The notes below the pieces were generated by a model. It saw only the letters and a program-made list of their open reading frames with translations, did not search any database and was not told the origin of the DNA. Shown in pieces: positions 1 to 64,000 of a stretch of 64,000 bases of DNA. The translations under genes and the position numbers were made by a program. Source of the stretch: Ruditapes philippinarum (taxonomy: Eukaryota); contig NW_026855774.1 in the NCBI RefSeq assembly GCF_026571515.1, forward strand, positions 62,001 through 126,000. Direction: 5' to 3'. Position 1 is the first letter of the stretch. Each line of letters starts with the position of its first letter.

Positions 1-25
1 GTGTGAAGTAAAAACTTAAAAAATC

Positions 26-709
26 TTTTTAGCTCACCTGAAATGTCATCAAACTTAGTCAGGATGCTTGTCTAGGTAATTGCTCGGATGAGTTCGAACA
101 TGGGTCAAAAACTAGGTCACCGGAGCTAAAAATAGAAAAATCTTGTAAACACTCTGGTAGTCACATTTTTGACTCAATTGTCATCAAACATGGTCAGCAT
201 GCTTGTCTAGGTAATTGCTCAGATTAGTTCGAACATGGGTCATGTCGGATGAAAAACTAGGTCACACTGCCAAAATATGGAAAAACCTTGTTAACACTCT
301 AGTAGTCACATTTTTGACTCAATTATCATCAAACTTGATCAGGATGCTTGTCTAGGTAATTGCTTGGATGAGTCCGAACATGGGTCATCTCACATGAAAA
401 ACTAGGTCACCAGAGCTAAAAGTAGAAAAATCTTGTTAAAACTCTAGTGGCTAATGTTTTGATCCAAGTATCCTGGAAATTAGTCTGAAAGTTTGTTTTG
501 ATGATTTCTAGGTCAAGTTCGAATATGGGTCACCTAGGTAAAAAAACTAGGTCACACTGCTCGAATATGGAAAATCCTTGTTAACACATTTTTGGTCACA
601 TTATTCACTCACCTGTCATGAAACTTGGTCAGAATGCTTGTCTAGGTAACTGTTCAGATGAGTTTTATGGGTCAGGTGAGCGATCTAGGGCCATCATGGC
701 CCTCTTGTT
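26..709 (+). mobile_element. Non-autonomous DINE/Helentron-like element with ~140-bp internal tandem repeats
   Basis: Starts TTTTTAGCTCACCTG and ends CAGGTGAGCG followed by the palindrome AGGGCCATCATGGCCCT and CTTGTT. AAAAACTAGGTCAC recurs at about 107, 252, 397 and 543. Confidence 0.7.
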
Positions 710-1042
710 ATAAAAAACCCAAGGAGCTAGAGTTTAGATACTAAGCATGACATATCTTATTGAGTGTCTACCATGTTTGTTCAAATAAAACCCATGTGGT
801 CAAAATTGGCCCCTCCCAGGGGGGGTCATTGTTTTTCCCTATATGTATACAGTAAATCTTAAAAAATCTTCTTATAAAAACCCCAAAGAGCTAGAGCTTA
901 GATATTTATCATGAAACATCTTCTAATGGGTGTTTACCAAGTTGGTTCAAATTAAAGCCCCTGGTTTAAAATTGGCCTTGGCCTTGGCCCAGGGGCCTAT
1001 AAACAAGTGAGCGATTTCAGGGCCATCATGGCCCTCAAGTTT
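710..1042 (+). mobile_element. 3' part of a related tandem-repeat element, apparently interrupted by the element at 26-709
   Basis: Two GAGCTAGAG..TTAGATA..AAAATTGGCCC units. Ends with the same AAGTGAGCGA..AGGGCCATCATGGCCCT palindrome. Confidence 0.55.
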
Positions 1043-1152
1043 TTATACTGTTAGCATAACCATATCATTATCACAAAAAATATTTACAGAGTTGATAATA
1101 AAATCTTTGTCATAAATGTTTTGTTTTAATGAAGTAATTGTTATTTTTTCAG

Positions 1153-1251
1153 CATGCCATGAATCCATTCTATGAGATCAATAAACCTATTACATCATCT
1201 GCTTTTGAGAAGAAAGTTCAACTTTATGGTAAAAAATACCTCACTGGATAG
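1153..1251 (+). CDS. TRAPPC2: Trafficking protein particle complex subunit 2 (sedlin), last coding exon; upstream exons lie outside the window
   Basis: Acceptor TTTTTTCAG, then [32 protein letters not shown], which matches the sedlin C-terminal pattern MNPFYxxNxPIxSSAFxxKV..GKK. Confidence 0.85.
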
Positions 1252-2069
1252 TTTTAATGTATCCTGAAACCAATAGGAATTATATAATATCAAGTTTAAG
1301 ACCTAGATCTGTGATAAATATTTGATAATTACACTGTAATATTGTCTTACATGTGAATATGTTTAATTTGCTGATAGATATAAAGACAGAAACTTGTATG
1401 TAAAATGAATGTTTTTTATGAAGAAAAACAAACAGTTTGCATTTGAAAATACTGGAAACAGAAATTATTTTATGGAGAAAATATGTACAATGAAAGGAAT
1501 AAGGTGGATTTTTAAGAAGAGTGTTGTACAAATGAAGGATCCACACCTTTACTGTATTGCTGATCTGAAAAATAATGAGGACCTTATTTTTTCTTGCAAA
1601 AAGCTTCTGCATAGATTCAACATTCCAGATGTTTACATAAAATTACTTATCAGTAACAATACTTTGGAAGCATGAGTGTATTATTTTCAATATACTTTAT
1701 TTGTTACATTTATTTCTCATGTCATATATTTAGTTTATTGTGGAATATAATATTATAACAGTTAATCTACAATAATTGTCATGTGATTGTAGATATTTAA
1801 TGAAAGGGAAATGTGCAATTTTGAAATTGTAATTTGAAAAAATAAAATTTGTATTAAACTGCTTTTATTTTGAGATATTTTGATAGTACATATTATAATA
1901 ATCTCAATCATAAACATAAAAAATATGTAACAACAACAATGGTAGGGTATTGTGGATAAACACAACATTCATAAAGGGAGAAAAACCCCGGAACTCAGGG
2001 TGATTGTATCTCAAAACATTATCCCATTTTCAGCAACATTTAAAGTCTGTTATTCACATCTCATTATAG

Positions 2070-2720
2070 CTATAGTTATACCACTGTGCAACAAAGCTGT
2101 AAGGGTCAGCTTGTCGTCTGGTTGTCTATCAGATTTTCCTTGTCTTCCAATGACTTAATAATGATTAATCCTTTGGCGCACAGTCTTCATATTTGTGTTG
2201 AGATTGGTCATCATTAGTAGACAACCCCTATTGATTTTTTAAGTCGGAGGTCAAGGTCACAGGTGCCTTTTTGGTATTGAGACTGGTTATGACTAGAAGA
2301 TGACCCCAATTGATTATGAGGTCACTAAGTCAAAGGTCGGGTCAGAAAGGCCTTGACTAAAAAATGCTTGTCCGTCCAGTAACTTAAGAATCCTTTGGCC
2401 CACAGTCTTTATATTTTGCATGGAGATTAGACATGACCATTAGATGAACCCTATTGATTTTGCAGTCACTGGATCAAAGGTCAAGGTCACAGGGACCTTG
2501 ACTTTATAAACTTGTCCGCCCAAGAATCCTTTGACCCAGTCTTCATATTTGGCATGGAGGTTGATCATGTCCATTTGGTGACCCCTATTGAAGTCACTGG
2601 GTCAAGGTCATAGGGGCCTTTAGTTCAAAAGGCTTGTCCGCTCAATTGCTTAAAAATGCTTTGGTCAACTGTCTTCATATTTGGTATTGATTCAAAGGTT
2701 TACTTTAAGTGGGGTATGTA
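2070..2720 (+). mobile_element. Decayed copy of the tandem-repeat element family seen at 7955-9277
   Basis: Degenerate units CAGTCTTCATATTT..GACCCCTATTGATTTT..GGTCAAGGTCACAGG. Ends GGGGTAT. Confidence 0.7.
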
Positions 2721-2952
2721 TTGATATACTCCATATTTAATTGTTAATTGGTTTTTAAACTATTGTGGCCAATTGGGTTAAAAACCTGATAATGCTTTTT
2801 TGTGTCAAGTTGCACAATGTAATTTATTATTTCCGGGAAATTGAATGAGCGAATGATCAGAAATTTTAAAACCACATTATTGGGCCAGACCTACATCTAG
2901 TTATACAAAAATCTTGAAAAATATTTTCATTTCCTTCATGTCATAACACATC

Positions 2953-3170
2953 AATTGAGTCCCATTAACTTAATAACGTAATTTGCGATTTCTTTCAATG
3001 GTAGACTTTGGTGTCTCAAATATAAAAAGTCCTGCTTGCGAAGCTTTCTTAATTATTCTACCTTCTATATTATTGTATTTCACATGTACTTCCCCTTCCT
3101 TTAATGTAGTCAAATCGTGCTGTTATAACTCCGCTTTGCGCTTACAACGTAAGTTTGAAGTGCTTAAGTC
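2953..3170 (-). pseudogene. Probable Gypsy/Ty3 pol (post-integrase C-terminal) remnant
   Basis: Minus frame reads HDLTTLKEGEVHVKYNNIEGRIIKKASQAGLFIFETPKSTIERNRKL, resembling the LxxGDxV..YxVET..RRNRRHL tail of Gypsy integrases. Broken upstream. Confidence 0.45.
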
Positions 3171-4153
3171 TTATAGTTAATGTAGATTAGCAGCAGTTTT
3201 TGTGGTGCTTCATGAAGAGTTGTTTTAATCTGCCTACCAAATAAGATTTTTGTATGGTCATATTATCACACAATATATCATCATCACTTCATATGGGCAG
3301 TCACATTTGGACAGTATGTGTTTTACTGTCTGTGTTATTAATAGAAATATTTTTCTCTGAAAGTAACATGCCAAAAATTTATTTTGCTTGAATTATCATC
3401 TTGTGTTCTTCTATTAAAGTTATACAAATTATGTCCCAGGGATCATAAATCTTGCCCTCAGAATCACTTCGTTTATGTTGACTTGTTTAGTAAAATGTGT
3501 ACAATTTTTTTTGTGAGGAAGTACAAAGCTCAGAGCTGGTACTTGTAGAATCACCTTGTGATCCTCTACAGAAGTTATAATCATCTATGGGTCCAAATGT
3601 GCCCCGCCCTTGAGGTGACATACTTTACATAGACTTGTAAAGGAATTTACATGTGAAACTACAATGCAAGAGCTAAGATGTCTGTCACGTGGCATTGCCT
3701 AGTGGACCTCTGCAAATGTTTTATAAGAAGTGCCGAGTTCGAAAATGAAAACTTTTTTGTGTCACTTAGTTTATATGTATATACTTGTACTGAATAAAAT
3801 GTCTGAAAAGTACAATGCTCGGAACTTATGTATTATGCATGTAGTATCATTTTGTGGTCCTTTACGAACGTTAAAATGCCAAGAGCTTTAATATTTGCCA
3901 TGAAGCATTTGTAACAGACATCTACAAATAAGTCAAAAATTATGTACATTGGGTAAAAAATGAGGAAAAAAAATGACATTACCGACTTTGGCATTGAAAA
4001 TAAAACATTAACTTCTTTATTTTAGAAAAGTAAATAGCCATTTAAACAAATACATTTTAAATATGCATGCCTAAATAAAATGATAAACTGACACACCAGA
4101 TTTATATTTATTTGAATTAATGAGGATGAAACCATTTTATTCATTTCCGTAAA

Positions 4154-5893
4154 TCAAGGTTGGTTAATGTTCAGAAATCCTATCCTCTCCAACACCTGTA
4201 AAATAAAGAAAGATAATAACAGATATCAGCAGATTGTCATCTATATGGTCATAACAGGTTAATAAAAGTGTTATACTGGTTCTTTGTTATCTGATGTTTT
4301 AATTCGCCTATGATGTTTATAATAAGTTTTAATAAATGATACACGGTTTACCATGTTGCGCAATAAACAACATTTTCAGCGTAAACCCAGTACATAGAAT
4401 AAATCGTCAGAATATTTAGTCATAAAAGTAAGCCGGGACAATATACTAAGACACCAGAAGACTGACCTTGTCGTATTCCGCATCATATTCCTGTAGTGAT
4501 ATCTTGTTGTCTTTAGCTGTAAAGCACGAATGCAAGAGATTTTCAATTAACACCAAATGAAACTTTCAGCGCTATTAAGTGACATCAAATACAATATTAT
4601 AGAAAAATGATAAACTAAAGTTTTCTGACACAGAACGTGTTTAGTTTTCACAAGGATTTAAATTCAAGACGCCTAAAACAACACTGTAATGTGAATAAAA
4701 ACATGTTAGATTGCGGTTGATTACCCGTTGTGATTTAGACCAAGAAGTTTCAGACAGTTTGAAATACAAAGCGAACAAATTGTAAATCATCTACACTCCT
4801 AAAATACATTTATTGCCTAACAAAGTACTTCGTGCAAAGTTAAAAGACTGTTTTGTGTATCAAAATTGAATTCTTGAGTGAAACAGCTCTTTTTCTGCGA
4901 TATCAATACTGTAATGCAGTTTGTCTTCCACCACTGTTTCATTTGATCGATGTAGGTAGTTGACATGCATTTGTAGATACATTGTTAATGAATACCGCTC
5001 CTTAACTGTCCGTTGCTATATAACCGAAATACTTATAAACCGGAAGTACCCAACAAAAGCAAGACGGTGACATTTGATAAGAAAGAGCATATTTCATGTT
5101 AACCTTTTGAATAACATTATTTACTTACGATTGACGTCAATCTCGTGGAATTCAGCTATATCATCTTCCACCTCGATACAACCATCACTGTTATGATCAA
5201 AGTGGTTAAATAATTCCCATTCGAATTTGAGTGAATCACTTGAATGCGATGAAAAAAACTCGGCCTGTGTAACGCAACCATCCTCTGAAACATGAAACTT
5301 AAACCGTTTAACAATTTCTATCTGCTGAATTTATACAGTGGTTTGCCTGCTCTGAATATAAAACATACGGAATTTAAATATCTAAAATAAAGCTACCAAT
5401 AGTATAGAGCCTTGACGATATGGTGACATTGATCTATACTAATGGCAAATATTAATCACCTTTGTTTCCATCAGGAAAATGATAAGAAATGTGAAAAAGA
5501 TATATCAGTTTAACTGTTCAAGAAAAGATAAAAATACATATGTAAAGTTAATTCAAGTTAATTATTCGAAATTATTACTATCACAGTATATTCTAAACAA
5601 AATATTTACATTTTGCTTATAGTTTCCATTACACCATTGGTTAGTGGTAACAACTCTGTTAAATGAATTATTTTGAGAGAATGTAACGAAAATGATTAAG
5701 ATTAAAAAAGTGCATGAATTTATTACTGTTGGCATCCCACGAGGTTATTCTAGCTTCAAACTCCTGAAGATTTACAAAATTATTTTTGTCTGTATCAATG
5801 TCGTGAAACTCTTTGTTTAACTCAAAGTTCACTTCTGTCAAATTGTGTCCAAATGTTGCTAACAGCATCCTAAACAACAGCAACACGTTTCAT
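4154..5893 (-). CDS. Four-EF-hand calcium-binding protein, probably secreted (molluscan type)
   Basis: Exons (-) 5869-5727, 5284-5129, 4516-4467 and 4195-4154, all GT-AG with consistent phases. EF loops DTDKNNFVNLQE, DANKDGCVTQAE, DHNSDGCIEVED and DVNPKDNKISLQE; ends VLERIGFLNINQP*. The start is uncertain (ATG at 5868, or an out-of-frame ATG at 5893). Confidence 0.85.
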
Positions 5894-7017
5894 GAGGGCA
5901 TAGAGCGAGAAATCAATACATGTATATATAGAAATTAATATAAATTATATATTAAATTTTTAATAAAAAAATATTTTAACTTTTAAATTTATAAAATATT
6001 TGAAAATGGGGAGTTATATATTTAAAAAAACTATATAACCCAAATTTTTGTTGTAAATTTTTATTTGAAAACCCTAAATTAATTTAATTATTTTCAAAAA
6101 TGGACTTGGGGTATTGCTTATTAAACCCCGTTATAAAACGTGTTCCCATTTTGTCAATCTGAAATAAAAAAAAAATCGATTTGATTTCGTAACATAATCA
6201 ATATTTGAACAAAATATTGATAGTATAATAATTGGTCATTTTCTATTTTCATGTATTTTTACAGGCATGGACCACGTATTAATCATGTTATGCGCCATGC
6301 CTTATAGGTCGTTTGCCGGGTGAAAAGACTAAAGAATAAAGACGATAACCGACAATTTTTTTTATCTTTTGCCTCGTCTTGCAAGAAACACTTATACCCA
6401 GTAAGGCAAAAACAGAACACATTTAGGTTTTTGTGCACAACACTCGCTTATAAAATACGGCATAAATAAAAAAAGTTTCCGGACATTATTGAAGCAGTCT
6501 ACTGCTTTTATGGCATATTATGATAAGCGGTTCTTACACTAGAGTCTCTCGTCTTTCTCATCATATTTCTGTTTAGAAACAAAATTATTATTTTGTTAAT
6601 ACATGTATTCCATCTAATTTTACTATCAGTTTCATAAACGTTGACATATACTAAAAACTATCATAAAAAAAAAAAAGTTAAAGCCCAAATTATTTTACTA
6701 CCCGATAAAAAATAACAAATAATGGGTTGGATTTTTTCATTTTTTTTCTTCTTTTTTTGTAAAAAGTTGAAAATGAAAATCTGCCTTTAATTATTTAAAA
6801 TTCCATAAATCGACTTACCTGTGCAAAATATGTTATGTGACCTAGGGTTTGATGAACAGAAATGATTTAATAAACAAAAGGCTTGCTCTTTTTATGTTAT
6901 CAAATTGTTCTTCTTTTCTGCCAAAAATTATGTAATATTTTGTACAAAACAAGATGTATTAGAGAGTTCCCGTTTTTGGATGCTACGATAAAGTTCACAA
7001 CAAAGCATTAAAGATAA

Positions 7018-7298
7018 AGATATAGAGGTCAGTGTAAGATTCACCGAGTGAGCGCCAAAAGGTATATTTTGAAATATGAACTTTTAATGTTCACAAGGTG
7101 AAATATATTTCGATCTTACACAAAACTAAACAAATTTTCTTTTTATTATATGCAAAGAAACGTTTTAAAAAGACATTAAACCTAAAAGTGAATGAAAAGC
7201 GCGCCAACTAATAATACAACGTGACGTCATTTACGACGTCACGTCATTAACTTGGTTCCTATTACTGTGCACGCTGGTATTACCTGAAACAACGTAAA
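7018..7298 (+). mobile_element. Truncated copy of the hairpin element family at 47360 and 49546
   Basis: Shares CAGTGTAAGAT..GTTCACAAGGTGAAATATATTTCGATCTTACAC..GAAAAGCGCGCCAA..GTGCACGCTGGTATT with those copies. Confidence 0.75.
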
Positions 7299-7449
7299 TA
7301 GAGGATATTGAATGAGTGTAAGTTCAATACTGAATTTATTGCACGAGTTGAATAAAATTATATTATGCGAGCCTCTGGCGAGCATAATATTATTTTATTC
7401 AACGAGTGCAATAAATACAGTATTGAACTTACACGAATTTAATATTCTA
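7299..7449. mobile_element. ~150-bp long-hairpin element end (degenerate copy at 62400-62520)
   Basis: Arms GTGTAAGTTCAATACTG..TTATTGCAC..GTTGAATAAAAT and ATTTTATTCAAC..GTGCAATAAA..CAGTATTGAACTTACAC; apex GCGAGCCTCTGGCGAGC. Confidence 0.75.
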
Positions 7450-7954
7450 TTTATCACATACCCTAAATAAAGACCGTTTTAAGTGAAATAAGAGTCATTT
7501 TCCAAATCTTACCACACGAAATGGATTTTAACTTATTAATGCCAGAAGCAATTTATTAAGTCAGCGGTGTGGACGGTGCAAAATTCACTAAATGTAAAAT
7601 AAGAATTGTCGGTGTAAGCGTAAAAATATTAAGTAGCCTATCGTGAATCACAGCAACACTTACACGCACGCACGAACACACACACACGCACACACACACA
7701 CATCGCAAGGTATTGTAACAAGTTCCTTGTTGGTATTTCTTCACGGGTAACAACTGCTTATTGCGTACCTTATTGCGTATTTATTTTAAAGAATATTTTC
7801 TTAATTAAGTTTTAAAACCAAAAACGTAAAAAAAGAGAGAAAAAAACATCTAGAAGTGTATCTGAAAGACACGAATGCCACCATGTTAGGGCAACGAATA
7901 GTATGAACAAAGATGTTATGATAAGACAGCATAGTTTGTACTTCGTTAACTTCT

Positions 7955-9277
7955 TTTTATACCCCCGCACAACGAAGTTGTAAGGGGGGTATACTGGAAT
8001 CAGCTTGTCCGTCCGGACGTCCGTCTGTCCGGACGTCTGGCCGTCCGTCGGTTTTTCCTTGTCCGCCCAATAACTTAAGATTCCTTTGACCCACAGTCTT
8101 CATATTTGGCATGGAGGTTAGTCTTGACAAGTAGATGACCCCTATTGATTTTGAGGTCACTGGGTCAAAGGTCAAGGTCACAGGGGCCTTGGCTATAAAA
8201 AGCTTGTCCGCCCAATAACTTAAGATTCCTTTGACCCATAGTCTTCATATTTGGCAAGGAGGTTGATCATGACCATAAGGTGACCCCTATTGATTTTGAG
8301 GTCACTGGGTCAAAGGTCAAGGTCACAGGGGCCTTGACTATAAAAAGCTTGTCCGCCCAATAACTTCCTTTGACACACAGTCTTCATATTTGGCATGGAG
8401 GTTAGTCATGACCATAAGGTGACCCCCATTGATTTTGAGGTCACTGGGTCAAAGGTCAAGGTCACAGGGGTCTTGACTATAAAAAGCTTGTCCGCCCAAT
8501 AACTTAAGATTCCTTTGACCCATAGTCTTCATATTTGGCATGGAGGTTGATCATGACCATAAGATGACCCCTATTGATTTTGAGGTCACTGGGTCAAAGG
8601 TCAAGGTCACAGGGGCCATGACTATAAAAAAGCTTGTCCGCTCAATAACTTAAGATTCTTTTGACCCACAGTCTTCATATATGGCATGGAGATTAGTCAT
8701 GACAAGTAGATGACCCCTATTGATTTTGAGGTCACTGGGTCAAAGGTCAAGGTCACAGGGGCCTGGACTATAAAAAGCTTGTCCGCCCAATAACTTAAGA
8801 TTCCTTTGACCCACATTCTTCATATTTGGCATGGAGGTTGGTCATGACAAGTAGATGATCCCTATTGATTTTGAGGTCACTGAGTCAAAGGTCACAGGGG
8901 CCTTGACTATAAAAAGCTTGTCCGCCCAATAACTTAAGATTTCTTTGACCCACAGTCTTCATATTTGGCATGGAGGTTGATCATGACCATAAGGTGACCC
9001 CTATTGGTTTTGAGGTCACTGTGTCAAAGGTCAAGTTCACAGGGACCTTGACTTAAAAAAAGTTTTTCCCCCTCAATTGCTTAAGAATGCCTGTCAGCAG
9101 TGTATTGATTTTGACATATTCACATTTGAAGAATGTAGAATACATAACTTAGCAATGCAATGGCTTAGTAACCTCAGATTTGGCAGGGAGGTTGTCCTTG
9201 AGCTCTAAATGGCCACTGTTGATTCTTACAAAGTGGTATGCGGGGGTATTCACGCTATGTTAGTGGCAGTTCTAGTT
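7955..9277 (+). mobile_element. Young DINE-1/Helentron-type non-autonomous element with about 7 tandem units of ~144 bp
   Basis: 5' TTTTATACCCCCGCA..GGGGGGTATA hairpin, then a (GTCC)n microsatellite. Near-identical CTTGTCCGCCCAATAACTTAAGATTCC units at about 8058, 8202, 8348, 8487, 8633, 8778 and 8917. 3' TGCGGGGGTAT sub-terminal inverted repeat and CTAGTT end. Confidence 0.85.
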
Positions 9278-10291
9278 GAAATTAAATACCTTTTAAAGTA
9301 AGAAGACAGATGGCTGTTGATAAAACAGTTTTTTTAAATATTAATCAACTTCAATTTTAGAGTGACAGTCCGTACTATACCTGATATAAAACTGGAAAAA
9401 TAAAATATTAACAATTACTTTTATTGATTATAACAATTGCTTTTGCCAAGTGACTTTAAAATTCCTTGAGCCGAACAAGATTGTCTGACCTTTGACCTTT
9501 ATGTTTGACATTGACCTTGGAGCTATTGGTACGGGTCTTGTGCAAGACTCAACTGTCTCATGTGCTGATTTATTTCAAAATCTATTGATGAATGACAGAG
9601 TATATGGGCCGGACGAGGAAATACAACAACTGACCTTTGCCCTGTAAGTCTGACCTTCACCTTGGGAGGGGCTAGATTTTGAGCCTGGCACACTGTTTTA
9701 TCATGCTCAGATTTGTGCCAAAATGTTTTTAAAAATCCTAGATGCATGACAGGCCTAACTTCTGACCCTTGACATCTAAGTGCAACCATGACCTTTGAGT
9801 TAGGTGACTAAATCTTTTCATGTTTCACATTTGTGCCAAGGTATTTCAAAATTCCTTGAAGCTTGGCAGAGTTTTGGGCCAAACGCGATTTTCTAATTGC
9901 TGACCTTAAAATACACTTGTTACTATATATAGTAACAAAATCGCCTATGAGTTCAACTGATTATGAGTGTCACGTGCCCTATTATGAGTTTGCGGCCCGG
10001 GGCCGAGAACTAGTTATCAGCTCGCTGAACATGTGCATGCACAACTGAAACAATGACGTCACATTTTACGTCATCAAACAGTTAACTGTTAAAGTGAAAG
10101 TAGGTTTTAAGCACGAATCGCTTGATTGTATTATGAGAGCTGAATCGTATTTCGTACACACACAGTTTTATTACTATAGAAATTTAAAGAAATAATACGA
10201 CACATTCATTCCGAAAAAAAAAATAAAAAAAATTGCTTCTAGATTCTACAGTTTGAACATACAAAAAGTAAACAACGCTGTAGAAGTTACT

Positions 10292-11194
10292 GTAGATCTA
10301 AGTACTGTACAGTACAGTACAGTACAGTACAGTACTGGCATGCGAGCAGTTCCCGTACAGAAGCAGTACCCGTATTTTTCATTTAAACGCTTGATTTTTA
10401 CATGCATTCTTCAAAAATTCATTTTAAATCAAGCAGATACATAAACGAGACAAAATCTAAGTGTCAGTTCGGCAGTACGTATAAAAAGTCTCATTTTGAA
10501 TCACTTTCACCTGTGCGTTGTCAAAACGTGACCTTGTTTTATCTGGGGGATTCCGTCCTTGCGCGCATGCGCAAAAATACTTACACGTGAGGCATGTTAA
10601 AGGGTTTTCCACTAATACCACCTGTTTACAGATAAGAAGGCAATGTGATGAAAACTTGTTTAATTATCAGAATTTTGACCAATATTACTATATAAAATAA
10701 TTTTATGGCTTTGATGCGTAAAATATCATGCATACAAGCATGCCATCGCATGTGAATGCGTTGGGGGTAACGGTACCGGGTAATAGATACACGCGTTTAG
10801 TCTACTTTTTATTTCCTGAATTACATCTATTTATCTCTTAGAAAATGGTCTGTTCAACAATTATAAATGAAAAATATGTCCGATATAATAAAATTGTATA
10901 GTTATAATGGGTTAAATTTTATGTACGGGAACTACTTCTCTTCATACAAAATAATGGATAATTTCTGTACCCCATATGAGGCCTCATTACTAAGGGTTAT
11001 TCTATGTTTAGAACATGATGGAATTTCCATGATTTGTGTGACGAGCCGAATATTGATGTGTAACATTCAAATTTTGGTGAGTGAGCGTAATAAAAAATAA
11101 TGTTTAAGTAACTACGATTTTTGTACGGGAACTGCTCGCATGCCAGTACAGTACAGTATTTTTTTTAGAAAAAAAAATGATAGTATTAGATCTA
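10292..11194. mobile_element. MITE with long TIRs containing a (CAGTA)n microsatellite
   Basis: Left GTAGATCTAA..(CAGTA)n CTGGCATGCGAGCAGTTCCCGTACA; right TGTACGGGAACTGCTCGCATGCCAGTAC..TTAGATCTAC. Confidence 0.75.
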
Positions 11195-11213
11195 CTAAGT
11201 GTATTAAATACAT

Positions 11214-11357
11214 TAATACACTTCTTAGTTGTGCCAGAAGGTGATAATCGGCCCTGAAAAGAATAATAATGCCCTCGGGCTTCAAAGCCCTCGGGGCCAT
11301 TATTCATTTTGCGGGCCGATTATCACCTTCCGGCCCTACTCTGCCGTGTATTAATCT
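11214..11357. mobile_element. Long-hairpin element end
   Basis: Arms TTAATACAC..GAAGGTGATAATCGGCCC and GGGCCGATTATCACCTTC..GTGTATTAA; apex CCTCGGGCTTCAAAGCCCTCGGG. Confidence 0.75.
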
Positions 11358-11779
11358 CTTAGTCTTCGAAGCTAGGAATCTAGGACTTACGCATGGCACA
11401 TCGTTTCATCATGGTGCTTAAATGTGTGCCAGGTTATTGCAAAATGTCTTGACTCATGACAGAGATATGGAACGGACAAAGTTTTTGAACACACGGACGC
11501 ACTAGCGCACACAGGAACGGACGGACAGTGATAACACTATATGTGCCCTTTGCTGGCATTAAAAGATGATTATCAAAAAATCTTACGTGACCATTATAAC
11601 GACTTAAAACTCAAAACAAAGTGGCTTATCTTCGAAATCATGTAACATTGGGCCTTGTCCAAAAACAGTAAATGGTTTGCAGACCTTTTTAGCCTGACAT
11701 CATGACAAAAACAACATTTGTTAAGATCCCAGGAGGACTGATATCTGTCATAAAGTATTATGAAAACAGATACTACTAG

Positions 11780-11835
11780 TATATAAGGCATCCTGTATTG
11801 ATTAAAACAACACCAACGTAAATTGAATCAACAAG
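11780..11835 (+). promoter_or_regulatory. TATA box and putative non-coding first exon of the BRICHOS gene
   Basis: TATATAA at 11780-11786, a perfect donor AAG|GTAAGT after 11835, and an acceptor TTTTTTCAG ending 12445, 13 nt before the ATG. Confidence 0.55.
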
Positions 11836-12458
11836 GTAAGTTACCACTACTTGTTTTGAAATCTTAAATATTCTTTACTACAAACGTGTTAATGTTCGGT
11901 TTTAAATCTGTTTCATATTTAATTCTACATTAAATATATTGTTTCATATTTAATTCTACATTAAATATATATTGCATGCAGTACCTTTAAACTTGATTGT
12001 TAGGCTCCGCCTACTTAGTGTTCTGACTAATTGACTTCATATTGTTAGACAGTCTTAGAAATAAACTCATAGTATCAACATCTCGTAACTCTGCATCCAC
12101 ACCAAATAACAAACATAAAACAAAATCAGATATTCATCGTTCCATTTAGCTTTTTATACATAAGGACCTTAGTTTGATGTTTAATCGCCACTTTCAAGTT
12201 TATTCGACGCTGCAACATTTTCCTTTTTTGTCGTGTTGGGCGACCTTTAAGGTTTCAATTTTGGTTCACATTTGTATTTTAATATCAATTGTCGTGTCCC
12301 TACTATTAAATACAAATTGACAATTTACTTATTTGTTATTCTATTTACAAATATGTTATTAAATATATTATCTATCTATCAACAGAAAAAATATTTATTA
12401 TTTTTGAGACTTATTTGCGCTAAAACTAAAAACCTATTTTTTCAGTAAAGTGCCAGTC

Positions 12459-15400
12459 ATGTTGATGATTTATATAGCAGTTTTACTTCTTTTAGTTCCG
12501 GTGGCGAGCGCAGTGTTGGAGGTAAAGGATTATATTTTACAATATTTCATTTAATACGTCTGTTTTGAAGGTTGATTTTAAAATATTAGAAACAATATGA
12601 TACAGATCAAAACTATGTGGCATTAAATTTATAATAAGGACACTGAAAAATATAATGGAACTAATCACCTAAAAAAGAATTATTTGGACAGAGATGATTT
12701 TGATCCAAACTTTTCAATAGGGAGTTGGTTTTATTCATACTGATTACACTTCGGTTGATTTTCGGAAAGTTCCGTAAAATGCTCGCTGTACTTAATTTGT
12801 ATCTATGAACTAAGTGTACTGAGCGTTATAGCGCACGAATTTATAATGTAAGGGCCATACATGTTATAAGTTCGAGACCGCGTTGGTCCATGTTTTTTCC
12901 TTATTAATACTTTCATTATTAAAGCTACATATGATTATTGTTCGTTTTGTTTTATTATGTTTTACATAATTTTGTAAAGTCTATACTCTTTTCAAATAAC
13001 ATGTTTTAAGAATTCATGTTTAAAATTAAAACGGATTAAAATCAATACTACAAATCGGTTCCATTAAAATATACTGCAAAAATAAAGAGAGAGTAAAGCC
13101 TAAAAGAATGTCATCAGTAAGGATCGAACCACAAACCTCTCAATTATCATGCATTCGCTATTGTGAATTAACGAAAACCTTCACATTAAGCTGGCCTGAC
13201 TTTCAAAATATGACTAATATACTCCATATTAATTCTCGTAAACTACACGGACTAAACCGAAGTGGGGTCGAAGATTTAAATGAGTACTAATGTATTCATA
13301 ATTGGCAGGCCAATAAAATCAGACAATACTACATCTAAACATACACAGCGACAGGCTAGATTTCTTGGTAAAAGTTTGAAATAGGGTTTTAACTCAAATG
13401 AGGATTTAAAAATTCTGTAAGTGATACATTTGCTAAAGTTAAGCACCTGTTCATGCCATTTGAACATATTTGAAGCTACATTTGACAATATTTTAAAAAA
13501 ACACAGATTGGTTTATCCAGTATTCAGCAAAACCAAGCTCTTGCAATGATTTTTAATATAAGCTATCCATGGGGATTGATGTACATTTTTGACGGTCCAA
13601 TTCAAACAACAGTTTGTACATAATATTATATACTTTATCAGGTTTTGAATTAATGGTTTTGCACCAAAATTTAGGACTCTCCATTTCATGACACAATCAA
13701 TTGGAAGAAGTACCAAGCTCCCCAAACACTAGGAGTGGACTTTTTCCCTTTCATTATGAGTTTAAGATATATCAACTGAAACTGTTTTACAATATCAATG
13801 TTACCTACACCCCACATTACTACACTATGTAACAAAATAGGAGTGACCATAGAGTCAAAAAGTTGTAATTGTTTATCTGTATCAAGACTGATTTTTAAGT
13901 ACAGCAAACGCAGCTTTTCTAGCTTGGTCACAAAGGTATTTAGTAGTTTTATTGAACTTACCATTAAAATTAAACTAACACCTAAGTAGCTAAAATCCTC
14001 CACAATATCAAGTATGGCATTGTTAAAGTAAAAAGGTGTATTTGTACATTTCCCTTTTGAAAAAATTACAACTTTAGTTTTGGAATGATTAAGTTTTGTC
14101 GTAATGGAATGGGGCTTCATACAAAGCGAATACAAGACACGTAAATATGTCATACAATCCCCATAGAACTTTTGTTGTGCTTTTGTGTTTTCTGCTATTT
14201 GCTTTTTCGCGATGCCAAAAGAAGATATAAATATATAAGCTTTAAACAATAAAAGAATACCATCAAATCATCACGTTCCTGAATTTGATCAGGACATTTA
14301 TGATAATTTATAATTTCAGACTAACCACCTTATTCAAATTGACAATGATGGCCGTAAAGTGTCTATGGATGTCACATATGACTCGGACAAAAACACCGTC
14401 CATGTTGTAATCGGGGATGTGTCCATGTACAAACAGGGTGTCCAGACTGTGAATCTTCACGATTATAATACTGTAAGGAAGATGCGCAAAAGCTTTACCC
14501 ATCTCAAAAAAAAATTGAACTACTATAGAACCTTACATTTTTGCATTATAAAGAACAATAATTATCTAAATGACTACATATATTTTATGCTCACATAATG
14601 TAAAGCTTTGTCAGGTTATTTTTAAACAAAGAATAAAACTACTACCTATTACGTGCAACCACTTTAATTCATGTGCTTGTTTACTAAATATTACAATTAC
14701 TAACTGTTTACTTATCTACAGGGTTACGGAGTTTTAAAGAACATTAATGACAGAATATGTCTTCTAGGACGTGCACCATTCCCAAAGGCAACACCTGAAA
14801 AATACAGAGTCGTAAGTTGTTGAAAAAGTACCCACATTAGATTTCCAAAAAGGAACACGTTTTGTAGCAACTTTCTGTCTGTTAGAGTAAAATTTCTTTG
14901 AAATCAATTAAAATTTTGTATTTGTGCACGAGTGTTAATACTACGTACAGTAGGAACTTAAGTTTCACTTGCATTGTTTAATGTCAAGAAATAAGTCAAA
15001 TTAATTTAATTTTCTTCAGCTTTAAAATTCACTTTTTTATATATATATAAATGTTTAACACAAACGATATACATAACTAGACTGACGATGATACAGTCGG
15101 TATGATGCGTGCGCTACTGTAATGAGTTATGACATACATTTACATTATTTAGGGATTAACTCACGAAGTTTATGACCATTTGCTGGACATCAATTCTACC
15201 CGACTAACACTTGACGAGATTAATACTGTTGCTGGACCAAATATTGCCACCTTCTGCAAGACATATTCAACTTACTACGTGACAGCGACACCTTTACACA
15301 GGAATGCAAGAGGTGAATATATTATTAGTAATAAAGATCGCTGACAGGTTATATGGCCCTTTATTAAATAACTATACGTTATTCAGTCCTGTAAAAAAAT

Positions 15401-17933
15401 GTACCTGCCACGTTCAATAACACGATGGCCTGCCTTAAAACAGGGCCAATATCTATATTACTTTTTTATGAACCCTATATTTTGTTACTTAATGTAATTC
15501 TCACAAAAATGTAGAGTAGGATTCTCTATTAATCGATTAAAGCAACAATAAAACAACATTTTCTTATATTTATTTTGTGTTGTCTTGTTTTCTAAGTTAA
15601 TTGGAGAGTTAAATTGTACAGTATCATGAGTATGACCACAGGAGATTGACATTCTTAGCTAGATATCAATAATTGAAAGATATACGCAAATAATTAAAAA
15701 AATAACGGCAAATGTACCCCTCTATACTATAAATAAACACAGAGGGGTACATTTGCATGTTCGTGAAGTTAGCCAGACAGCCGGAACAGCCAGAACTCAT
15801 TTTCGTCCGGAATCCGTTTCCGGCTATACAGGCTGGCCAGAGATGATAGGGTAAAACCTGTGAAAATTCCATTGGCTAATACCATAATGTAATTGTCAAA
15901 TTATTTATCACAACGATCTCCGGCTATTACGGCTAGCAAGAAAAACAGAAATCAAGGCTACATAAGATGAAAAAAAAATCCGACAGCAGATTGAAGAATA
16001 TATATGTGTCGTGCATTGTGGGTCCGAAATCGGCTGGCCCCTGTGGGGACCAGACTCAATTACGCAGAACCGCACATGGTGGGATGGTTAGGGGGTCTGA
16101 CCAGGTGTCCGCGGGTAAAGGTGTGTCCGTCGGGAATACTCTGGTATTTTGCCGACGTCGAGCCGAAAATTATTTGCTTATATCTTTCATGTCAATCTCC
16201 TGTGGTATGACAGATATTTGTTTACATTGACAACTGTCCGTTTCTTAGAAAGGGCGACAACCAAGATTAGCGGATATGTCTAAACGCCGTATTTCGGACA
16301 TAGGTATTATTTAGATGTTAATACTTGGTTGCTGCTCGCCATTATGCGATAATGACCCTCCAGTTCATAATGTCCTTCGGGCCTGCGGCCCTCAGACCAT
16401 TATTCACATCTTCGGGCCATTATCGCATAATGGCGAGCAGCAACCAAGACAGTATTAACCTCTAGATATAAACGTCACGGTTATCCAATGAATAGCGACG
16501 TTACAATTTAAACGTGCAGTATTATAACAGGGTCTTTCAAATAGAAAATCTATTTGAAAGACCCTGATTATAGTAAACGTTTATAAACTCCATTTTTTTA
16601 AAGAAAACATAACCGGTCTAAAAATTGAAATTGTAGAGTTATATAAGGTAGTCTATCGAATTATGCGAAGTTTATAACATATATGCCATAATTGACAACG
16701 ATGGATCATTATTGTGATTTGAACAGTAAAATTTAAGTTTAATATTATTTTGTTTGTTTTGCTTCTTTGAAGAACATTTTTTACGCGCAATGGCAATACA
16801 GACATAATGAGAATGGCAGCGAGTCAATGACTATCGTACAAATTGACTATGGTCAAAGTTGATAATTACAACAGACTGATACTATACATCAAATTCAGCT
16901 CTTAACAATGTACATCATATATTTCACAGATTTTTGGTGAAAGTGAAAGAAAATTCTTTAAAGACGTATACATCTCTTTAAAGAGATCCATGAAGTAATG
17001 TAGCTGAATGAAAACTGCATGATAGTATTCATGTAAATTGTGCATGATCTTATGTTATCATATTCTAAGATCATTGAAATTTTCAATAAATTCTGTTAAG
17101 AAGCTTTCAACTGCTATATCGCTATATGATACACTAGCATACGCTTTTACGGCTCTCATATATATTGGCGTTAAAAAAGGACCATGTACGTTTATATGAA
17201 TTGGAAAATTTTCACAAGTTTTTGCAGACGAAGAATTTCTGTTTGCAATAACAATGCTCATGGTATAATGATTTTTCAAATTAAATGTAATGCGGTTAAA
17301 TATTAGAACCAGCTAGATGTTTGAGGAATAAAAAAGGAAGACAACGTTTTTTCCAAGTAAATATAAACCCGAATGCTGGGATAATATCTCATCAGCACAG
17401 TGTCTTTGTAATTTCAGCCATCGACTCTTCCAATACTGGTACTGAACTGAGTTTTTGGTGTGTGTTATCTAATTGTCCATCAGATAGGGAACAGTATCAA
17501 CAACTTTTGAGGAATAATTGATTTGTTTTCAAAATCTTCAATAAACTTTTACTTTGAAAGAGATGACTTTTCTTTATATCAGAGCGTACAAGAAAATTCT
17601 TGCTCGCTCGTTTTATATCGATCAATGTATTTTCAGCACTTAGACCGTCATATCACGACGCCAAAGAGCAGAGATTATGGTGCATTGGTACTTCTTGTAT
17701 AATTGATAGCATTTTGTTGGTATAAACTTCTTTTTGACAAACAACTGACTTGTTCTTAACTTTTTTGCTTTATAGGACATATAACGTATATCAGTATAAT
17801 CAGCACAATGACTTTTGTAATTTCAGCACTAGAACAGTCTAATCCCGACACAGAACCACAGACAATATGGTGTGTGGCCTCTAGCTGTATTACAAATAGT
17901 AACCAGTATCAACAGATATTGACGACCAAGTGA
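12459..17933 (+). CDS. Secreted BRICHOS-domain propeptide precursor with three alternative terminal exons
   Basis: Exons 12459-12521 (signal peptide MLMIYIAVLLLLVPVASA), 14320-14472, 14722-14811 and 15153-15312, then a phase-1 last exon at 17418-17521, 17637-17725 or 17827-17933. BRICHOS hallmarks LHDYNTGYGVLKNINDRICLL and GPNIATFCKTYSTYYV carry the conserved Asp and two Cys. The common part is 155 aa and ends HRNAR. Confidence 0.8.
13290..14100 (-). mobile_element. Decayed non-LTR retrotransposon (ORF2 C-terminal part) in a BRICHOS intron
   Basis: LNHSKTKVVIF..VEDFSYLGV..QLFDSMVTPILLHSVVMWG, with frameshifts. Confidence 0.75.
16313..16463. mobile_element. Long-hairpin end of an element spanning about 15660-16465
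   Basis: Arms GTTAATACT..TTGGTTGCTGCTCGCCATTATGCGATAATG and CATTATCGCATAATGGCGAGCAGCAACCAA..AGTATTAAC; apex GGGCCTGCGGCCCTC. Confidence 0.75.
17418..17521 (+). CDS. BRICHOS gene alternative last exon A: (A)IDSSNTGTELSFWCVLSNCPSDREQYQQLLRNN*
   Basis: Acceptor TTTGTAATTTCAG, phase 1, open to TGA; AATAAA at 17540. Confidence 0.7.
17637..17725 (+). CDS. BRICHOS gene alternative last exon B: (A)LRPSYHDAKEQRLWCIGTSCIIDSILLV*
   Basis: Acceptor TGTATTTTCAG, phase 1, same WCx4C motif. Confidence 0.6.
17827..17933 (+). CDS. BRICHOS gene alternative last exon C: (A)LEQSNPDTEPQTIWCVASSCITNSNQYQQILTTK*
   Basis: Acceptor TTTTGTAATTTCAG, phase 1; AATAAA at 17953 and 17998. Confidence 0.72.
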
Positions 17934-19297
17934 TATTATCTATGAAGTTTATAATAAATGTCATGTTGAATCAGATGTTTTACATTACAATTCAGTTAAT
18001 AAACAGAAAGTGAAGAAAATTTGTCACCACGTTATCAAGTTATAACAATGCCACATTAACAAATGAAATGTGTAGATGCGTTTTTTTTTTCATGGCAGAA
18101 AAATAGAAATGAATGATACGAGAAGAAGATAAATACTTTCATTTTTATTATCGAAAACAATCTTCTAGTCTTGAAAGAATGTTTTATGGGTTGGTTTCTA
18201 ATTGCAAATATAAAGAAACGTGTGAAAAAGCAAGTTAATTTTCAACCCCTTCTTATTTTATTGTTTTACAAATTATTTGTTCTAACTATGTAATTGTAAT
18301 GTGGTATATGTTGTATAAGGATCATCCGATAAAATGTTCTTTCAGAAATACAATGCATTTTAGGAGATAATTAGCTTAAATAAGATGTTTAAAATTCAAA
18401 AGTCTGTTTGTTGCATAGCTTCCATTTTGATTTAAATAGAAAATGTTATAATAATATTTTTATTTCAAGAAGTCAAAAGTCAAGTCACATGAACACAACA
18501 AACAACATATCTTAATATTCATTATTATTCAAAAAAGAAAAACAAAACACACACAAACAAACAAACAAAAAACTACTAATATATAGAGTCAATTTGAATT
18601 ACAACAAACATGATTTGATTGATTTTACACTCTTTTAAAAATATATCATTTGTATAATTTTCAATAACTGAAAACTGAATATATTACGAATATAAATGTT
18701 ATATCATCATAAATACAAAGTTTATTAAGATGAGTTTTATGCAAAAGACAGTATCATTTGATTTGCAATATATGCTTTCTGTATTTATATTTTAAAGATG
18801 CCAGTGAATTAATGGATCGGATATTATATGGTATTGAATTCCGAACCTTTGTAGAAGTGTAGTAAAAATCTTAATGTCATAATTTGTATAAATAAGCCAT
18901 CATGTGAAGCAGATATTAAAGTTTTAATTTCATTGCTGGAATAAGTCAAAAATTCAGATACATAAGAAGGCGCTAGGTTGTTACAAGCTTAATAAATAAG
19001 ATTCCCAAGTATGAATTTTATATGCTTATTGAATCGCCTGGTAACTTATCTGTATAACGCAGGGTAACGCGGAGTTCTAAGCTATATCCGATGGTGTTAT
19101 CCTCTTTTTAAATGTTGTTGTACATATTTCCTGAGAACGAGTTTTAGCTTCGGAAATTTGATTTAAGACTCGCAACACATGTACCAAAAAATCTCATTAT
19201 CAGACAGCTAGAGCATATTAACAAGTATTTTAGGCCAGTGTGTATGTAATCTAACTTGAAGCATTATACGCGCTGAAAGCACGCACAGGAATTATCA

Positions 19298-19597
19298 GCT
19301 TTTGTGTGTGTTTGAGTTTATTTATACCCGCCACCGATTTCCCATATGGACGAGTCCTCCAGAATTCATATTTTGGAGGATAGTGCAAGATACAGATACA
19401 GAAAGATGCCCCAATTCCAGAAGCTTTCCCTGGTACTTTAACGTGCCAAATGTTTAAGCACTCATACACGGGACCTAGATTTAAAGTCTCATCCGAAAGA
19501 CTGATAAGTAATTTTAGTTGGCCAGCCCGGGAATTGAGCCCACAATGTCGATATTATATGTCTCGCGCTCCAACCGATTGAGCTATGCGGGCTGGCA
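19298..19597 (-). mobile_element. tRNA-derived SINE
   Basis: Minus-strand head GCCAGCCCGCATAGCTCAATCGGTTGGAGCG..GGCTCAATTCCCGGGCTGGC with A/B-box-like motifs, followed by a non-tRNA body and a CA/A-rich tail. Confidence 0.7.
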
Positions 19598-21768
19598 TGA
19601 TCAGCTTAACCTGTAACCTTCATTTATAGTCGGTGTATTAAACATCGCTAAAGTAATATCATGATATATAAAATGTCACAACGAAGATGCTATAGCGTTC
19701 ATATGTAACACAAGGCACAGGCATACGTTTTTGACCTGAAAATTTAGAGGAAATGATTTACATCAGTTGTTAAATTTTATATGACAGATTTTGTTCTATA
19801 GTTGCTTTCTTCCAGTTATGTCCATTTATTGAAGAAAACTACAGACTGTTTACTAAATAAGGCGTAGCAAACTGTACTCGTATGTCAGAAAGATTTATTT
19901 TAAACAACTTCGCATAAGGCATGAAAGTGGGATAATTTATAATAATTCGAAATGTTATAAGATATCTGTTGCTTACTTTTTCGATTATATCCTCTAGAAA
20001 ATACTTACACTTAGGGACAGCTGCAGATAGCTCTAAAAGTAGCAACAGCAATCAGTCTAGTTGTTTAAACCCGATGTTCATGTAAAGTAGAAAAAGATTT
20101 GCGAACCGGAAAATGACTTTTTTATTCCTTTTATGTAATATTGTAAACAGCCTAGGGCTAATATTATATCTGTTTTACGCAACTAGAGTATTTTTTGCAT
20201 GAAAGCATCAACTTAAAAGACAAGTAAGTTTCTAATGGGTTTTCAGGGATACTGTACAATATGATAACACCATCCGAAAAGACGCTAAATTCCGTGTAAC
20301 CTACGCTTTAACAACCGGAACACCTCACCTATTGTTGATAATCATATCAAAGGTATTATGGATTGGAAGTAGTTCTGCCAAGTGACTTTCGACGCATAAC
20401 GGTTGTTGTTATCTTTTAAAATGAGTAACGAAAGTGACTATCTAACATTGATATATAAATTGAGTGTATTTTGGTAATACTTTAATAAAAAAAATGTATT
20501 ATAATCATAGTCAATTAAAAAAGAATATCGACTGACATACAATTGTTATCCAAATCCGAAATATCGGATAGTTATACATTTTGTACTTTTGGTTCGCCAA
20601 AACATAATAATCAGTGAATAAATTATGAACTTTGTTACTTTTATCTTTATACTTATTACCTTATTTATATCGACAATTACACGATATGCCTCTATGGGCC
20701 TACTGTAAGTCCAAACACCTTTATGATTCCATGGGACTTAAAATAAGTTATCGTAAGTCCCACATGTTACACATAGTATGATGATGGAACTCAAACTTGG
20801 TTTAATGATGGAATGAGCTGATCAAAATTTAGTATCGGCTATATCTCCCGTCAAACCACTTGATAATGGGTATAACGTTTTTTTTTCACATGGCAAGTAT
20901 AAATGACCTAAAGTTATGAATCTCTTATATAGTATAGACAAATTGTCGTTACCGATTTTTTCTCCTAAACTTGCAGGTCGAACACTTGTGTTACATATAC
21001 ACATAAAACAAAAATTATGGTTGAAAAAGCAGATGTATGTTCTAACATTATAACATTAAAATTAATATCGACATTTTCTTCCGGAATTTAAAGAAAAAAA
21101 AAGAAAAAAGAAAAAAAAGCAACAAACAAACAGAAATGTACAATACACTAAAAAGATGTGAACCACATCAACATACCTGTAAAATTGGTGTTATAATGTG
21201 CTATCCTAAGGAATAAGTTCCGCCTGTCGTATCTAGTGCTTTGTAGAAGAGCACAATTGTCTCGGAGCACTTGTCTTAACTAAGACCGATGCGGTCGCAT
21301 TTGTCCCACATGAGACCAATGATACCTCAAATCCTACAGTGCTTTCATTGCTGTGTTAAAGATAGTCTTTCGAATCACTAAAACTACACTGTATTATAAT
21401 AAATCTTCGAATTCTAAGAAAAGTTTCGAATGCGTCTTATATGCGTTATGATAAAAAAAATAATCGTCATTTTGCTCCAAATAGTACACAAATAATAAAA
21501 AAATTATACATCATATATCCATTATAAAACTGTAAACGTTCCATTTGTCTTCTTTTTTATTTGCTTACTACAGAACAATGTATTATTTATTTAAACACAT
21601 AGGAAATGGTTTGTTAAGATAAAACTATATATACGTATTTACTATTCAGGTGGAATGTTAAGATCACAACGTATATTAACCATTATTACTCACCTGATAC
21701 TTGACTTCTATAAATATGAAATAGATTTTCAAATTTCCAAGAGCGACACTCATTGTTATTCTTATGTA

Positions 21769-21826
21769 TGACGTCGTTGACGTCATTGACGTTAGTGACG
21801 TACTATATAGCAACGCTTTGACGTTA
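21769..21826. promoter_or_regulatory. Cluster of CRE-like sites upstream of PDE paralog 1
   Basis: TGACGT at 21769, 21778 (full TGACGTCA), 21787, 21796 and 21819, about 90-140 bp before the ATG. Confidence 0.55.
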
Positions 21827-21911
21827 ACAACGTAATTTGTTTACATTTTCCAAGAAAAGAAAATTAATTTATGAATTTATGAAACATGTGGGTCAGTAAA
21901 GTACCCACTTA

Positions 21912-24900
21912 ATGAGTTCACCATTGAGGAATCTGACCTCGGAACGAAAGACACCGGTGTCTCGATTTAGAGCATCGGATAGATGGCTAGAGAATGTTGG
22001 AAACACAGAGATGCAAGAATATATGGTCAAAGAATATTTGGCGAGGTATCCTAACCTCTTAGAATACTTTCTTTTAGAAAATGTCAGCATGGAGTTTTTG
22101 AATGACATTCTTGAGAAGGTGAAGAATAAACCGAAATTAAGGAAGCCGGTATTAAATCCACAACAGGAGGTCGTTCAGGCAACTAGCACTTCATCTGACA
22201 AGAACTTTCGAAACCTCTGTGAAAAGATTCTGACTAGCGCGAAGGATCATGAACTATGTGAGGTTATCAATGAGATATGTCAAATAATAGGGTACCACAT
22301 TAAAGCAGACAGTTTTAGTTTGTATTTTATAAGAGACGGAATAAAAGTATCGATTTACAAGCCAGGAGAGGAATTTAGAAACATAGGTCCAGTCGGCAAA
22401 AATATGACAGTCTCGGCACATGTTGCTTACGAAAAGAAAGCGATAAATATTACAGATCTGCAACAGGATTCGAGATTTCCTAAAGGTAATTACTTTATTT
22501 GATGTATCTACACACATTAAGATTGGTTTATAAGATCTTAAAATCAATTGCCTGAATGAGTTTAGTTTAATAACTTTCAACTTCCCATACTCTCATAATT
22601 ATAAACAGTTAAGCACTAATATATAAATGAGTGACAAATGTTTAATGTGCATAAATCATTTGTTTATTATTTAGTTTTCCATTAATGTCAGCCTCCTTTA
22701 AGAATTTAAAATACGCCTTATGAATGATTCATGGTTGTCGTAAGCTATACAATCGAACCGGTGTGTATTTTGTTGTTGAGATTTGAACCTATCTCCGATG
22801 ATTTCGAGTCCGATTCTTTAAAAGTAAGTACATGTACACCAATTGCCCTCAACTCATTCAGGCAATTGATTTTAAGATCTGGTAAACGGAATTATATAAA
22901 CGCAATCTTAATGCTTAACTGCTTATAATTATGAGCGTATGAGAAGTTAAAAGTTATTAGGATAATGAAATACATACAAGTACATGTAGTGTTGCAAGAT
23001 CTAAATAAGTTGAAGAAGGTGATAGAGATAATTAAATTAATTAGAAGAGAAAAAATAGTTACAAGAACATAATATACCGAGGCTTATTTTGTCATATCAC
23101 AGGAATCTGTTTAGGAGACGACACTACCCATCAAGTGATTAGTATCCCAATTTTGTATGAAGATGGGCGGTGCTATGCGGTGTCGGAGTTTACTCGTGGT
23201 TGGTGTGGTAACCCATTCTCAAGTGAGGAGTTCGAATTTACGGTAGCGGTGTTTAGTTGGGTCAATGCTTGTGTTCAGAAGATGAAAATTAGCAGGGTAA
23301 GATCAAGTCGTTATAGAAAAATGCATATTTTATATCTTTCATATGTGCTACTTTAAAGCAAACATTATAATTATATAACTGTAACATTTTTTTATTTGCT
23401 AAGATGTAAAAATCGAACGCTTTGCATGTCCAAAAAGTCCACGTTTCGGACGTGATTAATTTTCAATTGATGTTTGTTTGGTATTAAGGCGCATCGTCAC
23501 AAAATAGGTCATATGGCGCCAGAGCAGGAAATATGATTTTTCGCTAGCCTCTGTTGTTACAAACTTCAAAGCAACACCGGTGCTCAAAGCGCCATTACCC
23601 CGCCGGAAGTGATAAGCATATATCACAATGAATAGAGTCAGGCCAGCCGGCGTGTCCGTGTAGTCTGTCAGACTGTATACTTAACTACATGTTCTTTACT
23701 TTTATATTGAAATCCCTTTGGCTTTGAATGGAATGTCCAAATTTTCAAGCTTCGCAAATTCACCAGGTTAATATCTATCCAGTTCTAAACAAATCTGTTG
23801 GCAATTTTATACACAACTCAATATTCTTAAACGAACTGGGATCATATAATAATATGAATTTAACGACCAATTATTTGTTTATTTATCTTTAGCAGCATAA
23901 TTATATCCACTCATTTTGACAATATTTACAGATATTACGTGTACAGAAATCTTTGAACAAGTTTTTATTGGGGGCGACTAAGGTATTATTTGATGAGGTG
24001 TATAATATTGACCACCTCGTCGACCACATTATGATCTTTACCAAGGAGCTGGTCTCTGCCGATAGATGTGCCGTCTTTTTGGTTGATAATCAGGAGTATA
24101 AATTTATTTATTTGCTTATTTTGTAAAAAATTATATTATTAACATCATCTGTCATTTTATTTCCGACATGAAAAGTCTGTTTTTATAATCCCCAAGCTGT
24201 CGAATTGCCATGTATTTGATCTTATCGCTGACTCTGACGTTATTTAACTTTATACCCTACCTCTGTATGTGATAGTATACACGTTGAGTATTTAGAATTG
24301 TGTTTTAGGACCTTAAAATGATTTAACTTTTGTTATGAAGTTATGCTTTAAAAAGTTTATAATGGTAAACACACGATGAAAATACGTTTTCTATTATCTC
24401 GTGTTCTCTATTATTGTTTTCCCTTCTACATGTTACTCATTATAGGTGACTTATATTGTGTGTTATTTCTTTTTGTAAATGTATATTGTAAAAGATGCAA
24501 ATGTTACGATAATATAGAGAATAATAGGTTGGTGCCGTGGATGGAGAAAGTTTATCTGGCGAGGCGGAGGAATTTATTGGGTGAGCCGAAGGCGAACCCA
24601 ATAAATTCCAGAGCAGAGCCAGATAAACTTTCTCCATCCACGGCACCAATCTGTTATTCTATTTATCCTGTCACCGTTTTTTTTAAAGAATTTTATTAGG
24701 CAAACTACCTGTAATCACACTATCGGAAATGTTTCTATATAAACAAAGAAGGCCCTAATTTTTCTACAACAATGCACTCGCCGTTCTTATTATCTCCCAA
24801 TCTCCACACAGTGATCTCCCCTTAATTCTTCGGCCAAGGGAGGTAATCACTGTGAGGAGTTTGATTATCTCCCTGTGTATTTTCACATTGAGGGCGCCAT

Positions 24901-27900
24901 TTTGTTTGAAAAATCTGATAAATAAAAACAATTTTTTGTCGAATTTTGTTGTCAAAACTATCTAGAATGAAAGAAAATGGTCTAACTAAGAAAATGAATC
25001 CGAGCACCAATATCTTTTATTCAGTCGTTAACGCCGTACAGACGTTTAAAGTATTGTTTACGTGACGTCACAATGTAGCGCCAAACAGCACGTGCAAAAC
25101 AATCAAATCAAGTACGCTATTTTAATGTCGCGAACGAGTTAAGTTTTACATTTATTTCACTTTTAATATTCTTTATTTCGCTAGAAAAAATTATAGAGTG
25201 AATTAAAATAAACAAACAAAGTTTTATCAACGTTTTCAAAATTCGTTATTCTACACACAGAAGATTTAACGACAGTTTTTATATTTTTTCATGAAAAGTA
25301 GTCCGGCAAACATGCATACCACGTGATCAAGTGCCGTAGATCACTAAAAATATACGGCACCTTGTTATCGGGCCGAAATTGATACAAGTGACAGGATAAA
25401 TATAAAATATTTTCTCATTATGTCATGGAATCATATATATTTTTGTACCAAAAAAGGACAATTTATGTTATGGCTATTATATTAAATACATTTTTAGCGG
25501 AGACCTGTATGCAAACCTATTTGATGAAGGTGAAGTATCAAAGGACGGGACTCCCGTGTTCACCAAGAAACCTGAGATCAGATTCCCAAAAGGTCGTGGT
25601 ATAGCTGGCCATGTGGCTCTTACAGGAAAGGTTGGTAGCTTGTCAAAATTAGTATTATCTCCCTTTTTTGGGAAAATGTAAATGGCAAATAGTTCGTTGC
25701 GAAAAGTCGATAATGGGTTTATGATAATGATGCTCATTTCATTTTTATGTACAATTAGACAATAAAAAATATTATCAAAGTAAGGGAAATGACGGCGTGA
25801 CGGTTAAGGAGTATATAGTGTTAATCCTACTACCATATGTGTTCGAGTAAAGCTAAGGTCACGACACAAACGGAGCCATGTTGGTCCAGAAAACGGACTA
25901 AGAGTGATTTAATCAGGGCTAATATTTTCATCATAAATCGTGCAGTATGAACTGCAGAACTAGTACTCGTAATGTATGTCTGATGAAATAAATATATTTT
26001 TAATTATTTGCAGATCGTGAATATCAAGGACGCTTACAAAGACGAGCGTTTCAATCCTGAGATAGACAAGAAAACCGGATATCATACAAAAAATATTCTG
26101 TGTATGCCAATTTCTGGGAAGAACGGAATAATCGGAGTTGTACAAATGATAAACCGGTAATTTACTAAAATCTGCTGATTAAAAACATTACCTTTATGTA
26201 AATTATAACAAGATGCAAGCTTAAAGGGACTGCAATTTGATTTTTAAGTATGACGGGACTGGATTTTCTTTTCGAGTTTTTATTTGTTTGGTGTTGGTCC
26301 ATACCAAAAACTTGTGTTGCAAATTTCATATAATTCGCTCTCTCTGTTTTTTCTGAATAGTTATTTTGTAAATTACTTAAAAACAAGACGTGCCAAAAAT
26401 ACGATTTTCAGTATTATTCCGTGTATACTAGTATACATGAATTTATTTTTTATCTTATACATCCCGGTGGATGATTGATTAAAAGTATTGTCTTTGTTTT
26501 ATGGTTTTGGAGAAACAAGTCAGGCTGGACTGAGTAGACTATTAAAAGAACAAATTGATTACTATTATACGGACATGACACAAAACCATCAAATGTTTTA
26601 GTTTTGGTATAAGTAGCTTACACATATTTCCACAATGTCACAACACAGCGTTGAAAACATGCACAATCGTATGGCTAAGGTAGATCGAGTGACAGACACA
26701 CATGAGAATGAAAGGTTTAACATTTATGAATTCCAGGTTAGGAGACGAGTGTTTCACGAGAGATGACGAGGAGGCATTTGGAATGTTTGCTGTCTACTGT
26801 GCTCTTGCTTTACACTATTCCAAACTGTACAATATCCTCACTAAAGAGGAACTCATGCACACGGTTGTATAAGCTTTTATGACATTGATAAATTAAGGCG
26901 TTCGTTACCCTTTTGATGAAACACCTTTTTCTGTTCTCAATTCTATTTATTAGAATCTTTTTTTTTTTCGGTTACCGAGCTAACAGGTGAAATAATAATT
27001 AGGCAAAACACCTATATCACATACGAAAAGCATACTCCGTCTTTTATCCTTTTTAATAAATCAATACAACTTTTTCCCATTTTCCACTTTCGAAGTAAAC
27101 TGTGATAATAGAGGAATTATCATATACATGTATATAAAGCCAGTTGTAGCAGAAAAAGTTGTTCTCACAAATTTATTAAAATTTTAATTGCAATTCAAAT
27201 ACGTATATAGAAATAATAGATAGATTTTACTTATTATAGCGATATTTCTCTTTTTATTATTTATATAGGTTGCACAAGAGGTTTTGGAATTCCATTTACC
27301 TGAAAAAGAAGTCGAAGCTATAACGTTGTCAGGAAAATATTACATAGAAGAGACTGCCCTCCCCGTTGATTTCTACAAGTTCGACTTCTGTGCTTACGAC
27401 CATGTCCGAATTCTTCATAAGTTGTTCATCCGGATAGTTCATGATACGTTTGGAGACAGGCAGTTTGATTTAGAAGCTCTGTGTAGATTTACATTGGCAG
27501 TTCGTAAAAACTATCGTCCAGTAACCTATCATAATTGGGAACATGGCTTCCATGTTGCACATGCCATCTGGCGGATGATAAAAACTTGTGATCACATAAA
27601 CTTCACACTTCATGAGAAAATGGCGCTCATTTTTGGCGCGATTTGTCATGATTTAGATCATCGCGGCTTTAACAATGACTTCTACAAGAAAAAAGATCAC
27701 CCCATCGCTGCTTTATATTCGTCCTCGTGCATGGAATATCACCATTACCACCAGACGTTACAAATTCTTACCTTGGAGGGACACGAAATATTTTCTTTCC
27801 TGACAAAAGAGGAACAAGAAGCCATGTTTGATAAGATTAAGTGAGTACATGCCAGAACATAAATGTTCCCATGTTAATGAGAAACCAGATAGTAAAGGTT

Positions 27901-30900
27901 ATGTTTGTTCTTGTTTCTGAAGTTAAATAAGAACTTATTGATAATTAATTTAATATTAGCATCTCTTGTAAAAAGTACTGAGAATTTAAAAAAGAGTGCC
28001 GTCACAATAGAAAAATTTCAATTAATTTGTTGAGACATCACCGTGTGTTTGGTAAATGATTATTTGTTGCCTAAATACAGGTTACCATGGTTATTGCAAA
28101 AAGCATTGTATTATCAATTTCTACACAAGTAACCAATAGATAGTAAACACAAACTATTCAATATTTTATTTTAAGAAAGAACATTCTGGCTAGAGACATG
28201 ACGCTTTATTACCCTTCCAGATTTTTTCCGCCTTTTTGATTGGATATTGATCATCTGAAAGAAATTGATATAACCGAGCCAGACGGGTAATATACACACT
28301 AAATTTCCCCGTTGGGTACCCAACGTTGTAAACAACATGCGCTAAGGTCATGCGCGTACGGTTCGATTTTACGCGGTGTAAATTCCGATTATAAAGCAAA
28401 TTTTAACTGTCAAATGATAAATATTTACCAAAGTAGAGGAATCATACATATTACCATCAGTATTGAAAACAAATATGACCTTGTGAAAGCTTGATATTAA
28501 TTACAAAAAAAGTGCGTTCAATAGACTACTCCTTTTCTCTTGTTTACATTCGTTAGGTACGGGAAAAATCATTGGGGAAAAATCATTCGGAGCTGCCTCG
28601 GCCATTATCTACAATATTGACTTATCCGAAGACTGACGGAAAGGGCCGAGTAGTTGCGATTGGGGAAAAATATGTCATGTATTAATGTGACGTCATGTTG
28701 TGACGAAGAGGTACCCTAAAGGGAATCTTATTTCGACGTTTCATTTAAAACAGCAATGATTTTTTGAAAAATCGTCTAAACTCGGCAGGGGAAGGGTAAT
28801 AAAATTATTATTTTGGTTTTGGAGTGATATATGTGAATATATAGTTCTGGCTTCCAAAACTTTATAAGCCGCTTTTTAACATTTTTGTTTTTCATCAGAT
28901 GCGGCATGTCATGTCATATATATAAACGGGTACGCTGAAGACCTTAAGCTAGTGAATATATTACCTACCAAGATAAAATATCACCCTCGCCTAACGGCTC
29001 GGGTGATATAAAATCTTAACAGGTAATTTATCCACATATATCACTCCAAAACCAAAATAACATATAATATTATGTTAAACATACTGTAGATCTCGACAAT
29101 GCAACTTTTATTTTTAGGAAGAACATCCTAGCTACAGACCTGGCGCTATATTTTGGTAATCAGAAATTCGTCTCCGGTCTCCTCGAGAAAGATCAGTTCA
29201 ATATAGACAATCCTGAGCATCGAGATGCGCTTTTCGCCATGATGATGACAGGGGCTGATTTATGTGCCGTACCAAAACCGTGGAGAACAATGGACAAAAC
29301 TATTGATTACCTGTACGATGAATTCTGGATGCAGGTAAACTATCTGTCATATAAATCTGTAAATGTAGAGAAATTATTACAACTATTAATTTTCATCTGT
29401 AGCTCACAAAGGTATTAATTGAGACCAGGATCAACTGATTTATACAACTTACAATTCATACTGAACCTATCTGAAATTACACAACTTACAATCCATACTG
29501 AAGTTATCTCAAACTACACAACTTACAATCCATACTGAAGTTATCTCAAACTACACAATTTACAATCCATAATAAAGTTATCTCAAATTATACAACTTAC
29601 AATCCATACTGAAGTTATCTCAAACTATACAATTTACAATCCATAATAAAGTTATCTCAAATTATACAACTTACAATCCATACTATAGTTATCTCAAATT
29701 ATGCAACTTACAATCCATAATGAGGTTATCTCAAACTATACAACTTACAATCCATACTGAAGTTATCTCAAACTATACAACTTACAATCCATAATAAAGT
29801 TATCTCAAATTATACAACTTAAAATCCATACTGAAGTTATCTCAAACTATACAACTTACAATCCATAATAAAGTTATCTCAAATTATACAACTTACAATC
29901 CATAATAAAGTTATCTCAAATTATACAACTTACAATCCATACTGAAGTTATCTCAAATTATGCAACTTACAATCCATAATGAGGTTATTCAAATTATATA
30001 ACTTAAAATCCATACTGAAGTTATCTCAAACTATACAACTTACAATCCATAATGAGGTTATCTCAAATTATACAACTTAAAATCCATACTGAAGTTATCT
30101 CAAACTATACAACTTACAATCCATAATAAAGTTATCTCAAATTATACAACTTAAAATCCATACTGAAGTTATCTCAAACTATACAACTTACAATCCATAC
30201 TGAAGTTCTCTCAAATTATACAACTTACAATCCATACTGAAGTTATCTCAAATTATACAACTTACAATCTATACTGAAGTTATCTCAAACTATACAACTT
30301 ACAATCCATACTGAAGTTTATCTCAAATTATACAACTTACAATCCAGTAATGAGGTTATCTCAAACTATACAACTTACAATCCATACTGAAGTTATCTCA
30401 AACTATACAACTTACAATCCATACTGAAGTTATCTCAAATTATACAACTTACAATCCATACTGAAGTTATCTCAAATTATACAACTTACAATCTATACTG
30501 AAGTTATCTCAAACTATACAACTTACAATCCATACTGAAGTTATCTCAAATTATACAACTTACAATCCATACTGAAGTTATCTCAAACTATACAACTTAC
30601 AATCCATAATGAAGTTATCTCAAATTATACATCTTACAATCCATACTAAAGTTATCTCAAATTATACAACTTACAATCCATAATGAAGTTATCTCAAATT
30701 ATACAATTTACAAATCCATAATAAAGTTATCTCAAACTGTACAACTTACAATCCATACTGAAGTTATCTCAAATTATACATCTTACAATCCCATACTGAA
30801 GTTATCTCAAATTATAACAACTTACAATCCTACTGAATTTATCTCAAACTTATACAATTTACAATCCATACTGAAGTTATCTCAAATTATACAACTTACA

Positions 30901-31549
30901 ATCCATACTAAAGTTATCTCAAATTATACAACTTACAATCCATATTGAAGATACCTTAGAATTTAACTGATTATACATAATTTGATGTATTTCATCGCAA
31001 TATGTAACTAATATATAATAACAAATATTAATAACTAAAATTACATGCCACTTCTTACTGTTGTTACATATAATTTCCAAGAGTTCAGTTTTGTTAATTT
31101 ATTGTCTCTATAACAAACAATATTTACTGACTTTTAGGGAGACGAGGAGAAGAAGCTTGGGTTGAAACCAATTGCAATGATGGACAGGCAACACAAATCT
31201 GAAATTCCAAATCAACAAGTAATTAACTTCTTTATAGACAACCGTTTCACTTTTTAATTAGATAAGTTGCATGTCTTTATACACTCATTTAGTATGGTCT
31301 ATACAAGTGTTTTAAATTCAGTTTTATCTATATTCATGTTGTTTTTTTTGGTTATTTTAGATCGGTTTTATCAACTTCGTTTGTAAACCTTGTTATACAA
31401 CATTGTCCGAATTGTTACCTATGGTCAAGCCATTACTGAAGGGCTGCAACCGAACAGAGGACAATTGGAAAAGAGTTATTAAAGAGAGACAAGAAAAAGA
31501 CAAGAAAGCTCGGAAAGAAACTAAAGTTATGAAAATGAATGTTTTTTAG
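21912..31549 (+). CDS. PDE10A: GAF-GAF cyclic nucleotide phosphodiesterase, PDE10A-like, paralog 1 (about 797 aa)
   Basis: Exons 21912-22485, 23103-23296, 23932-24095, 25498-25630, 26014-26156, 26737-26863, 27269-27840, 29118-29334, 31138-31218 and 31361-31549, all GT-AG and phase-consistent. Motifs [63 protein letters not shown] and QIGF. Confidence 0.93.
24514..25402. mobile_element. Hairpin-ended element in PDE paralog 1 intron 3
   Basis: Hairpin at 24514-24661 (apex GTGAGCCGAAGGCGAAC), then TATTTATCCTGTCAC, with the inverted GTGACAGGATAAATA at about 25388-25402. The body is shared with 54000-54495. Confidence 0.8.
28176..28287 (+). pseudogene. Degenerate duplicate of PDE exon 8 within intron 7
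   Basis: After a TTTTAAG acceptor it reads [12 protein letters not shown].., versus the real exon [12 protein letters not shown]. In-frame TGA at 28237-28239. Confidence 0.7.
28805..29060. mobile_element. Interrupted long-hairpin element end
   Basis: Arms TTATTTTGGTTTTGGAGTGATATATGTG and CACATATATCACTCCAAAACCAAAATAA; apex CCCTCGCCTAACGGCTCGGG. Confidence 0.7.
29440..30955. repeat. 37-bp minisatellite, about 40 copies, in PDE paralog 1 intron 8
   Basis: Unit ACAACTTACAATCCATACTGAAGTTATCTCAAATTAT, with variants. Confidence 0.95.
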
Positions 31550-32829
31550 GAAGAAATGGATGTATCATAATAAATTTTGTTGAGTAATTTATGCCGTACC
31601 GGTATTGTTTGACTTTTTATTCTCGGAGTTTTTAATAATAGGTAATGAAATAAATCATTTACTGTCTTAATTTTCTGATATAAGTTGCTCAGATAGAAAC
31701 AAGTTCAAACATGAACATCAAGTTGATAAGAAAATGTGTAAATCTGATATGCCTGAAATTCTGATTTTAAAAGACAACACCAGCAACAACAAAAAAGGAG
31801 GTATATACATGTAAATGCACGACCATGATGGTGTTATATTTCGTGCATAGAACATGGAAACAAGAGATATTTGAGAGATGAAGAAAGGTGAAGGTATATA
31901 TCACATATTTAAGCATATTAGAACCTGAATTCAGTCCGTTTTATTACTCTAAACTTTCATTAACAAAGAATATTTCTATTAACAACATTTCTTTTAAAGA
32001 TGATTAAAATTCTTGATATTAATATGGCCTCAGGAAAACCTAAATATTTAGGGACGCTATGCGTAAACTATGTGACAACATCAACACGTTCGCACAAACA
32101 GATTTCACGCTCATATCACAGTTCTCATTTTCAATATGTCATTGGAGGTGGTGGGCAATGTTAACACATCTCCACTGTTTATATTTTGATGCGAGAAGGG
32201 ATAATATTCGAAACAAATATATCAGAATATCTCCAAACTTGCGACAAATTCTTTGACCAGCCCTGTCATTGGGTACTATAAAATTGGTGATTGTAAGGTA
32301 TCATCAGTTTACTTATAATATGATCCTGCTATGTTCACTTCCATGTTAACGCAATGTTTGCAGATATTGTAATTCAGTGTAAAAATAACTAGAATACTGG
32401 TGAGCAGGATATGTGGTGTATTGTTGATTTTTCATTAATTAATTTCGTCATTAGTCTTTAAATGTGCTGCAAAGCCCTATATATAGTTCGTCTGATCAAT
32501 GTGTCTAAAATTCTTACTCAATGAATTCATTGAAATAATTGCTACAATTTATGATTTGTAGGCCTATAAAATTTCCTATGAATAACCATTTTGGTCATAA
32601 TAAATAACAGAAAAATCGCATTTTTAAGAAATACGAGCAATTGATATCTATTTATATGAAGTAACAACAATAGTACTAAACAAACACAAAATATTTTATA
32701 TTTATCGAATAGAACACAACTGGTAAAAACTAGTAATTTGCTTTCAAAGAAAATGATTATAAAAAACCGGAATTCCACAAAGGTCACTACTAGGGCCCTT
32801 GCTATTTTTTTATATATATTATAAATGAT

Positions 32830-33640
32830 ATGACATTAATTTCAGATTTTATTAACATCGACATGTACGCCGATGACTCCACATTATACAAATCCGACAC
32901 AGATATTCTCGGCATTGAGAAAGAACTCCAAAAAACTCTTTACTTGGTCAACAAATGGTGTATAAATAGCACCAAGGAAAACTGTGTATGCTATTAGGTT
33001 CCAAATTCAAAACTAAACGGGCTATAAATGACACCATAACAGAAAACGTATCAAGTCAAAAAAATCTCAGGATATGTGTTGATAATAATTTAACAGGGCA
33101 TACTCAAGTTCATAATGTTAAAAGCTAACTCAATTCAAAAATTGCACTTTTAAAAAGAATTTCATATTTTTTGACAGATGATACTTTCTTACTTCAGGCC
33201 ACGGACAAATTATATGAAACAAACATACAAGGTGACACATTTATGGAATACATTTCCAGCTGACATAAAACTGCAGAATAAATTGTCAACATTTAAACGT
33301 AAACTAAAGGATTATGTTACAGAATAAACTGAAACACTTAAAACTTTAAACTGATGTTTTATATATCTATTGTTTGTTTGTTTGTTTGTTAACATTGATG
33401 GATGATTTTATTTGCGTACTTATTTTTATTATAAATTATTTCATTTCCATGAAAATGCTTGATATTTTGTAACAGTGTTTGTCGTAATTATATTGTTATT
33501 TATTGTTGTTTCTGTTTTCTGTTTATATATATATGTATAAAAGGCCATATTGGAAATAAGTTGTATGTTTATTATGTACTCTTAATATGTCACCTTCTCA
33601 AAATAAAGTTTTCACTGTTTTGTTTTCTTTTTTTATCTTT
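32830..33640 (+). mobile_element. 5'-truncated, internally deleted CR1/L2-like LINE remnant between the PDE paralogs
   Basis: IDMYADDSTLY RT motif at about 32857-32890, W..IP..IK...LSTFKRKLK 3' motif, and AATAAA followed by a T-rich tail. Confidence 0.7.
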
Positions 33641-34038
33641 TGTAAGTATTTTAAGTTAATGTAAACACAATGAAGTGGATCTCATATTTGAATTATTTTG
33701 CATAAATATATTCAATGAACACAAAAATTGCTTGCATATATGTAACAAAGGAAAAATATTCTTTGTAATATGTTTTACTTTAGAAGTAACACAACAGAAA
33801 AATGATAATAATGATGAGAAACATTGTTAAGGAATGACTTTAAAAATCAATTTTGTTCACTCTGTTAAATGAAATAAGATTAATTTGTATAAATCATTTG
33901 TAGAATTCTCTGTTAACCATGTATACCCTTATTTTGTATTATAGATTGAAATGGCTATGAATGTTGTAACATTTAATGCTAAATAAATATTATGTTATGT
34001 TATCATTTTTATCATTATTATAATAGACTAACAGGATT

Positions 34039-34094
34039 TGACGTTTCAGAAACGGCGTCAAATGAAATGATAACGCCGACCGCAAGTGACGTCA
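34039..34094. promoter_or_regulatory. CRE-like sites upstream of PDE paralog 2
   Basis: TGACGT at 34039, CGTCA at 34056 and a full TGACGTCA at 34087-34094, about 90 bp before the ATG. Confidence 0.45.
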
Positions 34095-34183
34095 TTAACT
34101 GACTGTCAACATCGTTATTTTGAAAATGGAAAGACGTAACCGAAAAAAAAGGAGAAAATTGTGAATTGATTTTGTGGTAAAAA

Positions 34184-37100
34184 ATGGCATGCCCTGGCTC
34201 GAGTAAAATATGCGCGAAGATTACAGAAAATGAAGTCAAAGAATATCTTGAGAATCATCCAAGAGTAGTTGAGGAATATCTCTTGACTTCCGCTTCAGAA
34301 TCATTAATAGAAAATGTCCTACGGAAAAAATTGCTTGCGGAGGCAGGGGATAATTACATAGCATCTGCAAAATTTGAGAGTAAAAGCAAACGTCGGAAGA
34401 CAACAGTTTATACAGACACCGGAATTACGGCGATGAGCAGAAAAATAATTGGTTCTATTAAAGATGACGAGATATATGAAAGAATATACGAAATGTGTAT
34501 GCTGATTAAAACTTCTATAGATGCGGAATACTTTCATCTACTTGCAGTTGAAAATATTGAGAATAATCTAGCAAAGTTTGAGCCGGAAAAGGGGTGTGTA
34601 CGTTTTGGAAAAATCGGCGAAAATCGTATTGTAGCATCGTATGTTGCCACAGAAAAAGTTCCGCTGAATTTAGAAGATCTTTGTAATGACCCCAGATTTC
34701 CAGATGGTGTTGGCGTTGATATTTTCAAGAGATGTCATATAATGAGTATTCCGCTATTTCTTGAATGTGGAACTCCCTATGTGGTCGTAGAATTCATCAG
34801 AAGTCAAGGGTCGTCACCGTTCAGCACTTTTCATTTTGAACTCGTCAATGCAATTATGACATGGGTGATGGCTTGCTTACAAAAGATGAAATTAAACAAG
34901 GTATTCATTCAATAATCTCAATGAAAGATAAGAAAGAAAAAACACACTAAAAGAATAAAGCATCTGTAAAGAAATTTTTCAATGTCAAAGTGTTTTATTA
35001 ATAATTAATCAATTTATATGTTTGTTTATTTATTTATTTATCTCCAAATATTATATATTTAACAGTATTGTAGAGTCTGTGGATTTTTCTCATCTATTTA
35101 TAAAAGTGCAAATCTTTTGCAAATCTTCTGAATCATGTATAACATGTCAAAACTGAAACATACTCGGGTAATTCCGTTCTTCTTCATTACTTTCCATGTG
35201 TGATCATTCAGTTTTTGCTCACTTTCATGTTGACGATATGAAGATGCATTACTAATATCTTGTTATTTTTTCATCAACAATTTATTTATTTATTATTTTA
35301 GTTACTCAAGCTACAAGATGCATTAAACAACTTTCTGTTAGAGACGACACGTGTTATGTTTGATGATATGGAAAATATAGACACACTCGTCACTAACATA
35401 ATGACCTTCACCAAAGACCTTGTAACTGCCGACAGATGTGCTTTGTTCCTGGTTGATGAAGAAAGGTAATATTATATCTGAATTAGTATTAAGTTGATTT
35501 GTACTTACATACAGACATAAAACTATAAATTATGATAACCCGTCTCCTGTTGCCTTTCTTAGAGTATTGCTTCAAGACGATTAGGTTCGCACAAGATAGC
35601 ATAGTTTAAGTTTAAATACACAAACTGGTAGCCGTTTATTTTTCAGCATGTGTAAAATAGAAGATTAAAGGCAACCACCCCATAAAAACAAACTTTCTAT
35701 ACAAATTATATTAGCTACATGCACATGGCTCATTATGTTATGAATTTTATTTGTTAAGACAGGAACTGTTTGCAGATTACTTTGACGAGGGCAAAAAGAG
35801 CGAGACTGGACTTTCCGTGTTTACTAAAAAATCACAAATCCGGTTCCCAAAGAATCGTGGAATAGCCGGGTATGTCGCTCAGACAGGCGAGGTAAGTGTA
35901 TTTTATAATACTGTATAACGTCGTTTTTCATTGGCTAATGTTATCTATCTATACCGCTGCAGTTGATTTATGAGCTAATTTCATTTTTCTCTCTCTAATA
36001 GTGTTATAAATCCGCTATAAAGATTTTTGACATGTTATATGTCCGTATGTAAACGGTTATATGCAATATAACCCTCGCCGTCATATAAACAAACGTTAAA
36101 TAGGGCCATATATAGCCTGTCAAAAATGTTCATAAACTAATATAAAACAGGAATATTTTACATGTATAATAGGTGTAAAGGGTATGCGGAACGGGTGTAT
36201 TTATGATCTTGTGAAAATATCAGTAAAATAGTTCTTTTTCTTCACTTTGTTAAAATTATGTAAAGTTTAAGAAAATTCTCAGAGCTTTTTATTTTTTTAT
36301 TCTTAAAGATCCTGTAAGTTGTGATCAAAGTGGTAAACTACACTAAGTGAAAATATATATGTGTACATAATTATGCAAATAAAACAATTTTCAAACATCG
36401 TAGAATATGTAAAATATGTACTGCAAATATTTGTGCATATTTTTGTATGTAATCATTTAAGTATATGCATTCATTTCTTAGTGTAAAATTTGACTTAAAC
36501 TCTATAGAAAATAATTTTGTTATTACTTCCCTTTATTTACATGAAATGTTAAATTCGGTAATATCTTTATAAAAAATGCTTTTTGGAACCTAACATATTG
36601 ATAAATCTTAATTTGAGCATCATATTTATGATTTAAAACCATAAAAAATTTGAAACAAAAAAAACTGAACTAATCTCGGAAACGTCTTTAACTTTATTGA
36701 CCGCTGATCGAGTGTTTACTGAAAAAGTATAAGTAACTGTATGATTGCTTTTATGTCTATGACTTTTGTAAAGTAGCCAGTTTGAAATAATTTATTAAAT
36801 TATGTTTAAGGCTGTCATAAATTGTTTTGTAGGTAGTAAATATAAAAGACGCGTACCAAGATGAAAGATTTAATACTGAGATAGACAAAAAGACCGGATA
36901 CCGTACAAGAAACATACTTTGTATGCCAATCAACGCCAAAAATGGAGTGATCGGCGTGGTTCAGATGATAAATAGGTAAATCATCATTTATATAATACCT
37001 CTTAGAAATAGTAGCCATATGTTTTGTTTTCCAGACAAAAAGTCTTGGGATTTCATTATTATTGATAGCCAAAACAATTCTAGAAATCTGTCAAATAACT

Positions 37101-40100
37101 AAATACTAAATTATAGTCGCTACTTTAACTAATTATGCAATAAACAAGTCGAGGGATTTTGATTTGATTCTAAATGAATGAGTTATTTACTTTTAGGAAA
37201 AATGGCGATTACTTCACAAACGAAGATGTCAGTGCTTTCAAACTATTTGCTGTCTACTGTGCCCTTGCATTACACTATTCTAGGTTATATAACATGCTTG
37301 CCCATCAACAAATGAAATACAAGGTGTGTTATCTTACTTTAATTTGTATTATTATTGGTCAAAGTATAATAAAATAGGTCTAGTCCTGACTTTAATGCGT
37401 CATTTAGAACCATTGATTGTATAGATCTAGTTTAGAATTTAATACATTATTTAAAATAAGAAGCATTGGTTGTATTGATCTAGTTTAGAATTTAATGATT
37501 TATTTAGAAGTCTAAATTTGAGACGTCATTTAGAAACATTGATTGTATACGAGTATTTTTGTTGTACAATGGCGTTCACTACTACCAAACTCACCATAGC
37601 CAAACACAGCACTACATCACTTGGGACGTTTAAATTTGAATGTACGACAAAATTTATCTCTATTCCAAAAAATAAAAAAAATAAAAACAAGACTTTTCCC
37701 CCAAACAGGTAGCAATGGAAGTGCTACATTTCCACCTTTCGTGCAGCGAAGAAGAAGCGCATTCACTTATTGTAAATCCATATCTCAAACCGGATGAAGT
37801 GCCCCCAAATTTCGACAAATATAAATTCTCCTGCTTTGGACATGAGGAAGTTCTTCCCAAACTTTTTATCAGAATGATGGAGACTACATTTGGTAACCCT
37901 TATCTTATAACCCTTATGAAATTTATTTACTATAGGCTACTTTATGAGAATCTTTACATCAAGGGTCCAGTACTATATTATAGAGGAGTTTGCTAGTTCA
38001 TGGGCAAAGCGGAGTGTGATCTGATCAAGTGTAATCCATGAGACCTAAATGCAAGTCTAGATAAAGCTTCTCTTGAAATGACACAATGTTATACATGTAC
38101 ATGTATATTTTTTTTAAGTTTTTATGTTCGTTCGTTAGAAACGTGGTCATAATGTCAGCAACGTCATACCAGATCAAACTTGTATGTAATATGTGCAGGT
38201 GTTCATCGTATTAGTCCATACAAACAGTTTATCTAAACTTGTTTTCTTTATAAATTATATATCATTATCTGTTATGGACAGTTGATAAAGAGAAACATTA
38301 TGAATAATTCCTCCAGAATAAGCTTGTCTATTCATATTTACATTACATTAAAAGAATATGCCAATATACAGGGAAACAAACGCTTTACCAGAAACAACAA
38401 CAAGTTTTCATCCCGTGACAGGAGTATGTTTGCATTGATAAATCAGGCATGTGTACGATTAATGTGCTTGAAATTTCCGTATTCTCGTTAATATTTTCAT
38501 GTTGTTTTTTCGCGTACAGGTGAACATTCGTTTGATGTTCAAAAACTATGCCGGTTTGTGTTGACGATAAGAAAAAACTATAGGCCAGTGTTGTATCACA
38601 ACTGGCAGCATGGCTTCCACGTTGCACATTGTATTTGGAGAATCATAGAGTCGTCTGGTTTGAATTTAACGAGACTGGAAAAAATGGCGTTGATTGTTGG
38701 CGGTATTTGTCATGACGTAGATCACCGGGGATATAACAATGATTTCTTTAAGAAGTTGAATTTACCTCTAGCCAATTTATACACGACGTCAGTGATGGAA
38801 CAACATCATTATAAACAGACTATTACCATTCTACATTCGGAGGGACAGGATATCTTCGCGCACCTATCATCAAGTGAACATAAAGATGTTCTCGATTTGA
38901 TAAGGTAAGACTATGAAATATGACTATGACTATTCAAATATGAATGCAACTGGGTCAATTTTCAAAAGTGCTTAGTAACCAGTCTTAGTAACCAGTACTC
39001 AATCCTTCATAATACTCTTAACCATCTGATATACAAATTTAGACTTTTAATCCAATTTCTTAATGCGTTTTTCATAATCTTTTCAAGGTATACTGTTAAG
39101 ACACTGGAAAATAGCCGAACCGACATTTTTTCGCGTTCAGCAAGGTGTTTTTGAGCAAAAGTCATAAGGGGCAAGGTCTGGCGAACAAGGAGTATATCCA
39201 TTATTTTCTTTTGATATAGACTTCTTAGAGAAATTGTTGTAGCTGTGTTGTTGTTGTTGTTGTTGTTTTAGATTTAGGATTTTTCCGAGCATGATAATTA
39301 GGGAACTATGCTGGAAAAGACCGAAAAGATGTGATAACATTTATTGTCCGTTATTTCAATGACACAAATACACCCGGCTATTTGCTTTGAAGGCATGAAA
39401 TCTCAGAAACATTGTGTGACATCGAATGCTTCTAGATCTACTTTGGCCGATGATAAGAAATACTAAATATATGTATTCCTATATTAAATAAATCATTTTT
39501 AACAGGAAGTTCATTATAGCAACAGATTTGGCGTTGTATTTTCCAAACCAGAAGTTCTTGACCGGTTTGATAGAAAAGAACGAATTTGACTTCGAGGTTA
39601 TGAGTCACCGTGATGGACTTCTTTCTCTCATGATGACCAGTAGTGATTTATGTGCCATTTGCAAACCGTGGGAAACTCAAAAGAAAACTGCAAAGCTGAT
39701 ATACGAGGAGTTTTACGTGCAGGTTTATAATAAGTTCTTTTATGATCCCCGAAAAAATTTGGGGGAGGATATAGTCGCCGGGTTGTCCGTCCGTCAGTCC
39801 GTCCGTCACGAATTCGTGTCCGGTCCAGAACTTCGTAATTTGAAGTCGAATTTTACAACTTTTTCACAGAAATGATCACCATATTGAGACGACGTGTCGC
39901 GCACAAAATTTGGGTCGCTACCTTAAAGGTCAATGTCACAGCATGACCTTGCAGTAAAAGCGTGTCCGGCCCATTAACTTCATTATTTGAGGTCGGATTT
40001 TACAACTATTTCATAGAAATGATCACCATATTGAGACGACGTGTCGCGCAAAACATTTGGGTCGCTACCTTGAAGGTCAATGTCTCAGCATGACTTTGTA

Positions 40101-41421
40101 GCAAAATCGTATCCGGCCCCTAACTTCATTTGAAGTCGGATTTTACAACTATTTCACAGAAATGATCACCATATTGAGACGACGTGTCGCGCGCAAGTCG
40201 GTAGTTAAATCTCATTGAGTAGAGGTGCAGTGCAAATAACAGTGACTCTGCCTTGCCTAAGTTTGAAATTATCACACTTTGAACTTTGTCTGGGACATAA
40301 CTCTGAAACTACAAAAGATATACTTTTCTGTGTCCAAAACCGGCTCTTGTTTCAATATAACGTACCCCCAAACTAGACTGGATACCATAAGATAAAATAA
40401 GCCTGTATCTATAGGAAAAACTTGAATTTTCTGTTTATTATTTTCTTTTTCTATCTTTTGACCTTACGATTCGAAAGACTTTAATTATGTGTAATGGCTG
40501 AATTTAGTAGTCCGCCAAGATATCAGTGAAAATACGAAAAATATGTTTCACTGCAGTGAAAAATTAATTTTACGGTAAAAATCGGGAAATTAAAATACCC
40601 ATTTCATTTCATCAAGATTTCATTATATAATAATACTATTTATGAATATCTAACGTATAAATAAGTGCTTTTGACGGATCCACCAAAATCGTACACATTA
40701 AAACTAAGTCAACTTGAAGTCACCTGTTATAAGTTAATTCTACATGTATATGAAATTCTGCTTCATGAGTTTTTGTTTGTTTACCCAGGGAGATGAGGAG
40801 AAAAAGCGAGGAATACAACCTATTCCAATGATGGACAGAATAAATGAAAAAGATATTCCCAAAATGCAGGTAATACTTATGCTTTAACAGAATTCCAATC
40901 ATAAAAATGAGAGGAACTTTTTTATGTTGACCTTCAATTCATACTTTATTTGGTCAGCAATACCTTGTATTATGTTTGATATGTAACTGTTGATACAAAT
41001 GATAACAAATGCAGGTAGTTTGCATGTCTCGTGAATAATACATTGTCACATAACTATACACAAACAATTACTTCAATTAAACTGTTACCAACATTTTGTA
41101 AGCTGAATATATCTGCCATTAATTGATTGATAAGTTTTCATTTCGTGCACCTGTTAAATTTCCAAGCAAGAGTGTCTTCAATTTCTAGATCTATATGTTC
41201 TTACCTTATAAATCAGTACACTAATCATCTATGATTTGTTTTATTGAATTATACAGGTTGGATTTATTGGCTTCATTTGCAAGCCTATGTACACAACCCT
41301 GACTGCCCTAATCCCGGCCGCCAAGCCTCTTCTAGATGGATGTGTTACATGTAAGGAGAACTGGGAGAAATGTGCTGCTGAGGCTGCAGCAGCCGAGGCC
41401 GAAGCAATAGCGAAAGATTAG
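34184..41421 (+). CDS. PDE10A: GAF-GAF cyclic nucleotide phosphodiesterase, PDE10A-like, paralog 2 (about 771 aa)
   Basis: Exons 34184-34900, 35302-35465, 35759-35891, 36833-36975, 37197-37323, 37709-37892, 38520-38904, 39506-39722, 40789-40869 and 41257-41421. Motifs [49 protein letters not shown] and MQVGF. Confidence 0.93.
39738..40200 (+). mobile_element. DINE/Helentron-like element with about 3 tandem units of ~148 bp, just inside PDE paralog 2 intron 8
   Basis: TTTTATGATCCCC..GGGGAGGAT hairpin, (GTCC)n, and repeated GAAATGATCACCATATTGAGACGACGTGTCGCGC. Confidence 0.75.
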
Positions 41422-43277
41422 CCAATATTAAACCAACTAAACAATAACAAAATCAACATTTCAAATATTGATATAAAAATCAGGATTGGAAATAATTATA
41501 AATTATATAACAGAATAAATATTTTGTTCCGATTTATTTGGTTGCAAGCAGGCGCATTTAAAATTATTTGTTGTAAAACATTTATTCACCAATAGGAAAC
41601 CCCATTGTAATGTGCTGATGATTACCGACACATTGTAAAAAGGGAAATGATTTTAGTATGATAATAGGACTGAAATATGTCAAAAAGGTGATCCTCAGCA
41701 AATTTTGAGTTGTATACTTTAAATGTATTCAGGGGTCATAACTGTGTTGAAACACGTCGAGGATACATGGATGCAAATATCCTGCGGCTATTGACTTGTT
41801 CCGGTCAAGTTTCATTGAAATCCAGACAAAATAGTACTGAAATAAATGTCATGGGGGAAGAGAACAACACATCCCGAAGGCGTTTTGGTGTATAGTAAGA
41901 TGGAACAAGTTATACATGTTTCTACTTACCCTTCTAAAGCTTAACATGTTTTCTATGGTATAGCTATGCTGATGGACCAAATTATAAATCATGGCCCATA
42001 TACATTTAATTGTTGCTTAAAGAAACTAAACAACACAAGTCAATTTGTCAGTGTTGAGGGGAGATTTAAATACATAACTAGGCTTGAAGTTCTTGTAATA
42101 TCATTTATTACATATTGTTGGTGTTTTATCCATTATTAACAAGATGGTTACAGATGACTAATGATGTATCTATATACAGATGTGACTGAATGTATCTTAA
42201 AAACAGCATAACTACAAGATTTATATCATAATTATGGAAGATTTCTTTCATATATGTTTATATGTGTAATAGTAAAGAATTTAATATATTCTAACATATA
42301 ATTCTATTAAATAATAACGTACATATCATTTACTCAGTCATAAAAAACATAGCCTAATTCAAGTGACTTTTGAACATGTGTAACTTCCATCAATGTTTTT
42401 CAAGATCCCAGTAGAACAGACTTTACAGTGGTTCTCCTAGGTTAATTAATTCTGGAAAAATATGGCTAAAAAGTAAAAAAGCTGGTGTAAGCTCAGATTT
42501 TGGAAGATGAAAAAAACTTGAATTAAAAGAAAATTTCTCTTAGGAAGAGGCCTTTTATAGGCTTCTGTTATATAAGGTGAAAAAATCACCGACAAATCTA
42601 TTATGGCCAAGTACAAGTTTCTGTACAGTGTTGTTTCGTTTTCACAAAATCTTAATCTTAATAAAAACATATTATGTTAATATTCTTGACCAGTGCATTT
42701 TACTTTTGTTTTGAGTATCAATAAATGCCGACATGTAAATACTAAACTAAATGCATTCAAAGTGACCTAAATGACTAGCAGAAAAATTTCAGCTATTGCA
42801 ATATAAAGGTCACTATAATATTTCCAAAACATCAAATCTTACAAAACATCCAAAATATTTCCCCTATAACAGGTTTATTTCAAAATACACTTAAATCTAA
42901 TATTAATGTACATACACTGAAATACACTGAACAAATTTGTCAATTAGGACTGGACAAACACAATACAAGTTTCACAAACAAACAAATAAAATCAGCATAT
43001 ACATCACGTAAAACCCACAGTGTATTAATAATAGAACAATTTAATTTAATAATTAAAAATAGCACTTCAGAAAAATCAATACATTAGGTAACATTCTATA
43101 AACAAAGTCCAACACAAAGAACAAATTTTCAGACATTAACTTCAAATATCAGACGAAAATGTGAAGTTAGTCTTTCCAACCCTAACCTGGAGTTTCATCT
43201 CCTTTGCACGAAATATCAGAATTCAAAATTAACATGAATATTAATTAATGATAAGCAAAAAATCAACCTTACACTGA

Positions 43278-43700
43278 AACAAGAGGACCGTGATGGGCCT
43301 TAATTGTTCACCTGTAAATATGGTTCACATGGACAAATTTTTAACATATTCATCATTTTTATCAAGTTTCATCAAAATCAGCCAAGTGGTTAAGAAGTTG
43401 TCATTTCTATATTTAGAATATAGTCAGCCATCTTATTATGCGGACTACAATGATTGAATTAATTAAGAAATAATTTGTATTGAATTAAATCAGAATTTAC
43501 CTCCAACAATTCTATAGATGCAAGATTTGCTATATTTATCTCTGATATTGACCATCTTGTTGAAGGACAAGAACCATCTGCGCAATTTTTAGAGGACCAT
43601 TCCTGCATAACTTCATCACTACAGGCAAATGGGTTTAAAACATGAACAACAGATTACAATAGTTCACCTTGAGCATTTTGCGCTCAGTCAGACTAAAAAA
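43278..43700 (-). mobile_element. Decayed DINE/Helentron-like element
   Basis: AACAAGAGGACCGTGATGGGCCT..TCACCTG (reverse of the 3' end of the 26-709 element type), ending GAGCATTTTGCGCTC..CTAAAAA. Confidence 0.55.
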
Positions 43701-45808
43701 AAGTATGTCATATTTTTTCATGCTATCAGAAGAAAATGCCTGAAAACCTAATCTTTGTTTCAAAAAAATGCTTGATATATTGTACATGATAAAAACTCGA
43801 CATAAAACTAAATATATTGACCAAGACATGCTTTTATCACAAGGTAAAATGGCACATTTATCTAGGATAAATTTACATTGAAAATCAGTGTGTCCATTAG
43901 CCATAAGTCAACTTCTTTTGAAACCCATCAATATGAGACTTATCTCAAATCAAGTTGACATTGCTCTGGATTGGTTGATTTCTAGCACATTTATTAAATA
44001 TACCAATCAAAAGCCAGCATTCTTGAGACAGGTATACAAATAATGAAAAGCTTTGTCAAATAAAATTTCTTAACAGAGGAGGTCCCTCAAGAGTGATGAA
44101 AACAAAAGCAAATCTTTTTGAAAATCACAGACTTAATAGGTTTTACTGGATCTGTTCACAAGTCTCTAAACGTGTAACATCTCTCTACATCCCTCACACT
44201 AGCTTATGTACTATTCTCAACAAATATTCGAACCCAAATGATCACTGTTCTACATATATTTATGTTAAATATACACATTGCTGTTGGTCATTAATGGATC
44301 TTATACTATCGTTTAATTTTGTATGGGTACTATTTGAAATAAAGCTCTAGTAAACTGTTACATAAATCTCAAGAGCATTATATTCTCCATTATTATCCAA
44401 CTTGCACAATGAATTTATAACACTGATTTTTTTTCACTGACTCTTTTTGATGTAAAATTGAAGAAATAAACCATGTATATATGATAATCATTTAGACAAA
44501 CCATTGGGTGCCTCAAACAGCACTGTGTAGTACATCAGTAGACATAAGATTCATGGAAATTTACCAAGCCATTGTATATGGTGTCTGTATTTATTTCAAC
44601 AAGAATGGCTTTACTAGTAGGTAATTAATATTTGAATACTTTAACAACTATTGATCAGTAAAAAATGTGATAATTTTTTCACACCTGCTTGTAATTCCCT
44701 CTATCTGCCATTAAGAAACATGTCAAAATAAGTTTAGTAATACATACATGTATATATAGATTTTCAGTCAAATACATGATATTTCACAGAATATTTCACA
44801 AGGATCAGAAGTAAAGATGAACACATGAACCTGTAAGTAATAAGCACATCTTAACTATATATCTATGAAAGACATATGTCATATAAAACCCGTGGTCAAA
44901 AAATACACAATCTTTTTTACTGGCATGAATAAAAGAAATGGAAAGACAACTTATCACATGTACCTAAACATTTACTTTGATACCTATTAAATTTGCCTCT
45001 GTATTTATCAACATTTGATGTTTGGAAATGAAACCAATAACATCTGTCTTATGTTGCAATTTGGATCGGAATATCCATTGCCATTGTGATAATTCTATGA
45101 TATTTTAAATAGTTTACATCAATACAATAATTTTCCATGGAAAATAATGTCCTTTTCCTTGGCAAATGATTTTACAACTTCATTCATAATTGGGAAATGA
45201 CATCAACTCAGGCACACAGTTTCATTCTAAAGTGTCCCGAAATTACATGATTTAAAGGCAGCTCTCCCATAAAATGTGCTAAAATGATGTCATTTTAAAG
45301 GAAGTGAACAATGTGACACCCCCATGCCAGACTAAATTTCCAGCATGGGTGAATATAATAGAGACTCCAGTCTGTTAGGCAGGAATTCATATCCCAGATT
45401 ATTCATATTTGACCATTATTAGTTTCAATGAAAGCCAATTTTGACAATTTTTCTAAAGTTCTGCAGTTACATTTAAATTTCAATAATGTTTTATAACAAT
45501 ATAAGCATATTTAATTTAGAGAGAAAGAAATCAATGTATGTAGCAAATTTTATCATATATATATATATATACAAATATGACCTCAAAGGTTGATAAATAC
45601 AGAACCAGATCTATCTACATATTTTGATCTACAGAGGATTTCTTGTTGCAGATTGCCTACGTAATATCACTATGTAAGTGTTTGCTTTATATCTCATAGC
45701 TGTTGTTGTTTTTCTGTCTCCATCTGTGTGACAAGTTTTCAGGTTCACAATATGTGGTTAAATGTGTGTGTTGTTTCAATCATTCATTTCTTGGTCCATA
45801 TTAAACCA

Positions 45809-48800
45809 TCAGCTATTCATCTGTCTCTGATCTTTGAACCAATCAACAAACTCATCTAGCAACACTGGCCCTAAACAACCAAATCAAAATATCTATCACA
45901 GGTTTTTAACATTTTAGATCGTTAAAATATTTCAAGTATCTTGTAACAAATTATAAAAGTATTATGGGCATTAGCCCTAATCATAACTTTTAAAATACCT
46001 TTGTTAAATCATAGTATGTTTAGATTGCATTAATTTCTTTCTTTAGAAACAATTATGTTTTTTTTATTGCTGTACTTATATAATATCTATGGTATATGAT
46101 TATTACTTTATAACATCACCCGAGTGTAATAATCACCCTTTAGTAATCTTGTTGCATTAATTATTTAACTCCTATATCCAAATTCCAAAAGCATTAGAAA
46201 AGTTTGTAGTGGTACGGCCGAGTGTTAAACATGTCAGACTTGTAATGTAAGGAATGCTAGCCACATAGATTGAAAAGTCAGTAAAGTGTCCTTGTTTTAG
46301 TACTGCTTTGTTGATGGAAAGGATTCTAGAGTGTGTTTTTAAACTTATAGCTTCCAGTACAATCAAACTAAAATAAATTATGTTTTAACAAATACATGTA
46401 CAAGGAACAAAGTTTTATTATTGTATTTACTTACAAGCACCATCTTCATCATAATTAGTTAGATCAGGAAATATACTTCTACTAAACTCCAGTATATTAC
46501 ACCATTGGTCTTTGTTGATCACTTTATACTTTGATTGCTGAAAATAATATCAGGTACAATTAAATATATTCCTACTTTCAGTACTTAATTTTTCCTTCTT
46601 AGGTTAGGTTTACATTTCTTTCATAACAAAAAGTTTCAATGTTTATTTATTTTCAATCTTATATTGAGCTTTCTCTAAACCTATTTCTATACTGCCTAAA
46701 AATCAGCTGGATGCAATGCCCCAAAGTTCTGTACATTCATATAACATTGTTCCAAAACTAGTGTCATACTTACGTCTAAATATTGATGAAAGTTTGGAAA
46801 GAGAGGCCATTTTTTACCCAATAATAATGTTAACATGGCCTTTGCTGTATCCATATCCATACTTCTTTGGTCTTTATCCTATAATACAATGTATACATAT
46901 ATCTTATACTAACTGTTTAACTACGCTACGCGATATAATTTGTCGCACCCAAACTCAAAACAGTGATGTTTTTGAGCCATAAAATCACTGTTTGGGATAT
47001 ATTATTTCATAAATACAGTGTTTACATGTATCTTATACTATCTGTTTAACTACTGACTTTATGAGGTAGTGGATATCTGTTTGTTTCACATGTAAGATTA
47101 AAATTTATTTCCCAGAAAGAACACAGGATGCAATATTTTCATGAGTGGCATAGCCACAAGTGAAAATATAACAGCTGGTGTGCACGAGTGAAATATAATT
47201 TGATCTTACATGTAAAAGAAACAAATCTTCTATTTATATCATGCGTTTTAGTGGTTTTAAGAAATTTTGACTAATTTTTTCTGTGTAAACGTCATGTGCC
47301 CTCCTTCATGACATCATCAAATCATGACTATACAATGCTCATACTTTAAAAAAGTAGGGGATATTTGTTTAGTTCAGTGTAAGATCGGAATATATTTCAC
47401 TGAGTGAGTACCAAAAGGTATATTTCACAAGTGGCGCAGCCAAGAGTGAAATATGAACTTTTGGAAATGGTGTTCACAAGGTGAATTATATTTCGATCTT
47501 AAGCTGAACTAAACAAATGTTCTTTTTATTATATGCAAAAAAGCGTTTAATGTCTTAATACTAAACGAAAAGCGCGCCAAATTATAATACAATGTGACGT
47601 CGTAAATCATCATTAAGTTGGTTTCCAATACTGTGCACGCTGGTATTTCAATGTAACAGGCTTAAATTCAAAACAGTGAAATTATCAAATTGATAATTTC
47701 ACTGTTAATTATCAGATTTTTATTTCACTGATACATTTCTATAAACCACCGAACAGCATGAAATAAAATTGTTTAATTTTTAAAATTATAAAGAATTATG
47801 TGCTTCTCCTTATCAATTACATTTTACTTACAAATAAGTGTATCCCTATGATATTTCCATTTTTTACAATGATAATTGCTTAACATGCACATTCAAATAG
47901 TCAGGCTACTGTGAAAATTATATATTTTATAACTTCATTCAGAAATTATTTAACTGTCTAAAAAGCATGTAATAATAATTTATACCAATCTCTCCAATAA
48001 CTTTGTTTATCAAAAAGAGTCTTAAATAACACAAAACTTAAATAAATCTTACAGCATGTTAACACCTCATGAGCATATTTTGAAAACTGGCCGTTTTCAC
48101 TGAAAAGCCTCCTGTTACAAGTTCAAACTGCTATGAAACTATGAAAAATGCTTCAATACTAATCAAACTTTGCACAAATGTTGACTGGACCATTTGTAAC
48201 GATTTGTAATCTGCCTTTGTAACGACATGCTCAGTCTTAAATTTCCTGTTACCATAGCAACAAGGGGACATCTCAAAATTTCCAAAAATCACTATTTTGC
48301 CTTGATTTTTTCCATCAAAATTTATTTCAAAGTGCTGCAACTTCTTCAGGGATTGAGATAGAGTCAAAGACTTTTCAGCGTTGGTTACACGTTACCTTAT
48401 GATCGACCTGGGGTTATTTTTAGCCTCTCACAAGTCCAAAATTTTCTTGGCGATGAGGGGGGCTACTGCCCCCCTTCAAACCCCACCCCAAAAAAGTGCT
48501 TACTCTTTTAGCAACATTTCTCAAACGAAAACATGTGTTTGGGGCCCAAATAGGACATTTTTTCACTATTTGAAGCCCAAAAGAGGGGGGGGGGGGTGGT
48601 GGTGGTTGGGGATGGGGTCGAAAGTGCGTTGTTTCGCGTATATACGAGTTAAAGGGTTAAGATACCATCAAGTACATGCATATATTCACATCCTTAATTA
48701 AGTAGATTTTCTTATGCACTCATTCTGATTGTCCATTTTCAATAGAAATCAATTTTTACTACATGTAACACTGTCTACAGATATGGATCATGGTTATATG

Positions 48801-51800
48801 ACATCAATGTATAATATGACATCAATGTCTAATAAGGGTGCAATAATCCGGAAAATCCCCCAGGCACCCACCAGAGGACAGAATAGTACAACATAAGTTG
48901 GAGAAGGTTCTAACAGTAATGACCACAGTGATCTTGACCTCTGACCTCAAAATCAATAGGGGTAATCTGCTAGTCATGACTAACCTTTACACCAAATCTT
49001 AGGACTCATCATGTTTAAGAGAAGGTTTACTATGTCCATTACGGGAAAAAAGCCATGACCTCCTGCAATGGGCCAATTTTAACATTTTGATTTTTCTAGC
49101 TTTAGCAGTTTTATCTATAATTACACATACAAGCAGAAACAATGACCACCACACCAGCCATAATATAAACAATCTTGGTAGAGATCCATTAGATGATCTT
49201 TAACCCTTTACTTCATGAGCATTTTGTGAATATGGCAGTTTTTGCATAGAAAAGCCTCCTGTTACAAGTCCAAACTGCTATGAAAAATGCTTCAATACTT
49301 ATGAAACTTGGCACAAATGTTGACTGGACCATAGCCTCTGTAACAGCATGCTTAATCTTAAAGTTTTGGGCTTGTACTTCCAGGCAAAAAGATTTTTTAA
49401 ATTTGCATTTTAAAAACCCATCTTTGGCCCTGTAACCTACTTATGCAACCAACCAGAATTATTTAATTAGATTTAATTCTGTCTGTCTAAGTTTGATTAT
49501 TGTAAATAGTTACGAGATGCTCGTCTTAATTATTAAGACATCAAGGATATTTGTTTAGTTCAGTGTAAGATCGGAATATATTTCACCGAGTGAGCACCAG
49601 AAGGTATATTTCACGAGTGACACAGCCACGAGTAAAATATGAACTTTTGGTGTTCACAAGGTGAAATATATTTCGATCTTACACTAAACTAAACAAATTT
49701 TCTTTTTATTATATGCAAAGAAGCGTTTTAAAAAGACATTTAACCTAATACTGAATGAAAAGCGCGCCAAATTATAATACAACGTGAGGTCATTTACGAC
49801 GTCACGTCATTAAGTTGGTACCCAGTTCTGTGCACGCTGGTATTTCACTGAAACAACGTAAGGGGCTTAAATTCAAAACAGTGAAATTATCAAAGTGGTA
49901 ATTTCACTGTTTCAAACAGTGAAATTACCAGTTTTATATCACTGATATATTTCTTTAAACCACCGAAAAGCATGTAATAAATAGCTTTCATTCTACATGC
50001 ACATAAAACATTTAATATAAAACCAATGCCAATATATATTAGCAATGTACTTATTTTTCAAAGAGACTAACTACCAGCACTTACCCTTGCAAAATCAAAT
50101 GCATATCTGTAGATATTTTTAAACTGTACAGGATCTTCTAACAAATTTCTTAAATATTCTAATTTCTGTTGAACTTTGTTTGTACAATCTGCCCTGTAAA
50201 TAGATTTTTGAAAAACCGATTATGTGTTTTATTAAGGGAAATGGATTTGTCCCGTTTATTAGTTAACACATGACCCAAATTTACTATTTGCCGGTTTATG
50301 TCAGTATAATTCAATTACATATTGTTTATAAAAGGTAAAAATCTTGTTTATTACAGTGTCACCCCTACTGAAAGGGCCAGCCATTTCTGACTTATGAGAC
50401 ACCTTTTGCTTGCATACTATGTACCTCCCAACTCCTACCACTATGCAAGGTGAAAGGCGGTTAGAAACCATTCATTTTAACTACCTTGCAGCTCACAAAG
50501 CGGCCATTTCGGAAGGAGTCCCATGAGAAACATTCATCCTTAAATTAATGCTCCCCGTGGGGCTAGAACCTTTGACCTCCTGATGCGAAGGAGATCCCCT
50601 TAACCACTCGGCCAATGGTACCAGTTATAATAAATTCTTCTTTTCATACTTTTTATATATAATCTTTGACAAGCCTCTATACTTTAGTTCATTCAAATTC
50701 TAACACACTCTGCTAATCGACTTTATTGGTAAGTATAAAACTTTACCGAATGCTTATGTATGTTGAATGCTGCTGTCATTACCTAAGGGAGAGGTGTTTT
50801 TTATTTACCATACCCATTCGGTGAAGTTTTATACTTAGCCATGAGGTCGATTTCCATACTTTATTTGATAGACATTACAAATGAAAAGGCTTCTGCAGTT
50901 TGTTTTATCGAATAACTTTATTTATAAATGTTTAGAGAAATATCATTTGGATTGAGAGAATCTTGCTCGCCCTGTTTGGCGAGTTTGATCAATCTGATCA
51001 AATTGCGAGAGGTTGAGTGAATTTGTTGTTTCAAGTACAGAGAAAGTTCATTCTATTCTTACCTTTAATAACATGGTAAACATAGGGTACTAAAATTTGT
51101 TCAAGGAATCTGAAAGATGAACACCTTACTTAAAGTTAATAATGGTAAAGAATTGATATATCCTTTCAGACATACTAGTGACAAATAAAGAACAGTCAAA
51201 CAACCCAAAAACCCTTGTGTAATGAAAACACAAACCAAATATTTGTAAAAGCATTCAGTGATAAAATGACTTACTGTAATTCTGACATTCCTTTAAGCCA
51301 TTCTGCTAATGTAAAAAAGCCCATGGATTTAGCATCTAATTTGTAGGCTAATGACAACATAACAATCTGAAAAAACAATATTCCAGTTTAGATTAAAATA
51401 TTCCTCTGAACTAAATTGTGAAATAAGTTGTGATACCATTTAAAAATCTTTCTAAGCTACTTCCTTTACTGTATATAGAAACAGTTTCATATCAAGAAAT
51501 AAGTTCATAAATTGAAGTCTTTCTCTTACAATCCCTAGATAGATAGGCTACTTAACACTTGAGAGCAATGTGTTTCAGGAAAAAATTGAAATTGTCAGAC
51601 AAAGCAAAATCTGGAGGTGAAGATATGACATTCCTTTTTGCTTTTTAAAGAACGAAGTACATGTCTATGGACAATAATGTATATGAAAATCTTAAACTTT
51701 TGGCAAAGTAAGTCTCCACAAACAAGTTCATAATTAATACTCATAGACCCCAGATCTATGCTTAGCTTAATAATACAGTGTAACTTCCGAAAACCGAACA

Positions 51801-54800
51801 CCCATGGGACTTGTCAAAAAGTTCGGATTTCAGAGGTTTCCGGAATTCAGAGGTTTATGATAATGTGGACAAGACTAAGCCACTTAATATCACTAAATGT
51901 CAAGGACGATGTGGCCATTACTGTAATATCATATCAGTTTGTAAAAATGTTGTTAATTGCATAAACTTACATATCGTCCGATGCTAGTTAATTAATTATT
52001 ACATCAAATGCAATAAAATCCCTAAAGACGTTTGATGCATACATTGTTCCATTAATTGTCATTTAATCCGCTAATAAACACTTCAAATTAACTGACCGCC
52101 GTAAATTACTTTGACTAACCGCATCACTTCAAACATACCATTTCAGTTTGTGATTTTAACGCGTGTCAAATTACACGATCACCGCTAATTAGTAAACAAT
52201 CGATAGGGAGATTATATCTTCCTGCAGGGTTTACAATGTATTTCACACCTTTGGATATTTCCGGTTTTTGGAGGTAAAATTGCATTGATTTGACTCTAAT
52301 TTTTCGAAAATATCGTCCGGAATTCAGAATTTAGAAGTTCCGGAATTCAGAAGTATTATATTAATAGAAAATAGAAGGGAAAAATCGGGACCGAAAAAAT
52401 TGTTCGGTTTTTAGAAGTTTCCGGATTTCAGAAGTTCCGGAATTCGGAAGTTACACTGTAACAACATTTAGCTCAAATATGCAATTAGTAATTAGACAAT
52501 TAGACTAATGGTCATTTGTCTTTCACATATGATTCAGAAATTATCTGGGATTAGTAGTTGGTCACTTGTGAAGATTTTACTGAATGCTGGTTAGATGAAC
52601 TGACTGCCAAATTTGACCAAAAATGTCTTATAATCAGTATTTAAACCTGAAAAAAACAAACAAATCTACAAATTTGTAAAACTTACATTTTCTGGTTCTA
52701 CTCCTATATCTTCACAAAACTTCTCCATACCTTCTGGCCCCAAAACATCTTCATCAGGACCTGTATTGTACAAACATCTGATATATCACTTTCTGTTTTA
52801 CTAAAGCTTTAAATCATTTAAGTTTACATTTATCTGGGTCATTTGTTGACTTTACTTACTGGTGGAGGATATAAAACCTATTCTATTACTTCATGAGTAT
52901 GTAGAACTAATCATCCACTGTAAGCTAACTTGACAGATTCCTCTCATTTAAAAATCTATGTCAAGTCACAAACCTACAACAGTGAGGAACAGAAGTGTTC
53001 CTAATAGTGACATCAAAATCTTGGCCAAGGCAGTTGTAAATATTATATAACCATGAACTTTCTGTAACATAAATGAACTATTTTCATTTGATTCTATATT
53101 CAAACATTAAAATTATACACAAATGAATGATTACATAAGGATTTTTTTATTGGACTTTAAATCACACCAACACTTTAATGACTATATGGAGACTTTCCTG
53201 CTTTACTGGTGGAGGAAGACCCCTGGTGCCACTTCATGTTTTATTTCAGGCTTAAGTGGGCACCTGAGTAGAACAATAGATGCTCTGTAAAAAGCTGGAT
53301 AGCCTCCTCACATAACGCAAGTCCCTTGTGGGATTCAAACCCACAGCAGTGAGGGGCAAGTGGTTAGAAGTCAATGACCATAAACACTCACAACCTTAAC
53401 CACTAAGCCATGGATGCCCGGATAGTTATATCTAAATGCTATTTTTACGAGTTAATAAATGTACACTGTACCTGTGTATTCATGAAACCATGATATACAC
53501 TGTTTGTGACTAAATGTATCTGCAGAACTTGTCTGTCCACGTCTTGATCTGATATGAAAGAAAAACAGCTGTACAAGTGAATTACCCACAATTTGTTCAT
53601 AAATCTGACAATTTATATGTTGTCCTTACTAATTTATACCTGTGTAAAAGTCAATGTTTCATCTAATAAAGCATAAAATATGATATATTTAATGTTGCCT
53701 AGTACCATCATCAGCACAGACAAACTGACACTTCAACTTTTATAATATACCAAAGTGCATGATAGATCATTGACATTGTCTAAAATTCACCGTAACTTTA
53801 TAGTTAACCTAACCAATTCATTACATTATGAATGCTGTCAAGTTTAAACAATTTGTTGATGCAAGGTTTGTTTATTCGAAATGATTGTCATCAAAATGTC
53901 ATTAGATTGTACAGAGTATAACTTCTAAACTATCAATGATATCTCAATGAAACTTCACACTGCTGTAGAGGAAGTGCACATTCTAACACTATCTGAAATT
54001 TTTCTATATAAACAAAGAAGGCCCGAAGTGCGCATTATTCTGCAACAATGCACTCGCCGTTCTTATTATCTCCCTGTGTATTTTCACATTAAGGGCGCCA
54101 TTTTGTTTGAAAAATCTGGTAAATTAAAACAATTTTTTGTCGAATTTTGTTGTGAAAACTATCTAGAATGAAAGAAAATGGTCTAACTAAGAAAATAAAT
54201 CCGAACACCAATATCTTTAATTCAGTCGTTAACGCTGTACAGACGTTTAAAGTGTTGTTTACGTGACGTCACAATGTAGCGCCAAACAGCACGTGCAAAA
54301 CAATCAAAATCAAGTACGCTATTTTAACGTCACAGACGAGTTAAGTTTTACATTTATTTCACTTTTGATAATTTGTATTTCGCTTGGAAAATTATAGACT
54401 GAAATAAAATAACCAAACAAAGTTTTATCAACGTTTTCAAAATTCGTTATTCTCAAAATGTTTCTACACACGGTAGATTTAACGACAGTTTTTTCAACCC
54501 ACTGGAACGGCCTTTAAAGAACGTTTCTATTGGCAACTCTGAGGCGAAAACAAATTTAACCGCCAAACATAAAGTCCAACTTTAAAATAATAATTATATT
54601 TTTTCTTGACGTGTTAGAATGGAAACAGATATTAATTCTTCGTGCATTATTGTATAATAATGCACGTTTTTCGTTCAAATGCTTTGTAATTAATCACTCA
54701 GGCCTATCGGCCTTCGTGATTATATTACTACACATTTGAACTCAAACCGTGCATTATTCTACAACAATGCACTCAGAATTGATATCTATTTCCTAAATAA

Positions 54801-55137
54801 AGTGAGAACAACTACTGGATATTCTTGTTTCAGTTATGGAAGTGAAATTTCTTTTTGAATAGCAATAAAACATTATGCTAATGAGTAATTTTCAATAGTA
54901 TCAGACATCAATGACTCAAATTACTGATAGAATTTCAATTATCTCTAACATGATCCAATTGAAATTTTGATTATTCATCATTTTACATTAAACTTAAAGA
55001 TCCAATTTGTATCTACATGTAACCATATTCACACAAGTGTAATGATAAGAATAAATCAAATCTTACTGTGAATATTTTGCTCTCTTTGACTTGGATTCCT
55101 CCATAGTAGGTGAGGATCTTTTCCGTCTTATGGGCAT
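45809..55137 (-). CDS. DCUN1D4: DCN1-like protein 4/5 (cullin neddylation co-E3), 230 aa from the ATG at 55137, possibly longer at the N-terminus
   Basis: Exons (-) 55137-55067 (acceptor at 55197), 53548-53472, 52760-52687, 51366-51275, 50193-50085, 46878-46774, 46537-46435 and 45870-45809. Motifs [53 protein letters not shown] and [19 protein letters not shown]4 versus D5 orthology is not resolved. Confidence 0.93.
47074..47768. mobile_element. Two adjacent hairpin elements (47074-47232 and 47360-47768)
   Basis: Apices GAGTGGCATAGCCAC and AGTGGCGCAGCCA. The second copy has TTTTATTATATGC..GCATGAAATAAAA inverted ends. Confidence 0.75.
48059..48660. mobile_element. piggyBac-like MITE (partial copy at 49200-49360)
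   Basis: Ends GAGTTAAAGGG-TTAA. The second copy begins TTAA-CCCTTTA and shares AAAAGCCTCCTGTTACAAG..AAACTGCTATGAAA. Confidence 0.5.
49546..49982. mobile_element. Complete hairpin-ended element (same family as 47360 and 7018)
   Basis: Arms TTTGTTTAGTTCAGTGTAAGATCG and CGATCTTACACTAAACTAAACAAA; apex ACGAGTGACACAGCCACGAGT; 3' GCATGTAATAAA. Confidence 0.8.
50345..50622 (-). mobile_element. tRNA-derived SINE
   Basis: Minus head TGGCCGAGTGGTTAAGG..GGTTCTAGCCCCACGGGGAGC. Confidence 0.65.
50718..50850. mobile_element. Small foldback element (second copy at about 58062-58190)
   Basis: Arms TAAGTATAAAACTTTACCGAATG and CATTCGGTGAAGTTTTATACTTAG. Confidence 0.65.
51776..52458. mobile_element. Tc1/mariner-type MITE
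   Basis: TA|CAGTGTAACTTCCGAA..TTCGGAAGTTACACTG|TA; subterminal TTCCGGAATTCAGA repeats. Confidence 0.85.
53145..53420 (-). mobile_element. tRNA-derived SINE (degenerate copy at about 52840-53030)
   Basis: Minus head GGGCATCCATGGCTTAGTGGTTAAGG..GTGGGTTTGAATCCCAC. Both copies share TACTGGTGGAGGA. Confidence 0.65.
53998..54789. mobile_element. Hairpin-ended element in a DCUN1D intron
   Basis: Body nearly identical to 24732-25280; hairpin at 54626-54789 with apex CTCAGGCCTATCGGCCTTCG. Confidence 0.8.
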
Positions 55138-55791
55138 TTTGTCTTCCTGGGAACCACTGCTACTACTACACTGGAAACCAGAATGGTCTTGTAGAGTCTA
55201 AAAAGAAAAATATTGTTTAGTCAAAAAAAAAATAATTTTGATTCAATTTTTTATCGTAATTATTTACAGCAATGTTTTTATGTGTTTGAGGTCATCCAAC
55301 CAATTAGGAAAAACCATCATATTTCTGGTTGGGTTTACAATGAGAAAAATTTGGCCATCAACATGTACCATAAAAAGTAACTGAGGTTTCAAGTGGGGAA
55401 TTCAATTTATTAAGAGAAGAAAAAATATAAATTAAAATTTTGTGTAGTCAAAGTTCTTATTTCTGTTTATTATGCAATGAAACACGACTGTTAGGCCTAA
55501 AATATAATATTGTTTATTTCCCCTCCCAAACCTACCCCAAAAAATCACAGCTACCCAAAAAGTTTTATTGCCAAAGAAAGAAAATTTTTATTTTTCTTAA
55601 ACTCTTACTAAACATAGAAGCTGAGAGTGTCACATCTTCATATCTGTCTCATGTTTTTTTAATTGTAAATATACAAATTGGGATACAAGTTGAATTAAAC
55701 TGAAAATATAGTTTTAATCTTTAAACAGATCCTTAACATTCACAACTCCATAAAATCTTGATAGAAAAATATGATGTACATTTTGGATAAC

Positions 55792-56526
55792 AAACAAGAG
55801 CTATCACACAAGTGACGAATACCCCCGTTTTTTTAATCATGCAGGTATTATGAAAAGAAAAGAGAATGAAAGTAACTAATTGCTTAATATTGTTCTTGTG
55901 AAATGAAATGCTATTTATAAATAGCAAACTCAACACCTTGGGACAAGGGTCTTGAATGCGACACATCATCTTCATGTGGTAGACATTTAGGCCAAGTTAT
56001 TTTAAAATCCTTGGCTTCAATGCACAACAATGTTACAGTTTGGAAACTAATGTGTACCTTCAAACACTTCTTATGAGCATAAGTACCTTCAAACTTTTAG
56101 AGTGACCTTGACCTTGGAGGTAGGAACATGAGCATAAGTACCTTCAAACTATTAGAGTGACCTTGACGTTGGAGGTAGGAACATGGGTCTTACACACAAC
56201 ACACCATCTTGATGTGGTAGACATTTATGCCAAGTTATTCTAAAATCCTCCGATGCATGACAAAGTTACAGCCTGGACATGATTGTGTGTACCTATTAAC
56301 TGTAATTGTGATAATGTGAAACTTCAAAATGTTAGTGTGACCTTGACCTTTGAGGCAGGGAAATGGTTCTTGGACACTACACATCGTCTTGATGAAGTTG
56401 ACATTTGTGCTATTTCAAAATCCCTCAATATATGACAAAGTTACAGTCTGGACACACATGAAGTGGGGACACACAGACAGAGGGACAATACGATTTTAAT
56501 ATGCCGCCCTTCACGGGCATAAAAAA
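55792..56526 (-). mobile_element. DINE/Helentron-like tandem-repeat element
   Basis: Starts AACAAGAGCTATCAC..GTGAC, has repeated GTGACCTTGACCTT..ACATCATCTTGATG units, and ends ATGCC..GGGCATAAAA. Confidence 0.65.
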
Positions 56527-59389
56527 GTATTTTATTGACCTACCTACTATACACAAACTGGCATGGGTCGCTGGAGGGCAACAAAGATAATTTTAAGGCT
56601 GGCCTTATGTTGAAATATCATGGCCATGGTTTTCAGAAATAGGGAAATATTCTTTTTGAAAAGGGGATGATAGGGGACCAAAATATCAAGCCCCAAATTT
56701 GGGCCCTTTATAAGCACTGCATACTGCAAAAAACTTTTTCTAGAAATTTTTCCCAACGATAAACAAGGACAAAATTTCAGTCAGTTTCAGTCGTTCATTG
56801 TTCGACATTGCTTTAGTAATTGAATCATTGTAGTGTTTTTGGTACTTTAGTACTTGATTGATGGGGTCAAGTAAAAAATTTTAAGCAGCACTTTTCTCGT
56901 TCACTTTAAAGGGGCCATTTTACTTGTCAAAATCCATGCTAGATTTACGTACCTTCTTTCTAAGTGTTCTCAAACCAAGTGTGGAAAGTCAGCAAAATTA
57001 TTGATTGTTGATTGAGATATTGATGGTTATTGTCAAGTTTGTAAATACTAAAACCAAATTGTTAAACCAAAAACCTTGATAATTTAGAATACTGAATAGT
57101 CCTGCTTTTCTTCGATACAATTTTTCCGGGACTTGAAAGGGAGAAATTAAAAAAAATGCAAAGTAAACAAATTTTTTTTAAACTTAGTTAATAAAAAACT
57201 TACTAAAGAATTTTAAATTTTTAAAAAAGGTAGCCAGTTGCCCGGTTTTTTCTCCTCCCGGATGTTTAAAAGATTCTTCCCCAACCCTTTTACTGAAAAA
57301 AGAAAAAAAAAAAATTGTATTTTTACGGGCCCTTAATTCGCAAAATTTTTTTAAAAAAGGGAAAACTTTTTGCCCCCCCCATACTTTTCTATAAATTTAA
57401 TTTTTGGAAAAAATTAAAATTTAATTTTAAATTTTATTATAATTATATAAAAAAGTTAAAAATTTTTTCCAAAACAAGGTTTTTGCTTTTTCCAAAAAAG
57501 GTTGGAATTGCCGGGTTTAGCCCTGAAAATAGAAAAATTTCCTTTCTTTCCCCCAAACTTTTTTGTATGTGGTCAACACATAAAGCCAACAAAAATACTT
57601 GATTAACTCTACCATTCCTTTCTTGTCAAAATATTTTGACGCACTCAGTAAGATTCTGCTGGGTCAGAATGTAGGAGAAACTCAGTATTGCCCATGAGAA
57701 AGATATCACAATAACTTGACTCATAGTACAATAAGTTATACTACATGCGCTACTTAATAAGTATGTGCATCAATCTGCAAAAAGATTTAGCTTCTTGCGT
57801 AATAACTAAAAAACAGTTAATTGCTACACATTAAAATTGATGTCTGTGAACATGTTATAAATGGAATTTACGTAATATACTCCGTTGACAGCTTTGTGAA
57901 GTTTTTTTTCTGAATCAGACTATAACTGACCTTCTAGTTAGAGTAAGATTCTCCAGATCCAAATGATGTTTTTCTAAATATTTAATATAAATGAAGTTAT
58001 TCTGTCAAAAAGTCAAACAGCAGAGTGAGACTGTAATACTGTCGACCAAAAACCGGAAAGTGACCTTATGACTAAGTATAAAACTTTACCGAATGTGTAT
58101 GAGGAAACGATTCCATAACGACAGCAGCAATGGATTATTAATGTTTTATAGAAACGCATTTGTTAATGTTTTATACTTAGCCATGAGGTCAATATTTTAG
58201 CTGAGTGTGTTAAAATTTGAATGGAATACTTATTCAAGCTATGTTGAAGATTATATAATAAAAGAATAAAAGTATTATTAACATTATTGAACAATATGTA
58301 ATTGAACAAAGCCAATTCTACCGATATAGACCTGTCATTAGTAAATTTGAGTTTTGTGTTTGAATTTACAAATTTTGTCTGTCAAAATGCACGGCTATTG
58401 CATTTTATGAAGGGCGAGTAAATTTGGAGGGTCACTAGGACGAGTGGTTCTTAAAAAATTCATCAAGGCCTGCATCTATTTTTGTTAATTTGCCATACTG
58501 GTTAACTAAAGCGCTTTACAGATGGTTTCCAAATCTTTGAACGGAAAAATATATATCGTACATGCTTTAATCAAGATTTTTCGGATGTGACAGTTTAATT
58601 ATGTTGAAAGGTATCTATTTTTTTTTCGTTTTGCCAGATATTTTTGTGTTGAATGCGCTATGTGTTTTTGAGCAATTTCGATATGACGTTGCTTTGCCCT
58701 GGGGCAGAAGCAAACATATCTCAAAGCAACGTCATATTTATAGCACTAATGCATACCAGAACTCTGGATGATGCGTCAACGAGAACACTGACTGGAGAGT
58801 TGTTAACAAATTTGTTAACATGTTAAAGCGAGCTTTACGGTAACGCGAGTACCTGCTAAGTGATGGTTTTGAAAACTTTCGTCCGAAGTACTGATATGAC
58901 ACATCGCAACATTTCGAATTTAAAGATAACGATAAAAACTGAGTAATTCTGACTGAAAACGGATGTGGTAACCAGCGCACTTCTATGGGAACCATAATTG
59001 GACAGGGAACCAGAATAACGGAAGCTGTGTATAAGGCTTAATCGAATGACAGTTTTAAAACAGAAAATGTAAAATGAAAATTGAACGATTATTTCAAACG
59101 ATTATATATGAATTGTTCTTTTGACCCCACCTTGTTAAATTATAATTTTCAGGTGTACAAGGATAATCCGAATAATGCAAGCGTCTGTTATTTGTCTTTC
59201 TGTGACTGTGGTCGTAAATTCTTGAGTACGAACTTTGTTCTGATGTCGATTTAACTTGCAGGATTATGTAAAGCTGAAACATAAAGAGGCGATATTCTGT
59301 TAGAAGTCATTTTTTTAATAACAAAACATCCGATTACCCTCCATATATCTGCAAAAACCGTTACAAATACCTACTGCGCTGAATTTTCC

Positions 59390-59500
59390 GCAGTAAGTAA
59401 CTTTTCCCCGGAAACGGTAACTACGCATGCGTTCTTGGGGATCTCTTCTCAGCAGTTTTTCCCGGCCTCTTCCGGTCTCTTTTGACCGGCAGAGACCCGC
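59390..59500 (-). promoter_or_regulatory. Probable DCUN1D promoter
   Basis: Local CpG-rich patch with ETS-like CCGGAA motifs and an NRF1-like ACGCATGCGT, next to a candidate first exon ATGGAGG|GTAATC (59344-59338). Confidence 0.45.
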
Positions 59501-59516
59501 GAATATTACAATAAAT

Positions 59517-62080
59517 ATTTTATTTTATTTTTATTTATACATTTTAGGAACATAGCACATTGATACAAAATATAAAATCATACAGTTAAGAGATAACATA
59601 TATAAATCATATATATATAATGAGATCATAAAACAGCATAAAAGAGCACACTTTTGTCACAAAAAAATAAAATTAAGAGATACTATATGCACCTATGGAT
59701 AGCCCATTAAGCTAAATGATTATTTCCAATGGGGTCCATGGAAATAAAAAAAATACAACATAATTTTAACCCTTTTCCCCCCTAAAAAAAAAAAACAACA
59801 ACAAGATAAAAAACTAAACTAACTAACTTTGGTCAAAATTTTGGTTGAAAAAGGAAATATATTTATAAAAGTATGCCCTTTTTAAAATAAGCCTAGTATT
59901 ACTATCACAGAAATATTTGATCACAGTGCCTAACACATTAGTTTTACACATATATATCTTCTGAAAGACTTTTATAACTTTCTAGTAGGGTACTTTTTAA
60001 CAGATTTTTTGTATTGCACAAATTATTAATGGATTTTATATATTCTGGCAGATCATTCGCAGTCTTTCATTCCATTATAATAAAAGGTCTGATTCATCAC
60101 AGGAATTTCACTGGGGACAATAAAATTAAAAATTGCTTGATCTAGTATTGTAAAATCTTGAATCAGCACAACATCTAAAGTCGGCTCTAGGTATGATGGA
60201 CTCTTTTTGTAAAAAATATTATACATATGATTGAGTCTTAACTGTTTGACTCTGTTTTCTACATTTAACCAATTTAATTTTTCAAACTCATACACTGTTA
60301 CAGAAGTTCTGGGCGTTAAGTTTTTGGACAAATCTTAATACCTTATTCTGAGTAATTTGTAACTTTCTTTTCAAATGTTTTGATAAACCTTCATACAAGA
60401 GAACAAGAGTAGTCAAAATGACACTGAATCAGGGCTGAACATAAAAGCTGTTTTGTTTTAGTATCTAAAAGTCTGCTCTGCCTTTATAAAAATTTGAGCT
60501 TGGCATTCACTTTAGAAATAATGTTATTAACAATAGTTTCCCCAGATAAATCACTATTGATATATAGACCAAGATACTTGACTAAATTAGTACCCTTTAT
60601 GCTATGACCATTACATGTAACAGTAAATTGTTCTTGCTTTTGTAATTTTCTTTTGGGGCCAAACAGCATACATTCTGTCTTACCAAGGTGGAGTGACAGC
60701 TTATTGTCTACCGAGCCATTCTGAACAGATTTCTAGGAGTGTCCCAAGTTTTTCTGAGATGAAATTCGGGTCTTTATGTGAGAATAAATAGTGCTGTCAT
60801 CTGCATACAGTATTAAACTTGCAATCATTATCGATACTTAAAATCATATCATTTACGTAGCACAGAAAAAGCAACGGCCCTAGAATACTACCTTGGGGGA
60901 CGCCACAGGTCACACTGTTTGATTTAGAGTAAGTATTTCCTATATTAACAATTTGTGAACGTTCTGAAAGATATGATCTGAACCAGGAAATAGACTGAAC
61001 ACCCATTAATTCTAACTTTCCACTAAGAATATCATGGTCTACGGTGTCAAACGCCTTTTGAAGTCAAGCATCACCATACCCTGTGTATAGCCCTTTACTA
61101 GTATTAATTCTATATAACATCATGTAAGTGAATAAGACAGCTATCTGTAGAATTAACACCTTCTAAAACCAGACTGGTGTTCATACAGTAAATTATTGGA
61201 AACCAAAAATGTTTCAAGTTGAACATAAGCAGCTTTCTCCAAAATTTTTGAAACTACACTTAAAATACTGACAGGCCTATAATTACCAACTTCTAGAACA
61301 CTTTCTTCTTGTAAAGTGGTTTTACTCTAGCCAACTTCATTTCATCTGGTACTTTACCTTCAGAAAAAAGATAGATTAACAATGTAAGTATTTGGTATTT
61401 TCAAAACACTAGAACCATCCTTCAAAAATCGGGCAGGAATACCATCTAATCCTGTGCTTGTACTAACATTTAAGTTGCATAGTTCCTTAAAAACAAAATT
61501 TTCAGATTACATGTTGTAGATTTAAAATATTTACTATCAGGATTTCTGTTTACTATAAAAATTGAAAAAGCTTTTCAGACCCTAAATCATACAATTTTTT
61601 ACTTGAAGGTAATTTTCTCAACAAGTTTAGAAGCAACACTTGTAAAAAAATCGTTAAAATAATTTGAAACAGTATCAGCGTCATGGCAGTTTTCCCCATT
61701 AATTGATAATACAATATTTGAAGATTTCTTCTTGTCATTTTTATATCCAAAGTCTTTAAGTTTTGCCAGAATTTGCTAGGATTTAATTTGTTTTCCTCTA
61801 TTTTGTTAGTAAAATATTTGACTTAGCGGTCTTTATATCTCTTGAATTTGATTCCTTAACTTACAAAAAATCTTATAATCCCCTCTTTCACCATACTTTT
61901 TGTATCTATATAAATACGAGTCTCTTTGTTTGATACTATCTAGTATTTCGGAGTTAATCCAAGGCTCTGACTGGTTACGTAGTCTTACTTCCTTTACTGG
62001 GACCACAGAGTCTAAAACACTAGTAAAAACATTTTTAAAAGAAATCCATGCAGTATTAAAATCAGTAGAGTAAAAACCGC
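59517..62080 (-). mobile_element. 5'-truncated CR1/L2-clade LINE with frameshifted ORF2 (RT)
   Basis: GLDGIPARFLKD, NYRPVSILS, KAFDTVDHDIL, GVPQGSILGPLLFLCYVND, YADD (frameshifted) and VKYLGL motifs; (AATAA)n 3' tail at about 59517-59540. Confidence 0.9.
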
Positions 62081-62399
62081 ACGTTTACAAATGTTTAGTA
62101 TAAATTGTTGTTTGTCCTAACGAACTTTCTTCTTCACGTCTGTAAGAAGGCACTTTTGAAGAAAATACGAGTACTTAAACGATGATTAAGCGTAAAGAAC
62201 AGTAAAATAATAGACGCATTTAATAATATACTCAGTATAGATCTTGTTGAAAATATAAAAATAAAGAAAATATTTACATGCCCTATAAGCTGTTGGTAGT
62301 GCAAGGTGTGGGCAAATTGTATTCGCACGAAATTTCTTGCACTTATTTCAATCGGACAGAATTCACTTTCATTCCCCCTCCTTCAAGAGATACACGTTC

Positions 62400-62640
62400 T
62401 AGAGCATATTGAATGAGTGTAAGTTCAATACTGAATTTATTGAGTAAGTTGAATAAAGTTATATTGTGGAGCCTCTGGCGGGCGTTATATTATTTTATAA
62501 ATTTAGTATTGAAATTATTGACGCACCTATATTATACCGTTAGCATTATTAAGCGGTCTTTACACTATGTTTGTATAACGCAAATGACGTCAAATCAAAA
62601 TATATGCACGTCCATGCAATACCGCGTGTATGTGATAAAG
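62400..62640. mobile_element. Degenerate copy of the 7299 hairpin element
   Basis: ATATTGAATGAGTGTAAGTTCAATACTGAATTTATTG..GAGCCTCTGGCG. Confidence 0.7.
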
Positions 62641-64000
62641 AGTCATATTTAATAAAATCAATTATACCGATCGGTCGACATTGAAATAAACTTAACATGT
62701 ATTGCGTCAATGTTATATGCATAACGTTTTGGATAAAAATTGGTAAGTATCCAAGGTTCTTAACACAATTTATCTATAAAAAATACAGAAGGGCGACACA
62801 AAGAAAAAATGCACGAAATACCCAAAAATACCCAAATATTCAAATATAACAATATTCATTTTGGTTTGTATACAATATAGATTATAATGAGAAAATGAAT
62901 TAATATTTACCAAATAATATGACTTAGCCAGCTATAACTTTCATTCATTCGGTTGAAATTGGCTGTTCAACTTTGAGTTAAGAGTATATTAACTTATAGT
63001 ATATTTTTAAGGCGGGGGCTCATATTTCACTTTCTTTTTTGTTTTTTGACACATTTGAGATGAACACAGAGGGTTTTTTTATCAATGTGTCCCAGGTCCG
63101 ATACTCGATCGTGCCTGTGCCTGTACCCAGACAGCTGTGTCGCTAAGTATACAAAGAGTAAATTTTAATAGCCCATTTTTGGTTGGATGATACGTAGAGC
63201 GTCTGCAACAACCAATCAAATTCAATTTTACAAACGATTTGTTGAATTCCTGAACTTTCAGGAGAAGCAGACAGAAATTGTTTTCATTTTATTTTATTTC
63301 AAGGTAGTAAGACGTGTGAAAACAATTAAAATACTTTTAGAATGAATTCAATGTTCAATATTTTCATAAGCCTTTTACTTTGCAGGGACAATCGTTTGTT
63401 GCGCCAACAAATTTGATTTTTTTGTTAGATATTGAAATCATATATACTAAGTGGGTGGGGTACTGATAAATGATTTATTGTTAAACCCATTGCCCTCTTT
63501 CCAGTATTTATTAACTTGCAGGTAGGACTTATTCTCTGTGTAGGTAGGTTACTCGTGTGCGTGATCCCCATTTACATAGAGACAGCTTGAACAGTGTGGC
63601 CCTTTGCTGACACAATTTGTGACAAACAGCACTTTTCAGGGTTAACCTCCATTATTGTCACTGATTACTGTATGTTTAAGTGCTCATTGACCCACTGTAC
63701 AGAAACCTTCTTTCAGCTCAACATAACTAGGGGATGGACCCTCATGAAGCAGTTGACTAAATATCCTCAAGGTATATCCTACCGTGACCCAAATTCGGCG
63801 TTCTCCTAAATTCGGTGATGTTTTGTTTTTCGTCATTTAAGCGAGATTTCAGAGGTGAAGGTCAATCATGTTTATGTCCCACGGTCTAATTATACTACTC
63901 GAGTGATTTTATGCGCTAAAGATTGAGATACGGCTGGTAAACATGAAAAATTGTATATGACATGGAGAAAATTGTGTGTTTTACCTGATGCAATTTCAAG

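Follow-up and report, generated by a model that had tools for sequence, protein, structure and literature searches.

A Manila clam gene for a probable BRICHOS proprotein with tandem copies of its last exon

RESULTS

The locus and its constant body

The window, by which we mean the whole 64,000-nucleotide stretch of Ruditapes philippinarum DNA that was analysed, contains a gene that corresponds to RefSeq LOC132744322 and has five exons, from 12459 to 15312 plus a tail. Its features are as follows.

11780..11835, + strand: putative promoter and short non-coding first exon, proposed from reading the sequence; TATATAAG at 11780-11787, donor AAG/GTAAGT after 11835
12446..12521, + strand: first coding exon; acceptor ttttttcag directly 5' of 12446, ATG at 12459, phase-0 donor GT at 12522
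14320..14472, + strand: coding exon 2; 51 residues, the probable N-terminal strands of an extended BRICHOS fold; most conserved exon of the family
14722..14811, + strand: coding exon 3; 30 residues, carries the invariant Cys85
15153..15312, + strand: coding exon 4; 53 residues and 1 base, carries the invariant Cys137, ends ..RNAR, phase-1 donor G/GT
15313..17417, + strand: intron 4; 2.1 kb, with transposon-like inserts within it
17418..17545, + strand: tail exon A; tail of 34 residues with the split Ala counted, TGA 17519-21, AATAAA 17540-45; tail of RefSeq isoform X2
17637..17725, + strand: tail exon B; 29-residue tail, TAA 17723-25, without its own poly(A) signal; in no annotated isoform
17827..18003, + strand: tail exon C; 35-residue tail, TGA 17931-33, AATAAA 17953-58 and 17998-18003; tail of RefSeq isoform X1

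When the sequence was re-read, the coordinates, the phase-1 donor at 15312, the three tail starts, the stops and the translations given in the initial annotation all proved exact. The first coding exon (12459-12521) encodes 21 residues that resemble a signal peptide and are the same as residues 1-21 of the RefSeq proteins P0060 and P0067; with the following three exons it makes a constant body of 21+51+30+53 = 155 residues with the C terminus ..PLHRNAR. A split codon opens with the G at 15312, directly 5' of the GT of the donor, and the RxxR site claimed for the exon boundary is indeed there, as the RNAR at the junction of body and tail. Coding exon 2 is present in seven copies in the clam genome, which are 45-88% identical; a homologue search with exon 4 alone gave no candidates. 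That the gene might be a chimera of tandem genes was ruled out by the presence of a single body on this contig, and that it might be an allele of the paralogue on contig C6844 was ruled out by a body dS of 0.57, a comparison for which the codons of exons 2-4 were summed rather than taken from a joined model.

Two tails on one body

The initial annotation held that none of these exons was visible as a gene; this is so for the open reading frame track only, as RefSeq already lists LOC132744322 with two isoforms, labelled 'uncharacterized protein'. Isoform X1 (XP_060588982.1) consists of the body and tail C, and isoform X2 (XP_060588983.1) of the body and tail A; the two are identical over 156 residues and then diverge exactly into tail exons C and A. 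Spliced proteins in the analysis were those of RefSeq. A single donor (15312) followed by downstream acceptors with their own stop and poly(A) signal is the arrangement of alternative last exons, and this was found for A and C; at B there is an acceptor and a stop but no such signal. On the public gene models for A and C, one gene can therefore produce two different tail peptides or more. The NCBI pipeline builds alternative variants from aligned evidence, and we infer from this that RNA support lies behind the X1 and X2 models. The proposal of three swappable cargos thus held at most for A and C, each of which is joined to the constant body in a RefSeq isoform, but not for B, which occurs in no model or database protein: neither the cluster of A and C isoforms nor the relatives search, which would have caught a body with tail B, contained one.

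The three tail exons

The three tail exon copies lie in tandem within 520 bp. Each has TTTCAG directly 5' of it, completes an Ala codon with CC or CA, and runs open to its own stop. W-C-x4-C is kept in all three tails and QYQQ in A and C, the intronic ATCAGCACA..TTTGTAATTTCAG upstream of the tail exon is common to A and C, and A and C each have their own AATAAA, all as first described. In tblastn comparisons among the tails (search space ~120 kb), A matched C with E ~8e-6 and B matched C with E ~3e-4; judged from their sequences, the homology of the copies is not due to chance. An assembly artefact as the source of the three copies was ruled out, since they differ by ~30% in DNA. A weak 'WC..C' match at window positions 3191-3226 (E 0.2-0.9) was taken as chance.

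The tails are only 42-45% identical at the protein level, yet acceptor, frame and W-C-x4-C have been retained. The dN/dS comparison that had been suggested for the tail exons gave non-synonymous divergence lower than synonymous, with omega 0.3-0.4, noisy values from ~30 codons. Synonymous divergence between A and C is saturated (dS >1), and B, with pN 0.38-0.51 and omega 0.37-0.56 relative to the other copies, is an old, divergent copy. Of the three copies, C comes nearest in coding part and 3' flank to the one tail exon of the C6844 paralogue. These two have in common a conserved 3' flank, poly(A) signal included, and the signal has been kept in A and lost in B. It lies 19-22 nt 3' of the stops in A (17540) and C (17953, with a second at 17998), and no AWTAAA occurs between 17546 and 17952, which leaves tail exon B without a poly(A) signal for itself. 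The motif is about as common in this AT-rich window (398 observed) as in shuffled sequence (390 expected), so that its mere presence proves little; what counts is the homologous position in A and C.

These observations bear on two readings of the array that differ from the use of A and C as alternative tails. One is that the copies are dead duplicates, with a single tail exon truly expressed, the other RefSeq isoform being a model with weak support or one driven by homology. It agrees with the single detectable tail exon in each of the other family genes examined in the clam genome, but A and C keep acceptor, frame, motif, QYQQ and a homologously placed poly(A) signal despite a dS >1, and similar tail-swapping isoforms have been modelled in two Mytilus species. 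We regard this reading as quite improbable. The other is that A, B and C all serve as tails, B being reached through the acceptor at 17637 and read through as far as the poly(A) signals that follow C. Terminal exons that lack a poly(A) signal are able to borrow one further downstream, and B retains a good TTTCAG acceptor, the correct phase, 29 open codons and W-C-x4-C. Against this stand the lack of a B-tail protein among the A and C isoforms and the relatives searched, the absence from B of the poly(A) region that is otherwise conserved, the loss of the C-terminal QYQQ part, and an early stop by which the helix part is cut off. Use of all three tails appears unlikely, though less so than dead duplication.

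Evidence for a BRICHOS domain

The body was first described as a BRICHOS chaperone, and the identification as a BRICHOS domain is probable, on sub-threshold Pfam matches in the family, language-model features and the topology of AlphaFold models; the clam protein itself (P0060) gave no match to PF04089 at E <= 0.1. Matches to PF04089 were obtained for 21 of 26 family members, all below the gathering score of 25 bits (15.7-23 bits, E 9.2e-5 to 0.1), and they always covered protein residues ~60-145 and profile positions 5-91. Pfam searches with single exons gave nothing, as expected, because the domain is split over three exons. Among 26-28 bivalve members C85 and C137 never vary and D69 hardly does, and some Mytilus members are named 'BRICHOS domain-containing protein' in UniRef. 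In the ESM Atlas, the ten best feature matches of P0060 that have a Pfam family all belong to BRICHOS or its clan, and the top three matches are gastrokine clusters (score 0.93, 203-208 of 256 features). Searches of PDB sequences with the family profile (hmmsearch) and with P0038 (phmmer) returned chance-level rows only.

The BRICHOS fold consists of a central sheet and two helices, with extra strands 1', 2' and 4' in members other than SP-C, and is marked by a conserved Asp and two Cys, of which one lies in strand 4 and one at the second, short helix (PMC9714404). The AlphaFold models (pLDDT 87-88, pTM 0.80) have an order of strands and helices that fits this extended topology (PMC9714404), and they place C85 within strand 84-89 and C137 directly after helix 131-136, which matches the published positions (PMC9714404). 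Solved BRICHOS structures aligned weakly and in the noise range: 2yad with Z 3.7 (70 of 77 residues, rmsd 3.8) and 8rnu with Z 4.3. Ependymin and LolA rows ranked above them with Z 5-5.8, equally weak; in the wide VIA structure search Z reached at most 5.8, and Foldseek against the PDB found no match at E <= 0.001, its best rows being ependymin-related with E 6e-3 and poor rmsd. The ependymin and LolA rows were not taken as signs of kinship.

The tail and its possible release

The models have the layout of a proprotein: a hydrophobic N terminus, a domain at 20-149, a linker and a predicted hairpin tail. In both isoforms the tail is modelled as a hairpin and a helix with pLDDT 77-92, and the linker around RNAR has pLDDT 52-60. 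The tail cysteines lie in or beside the first predicted hairpin strand (166 and 171 in X2, strand 165-170; 167 and 172 in X1, strand 167-171), positions that, in the models, sit uneasily with a closed C-x4-C disulfide loop. Net charges of the tails are -2, 0 and -2, that is, neutral or acidic, and not those of a cationic amphipathic hairpin.

By analogy with other BRICHOS proproteins, a convertase would cleave at RNAR and the tail would be released as a free peptide. A basic pair or RxxR is present at the junction of body and tail in most family members, and perfect R-x-K-R sites are found there in Mytilus and Mya members; two Mercenaria members have no basic site at the junction. The tail may instead stay on as an integral part, the C-terminal hairpin-helix module, of a secreted protein like the gastrokines, such that exon choice would alter the surface of an intact protein. 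The good confidence with which the tail is modelled within one compact chain in both isoforms would agree with this, as would its neutral or acidic charge, which is not antimicrobial-like, the rank of gastrokines as nearest feature matches, and a cleavage site that is only the minimal furin motif and is missing from the two Mercenaria relatives. The basic sites of most members, perfect in Mytilus and Mya, argue for release, as does the linker, the sole low-confidence stretch of the models, and most BRICHOS proproteins are cleaved to yield a C-terminal polypeptide, which models place in a binding groove (PMC9714404). We consider an integral tail possible but somewhat doubtful; this judgement concerns the fate of the tail only and is compatible with alternative use of exons A and C, so that our estimates for the two do not exclude each other.

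DISCUSSION

The explanation that we find fairly likely as a whole is a BRICHOS proprotein gene with a triplicated last exon, in which A and C are alternative tails and B is decaying or minor. Its product would be a small secreted protein of ~190 residues in which a signal peptide precedes an extended BRICHOS domain of gastrokine type (residues ~20-150); a flexible linker with R-N-A-R at its end then leads to a tail of 29-35 residues. The tail, a predicted W-C-x4-C beta-hairpin plus short helix, is wholly encoded by the last exon, of which there are three copies in tandem. The phase-1 donor at 15312 would be joined to the proximal exon A, with the 3' end at the poly(A) signal of A, or alternatively would skip to the distal exon C to put the other tail on the same body, as in alternative last exons of the calcitonin/CGRP type. 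The middle copy B is most likely decaying and would be used at best to a minor extent. If the clam protein behaves like other BRICHOS proproteins, its body would keep hold of the beta-prone tail while the protein is secreted, and a convertase of the furin type would cut after RNAR to free the tail.

The calcitonin/CGRP gene (CALCA), like other peptide genes with alternative last exons, joins one shared N-terminal precursor to different terminal exons that each have their own poly(A) site, and different mature peptides result. The exons of CALCA are not tandem copies and there is no BRICHOS body, whereas the clam alternatives are paralogous copies of one exon. Gastrokines (GKN1, GKN2 and GKN3) likewise have a signal peptide, an extended BRICHOS domain and a short C-terminal part in ~185 residues, and they are the nearest clusters to the clam protein by language-model features, with sequence similarity below threshold; they differ in being vertebrate stomach proteins without a W-C-x4-C tail. 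We know of no tandem alternative tail exons in gastrokines. The core domain of GKN2, residues 20-151 (PMC9714404), covers the same range as the clam domain. ITM2B/Bri2 is also a BRICHOS proprotein, from which furin yields a short C-terminal peptide with one disulfide that AlphaFold puts in the BRICHOS groove (PMC9714404); in contrast to the clam protein it sits in the membrane as a type II protein and its gene has one tail exon, and its structural alignment to the clam model is weak (8rnu). The polychaete precursors (arenicins, alvinellacin, nicomicins, capitellacin and HfBRI peptides) are, like the clam protein, lophotrochozoan BRICHOS precursors with a C-terminal cysteine-stabilised beta-hairpin after a basic site (PMC9756803, PMC10745061). 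Their peptides are cationic and membranolytic, unlike the clam tails. BRICHOS antimicrobial peptides are called polychaete-only in reviews, and the polychaete variants are described as transcripts or families in their own right, with no alternative exons named (PMC9756803, PMC10745061). Our literature search found no published description of this locus or of BRICHOS alternative tail exons.

The tail-swapping arrangement may be wider than the Manila clam, as RefSeq holds isoforms that exchange W-C-x4-C tails on a constant body in M. edulis (X1/X2 and X4/X5) and in M. californianus (LOC127701608 X1/X2). More tentatively, and at a likelihood similar to that of an integral tail, bivalves might generally use BRICHOS scaffold genes with arrays of alternative terminal exons so that one chaperone body carries different disulfide-loop peptides of the W-C-x4-C kind. 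Such an array would have been conserved, or have arisen repeatedly, in clams and mussels and would be under tissue- or challenge-dependent regulation, and the non-cationic peptides would then be a new signalling or defence family.

The value of the finding is limited for now, in that the isoforms are already in RefSeq and the expression, cleavage and any activity of the tail peptides are putative. BRICHOS proproteins have been studied as pairs of chaperone and client, with one domain and one aggregation-prone client; a gene in which exon choice presents the same domain with two or three diverged clients would, if true, be a natural experiment on client specificity. BRICHOS-linked peptides would also extend from polychaetes to bivalves, as a different, non-cationic kind. 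Variation in gene copy and in presence or absence is well known in clam and mussel biology, and beside it exon choice of this sort would, if true, be an unnoticed route of secreted-peptide diversification in clams and mussels.

Gene anatomy of the constant body

Direct reading and translation placed the coding start of LOC132744322 at an ATG at 12459, which opens a 21-residue hydrophobic N-terminus. The four body exons together encode 155 residues with the C-terminus ..PLHRNAR; exon 4 closes with the G at 15312, which opens a codon completed by the next exon. This is the same body reading frame and donor as proposed in the initial annotation.

Coding exons 2 to 4 of the body
14320-14472, plus strand, coding exon 2, canonical AG/GT borders
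14722-14811, plus strand, coding exon 3, canonical AG/GT borders
15153-15312, plus strand, coding exon 4, canonical AG/GT borders

Upstream, a likely TATA box, TATATAAG, lies at window positions 11780-87, followed by a putative short non-coding first exon ending in a strong donor (AAG|GTAAGT) after 11835; the acceptor directly precedes 12446, 13 nt 5' of the ATG. Intron 1 holds a tRNA-like SINE-type piece (~13100-13270, minus strand), found again in intron 4 of the paralogue described below (stretch L017, ~5380-5560), and a 187-residue ORF (13686-14249, minus strand) that by eye resembles a retroelement remnant but had no Pfam match at E <= 0.01. Intron 4 contains a ~516-bp element (15674-16189) flanked by 22-nt inverted repeats that are 95% complementary and, within 16324-16448, a separate 35-nt hairpin (97% complementary); both look like miniature transposons. 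Rfam gave no gathering-score match over 11500-18500.

Three homologous tail exons

About 2.1 kb 3' of the body lie three tail units, A, B and C, starting at 17418, 17637 and 17827. Each is directly preceded by TTTCAG, contributes the two bases needed to finish the split Ala codon and stays open as far as a stop of its own, with translations identical to those reported initially. Homology was detected by tblastn between A and C (E ~8e-6) and between B and C (E ~3e-4), both in a small search space. The W-C-x4-C motif is kept in all three, QYQQ is common to A and C, and so is the intronic sequence ATCAGCACA..TTTGTAATTTCAG. AATAAA occurs at homologous places 3' of the A and C stops; AWTAAA is absent from 17546-17952, so B is without a poly(A) signal of its own. 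AWTAAA hexamers were about as frequent in this AT-rich window as in shuffles, and their presence alone says little. Every sequence feature claimed for the array was present, the AATAAA of both A and C included, and that observation is confirmed.

The dN/dS comparison proposed between the exons gave omega values of 0.16-0.56, which are noisy at ~30 codons per copy and saturated pS (0.54-0.71; pN 0.26-0.51). The body of LOC132752945, on contig C6844, differed from that of LOC132744322 by dS 0.57 and dN 0.057 (omega 0.10), and the C6844 gene is therefore a paralogue; we rejected the possibility that it was an allele on the same dS. It has one tail exon, to which C is the nearest copy by both coding part and 3' flank. 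The non-synonymous rate of the tail (dN 0.31 for C against the paralogue's tail) is ~5 times that of the body.

Isoform models and proposed exon choice

An exon-2 profile made from seven copies in the 1.41-Gb assembly, where the window is contig C4261, run against a representative protein library, drew full-length proteins of ~185 residues, and a search with two relatives of these proteins reached the Ruditapes philippinarum RefSeq set. There XP_060588983.1 (isoform X2 of LOC132744322; P0060) is the four-exon body followed by exon A, and its cluster mate XP_060588982.1 (isoform X1; P0067) is that body followed by exon C; their first 156 residues agree exactly, and the sequences differ from there on. 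RefSeq names the locus 'uncharacterized protein'. Public models therefore already covered the gene and two of its three proposed products, and the initial statement that none of these exons was visible as a gene holds for the ORF track only. No body-plus-B protein was found in the collection, where the relatives search would detect one through the common body; the spliced proteins analysed were the database ones, a body-plus-B product having no reference.

Use of all three tail exons, as first proposed, would fit the acceptor, frame and motif that B retains, but B has lost its poly(A) region, an early stop removes its helix part, and only A and C appear in public models. If instead only one tail exon were truly expressed, the locus would resemble the rest of the family genes examined in this assembly, in each of which a single tail exon was detectable; A and C, however, retain every functional signal. 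From these sequences we take A and C to be functional alternative last exons, and B to be a decaying or minor copy. The favoured interpretation is that splicing chooses between A and C as last exons: either the proximal A, ending at its own poly(A) site, or the distal C would be taken. Calcitonin/CGRP follows the same logic; in the clam, the exons to choose from would be paralogous to one another, each encoding a client of a BRICHOS proprotein.

BRICHOS peptides have been described as polychaete-only (PMC9756803), and a mussel expression table includes one unnamed 'BRICHOS domain-containing protein' (PMC4203926). Our literature search found no mention of alternative tail exons or of the LOC132744322 locus. 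The isoform sequences are already in RefSeq.

Probable BRICHOS identity of the body

Pfam matched none of the single exons. Among 26 family members (from Ruditapes, Mercenaria, Mytilus, Mya, Dreissena and further sources), 21 matched PF04089, always in the same region (best E 9.2e-5) and always below the gathering score, the strict Pfam criterion for BRICHOS membership; P0060 itself had no match at E <= 0.1. Some Mytilus members carry the UniRef name 'BRICHOS domain-containing protein'. By ESM Atlas features, the ten best Pfam-bearing matches of P0060 all belonged to BRICHOS or its clan, the top three being gastrokine clusters (0.93, 203-208 of 256 features in common).

AlphaFold models of both isoforms were confident (pLDDT 87-88, pTM 0.80), with three N-terminal strands, three more strands and a helix, followed by a long strand, a short helix pair and the final strand; Cys85 lies within a strand and Cys137 directly after a short helix. 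Sanchez-Pulido and Ponting (PMC9714404) described an extended topology for BRICHOS members other than SP-C, with residues 20-151 as the GKN2 core, and the order of elements in the modelled body fits that topology. Solved BRICHOS structures, which are truncated, aligned weakly (2yad, Z 3.7 over 70 of 77 residues; 8rnu, Z 4.3), and ependymin and LolA rows (Z 5-5.8) were equally within the noise range. We consider it very probable that the body is homologous to BRICHOS, of the gastrokine-like secreted type.

The tail and its junction

In both models the tail forms a hairpin around W-C-x4-C and then a helix (pLDDT 77-92), and the RNAR-bearing linker is the sole low-confidence stretch (52-60). Most aligned members have a basic pair or RxxR at the junction, R-x-K-R occurring there in Mytilus and Mya. 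Cleavage at the body-tail junction is a reasonable inference, given the family pattern and BRICHOS biology (PMC9714404); the alternative, that the tail remains part of the intact protein, would suit two Mercenaria proteins lacking a basic site there. The clam tails (net charge -2, 0 and -2) are not antimicrobial peptides of the arenicin type.

Relatives in this genome and in other bivalves

A second BRICHOS-like subfamily occurs on contigs C268, C14040 (two copies) and C12006 (stretches L019-L022), with exon 2 45-47% identical. Of the four copies, at least three have an exon 4 that ends ..KR. The tail of this subfamily differs in its cysteine pattern (C-x3-C-x-W-C in P0001), and one tail exon was found in two copies; in the others the stretch ended first or gave no match. 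A third relative, on contig C13971 (L018, 2349-4602), is 48-71% identical; its exon 4 has no basic site at the end, the R-K being at the beginning of the single W-C-x4-C tail exon.

The RefSeq isoforms of relatives vary much at the 3' end. In Mytilus edulis, X1 and X2 share their sequence as far as ..FEYVA, beyond which each has a different W-C-x4-C tail; the same holds for X4 and X5, which have a second body, and the X3 tail is unrelated. These isoforms (X1-X5: P0080, P0047, P0081, P0045, P0078) are filed under one gene and combine two N-terminal bodies with the same two tails, which points to a locus where several bodies share tail exons, or to read-through from one tandem gene into another. 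For M. californianus LOC127701608, the only difference between X1 and X2 lies close to the tail end, and X4 has an unrelated tail. Isoforms of Mya and Dreissena differ in whether a short spacer is present ahead of W-C. Because the relatives' isoforms vary in this way, the exchange of tails on an unchanged BRICHOS body may characterise the family and not be a one-off.
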